Source: Candidatus Helarchaeota archaeon
GTDB lineage: Archaea; Asgardarchaeota; Lokiarchaeia; Helarchaeales; RDOG01
Length of the DNA stretch: 14,043 nt
Assembly (NCBI GenBank): GCA_029838215.1
Contig: JALGVI010000074.1
Coordinates: 1-14,043, forward strand
Direction of reading: 5' to 3'
The notes below the pieces were generated by a model that ran no database searches, was not told the DNA's origin, and saw only the letters and a list, made by a program, of their open reading frames with translations. The translations under genes and the position numbers were made by a program. Each line of letters starts with the position of its first letter. Position 1 is the stretch's first letter. Shown in pieces: positions 1 to 14,043 of the stretch.

Positions 1-73
1 GCGTGGCTTCTTCTTTCTTACTTTTCGTGATTTTCTTGCGAGTTATTGGCTTTCGATGTTTTGATTTTGTCAT
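1..73 (-). CDS. 5' end of a protein running off the left edge (MTKSKHRKPITRKKITKSKKEEAT...); Lys/Arg-rich N-terminus, product unknown
   Basis: ATG at 73-71 and frame open to the window edge. An in-frame TGA at 85-83 fixes the start. SD-like GTGAGG lies at 86-81. Only 24 codons are visible. Confidence 0.6.
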   Translation of the reverse strand, partial: MTKSKHRKPITRKKITKSKKEEAT

Positions 74-146
74 TTTCGTGCCTCACGAGCACCACGTAAA
101 TAAATAGGAATAGCAGTTAGCTACATTTAAGGCAAGGTTTTGTCGT

Positions 147-163
147 ATTATAAATTTCTTTTC
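147..163 (-). promoter_or_regulatory. Putative archaeal BRE-TATA promoter for the gene starting at 73
   Basis: Minus strand reads GAAAAGAAA-TTTATAAT (purine-rich BRE directly followed by a TATA-like box) in the gap between eL22 and the next gene. Confidence 0.5.
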
Positions 164-169
164 ATTAGA

Positions 170-478
170 TTAAAAGTCAGTTACGTTTAAACCTTTTCTC
201 TTATGAATGATGTAAGAATCGGCATTTGGACCTTTAATCACGCGTAATTTATCTCTCAAGTCGAATTTATGCAAGAATTTTTTAAGATACGTTTTTAGAG
301 CTCGTTTATTCAAATCCATTCGAGCGATTTCGATGGTTACTTTCTTGCCAGAATGAGAAACTTTCCCTTCAGGACCGACTATCTTTTCTAAATACGTTGA
401 AAGTTCGTTTATGAGATTGTCGTTGACCCATCCAAGATGTTGACACTCAATTTCATATTGTCTTGGTTCCGAACTCAT
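170..478 (-). CDS. rpl22e: Ribosomal protein eL22 (L22e), eukaryote-type
   Basis: 102 aa. YEIECQHL matches eL22 FxxDCxHP, LNKRALKTYLKKFLHKFDLRDKLRVI matches SKRYLKYLTKKYLKKxxLRDWLRVV, and DSYII matches xSYEL (from memory). SD-like GGTGTG upstream. Confidence 0.85.
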   Translation of the reverse strand: MSSEPRQYEIECQHLGWVNDNLINELSTYLEKIVGPEGKVSHSGKKVTIEIARMDLNKRALKTYLKKFLHKFDLRDKLRVIKGPNADSYIIHKRKGLNVTDF

Positions 479-545
479 AATTTACACACACCATTTTTTG
501 CTCATTAGAAGACTTTGTTGAGAATTTCAAATTTGCATGCTTATT

Positions 546-1394
546 TCACGATAACAATTGAACGATATAGCTTTTATAATGTTTCTCGGGTTGTTCAGAA
601 ATCACGGTGATGCCGTTATATTCAGGATTAAATAGAATGAATCGAGTTTCTGCTGGTGGAATTTGGTAATCTTCTAAAAGAGCATTAGCCATGTAAAGAA
701 AATCCTGAATGGTGCTCTTGACTCTTTCAATTTCGGGTTCACATATTTCTTTAAATTTTGGGGTGATTTCAGCCCGTTTCTTTTCCCAAAATGATCTTAA
801 ATAACGATCAATGTAGGATTGACCGCAACAAAATACAAATAGTGGAATCATCATGAAAAAAAGAGATACTGTTCCAAAACTAGGAATTAGAAAGCTCATC
901 GCACTGAATATGAGCATTGAAATGAGTACAACAGCAATAACGGGTGCTAATATGATCAAGGATGCCTTTCGATATGACATCTTGAAAAGACCGCCTTTAG
1001 CTCGAGCTAAATCTTCTCCTTTTGATATGAGCGTGAGGATATCCGGTTCTATATTTTGCCACTTGGTTGCAAATTCTTGATTTATTTCCGCATATGGTAA
1101 AATATAATTTGATTCGAATTGACTGTATAGTTTTTCCGTCGAGAAGCGTGGTAATTCGGAAACAGCATCCAGATATCGAATTGCGTAAAGCACGCGACCT
1201 ATCTCTTCTTTCCCCTGTTCTCTGTGGAGAGTTTCTTCATCTATTTCTTCTTCATCAATTTCCTTGAGAGCTCTCAATGGTTCATCCAATTCTTCCTCAG
1301 GTTCTTCGGCTATAATGACATCTTCGGATTTATCTTCTTTTTCGGAGACTTCATCAGAAGCTTTTTGTTTTTTCGATGTTTCTTCGTCCGTCAT
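546..1394 (-). CDS. Hypothetical integral membrane protein: acidic disordered N-terminus, two-helix hydrophobic hairpin, soluble helical flanks
   Basis: 282 aa with AGGAGA SD at 1407-1402. 26 of the first 59 residues are D/E. Residues 144-191 contain no charged residue and are flanked by basic residues. Confidence 0.85.
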   Translation of the reverse strand: MTDEETSKKQKASDEVSEKEDKSEDVIIAEEPEEELDEPLRALKEIDEEEIDEETLHREQGKEEIGRVLYAIRYLDAVSELPRFSTEKLYSQFESNYILPYAEINQEFATKWQNIEPDILTLISKGEDLARAKGGLFKMSYRKASLIILAPVIAVVLISMLIFSAMSFLIPSFGTVSLFFMMIPLFVFCCGQSYIDRYLRSFWEKKRAEITPKFKEICEPEIERVKSTIQDFLYMANALLEDYQIPPAETRFILFNPEYNGITVISEQPEKHYKSYIVQLLS

Positions 1395-1521
1395 TCTTTT
1401 TTCTCCTAATTAAAAATCAAGAATAAAATAATATCGGTACCGCTACAAAAAAAAAGAAAATAGATAATAAATCTTATGATATGAATATATTCAAGAAATT
1501 CCGTGGAAGGAATGCCAAAAC
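1395..1521. promoter_or_regulatory. Divergent promoter region with short palindromes
   Basis: AT-rich gap between head-to-head genes. Perfect palindromes CGGTACCG (1435-1442) and TGAATATATTCA (1482-1493), plus TTCC-GT-GGAA (1499-1508). Confidence 0.5.
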
Positions 1522-2829
1522 ATGAGTTTTCGGATCATTATAGATGAAAGTCATGAAGAATTTTTATTTCTTGCAAATACAGAAGGATTACAGTTAATTT
1601 TTTCCAAGTTAGACTGTGTAGTCCTACCATACGTGATTAAACCGATAACTTACGAAAAAATTAGGGATGATCACGTCCTTATCTTAGGTGCTCCTCAAGA
1701 AAGATTTACGGATGGTGAAATCGAAGCCATTCTCCGTTTTGTTAATGATGGAAAAATCCTGATATTAATTTCATCGAATTTGGGTGATTCGTTCTACGGA
1801 ACCAATTTAAACTTCATTGCGCGACAATTTGATTTCGAGTTTAATGAAGATCAGCTCGAAGTTCGTGGAGATGAAAGGGTCTTATCGAATGTCGTCGGCG
1901 TCAACAACTTTAGGACTTTGAGATTCTCCAGTAATGTTCGAAGCATTTTATATTCAGGATGCACGATTCAATTGCTTGATTCTTCCGTAAAAGTCATTGC
2001 CGAGAGTGATGCAACAACCATCCCTGCTCATGCAAAAATCGCCGTTCTATCAGAAAATGAACGAGTTTTTGGAATTGGTGGTTTTAATCTTTTCATTGAT
2101 CATGGAGAATACGGACTTGAACGAGAGAATAATCTTGAGTTCTTATACGATGTTATTGCACATCTTATATCCAAGTTGAAAAAACCTTCAGATATTGAAC
2201 AGAAAATAGAAGCACGTGTTTATAATGGTGGAAGTAAACCGGTTTATTTTCAAGATGATGATAATGAGTCATTCATGATTCAAGAAAGAAGAAGGAAGGA
2301 AATAAACTCTAATGCTGCCGAGATCGTCAATTCTTTACTAGAGGATCAAGAGATGAGCAATCACGGGTTCGGTAGCGAAGAAGCTCCAGAAGCATTTATT
2401 GATTCTCGAGTTTCTCTTTTTGAAATTGACATGGACAAAATTTTTCAAGAGATTAACCAGCTTCCGAATAAAAAGGCCAGAGAAAAATTCAGGGAAGTAT
2501 GCAAGCCTCTTTTTCATAATTTGGAAGAAATAGAAAGTGAATTTGATGATTTTTGGCTCTTTCTTAAAAGAACGTTGCAATTATCGAAGTTAGAAAGCGA
2601 AAAGAAGATTAATTGGGGAAGGGAATTACTCGACAATAAGTATCAACAGATCCAAGAAGAAATTTCAACTGCATCGGTAAAAATGAATGACATTTTTAAC
2701 ATTTTTTGTGAGAACTTCCCCGAGAATGTTTTTGATGCGAAGAATTTAGAAGAGTGGTATCTGGCAGAGTCAGAACTCAGGCAAAAAATCGACATGATTC
2801 GCAACAACCTGCTTGCTCTTTTACAATAA
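1522..2829 (+). CDS. GIFT (GldG/IFT52-like, class I GATase-like fold) domain protein with C-terminal alpha-helical domain; paralogue A
   Basis: 435 aa. IIIDESHEE, ITYEKIRDDHVLILGAPQERFTDGEIEAILRFVNDG, TNLNFIARQFDFEFNED, LYSGCTI and FGIGGFNLFID...ENNLEFL parallel IFT52 N-domain motifs (GPREKFTxxE, TNINFLLEEYGI, NREENSKI-like end; from memory). No signal peptide or TM segment. Confidence 0.8.
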   Translation: MSFRIIIDESHEEFLFLANTEGLQLIFSKLDCVVLPYVIKPITYEKIRDDHVLILGAPQERFTDGEIEAILRFVNDGKILILISSNLGDSFYGTNLNFIARQFDFEFNEDQLEVRGDERVLSNVVGVNNFRTLRFSSNVRSILYSGCTIQLLDSSVKVIAESDATTIPAHAKIAVLSENERVFGIGGFNLFIDHGEYGLERENNLEFLYDVIAHLISKLKKPSDIEQKIEARVYNGGSKPVYFQDDDNESFMIQERRRKEINSNAAEIVNSLLEDQEMSNHGFGSEEAPEAFIDSRVSLFEIDMDKIFQEINQLPNKKAREKFREVCKPLFHNLEEIESEFDDFWLFLKRTLQLSKLESEKKINWGRELLDNKYQQIQEEISTASVKMNDIFNIFCENFPENVFDAKNLEEWYLAESELRQKIDMIRNNLLALLQ

Positions 2830-2862
2830 TCGTTTAAAAACGATGATGCAGGTATTTTTTTT

Positions 2863-3996
2863 ATGGAATTTAGCATCTCAATTGACGAAACACACGACAA
2901 CTTGATTAGCTTCTATAGCTGTTCGCTTTTAGTCAAGATGCTGACTGATTTGGGTTTTATTCCGTATGAATTAGTAATAGGACCGATTTCGATTTCGAAC
3001 ATTGAAGATGTTGACGTGTTATTTATCGGAGCTCCAACAAGACCTCTTTCAAATCAGGAAGTTGAGCATGTTGCGAAATTCTTGGCACTAAAAAACAAAT
3101 TCGTCGTCTTGACTTCAAGTGCCTCGAGCCTTATTGGATCGAATCTGAACATTCTCACCGGTCCATTTGGCATTGCGATTAATAATGATTTAGTACATGT
3201 TTCCAAAAATATCGAGGGTCAATTCTTTCCGGTAATAAAAAATATCAATAAGCATACCATTACAAGAGGTGTTGGACAAATCTTGTATTCGGGTGCCAGT
3301 TTGGATGTGTGGGGAGATGATGCAAGAGTTTTGGCATCTACAGGTAAAAAAGTAATACCTAGTAACGTGCCAATAATTGCGCTTGCGTGTTCGGGGAGAC
3401 TACTCGTTCTTGGCGGGCACACGTTATTTTTGGATGAACCGAAAATAGGATTGGCTCAAAAGAATAATTTAAAATTTGTCCGTAACTTTTTTACGTACGT
3501 GAAGCGGCGAATCAAGGGAAAAATAAAAGAAAAACCGATGAAAAGTTCGGTCACGACAGAGTTCTTACAGGATCTTGTAGAAGACGTCCATCCTTCACGT
3601 CGCATTAAGTTTAAAGATGCGAAGAAAATGATAGAAAAAGATGCCAAGAGTTTTATCAAAGTTCTTGCAGACGTGGAGAAGGAGTCGGACATATTTTGGT
3701 CAAGAGTTGCGGATCAAATACACGATTCAACGTCCTTGGAGAGTTTGGAGCGTTGTCGTCAAGAGATGAAAAGGAATTATGGGAATTTACGGTCAAAGAT
3801 CGAAAACGGTCGGAATTCTGTTTTTAGTCTTCTATATGAACTGGATGGTCAAACGACAAGGGACTTACAAGTCGAGTTAAGAGACATTATAGATCAGGTC
3901 TATGTGGCGGAAGGAGAAACAGCAACAAAACTGGATACGATTAGAAATAATTTGGTCCAATTATACAATGGAAAAAAAGCCACGTTGGGAAAATAA
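2863..3996 (+). CDS. GIFT (GldG/IFT52-like) domain protein with C-terminal alpha-helical domain; paralogue B
   Basis: 377 aa. ISIDETHDN, DVDVLFIGAPTRPLSNQEVEHV, SNLNILTGPFGIAINND, LYSGASL, VLASTGKKVIPSNVPIIA and GRLLVLGGHTLFLD...NNLKFV. Aligns with paralogue A over both the GIFT and C-terminal domains. Confidence 0.8.
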   Translation: MEFSISIDETHDNLISFYSCSLLVKMLTDLGFIPYELVIGPISISNIEDVDVLFIGAPTRPLSNQEVEHVAKFLALKNKFVVLTSSASSLIGSNLNILTGPFGIAINNDLVHVSKNIEGQFFPVIKNINKHTITRGVGQILYSGASLDVWGDDARVLASTGKKVIPSNVPIIALACSGRLLVLGGHTLFLDEPKIGLAQKNNLKFVRNFFTYVKRRIKGKIKEKPMKSSVTTEFLQDLVEDVHPSRRIKFKDAKKMIEKDAKSFIKVLADVEKESDIFWSRVADQIHDSTSLESLERCRQEMKRNYGNLRSKIENGRNSVFSLLYELDGQTTRDLQVELRDIIDQVYVAEGETATKLDTIRNNLVQLYNGKKATLGK

Positions 3997-4013
3997 AAAA
4001 AAGGAAGGTTTTT
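3995..4013. terminator. Compact bidirectional archaeal oligo-T terminator between convergent genes
   Basis: A8 at 3995-4002 (T8 on the minus strand) and T5 at 4009-4013, in and around the 15-bp gap between the two stop codons. Confidence 0.5.
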
Positions 4014-5946
4014 ATTCAACAAGACCCGGGAAGTAATATCGAATTCCAGTAGATGCTTTTTCATCTTTGATTGCCACGCGAGTTTCTTCCATATAGTCAA
4101 GAACCCGTTGAGCTCGTTCTGTAGTGAAGTTCAACCGAAGAGTTACTTCTTCAACATTCGTCCAATTTTTTTCGGCCCCGAAATTTTTCAAGTAATTCAG
4201 GATTGCATTAGAATCGTTGATGAATTGGTCTTCTGAAACGATATCCGCAACACCGTCTAATTTATCTTTAAATATGTTGAAAAACCGATCTGCGATGTTT
4301 AAATTATTAGAGCGAACCTCGAGTTTTGCTTCTCCAGTCTGATTCGCAACGTGCCCTGTAATCTTTACTCCAACGCTAAAATGAAGATTCTTTTTTTTGT
4401 CTAAATAAGCATATATTATTTCAGAGAAGTATACTTCGTTTTCCGTGTTGATGCGTTCTTTAATTTTAGTGAATGCGACTTCGTTTTCGATTATGGCTTT
4501 CATGTTTTTCAAGAAATTATCTGGATTTCCGATAAATTTTATGGGTTCTTCAACTGCTTGTTGGAACTTGGCTGCCTTGATCTGCTCTTCAATGGTTTCG
4601 GGTAATGTTTCTACGTGTGTGATTTCGTCTTTTTCTTCTTTTTGAGTAATTCGTTGAAGAGTTTCTTTAGGATTGATACCAATTTCTTCGAGGAATTCAT
4701 TGACGGTTTCATCTACGGGATTCAATAGGGGAGGAATCTTGAGTACTGTTTCCATTTGTTGGTATTCTCTTTGTAATAAGTCTTGTGCTTTTTTGAATCC
4801 TTTTTTAACTTGACTTAGCGTAAAGCCCTTGCTCATCACTTCATAAAGAGTTGGTATTCCTTTTTTAGACTGAGTCATGTTGATGATGATCCTGCTGACT
4901 TTATCAATTTTTTTAGCTTCTCTCGGTCCAATCCTTTCCTCATTCAGAGGTCTGTTAATGTACGTCCACGCCATTTTTAAAAGCCGGATATTCAGCTTCA
5001 AGTCATAAAAGACATCTGTTAAATAGAAGTTAGCTTCCTTTCCATTCCGCTGTTTCTTTGTAACATATGCCAAGATCCTTTTGCTTGCGTCCTCAAGTTT
5101 TCGAAACTCGCTTGGACTCAGAGAGTCAAAATTTACGCTAACAGGACCAAATAAATAATCGAGCACGTTAGTTTCAAAATTAAGGGGACATTTGATTATA
5201 TTGCTGACCATGTCAATCCTACTAGGCAGGTGTCCTTCTGTTTTAAAGAATCGCAAGACGCGACGTGCGATTTGTTCTTTCAGATTTAGATCTTCCAATT
5301 TTATTCTTTCGGTTAGCGATCTATTAACGGGAAATCGCCTTCTGGCAATGTTCTCTTTTACATATGAATATGTTTTATTTGCAGCGATGAGGTATTGAAG
5401 AAAATCCACGTCATTTCTCTTGTATGAAATCTCGATTTTATTTTCTCGTCCGAATCCGATTAATTCGAATTTGTGTATTTTTAAATCTTCACGATTGATA
5501 CCAAAGAAAATTTGACCAGGAAGGAACCTTCTACGTTGATATCCTCGAGGTAAGCGCAACGCAGTTGCATCTCGAAGATTATTAGTCTTCACCAGTTTTG
5601 GGATACGGATACCATTGAATTTATTGAGACAGCTTTCTACAAATTCGTTAAACGTGAATAGATATATTGTTTCATTTTCTTGAAAAAATCCTTTAAGAGC
5701 CGAATGAACGAAAATATTATCAGCTTCACCGATTTTCACTGGTAATGATAATGGTGAGACCCAGATATTTATAATCGAATTTTCACCCAGTAACAATCCA
5801 TAGGGATTTCTCAAGGATTTAAAACCAAGATCATTAAAAATTGGTTGATAAATTGCGATATCCATTGGTGTTGCCAAACGGCAATTATGTTCTTCCTGCT
5901 CTTTTTCGGATAAAAATCTAATTTTTAATGGGATAATTGGTCGCAT
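4012..5946 (-). CDS. Multidomain protein: Cdc48/p97-N-like domain (aa ~5-175), three HTH-like repeats (~215-390), adaptin-appendage platform-like domain (~468-563), C-terminal EAP30/Vps22/Vps36-like winged helix (~575-642)
   Basis: 644-aa ORF with AGGAGA SD at 5960-5955. The C-terminus NDSNAILNY...TNVEEVTLRLNFTTERAQRVLDYMEETRVAIKD...RYYFPGL resembles SNF8/Vps22 (DHTVVLQL...TVSEIKASLKWETERARQVLEHL...HYWLPAL, from memory). The other domain calls are weaker pattern matches. No Walker A motif. The ORF is confident; the domain labels are moderate. Confidence 0.6.
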   Translation of the reverse strand: MRPIIPLKIRFLSEKEQEEHNCRLATPMDIAIYQPIFNDLGFKSLRNPYGLLLGENSIINIWVSPLSLPVKIGEADNIFVHSALKGFFQENETIYLFTFNEFVESCLNKFNGIRIPKLVKTNNLRDATALRLPRGYQRRRFLPGQIFFGINREDLKIHKFELIGFGRENKIEISYKRNDVDFLQYLIAANKTYSYVKENIARRRFPVNRSLTERIKLEDLNLKEQIARRVLRFFKTEGHLPSRIDMVSNIIKCPLNFETNVLDYLFGPVSVNFDSLSPSEFRKLEDASKRILAYVTKKQRNGKEANFYLTDVFYDLKLNIRLLKMAWTYINRPLNEERIGPREAKKIDKVSRIIINMTQSKKGIPTLYEVMSKGFTLSQVKKGFKKAQDLLQREYQQMETVLKIPPLLNPVDETVNEFLEEIGINPKETLQRITQKEEKDEITHVETLPETIEEQIKAAKFQQAVEEPIKFIGNPDNFLKNMKAIIENEVAFTKIKERINTENEVYFSEIIYAYLDKKKNLHFSVGVKITGHVANQTGEAKLEVRSNNLNIADRFFNIFKDKLDGVADIVSEDQFINDSNAILNYLKNFGAEKNWTNVEEVTLRLNFTTERAQRVLDYMEETRVAIKDEKASTGIRYYFPGLVE

Positions 5947-6496
5947 TAATCTTATCTCCTAAATTTAATGATTTTAAATTCTTTGAAATGTTTTTTTATT
6001 GGCATTGATAATCATCTAAGAAATTATAGGTTATTAATCAAATATAAATTTAATTCTTTTTGCAAGGAATTTAATATTGCTAAATTTTATTTAATATTTT
6101 AAAAAAATTCCTATTACCATAGATATCATGATTTAAATAGTCTATTTATGAAGTCATTTTAAAGTTAATCTTTATTTTTTACTCAATTAAGATAATAATT
6201 TGCTATATATGATAAAATTATGATAGAATTGACGAATATTCTCTCCATTTGTAATTATCTTATCAATTTTCCAAAATTTTTTATTCGGAAAAATACAGAT
6301 AGATCTCCACCATATCTTGACTTTTTAAATAATATCTAAACTATTTAATTGGTATGGAAAATCAAAAATCAATCTATGGATGGAAAAATGATAAACAAAA
6401 GAAAAACTATTCATATTTTTGATTATCGGGTTTGTAATATTTCTTTATTTGTAGAAATTCGTTTTTTTAAAATTTGTTTGTAAATGTTTTTTTTTT
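5947..6496. other. Long, very AT-rich intergenic region
   Basis: Hand count of 107 G+C in positions 5941-6480 (~20% GC), far below the flanking genes. No ORF of 60 aa or more lies within it. Confidence 0.8.
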
Positions 6497-7651
6497 TCAT
6501 TCGATAATTTTTTCTAATACATTTACAACTTGGTCAATTTGTTTTCGTGAGATGACTAAAGGAGGCAACATTCGAATGGTATTTAACCCGGAAGTTAAAA
6601 GCAAGACACCTTCCGATATAGCACGTTTCAAAATGGGAACGACTTTAAATTTCATTTCAATTGCAATGAAAAGTCCTTTTCCTCGGATTTCTCGAATGGT
6701 TTTTTTTCCTTTTAAATGACTTCTTAGTTGTTCAAGTAAGTATGCGCCATTTTCAGCAGACTTTTCGACCAATTTTTCATTTTGAATGACATCAATAGAT
6801 GCGAGCGCCGCTGCACAGGAGAGTGGATTTCCTCCAAAAGTCGAGAAATGTTCTCCAGTCTTTAACGAATCAAAGATTTCATTTTTTGCAATCATGGCAC
6901 CCATTGGTATACCTCCAGCAATGGCTTTTGACAAGGTCATGATATCAGGAATGACGTCCCAATGCCCGTGCCCTGCAAAAAGTTTCCCTGTCCGACCCCA
7001 ACCTGTTTGCACTTCATCAAATATCAATAGAACATCGTGAGCATTACAAATTTCCCGCAATTCCTTGAGGTATGTGTTTGAAGGGATAATGACACCGGCT
7101 TCACCTTGAATTGGTTCGACAATAACTGCAGCCGTTTGCTTCGTGATTGCATTCGTTACGGCTTCAACATTTCCAAAGGGAACGTGAGAAATGCCGGGTA
7201 TTAGTGGTTGAAAGGGCTTCCGGTATTTTGGATTCCAAGTTACGGAAAGAGCTCCCATTGTTCGTCCGTGGAATCCATTTTTCATGGCTATAATTTCGAT
7301 CTTGCCCGTATGTCGTCGGGCTAATTTTAATGCGGCTTCGACGGCTTCTGCACCGGAATTTCCAAGAAATGATTTTGTGAGTCCAGGAGGAGTTACTTCA
7401 GCCAAGCGTTTATATAATTGTCCACGCACTTCATTGTAAAGAATCGTGGGACATACGATGAGTTTTTCGGCTTGATTTTTGATTGCCTGAACGATTTTTG
7501 GATGGGAATGCCCCGTGATGGCGACACCATTACCACCAATGCAGTCAATATACTCCTTGCCTTCTGCATCGTACACGAGAGCTCCTTTTCCAGAAACGAT
7601 TTGGATTGGCCTGCGACCGACCCAGCCGCTGTATTGATTTTCTAATTCCAT
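6497..7651 (-). CDS. lysJ: [LysW]-aminoadipate/glutamate semialdehyde transaminase (LysJ/ArgD, PLP class III)
   Basis: GKEYIDCIGGNGV, NSGAEAVEAALKLAR, FHGRT, EPIQGEAG, DEVQTGWGRTG, LSKAIAGG (PLP Lys) and STFGGNPL. Directly downstream of lysY. ATG 7651 is preferred because GGTGT lies just upstream; TTG 7669 is an alternative start. Confidence 0.85.
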   Translation of the reverse strand: MELENQYSGWVGRRPIQIVSGKGALVYDAEGKEYIDCIGGNGVAITGHSHPKIVQAIKNQAEKLIVCPTILYNEVRGQLYKRLAEVTPPGLTKSFLGNSGAEAVEAALKLARRHTGKIEIIAMKNGFHGRTMGALSVTWNPKYRKPFQPLIPGISHVPFGNVEAVTNAITKQTAAVIVEPIQGEAGVIIPSNTYLKELREICNAHDVLLIFDEVQTGWGRTGKLFAGHGHWDVIPDIMTLSKAIAGGIPMGAMIAKNEIFDSLKTGEHFSTFGGNPLSCAAALASIDVIQNEKLVEKSAENGAYLLEQLRSHLKGKKTIREIRGKGLFIAIEMKFKVVPILKRAISEGVLLLTSGLNTIRMLPPLVISRKQIDQVVNVLEKIIE

Positions 7652-7696
7652 TATAAACACCGATTTCAAATGAGAGATAGAAATTGGACGGATTTT

Positions 7697-8752
7697 TTAT
7701 ATGGGATGCAAGGCAGGATACCAAAGTCCTTTAGTTTCGTCTAAGCCAGTCATCAAGTTAAAGCATTGAATTGCAGATCCTGCAGCGCCTTTTACTAGGT
7801 TATCCAATGCACCGAAGGTCACGATCCGGTTCATTTCGGGGTCGATATCGAATCCAACATCGCAGAAATTGGAACCAATGAGCATTTTTGGGTCAGGTCT
7901 CCTATAGAGTCCCGATTTCTGCTTAATTATTCGAACAAACGGATGATCTTTATAGAATTTCCGATATAATCGCCACAAGTCCTTTTCGGTAAGGTCTTTA
8001 ATGGGAAAAACGTGTGAGGTCGAGAGAATTCCCCTGACAATATTAACGCCGTGAGCAGAAAAACCCACTTTAATAGGTTTATTTGAAATCAAGTTTAATT
8101 CTTGAACGATTTCTGCCAAGTGCCGATGACCAACAGGGCGATATGGACGGATCACGTTAGTTCTTTCGGGATGATGAGTGGCAATGTTGAAGGATTTACC
8201 ACCACCTGACGAGCCAATTTTGGCATCACTGATCACGTGAGATGGATCTACGAGGTCTGGTTCAGAAAATAGTGGTGCCAATGCCAGAATCGTGGCGCAT
8301 GCCATACAGCCAGGCGCGGCAACAAGCCGTGCCTTTTTAATTTCTTCCCTGTGAAGTTCGGGCAAGCCATAAACGGCTTCTTTCGTAATTTCCGGACAAG
8401 AATGAGTCCCATAATGTTTCTCGAACTCGTTCATATCTTTCAAGCGAAAATCAGCACTTAAATCGACAATTTTTAGACCAATTTCGAGCAGATCCGGGAC
8501 AATGGCTTGAGATGCCTTGTGCGGCACGGCCAAAAAAATGAAATCACACGAACCGATCTTATCCATGTTAAAACTCGTGAATTTAACGTCCAATAATTTC
8601 TTGAGGTTTGGATGTATTTGACCAACGGGTTGGTCGACATAAGTCCTAGACGTGATCATGTGAATTTCAATATCCGGGTGGATGTATAGGAGCCGGAGGA
8701 GTTCACCTCCAGTATATCCTGATGCACCAATAACAGCGATCTTCATTGACAT
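7697..8752 (-). CDS. lysY: [LysW]-aminoadipyl/glutamyl-phosphate reductase (LysY, ArgC family)
   Basis: GASGYTGGELLRLL, DLSADFRL, YGLPEL, catalytic PGC and DNLVKGAAG. LysY-type features are HPER, GHRHxAE, VRGIL, F(V/I)RIIKQKxGxYRxPDP and a C-terminal LHP. The start may be ATG 8746. Confidence 0.88.
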   Translation of the reverse strand: MSMKIAVIGASGYTGGELLRLLYIHPDIEIHMITSRTYVDQPVGQIHPNLKKLLDVKFTSFNMDKIGSCDFIFLAVPHKASQAIVPDLLEIGLKIVDLSADFRLKDMNEFEKHYGTHSCPEITKEAVYGLPELHREEIKKARLVAAPGCMACATILALAPLFSEPDLVDPSHVISDAKIGSSGGGKSFNIATHHPERTNVIRPYRPVGHRHLAEIVQELNLISNKPIKVGFSAHGVNIVRGILSTSHVFPIKDLTEKDLWRLYRKFYKDHPFVRIIKQKSGLYRRPDPKMLIGSNFCDVGFDIDPEMNRIVTFGALDNLVKGAAGSAIQCFNLMTGLDETKGLWYPALHPI

Positions 8753-8788
8753 TACCTGAAGAAAAATGAAATTTAGGTAAAATGATTT

Positions 8789-9070
8789 TTACCATGGAAA
8801 AGTGTTGCGAGCAGCGACCATGGTTGTCGTTTCTTCAAGAATTTCCTTGAACATTGCATCATTTCGCAAGTTGGTCACTACCTCATCGAGTTGATTTAAT
8901 TCATCGAAATTGATTTCGACAACGACGTCCCATGCACCAAATACCGGACAAGCGTAGGGAACGCGTTCGCGTGGAAATACTTTTTTCAATCTTTCCACGA
9001 CTTCCCATTCATCACCGACACTTGATAATCGCAGTAAAATATAGGCACGAAACTTTTTATCTCCAGCCAT
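8789..9070 (-). CDS. Lrp/AsnC ligand-binding (RAM) domain-only protein (demi-FFRP), no HTH
   Basis: 93 aa. RAYILL..., VVERLKK, VFGAWDVVVEI, LNQLDEVV and TTTMV fit the AsnC ligand-binding pattern (AxxVxGxYDxxxxV...xxTxTxx). An in-frame TGA two codons upstream excludes an N-terminal HTH. Confidence 0.85.
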   Translation of the reverse strand: MAGDKKFRAYILLRLSSVGDEWEVVERLKKVFPRERVPYACPVFGAWDVVVEINFDELNQLDEVVTNLRNDAMFKEILEETTTMVAARNTFPW

Positions 9071-9166
9071 GGTTCATACACCAATTTTTTTGAATACTTT
9101 CATGTTTCCTATTTTGCATTTTAAAGTTATGTTTTGGATGGGTCAAATCCGTGTCTCTTTGTTCAT

Positions 9167-10579
9167 TTAATTAGGTATCATCTTCAACACGGCATCAAAG
9201 GATTGGATGAAATCCTCGATGTCTTCAGGAGAATGTGCAAGTGTGGTAAATGCTGTAGCACCTCGCTTCGTAATTTTATGTTGGGACAGCATTGCAGTGG
9301 CAATTCTACCTACAGCTTGATTTCGTTGCAATGCCTGTTGAATGTTTCCAGGAATCCGTATGTCCATGTTGATTGCAGCATAAGTCTTGTATTGAACCAC
9401 GGATTTAAAGTTGTATGCAAAATATGGAACATCGTGTCTCTCGAAAAGATCGTTGAGCTTAGCCGTGAGGACGTTTCCTGTCTTGGCAGCCTTTTCAATG
9501 GCATTTTCTTTTTCGAGATATTTCATAGTCCAATATGTTGCTGCCGCAGTAAGTGGGTTTCCAAGGAGAGTCCCAGTTGCAATCACTCTTTCTTTTTGTG
9601 CCTCGATTCCACTTGCAATGTAAGTCATGATTTCTTCACGTCCACCCAGACCTCCAGCTGAGGGGTGTCCGTGAGTTAGAAGCTTGCCGAATGTCGTTAG
9701 ATCGGGTTTGATGCCAAAATATTTTTGAGCTCCACCCATATCCATTCGGAATCCAGTCACGACCTCATCAAAAATGAGTAAAACACCATATTTCTCACAG
9801 AGTTCTTGAACGCCTTTATTGAAGTCAGGAGCCACGGGAATATTTCCAGATTCGGGACCTAGCGGCTCAAGAATGACGGCGGCGATGCCTTTTTTCTTTT
9901 CGAATTGCTTGAATGTTTCTTCTAATTTTTTTAAGTCATTAGGAGGGACCGCAATGGTATCCTTAAAACAAGAGCTTGGGATTCCGTGTGACTCCATATC
10001 TCCAGAAAACGGGACGTGCATGTCATAGGTCAGTTGATCGGACCAACCGTGATATGCGCCTCCAATTTTGATGATCTTCTTCTTTTTTGTATAAACACGG
10101 GCGATTCGAATGGCTGCCATATCAGCTTCGGTTCCAGACTGATAGAATTTGAAAAGCTCGATAGAAGGAACGTGTTTTTTGATTTGTTTGATGGCTTTCA
10201 ATTCCCATTCGTTCGTATAATAAAGAGCGGGATCCACGTCCTGCAGGACTTCAATGATTTTTTCACGTAGAGGTGCATAATTATGACCGAGAATGACAGC
10301 ACCTGCACCACTGAGCCAATCAGTGTATTCATTTGAATCAACGTCCCACATTTTTGATCCTTGTGCACGAGTCATTGTCAGTGGAAAGGGGTCATTGATA
10401 ACCATTTGATGCTCGTATCCGCCAGGGATACAGGTCTTCATCTCGTCATAGAGGTCCTTGGACTTTGGGCATTTTTTTTCGATTTCCTTACGAATTTTTA
10501 CCATTGTTTCGTCAGGAATCATCCGAATTGGATTCTCAGTAATTTGTTTAATCCGTTTTTGAATTTCTTCGAATTCCAT
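9167..10579 (-). CDS. PLP class III aminotransferase, HemL/GSA-aminomutase-like subfamily but probably not true HemL
   Basis: 470 aa. AQGSKMWDVDSNEYTD, SGTEADMAAIRIAR, GAYHGWSD, ILEP, LIFDEVVTGFR, DLTTFGK and GTLLGNPL. Has PGGYEHQ in place of the HemL PGGVNSPVR motif and a ~35-aa N-terminal extension. SD GAGGT at 10591-10587. Confidence 0.85.
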   Translation of the reverse strand: MEFEEIQKRIKQITENPIRMIPDETMVKIRKEIEKKCPKSKDLYDEMKTCIPGGYEHQMVINDPFPLTMTRAQGSKMWDVDSNEYTDWLSGAGAVILGHNYAPLREKIIEVLQDVDPALYYTNEWELKAIKQIKKHVPSIELFKFYQSGTEADMAAIRIARVYTKKKKIIKIGGAYHGWSDQLTYDMHVPFSGDMESHGIPSSCFKDTIAVPPNDLKKLEETFKQFEKKKGIAAVILEPLGPESGNIPVAPDFNKGVQELCEKYGVLLIFDEVVTGFRMDMGGAQKYFGIKPDLTTFGKLLTHGHPSAGGLGGREEIMTYIASGIEAQKERVIATGTLLGNPLTAAATYWTMKYLEKENAIEKAAKTGNVLTAKLNDLFERHDVPYFAYNFKSVVQYKTYAAINMDIRIPGNIQQALQRNQAVGRIATAMLSQHKITKRGATAFTTLAHSPEDIEDFIQSFDAVLKMIPN

Positions 10580-10631
10580 CCATAAAACCTCAAAAATATA
10601 TTAGATAACTTCATTTTTATTAGTAAAGCAA

Positions 10632-10823
10632 TTAATCGGCCCATAATTTCAATTCTCGCTGGCATCGGGGGCAAGTTCCATGCCTCTTGATCCACGCATT
10701 AAGTTCTGTTCTATGGAAGGCCGTGTGACAATATGCGCATCGTCCTAGATCTTCTTCTTGAATAGGTCTGCGGCAGATATGACATGTTTCATTTGGTTCT
10801 GTCAAGAGCCTCGCCTCACTCAC
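10632..10823 (-). CDS. Stand-alone RING-type zinc finger protein (63 aa)
   Basis: C14-x2-C17-x11-C29-x2-C32-x4-H37-x2-E40-x3-W44-x6-C51-P-x-C54. The GTG start overlaps the upstream ACT gene end by 8 bp. Confidence 0.8.
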   Translation of the reverse strand: MSEARLLTEPNETCHICRRPIQEEDLGRCAYCHTAFHRTELNAWIKRHGTCPRCQRELKLWAD

Positions 10824-11514
10824 TTGAAAGAAGAGAGCGAAAGAGCAGGATTTGATCTTCTAGAATCTGGTATGCTTGACGACCGAGTTTTCTGTCAATG
10901 ACAAATATTGTATCGGTGTGGCAAGAAAGAAATTCTGTAATGTTGATGTTGCTCTGGGCGAACAGGTTCGTTACATAAGCAACGATTCCAGGAGCGTCAG
11001 CGATCGTATCGGGGCATTTAAGGATTAGTGCTGATTGCTCACGTTTCACTTTGAGAATATTTCGCTTGTTTAGAAGTTTTATCAAGCGCTGTTCGTGATC
11101 AGCATCGGCAATTATTGAGAAAAACGTCGTGCCCTGGATGAGTTGGAAAAAGTCGGTATCATTCATTAGTTTCGTGAGTTCGATATTCGGATCGAGTAGG
11201 GCAATTTGTCGAATTGTAAGAACCATTAAGTCATTTTTCAATTCGAGCTTGCTTTGTCCGAGGATTCCTGCGAGTTGTTTTTCGAGTATGATCCATTTTT
11301 CCGTGAGTTCTTTAGAGTGTCGCATCAATGCCATTTTTATTGCTTCTACATTGATTTTTTTATTCCGTTGCACGAGTGTTTGAACCTCTCTTTTCAATCG
11401 TTCAGCAAGAGCAGAAAAATTGATTACTTCTTGCTTCATTGCATCGATAAGAGATGGTCGTGTTTGAATTACACGTCGAGTTGCTTCGGCAATCGTTAGC
11501 TCTTCATCCGCCAT
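10816..11514 (-). CDS. Archaeal amino-acid-sensing regulator-like protein: N-terminal helical/HTH-like domain plus tandem ACT domains (aspartate-kinase/CASTOR-type ACT)
   Basis: 232 aa. N-terminus TIAEATRRVIQTRPSL...INFSALAE...VEAIKMALMRH. C-terminal PGIVAYVTNLFAQSNINITEFLSCHTDTIFVI matches the ACT_7 pattern. SD AGGAG at 11530-11526. Confidence 0.8.
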   Translation of the reverse strand: MADEELTIAEATRRVIQTRPSLIDAMKQEVINFSALAERLKREVQTLVQRNKKINVEAIKMALMRHSKELTEKWIILEKQLAGILGQSKLELKNDLMVLTIRQIALLDPNIELTKLMNDTDFFQLIQGTTFFSIIADADHEQRLIKLLNKRNILKVKREQSALILKCPDTIADAPGIVAYVTNLFAQSNINITEFLSCHTDTIFVIDRKLGRQAYQILEDQILLFRSLLSSE

Positions 11515-11531
11515 TAAAATTCTTGCTCCTT

Positions 11532-11939
11532 CTAATATTGCTCTTTTGAAGTTGATAAAATTGCTTCCAATTTTTTCAGGTCACCAAAAATATCTTCCTT
11601 GTCGGAGATGTTTTTCTCGCGTTTATCTTTCATGCCCTTTTTCGCAAGTCCTTTAAGACTGACGACGCAATTGGAAGTACCGATTTTTCCTTTTGTTGCT
11701 ATTCGTTCGTTCTTTTTCAAGTATTGGAGCACCTCGTTTAACTCGCGAACTCCAACTCCTAGAACCGATGCTAAGAATTCTTGTTTTTGTGGTCCCTGTT
11801 CGCTGATTAGAGTAAGAATGGCTTCGGGCATCTCAGCAGTTTCGATAAACGCTCTTAAATGTTCAGCCGCTCTTTCCAAATTTTGCAAGACTAATTTAAG
11901 TTTCTCAATATTTGCATCAAACACTAGTAAACAACTCAA
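11532..11939 (-). CDS. Winged-helix (wHTH) protein with N-terminal coiled coil; putative transcription regulator
   Basis: 135 aa. PEAILTLISEQGPQKQEFLASVLGVGVRELNEVLQYLKKNERIATKG is a typical wHTH. Start is TTG 11939 or GTG 11924. The stop lies 17 bp before the ACT gene. Confidence 0.7.
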   Translation of the reverse strand: MSCLLVFDANIEKLKLVLQNLERAAEHLRAFIETAEMPEAILTLISEQGPQKQEFLASVLGVGVRELNEVLQYLKKNERIATKGKIGTSNCVVSLKGLAKKGMKDKREKNISDKEDIFGDLKKLEAILSTSKEQY

Positions 11940-11949
11940 TTATCAATTC

Positions 11950-11997
11950 ATTGGCTTCGTTCAAGAAGAAAAAATAGCTTGAATAAGACGTGCCAAT
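11950..11997. repeat. Nested inverted repeat in the divergent wHTH/pheS intergenic region
   Basis: ATTGGC (11950-11955) pairs with GCCAAT (11992-11997), enclosing TTCAAG (11960-11965)-N12-CTTGAA (11978-11983). Confidence 0.55.
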
Positions 11998-12152
11998 AAT
12001 TAATTTGTCCTGAATAAACTAAAAATATTTTCTTATCTTGTTAAAGAAAAGGATTTTTGTGAATTTTCCGAACATGGAAAGTAACGATTCCTTGAATCAT
12101 GGTTAAATATTTAGGTAAGATCTCTAGTGTAAAAACAAATCGAGTAAAGGAA

Positions 12153-13727
12153 ATGATGACGATTTCACGAAGCATTGCAGTATCGAAGAATGAATTATCA
12201 ATACTTAAAGCACTCCAGAAGTTAGGAGGAAAAGCCACACCTGAAGATATTGCCAGACAAGCGAAATTGGAAAGAAATCAGGTTATTTCAAGTAGATCGT
12301 GGCTGGTAACGAAGAATCTCATTTCAGTAGAGGAAGAGAGGAAAACTGAGTATACATTGACAAAGGATGGCATGGTATTCGCCGATAAATCATTACCAGA
12401 ACGACAGCTCATCGAATCTCTGAGCAAGGTCAAAGTGGAATCGTTAAAAAACCTGAAAAGCAAGGTCAAACCGGAGCAATTCTTCAATATTGGGATAAAA
12501 TGGGCAAAGACGAATAAATGGATTGAATTCACGAAACTCAAAGATGAAAAGGCAATAAAGTTAAATGCAAAAGGACTGAGTGCTTTAAAAACTCCTTCTC
12601 TTAGCGATCAAATATTGAAATCCATAGCAAAGGCTCCGAACTCGATGATGACACTTGAGGATTTAAAGCAGGCTCACGCTAACTTGTCCGATGAATTATT
12701 AGCTCAACTCCTCAAGCGGAAATTGATTGAATCTAAGGAACGAATAAAGATTACTTTTGTTTTAAATTCAAAAATAAAATTAGAAGACTTGATCACGGAT
12801 CAAATTACAAGACTTAGCAGGGACGACATAAGTTCAGGGGCGTGGAAGACTCGCGCGATCAAGCCCTATGACGTGGCGATCAGGGCACCCATTTTATATC
12901 CTGGACGAAAGCATCCATATTTAGAAATTCTTGATGAGGTTCGTGAGATCTTAATTGGAATGGGATTTCAAGAGGAAAAGGGACCTCTGGTAGAGTGTGA
13001 ATTTTGGGATTTCGATGCCTTATTTCAAGCCCAAGATCATCCTGCCCGAGAGATTCATGACACTTACAAGTTAAAATTTCCGCAAGATGCGAATCTCAAG
13101 ATTGATCAGTATAAAAAGAACGTGATGAAAACACACCTTAATGGATGGAAGACGGGTTCACAAGGATGGGGCGTGTTTGATGAGACGTTTGCAACTTCCC
13201 GCCGTCTTATTCTTCGTAGTCAGACAACTGCTGTTTCAGTTAGAACGATCAACAAGTACCGAGACCCTCCAATTCGGATGTTTTGCATAGACAAAGTATT
13301 TCGCCCAGACGTCCTTGATGCCAAGCATGCCTTAGAGTTTCACCAAGTTGAAGGAATAGTCCTCGACGAGGGACTGACTCTTAGAAACCTTTTTGGCGTG
13401 CTTTCACAATTCGCACGTGAACTGGGATTTAAAGAGGTTAAATTCAAGCCAGGATACTTTCCATTCACGGAACCCAGCGTGGAAGCCTTTGTCAAGCACG
13501 AAAAATTGGGGTGGATTGAAATTTTAGGGTCGGGATTATTTCGACCTGAGGTTCTCATTCCCTTCGGAATTGACTATCCTCGCGTGCAATGTCTTGCTTG
13601 GGGGATTGGAATTGGTCGTTTGGCAATGATACGATTGGGATTAGATGATATTCGTGAACTTCACTCACAAAATCTCGAATATCTCCGCACTGCAGGAATG
13701 GTACGCAAGACACGAGCCAAATCCTAA
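12153..13727 (+). CDS. pheS: Phenylalanyl-tRNA synthetase alpha subunit, archaeal/eukaryotic type with N-terminal winged-helix extension
   Basis: GRKHP, WDFDALFQAQDHPAREIHDTY, LRSQTT, FRPDVLDAKHALEFHQVEG, YFPFTEPSVE, GWIEILGSGLFRPEVL and AWGIGIGRLAM. ATG 12153/12156 after AAGGA is preferred over ATG 12099, which abuts a TATA-like TTAAATA. Confidence 0.96.
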   Translation: MMTISRSIAVSKNELSILKALQKLGGKATPEDIARQAKLERNQVISSRSWLVTKNLISVEEERKTEYTLTKDGMVFADKSLPERQLIESLSKVKVESLKNLKSKVKPEQFFNIGIKWAKTNKWIEFTKLKDEKAIKLNAKGLSALKTPSLSDQILKSIAKAPNSMMTLEDLKQAHANLSDELLAQLLKRKLIESKERIKITFVLNSKIKLEDLITDQITRLSRDDISSGAWKTRAIKPYDVAIRAPILYPGRKHPYLEILDEVREILIGMGFQEEKGPLVECEFWDFDALFQAQDHPAREIHDTYKLKFPQDANLKIDQYKKNVMKTHLNGWKTGSQGWGVFDETFATSRRLILRSQTTAVSVRTINKYRDPPIRMFCIDKVFRPDVLDAKHALEFHQVEGIVLDEGLTLRNLFGVLSQFARELGFKEVKFKPGYFPFTEPSVEAFVKHEKLGWIEILGSGLFRPEVLIPFGIDYPRVQCLAWGIGIGRLAMIRLGLDDIRELHSQNLEYLRTAGMVRKTRAKS

Positions 13728-13756
13728 ATTAAAAAAAGGAAAATTAAAGAAAAAAC
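13728..13756 (-). terminator. T-rich terminator region between convergent pheS and the last gene
   Basis: Plus strand ATTAAAAAAAGGAAAATTAAAGAAAAAAC gives several T-tracts on the minus strand just after the stop at 13757. Confidence 0.4.
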
Positions 13757-14043
13757 CTAGGGGCTTGAAATATTAAAACTCGATATGTAGCCAGCAAAGC
13801 CAACGCCCGTAGTCTCATTCGTGTATCCAAGATATAACGTGTCTCCAACAATGACGCTATGTGGTGCGTGGTATCCGCCTCCCACGGCAGGGGACTCATA
13901 TACCGTTTCATTTTTTATTAAATTCCAATTACAATCGTAAATTGCAGTCGCAATGGGATTGGCTTCGTTTGGACCATTGCAATAATGAATTATGAACTGA
14001 TTATTGTATTCGACAAGTCCATTGATGATTGCCAATTGCCCGA
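13757..14043 (-). CDS. C-terminal fragment of a beta-rich, probably extracellular protein (beta-propeller-like blades possible)
   Basis: Frame is open to the right edge, so TTG 14035 is not necessarily the start. Alternating hydrophobic beta-strand pattern and three N-x-S/T sequons (NET, NET, NIS). Confidence 0.6.
   Translation of the reverse strand, partial: GQLAIINGLVEYNNQFIIHYCNGPNEANPIATAIYDCNWNLIKNETVYESPAVGGGYHAPHSVIVGDTLYLGYTNETTGVGFAGYISSFNISSP

Follow-up and report, generated by a model that had tools for sequence, protein, structure and literature searches.

P0001, a Helarchaeales (Asgard) protein of 644 amino acids encoded on the minus strand at 4012-5946 of the window (the whole stretch of 14,043 nt analysed here), ends in a domain that sequence comparison shows to be homologous to wH2, the C-terminal winged helix of Vps22. 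Our preferred explanation, to which we give about even chances, casts P0001 as a soluble adaptor of modular build that serves the Asgard ESCRT pathway, is confined to one Helarchaeales family and would dock on Vps25 through its tail. The open reading frame, 644 codons plus a stop, begins with an ATG preceded by a GGAG-type Shine-Dalgarno motif, and its start is that of its orthologues, which align from residue 1. Conservation over the full length (41–79% identity to 11 aligned orthologues, with the later matches P0016 and P0017 besides) identifies it as a real gene. The orthologues number about a dozen and all come from this one family; P0001 is single-copy in its own genome, and its N-terminal and middle parts turned up in 2 of the 400 Asgard genomes searched.

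Whole-protein searches gave little. No Pfam family passed its threshold in P0001 or in any of the 11 aligned members; ESM Atlas feature searches with the whole protein and with residues 205–410 yielded no usable match, its shape search reached a query-normalised TM of 0.16–0.21 at most, and Foldseek with the whole model returned weak rows only (best E 3.4e-3). The modular layout proposed in the first-pass annotation, a beta-rich N-terminus followed by a helical region, a charged linker, an alpha/beta domain and a terminal winged helix, is nevertheless present in the AlphaFold models, and the parts differ in conservation, with mean identity highest in the tail (58%), followed by the alpha/beta platform (53%), and standing at 30% in the acidic linker.

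The tail (residues 574–644; 4015..4227, minus strand), which ends in RYYFPGL, was recognised as a Vps22 (EAP30/SNF8)-type C-terminal winged helix by phmmer, hhalign and BLASTP. Among 1.8 billion proteins, phmmer retrieved the EAP30-family protein P0012 (E 1e-4, 38% identity); BLASTP aligns the tail at 36% identity over 67 residues (E 1e-13). Against the Vps22 of Asgard relatives, hhalign gives 99.0% (E 5.7e-18), the alignment covering Vps22 columns 173–238 only. In 10 related genomes P0001 finds matches through its tail alone, in open frames of about 190–250 amino acids; all five of these that were checked against Vps25 coordinates directly adjoin Vps25, and at the locus that was read (G002) Vps4 adjoins too. 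Profile searches of curated collections are fainter: the best PDB profile match is SNF8, at E 0.57, and EAP30 (PF04157) is the Pfam family matched by most members, below the cut-off in six of 11 (E 0.01 at best), P0001 itself giving no match. The three sequence methods thus bear out the earlier proposal of an ESCRT-II-like terminal module, at the level of homology of the last ~70 residues to wH2.

P0001 is, on the other hand, not a full ESCRT-II subunit, since it has one winged helix instead of two. It shares with Vps22 wH2 and the terminal R[YW]YFP[GS]L motif, and differs in several respects. First of all, Vps22 has a tandem wH1-wH2 arrangement, whereas P0001 has a TBP-like domain at the position of wH1. 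Second, the N-terminal helical region of Vps22 is missing from P0001, the middle of which fails to match the Vps22 profile (hhalign probability 7%). Third, P0001 is nearly three times as long as Vps22 (about 240 amino acids in Asgard archaea), and PF04157 falls below the cut-off in all members of its family. Finally, Asgard Vps22 typically lies beside Vps25, Vps4 or Vps28, while the P0001 gene lies outside the Vps4/Vps25/Vps28 locus. In its own genome, Vps25 (P0013) stands beside Vps4 and a gene for an 86-residue ubiquitin-like protein on another contig (C112). That the P0001 gene is outside any ESCRT locus, with Vps25 on a different contig, speaks against an adaptor. Queries with PF04157 and with each of three Vps22 proteins found no canonical Vps22 of ~240 amino acids in this genome, which is 94% complete. 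The P0001 tail was always the first match to the three Vps22 queries, and next came two Vps22-like proteins, both long and divergent, that are paired with SPFH genes.

What the tail binds is where readings within the ESCRT pathway part. In eukaryotes the C-terminal domain of Vps22 binds the N-terminal domain of Vps25 (PMC10936438, PMC539351), and in yeast an acidic residue of Vps22, to which no position in the P0001 tail could be assigned, is salt-bridged to Arg83 of Vps25 (PMC539351). Winged helices are versatile, so that homology to wH2 is no proof that P0001 has retained the Vps25 contact. Co-folding of Vps25 (residues 120–297) with the tail (residues 565–644) scored 0.01, a value that carries no weight for or against binding. 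P0001 might instead enter the pathway by a different contact, its tail binding an ESCRT-III subunit or the long Vps22-like proteins rather than Vps25. Two-hybrid contacts between Vps20 and Vps22, and from ESCRT-I and ESCRT-II to ESCRT-III, that bypass Vps25 (PMC9192718) provide a precedent, and the two long proteins in this genome supply candidate partners. Vps25 is, however, the only partner that structures define for wH2 of Vps22 (PMC10936438, PMC539351) and no data here favour a different one; we therefore hold such a contact to be very unlikely and retain Vps25 as the putative dock.

The same tail recurs on other proteins. It is C-terminal in P0011, a multi-pass membrane protein, and in P0018, an LVIVD-propeller protein, and it also ends a fragment in the genome of P0001 itself (contig C81). 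The homology to the P0011 group extends over platform and tail together (hhalign 96.2%, E 2e-9, 157 columns); phmmer with P0011 residues 590–860 gave a single match, at chance level. Either the platform and tail as a unit, or the tail alone, is thus common to proteins with quite different heads, a pattern expected of a shared docking module.

The platform itself (residues 451–573; 4228..4596, minus strand) is predicted to be a TBP-like or helix-grip alpha/beta domain of the adaptin-platform type. In VIA-align it resembles the gamma-COP appendage (Z 8.8, rmsd 2.9, 94 aligned), AP-4 beta (Z 8.8), AP-2 beta (Z 8.6) and alpha-adaptin (Z 8.1), as well as KA1 (Z 8.0). The top folds are others, Rv2186c (Z 10.4), At1g24000 (9.9) and a phosphoglucomutase C-domain (9.2), and the adaptin/COPI match is not specific, since START-like and phosphoglucomutase C-domains score 9.2–10.4 against 8.1–8.8. 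Adaptin and COPI appendages also have an Ig-like sandwich half; in the model of P0001 no Ig-like beta-sandwich precedes the platform, where the disordered linker (residues 412–450) stands instead. The adaptin-appendage module that had been proposed is therefore weakly supported: the platform fold is there, though shared with START/Bet v1-like and phosphoglucomutase domains, and the Ig-like half is missing. In the relative P0011, judged from sequence alone, a beta-rich stretch comes before the platform.

The head consists of a first lobe (residues 1–104; 5635..5946, minus strand), which the model, VIA-align and Foldseek present as a double-psi beta-barrel of Cdc48/p97-N type, and a second beta-barrel lobe with a closing helix (residues 105–205; 5332..5634, minus strand; Foldseek and VIA-align). 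Residues 1–210 were modelled with a pLDDT of 88.3 and a pTM of 0.83. The double-psi first lobe is matched in VIA-align at Z 10.1–10.9, with an rmsd of 2.1–2.8 Å over 83–91 aligned residues: a designed double-psi barrel scores Z 10.9 (rmsd 2.2, 83 aligned), the N domain of the mycobacterial AAA ATPase MSMEG_0858 10.6, CDC48A-N 10.5 (rmsd 2.1, 89 aligned) and PEX1-N 10.2, and the VAT double-psi barrel gives 9.7. In Foldseek the head matches p97 N (E 5.9e-4, probability 1.0), colinearly across both lobes over ~200 columns yet with an rmsd of ~11 Å, and lobe orientation in P0001 therefore differs from that in p97 N. VIA alignments of the head span only 83–98 residues, and the second lobe alone gives an aspartate decarboxylase (Z 6.7) and a viral RNA polymerase barrel (Z 7.1). 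CDC48-type Pfam families gave no match in P0001 at E up to 10, and the N-domain alignment matched nothing when searched against PDB profiles. Structural modelling thus supports a Cdc48/p97-N-type two-lobed beta-barrel domain, with the fold of the second lobe less certain, and the Cdc48-N-like module of the first-pass annotation stands, the best natural matches of the two-lobed, double-psi head being the N domains of Cdc48/p97, PEX1 and VAT.

The head resembles the N domains of Cdc48/p97/VAT, PEX1 and NSF and the UT3 domain of Ufd1 in having a double-psi barrel as its first lobe and, less certainly, in its second beta-barrel lobe. It differs from Cdc48/p97-type N domains in lacking both an AAA+ ATPase behind it and a match at the sequence level; the chain continues instead into the helical region, the TBP-like domain and the winged helix. 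AAA+ ATPases and Ufd1 use the Cdc48-N-type fold for binding adaptors and ubiquitin-like folds, although Cdc48-N-type and TBP-like folds are both common and have no fixed function attached.

Between head and platform lie a helical region (residues 206–411; 4714..5331, minus strand), with a pLDDT of 70–90 in the full model, and a disordered acidic linker (residues 412–450; 4597..4713, minus strand), with a pLDDT of 29–38, 41% charged residues and a net charge of -8, the length of which varies across the orthologue alignment. A weak BLASTP match (E 2e-4) links the helical region to the middle part of P0011, the membrane-anchored relative. The helical repeats announced for it hold as far as the helices go, while hhalign detected no significant internal repeat in residues 206–411. 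The idea that the middle comprises three HTH-like repeats akin to winged helices gained no support, at hhalign probabilities of 0.3–23%.

The net charges of the second lobe (+13) and of the middle (+14) fit nucleic-acid binding as well as an adaptor. P0001 could accordingly be a nucleic-acid-binding or transcription-related protein, its winged helix, HTH-like middle segments, TBP-like domain and barrels all contacting DNA or RNA, and its likeness to Vps22 reflecting common winged-helix ancestry only. Besides the charges, this would fit the sub-threshold Pfam hints in family members (Sigma70_r3, DnaD_N, the GTF3C1 extended winged helix and PMBR), of which PMBR and Sigma70_r3 occur, again only sub-threshold, in residues 206–411 of P0001. 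TBP-like and double-psi barrel folds are known from nucleic-acid enzymes, RNA polymerase barrels score Z 6.7–9.0, and ESCRT-II was originally isolated as a transcription-associated complex (PMC539351). The tail, however, points elsewhere: its match to Vps22 wH2 is specific and strong (99%, E 5.7e-18), it retrieved Vps22-type genes only across related genomes, and transcription-factor winged-helix families did no better than EAP30 in the 11 members. Cdc48, PEX1 and VAT N domains also outscore polymerase barrels for the head, and relatives that share the tail are anchored in the membrane or carry propellers, unlike transcription factors. We thus regard a role in nucleic-acid binding as unlikely.

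The surroundings of the gene raise another candidate role. The window holds GIFT-domain, arginine/lysine-biosynthesis and PheRS genes and no ESCRT gene, and Rfam and tRNA scans of it found nothing. In three related contigs the gene order runs from an aminotransferase through the P0001-type gene to convergent Roadblock, TPR and IFT52-GIFT genes and then L22e; at the corresponding place the window has two GIFT genes. P0001 and its GIFT-domain, Roadblock and TPR neighbours might then form a module that regulates GTPases or trafficking, loosely like DEPDC5/Iml1 in GATOR1, with the tail serving that complex and not ESCRT. Apart from the recurrent gene order, DEPDC5/Iml1 N-terminal domains match the head at Z 7.7–8.4, and in Foldseek the whole model brings up KICSTOR chains in some of its weak rows. 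The neighbours are, however, transcribed convergently to P0001, so they do not form one operon with it, and because each of these contigs belongs to a close relative the conserved order may be mere inheritance. DEPDC5-type matches to the head rank below those of Cdc48 type, a DEPDC5/GATOR1-like identity being ranked low, and the general domain searches of P0001 showed nothing resembling the other DEPDC5 domains. Such a module would also leave the presence of a Vps22-type tail on unrelated heads unexplained, and we consider it improbable.

Our literature search found no published description of the P0001 architecture. The general pattern, Asgard multidomain proteins in which an ESCRT-derived docking domain is joined to appendage-like domains, has been published (PMC10936438). 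The proteins of Makarova et al. 2024 (PMC10936438) combine the Vps28 C-terminal domain or a steadiness box with adaptin-appendage, longin, TPR and HTH/PCI domains, and have in common with P0001 the fusion of a small ESCRT-derived docking domain to interaction domains and a patchy, lineage-specific distribution. In P0001, on the other hand, the docking domain is Vps22 wH2 and the head a Cdc48-N-type barrel, a combination that we did not find in PMC10936438 or its text-form supplementary files, two of them covered in part. The same paper describes euryarchaeal ESCRT-locus proteins, arCOG09748 with a Vps22-C-like C-terminal winged helix and arCOG08177 with a TBP-fold DUF3568, which by fold description are the same two folds as in P0001; they are separate proteins inside Vps4/ESCRT-III loci, whereas P0001 is one chain outside ESCRT loci.

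As an ESCRT adaptor, P0001 would dock on Vps25 through its tail, and this would connect it to ESCRT-III, the Vps25 gene of its own genome adjoining Vps4 and the ubiquitin-like gene. The choice of what arrives, whether cargo bearing a ubiquitin-like tag, a cofactor or a membrane site, may fall to the head together with the basic, helical middle. P0001 would then offer a one-armed, alternative entry into ESCRT-II/III rather than act as a core ESCRT-II subunit, since it has neither the wH1 of Vps22 nor its helical dimerisation region. The role suggested in the first-pass annotation, a link from ubiquitin or AAA+ handling to ESCRT-III recruitment, is a candidate function only. A wider and more doubtful proposal, which we advance only tentatively, is that Helarchaeales possess interchangeable adaptors for cargo or sites, with Cdc48-N-type barrel, multi-pass membrane or LVIVD-propeller heads, all plugging into Vps25 and ESCRT-III through a common Vps22-type winged helix. 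In this set P0001 would represent the soluble kind: its head, which is Cdc48/Ufd1-like, would read a ubiquitin-like tag, and a single chain would do the work that in eukaryotes is divided among ESCRT-0, -I and -II.

How the ubiquitin-ESCRT pathway of eukaryotes was put together from its parts is at present best viewed in Asgard archaea. Here the Vps22 winged helix that holds Vps25 appears as a portable tail, shared by proteins that are otherwise unrelated; one of them bears a Cdc48/Ufd1-type head, a kind of domain whose eukaryotic counterparts handle ubiquitin and cofactors of AAA+ proteins. Should the tail indeed dock on Vps25, these proteins would provide a small natural set of constructs for mapping the targets of the Asgard ESCRT machinery, and a simple, testable example of a way in which cargo recognition could have been wired to ESCRT-III before the layered ESCRT-0, -I and -II system arose.

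The protein studied here, P0001, is encoded by an ORF of 644 codons (window 4012-5946, minus strand; ORF list and translation) with a GGAG-type Shine-Dalgarno motif upstream of its ATG. Database searches return about 12 orthologues at 41-79% identity, all in Asgard metagenome bins, whose alignments begin at residue 1, and P0001 is a real gene. Its neighbours in the window (L22e and two IFT52-GIFT-domain genes) and the naming of its homologues assign the DNA to a Helarchaeales (Asgard) archaeon. The family is narrow: of 400 Asgard species genomes, only two contain a match to residues 1-450, each belonging to the window's own family, and among 61 class-level relatives the full-length protein is seen in that family only. 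The alignments behind the structure models are thus shallow. No Pfam family scores above threshold for P0001, and its six-part layout comes from a full-length AlphaFold model (mean pLDDT 70), a second one restricted to residues 1-210 (pLDDT 88.3, pTM 0.83) and alignment statistics. It comprises a first barrel lobe (residues 1-104), a second barrel lobe with a closing helix (105-205), a helical region that is confident in the model (206-411), a disordered acidic linker (412-450; 41% charged, 30% identity), an alpha/beta domain, here called the platform (451-573), and a winged helix after a long helix, the tail (574-644), the last two being the best conserved at 53% and 58% identity, respectively. 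Basic regions in P0001, together with weak HTH-type Pfam hints, would fit a nucleic-acid-binding protein, which we consider unlikely.

The homology of the tail to Vps22 (EAP30/SNF8) is the strongest result of the analysis. First of all, the family tail profile matches the Vps22-gene alignment of related genomes (hhalign 99.0%, E 5.7e-18), and the match is confined to the C-terminal winged helix of Vps22 (columns 173-238), which bears out the ESCRT-II-like tail suggested by the first-pass annotation; the ending R[YW]YFP[GS]L is common to the family's tails and the relatives' Vps22. Second, an HMMER scan of 1.8 billion representatives retrieves only two proteins besides the orthologues and a 232-aa fragment, P0010. 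One of them, P0012 (215 aa), belongs to the EAP30/Vps22 family of Pfam (E 1.9e-20) and shares 38% identity with P0001 residues 588-642 (library-wide E 1e-4). Third, in 10 related genomes P0001 matches nothing but the C-terminal part of a frame about 190-250 aa long, and in the five where its position was compared with that of Vps25, this frame directly adjoins Vps25. Finally, when its own genome (an assembly of 3.6 Mb, 94% complete, in which the 14-kb window is an entire contig) was probed with three different Vps22 queries, the P0001 tail was the best match each time. A PDB sequence search with P0001 ranks SNF8 first, at an insignificant E of 0.57. That P0001 is itself a Vps22 orthologue is ruled out: it has one winged helix whereas Vps22 has two, the Vps22-type helical N-terminus was not found in it (hhalign 7%), and its gene lies outside any ESCRT locus.

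The same tail is found on other proteins. The second non-orthologous HMMER match, the membrane-anchored P0011 (925 aa), begins with a multi-pass membrane part, continues with a middle that shows weak similarity to P0001's and with a beta-rich stretch, and ends in a platform-plus-tail unit, which aligns with that of P0001 over 157 columns across both domains (hhalign 96.2%, E 2e-9). In P0018 (688 aa), LVIVD propeller repeats are followed by the same C-terminal winged helix (43% identity over 54 residues), and the own genome holds, near a contig end, a P0011-like fragment with platform and Vps22-type tail (contig C81:2069-2987, minus; loci L055/L056). Its recurrence on P0001, P0011, P0018 and this fragment thus suggests that the tail behaves as a portable docking module. 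The C81 fragment has a TGA or frame change between its two matching pieces. A 768-aa relative in the own genome (contig C84, locus L054:73-2379, plus) starts with a soluble domain, spans the membrane many times and shares with P0011 the beta-rich plus platform region (47% identity), but terminates in a zinc ribbon in place of P0011's winged helix.

The head (residues 1-205) had been proposed to be Cdc48-N-like. A VIA-align search of the 1-210 model against 48,161 PDB representatives matches designed double-psi beta-barrels (Z 10.9 and 10.2), the N domain of the mycobacterial AAA ATPase MSMEG_0858 (Z 10.6), Arabidopsis CDC48A-N (Z 10.5, rmsd 2.1 A, 89 aligned), PEX1-N (Z 10.2) and the VAT barrel (Z 9.7); NSF/Sec18 N (Z 8.2-8.3) and Ufd1 (Z 7.5) score lower, and RNA polymerase and molybdoenzyme barrels (Z 6.7-9.0) and DEPDC5/Iml1 N domains (Z 7.7-8.4) are weaker matches. 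Foldseek independently matches p97 N domains (E ~6e-4, probability 0.99-1.0) in alignments that are colinear over ~200 columns at an rmsd of ~11 A, so both lobes would follow the p97-N order while the angle between them differs. On these two rankings the first lobe is securely modelled as a double-psi beta-barrel and the head as a whole as Cdc48-N-like, with less certainty as to what the second lobe is; the proposal thus holds at the level of structure (Z 10.2-10.6 for CDC48A-N, PEX1-N and MSMEG_0858, and p97 N in Foldseek). Neither the Pfam scan nor the PDB profile search gave a sequence-level match to the Cdc48-N type. Unlike Cdc48/p97, P0001 carries no ATPase downstream of this head.

With the whole model, nearly all VIA-align rows land on residues 457-573. 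The matches include the SRPBCC/START-like Rv2186c (Z 10.4) and At1g24000 (Z 9.9), the phosphoglucomutase C-domain (Z 9.2), the platform subdomains of gamma-COP (Z 8.8, rmsd 2.9, 94 aligned), AP-4 beta (Z 8.8), AP-2 beta (Z 8.6) and alpha-adaptin (Z 8.1), and KA1 domains (Z 8.0). As modelled, the domain is a TBP-like/helix-grip fold, the same fold as the appendage platform; the adaptin matches are no better than the others, and platform specificity is uncertain. The adaptin-appendage-like module first suggested gains weak support: adaptin and COPI platforms match at Z 8.1-8.8, but START-like proteins score higher (10.4), and P0001 lacks an appendage's Ig-like sandwich half.

In the related genome G002, Vps4, Vps25 and Vps22 are followed by a 293-aa gene that we take, from its sequence, to be Vps28-like. 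In the own-genome ESCRT locus (L005, contig C112), a 297-aa Vps25 is encoded next to Vps4 and a ubiquitin-like gene (86 aa); the locus also codes for a helical protein of 140 aa and, in contrast to related genomes, its Vps25 has no adjoining Vps22 gene. This Vps25 has a long coiled-coil N-terminal extension, and the ubiquitin-like protein has GG close to its C-terminus. Elsewhere in the genome lie two Vps22-like paralogues, of 495 aa (L009:1489-2976, contig C8, minus) and 563 aa (L010:118-1809, contig C84, plus), each with an HTH-like N-terminal part, a long helical middle and a Vps22-like winged helix at the end; for the 495-aa protein, E is 2e-6 against a relative's Vps22 and 0.0025 against EAP30. 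An SPFH/Band 7 gene comes next in each case (L009:724-1470, minus, and L010:1813-2523, plus), the C84 pair lying directly upstream of the 768-aa relative, and in a sister genome (L041) a 176-aa mini-Vps22 adjoins an SPFH gene; Vps22-like/SPFH may be a conserved gene pair.

Within the window, two adjacent IFT52-GIFT-domain genes (1522-2829, plus, 435 aa, PF23355 E 6e-12; 2863-3996, plus, 377 aa, E 6e-9) run convergently to the P0001 gene, and three related contigs have Roadblock/LC7, TPR and one GIFT gene in their place. This repeated gene order could indicate that P0001 is a partner of the GIFT, Roadblock and TPR proteins, but the genes are convergent with P0001 and the genomes sharing the order are close kin, and we regard such a partnership as improbable. 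Beyond them lie a eukaryote-type ribosomal protein L22e gene (170-478, minus) and a 282-aa ORF without a Pfam match (546-1394, minus), and in related contigs a 242-256-aa unannotated gene likewise adjoins L22e. On the other side, a very AT-rich 550-bp spacer (5947-6496; ~26% G+C), in which no Rfam or tRNA match was found, separates P0001 from an arginine/lysine-biosynthesis-type block (6497-11514, minus). This block begins with a class-III aminotransferase, an N-acetyl-gamma-glutamyl-phosphate-reductase-like semialdehyde dehydrogenase and a conserved 93-aa ORF without a family, includes a second class-III aminotransferase and an ACT-domain protein, and is followed by PheRS alpha (12099-13727, plus).

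According to Makarova et al. 2024 (PMC10936438), many lineage-specific Asgard proteins carry adaptin-appendage, longin, TPR or HTH/PCI domains fused with a docking domain that derives from ESCRT, either Vps28-C or a steadiness box. The same paper describes separate TBP-fold and Vps22-C-like winged-helix chains in euryarchaeal ESCRT loci and, in haloarchaea, a Vps4-like ATPase whose head is of the VAT-N type. The combination of Cdc48-N-type head, helical middle, platform and C-terminal Vps22 winged helix was not found in PMC10936438, its text supplements or the further Asgard papers searched; the principle of such fusions is already known from Asgard archaea. In eukaryotic ESCRT-II, the Vps22 C-terminal domain binds Vps25 at its N-terminal domain, by way of the proline-rich N-terminus and Arg83 of Vps25, and Vps25 recruits ESCRT-III (PMC10936438; PMC539351); for Asgard Vps22, Vps25 and ESCRT-IIIB, in vitro and two-hybrid work shows similar behaviour (PMC9192718). 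We infer, at about even odds, that P0001 docks on Vps25 via its tail; action in ESCRT through some other partner seems quite improbable. Docked on Vps25, P0001 would carry with it the ligands of its Cdc48-N-type head and basic middle, and would form an alternative, one-armed entry to ESCRT-III.
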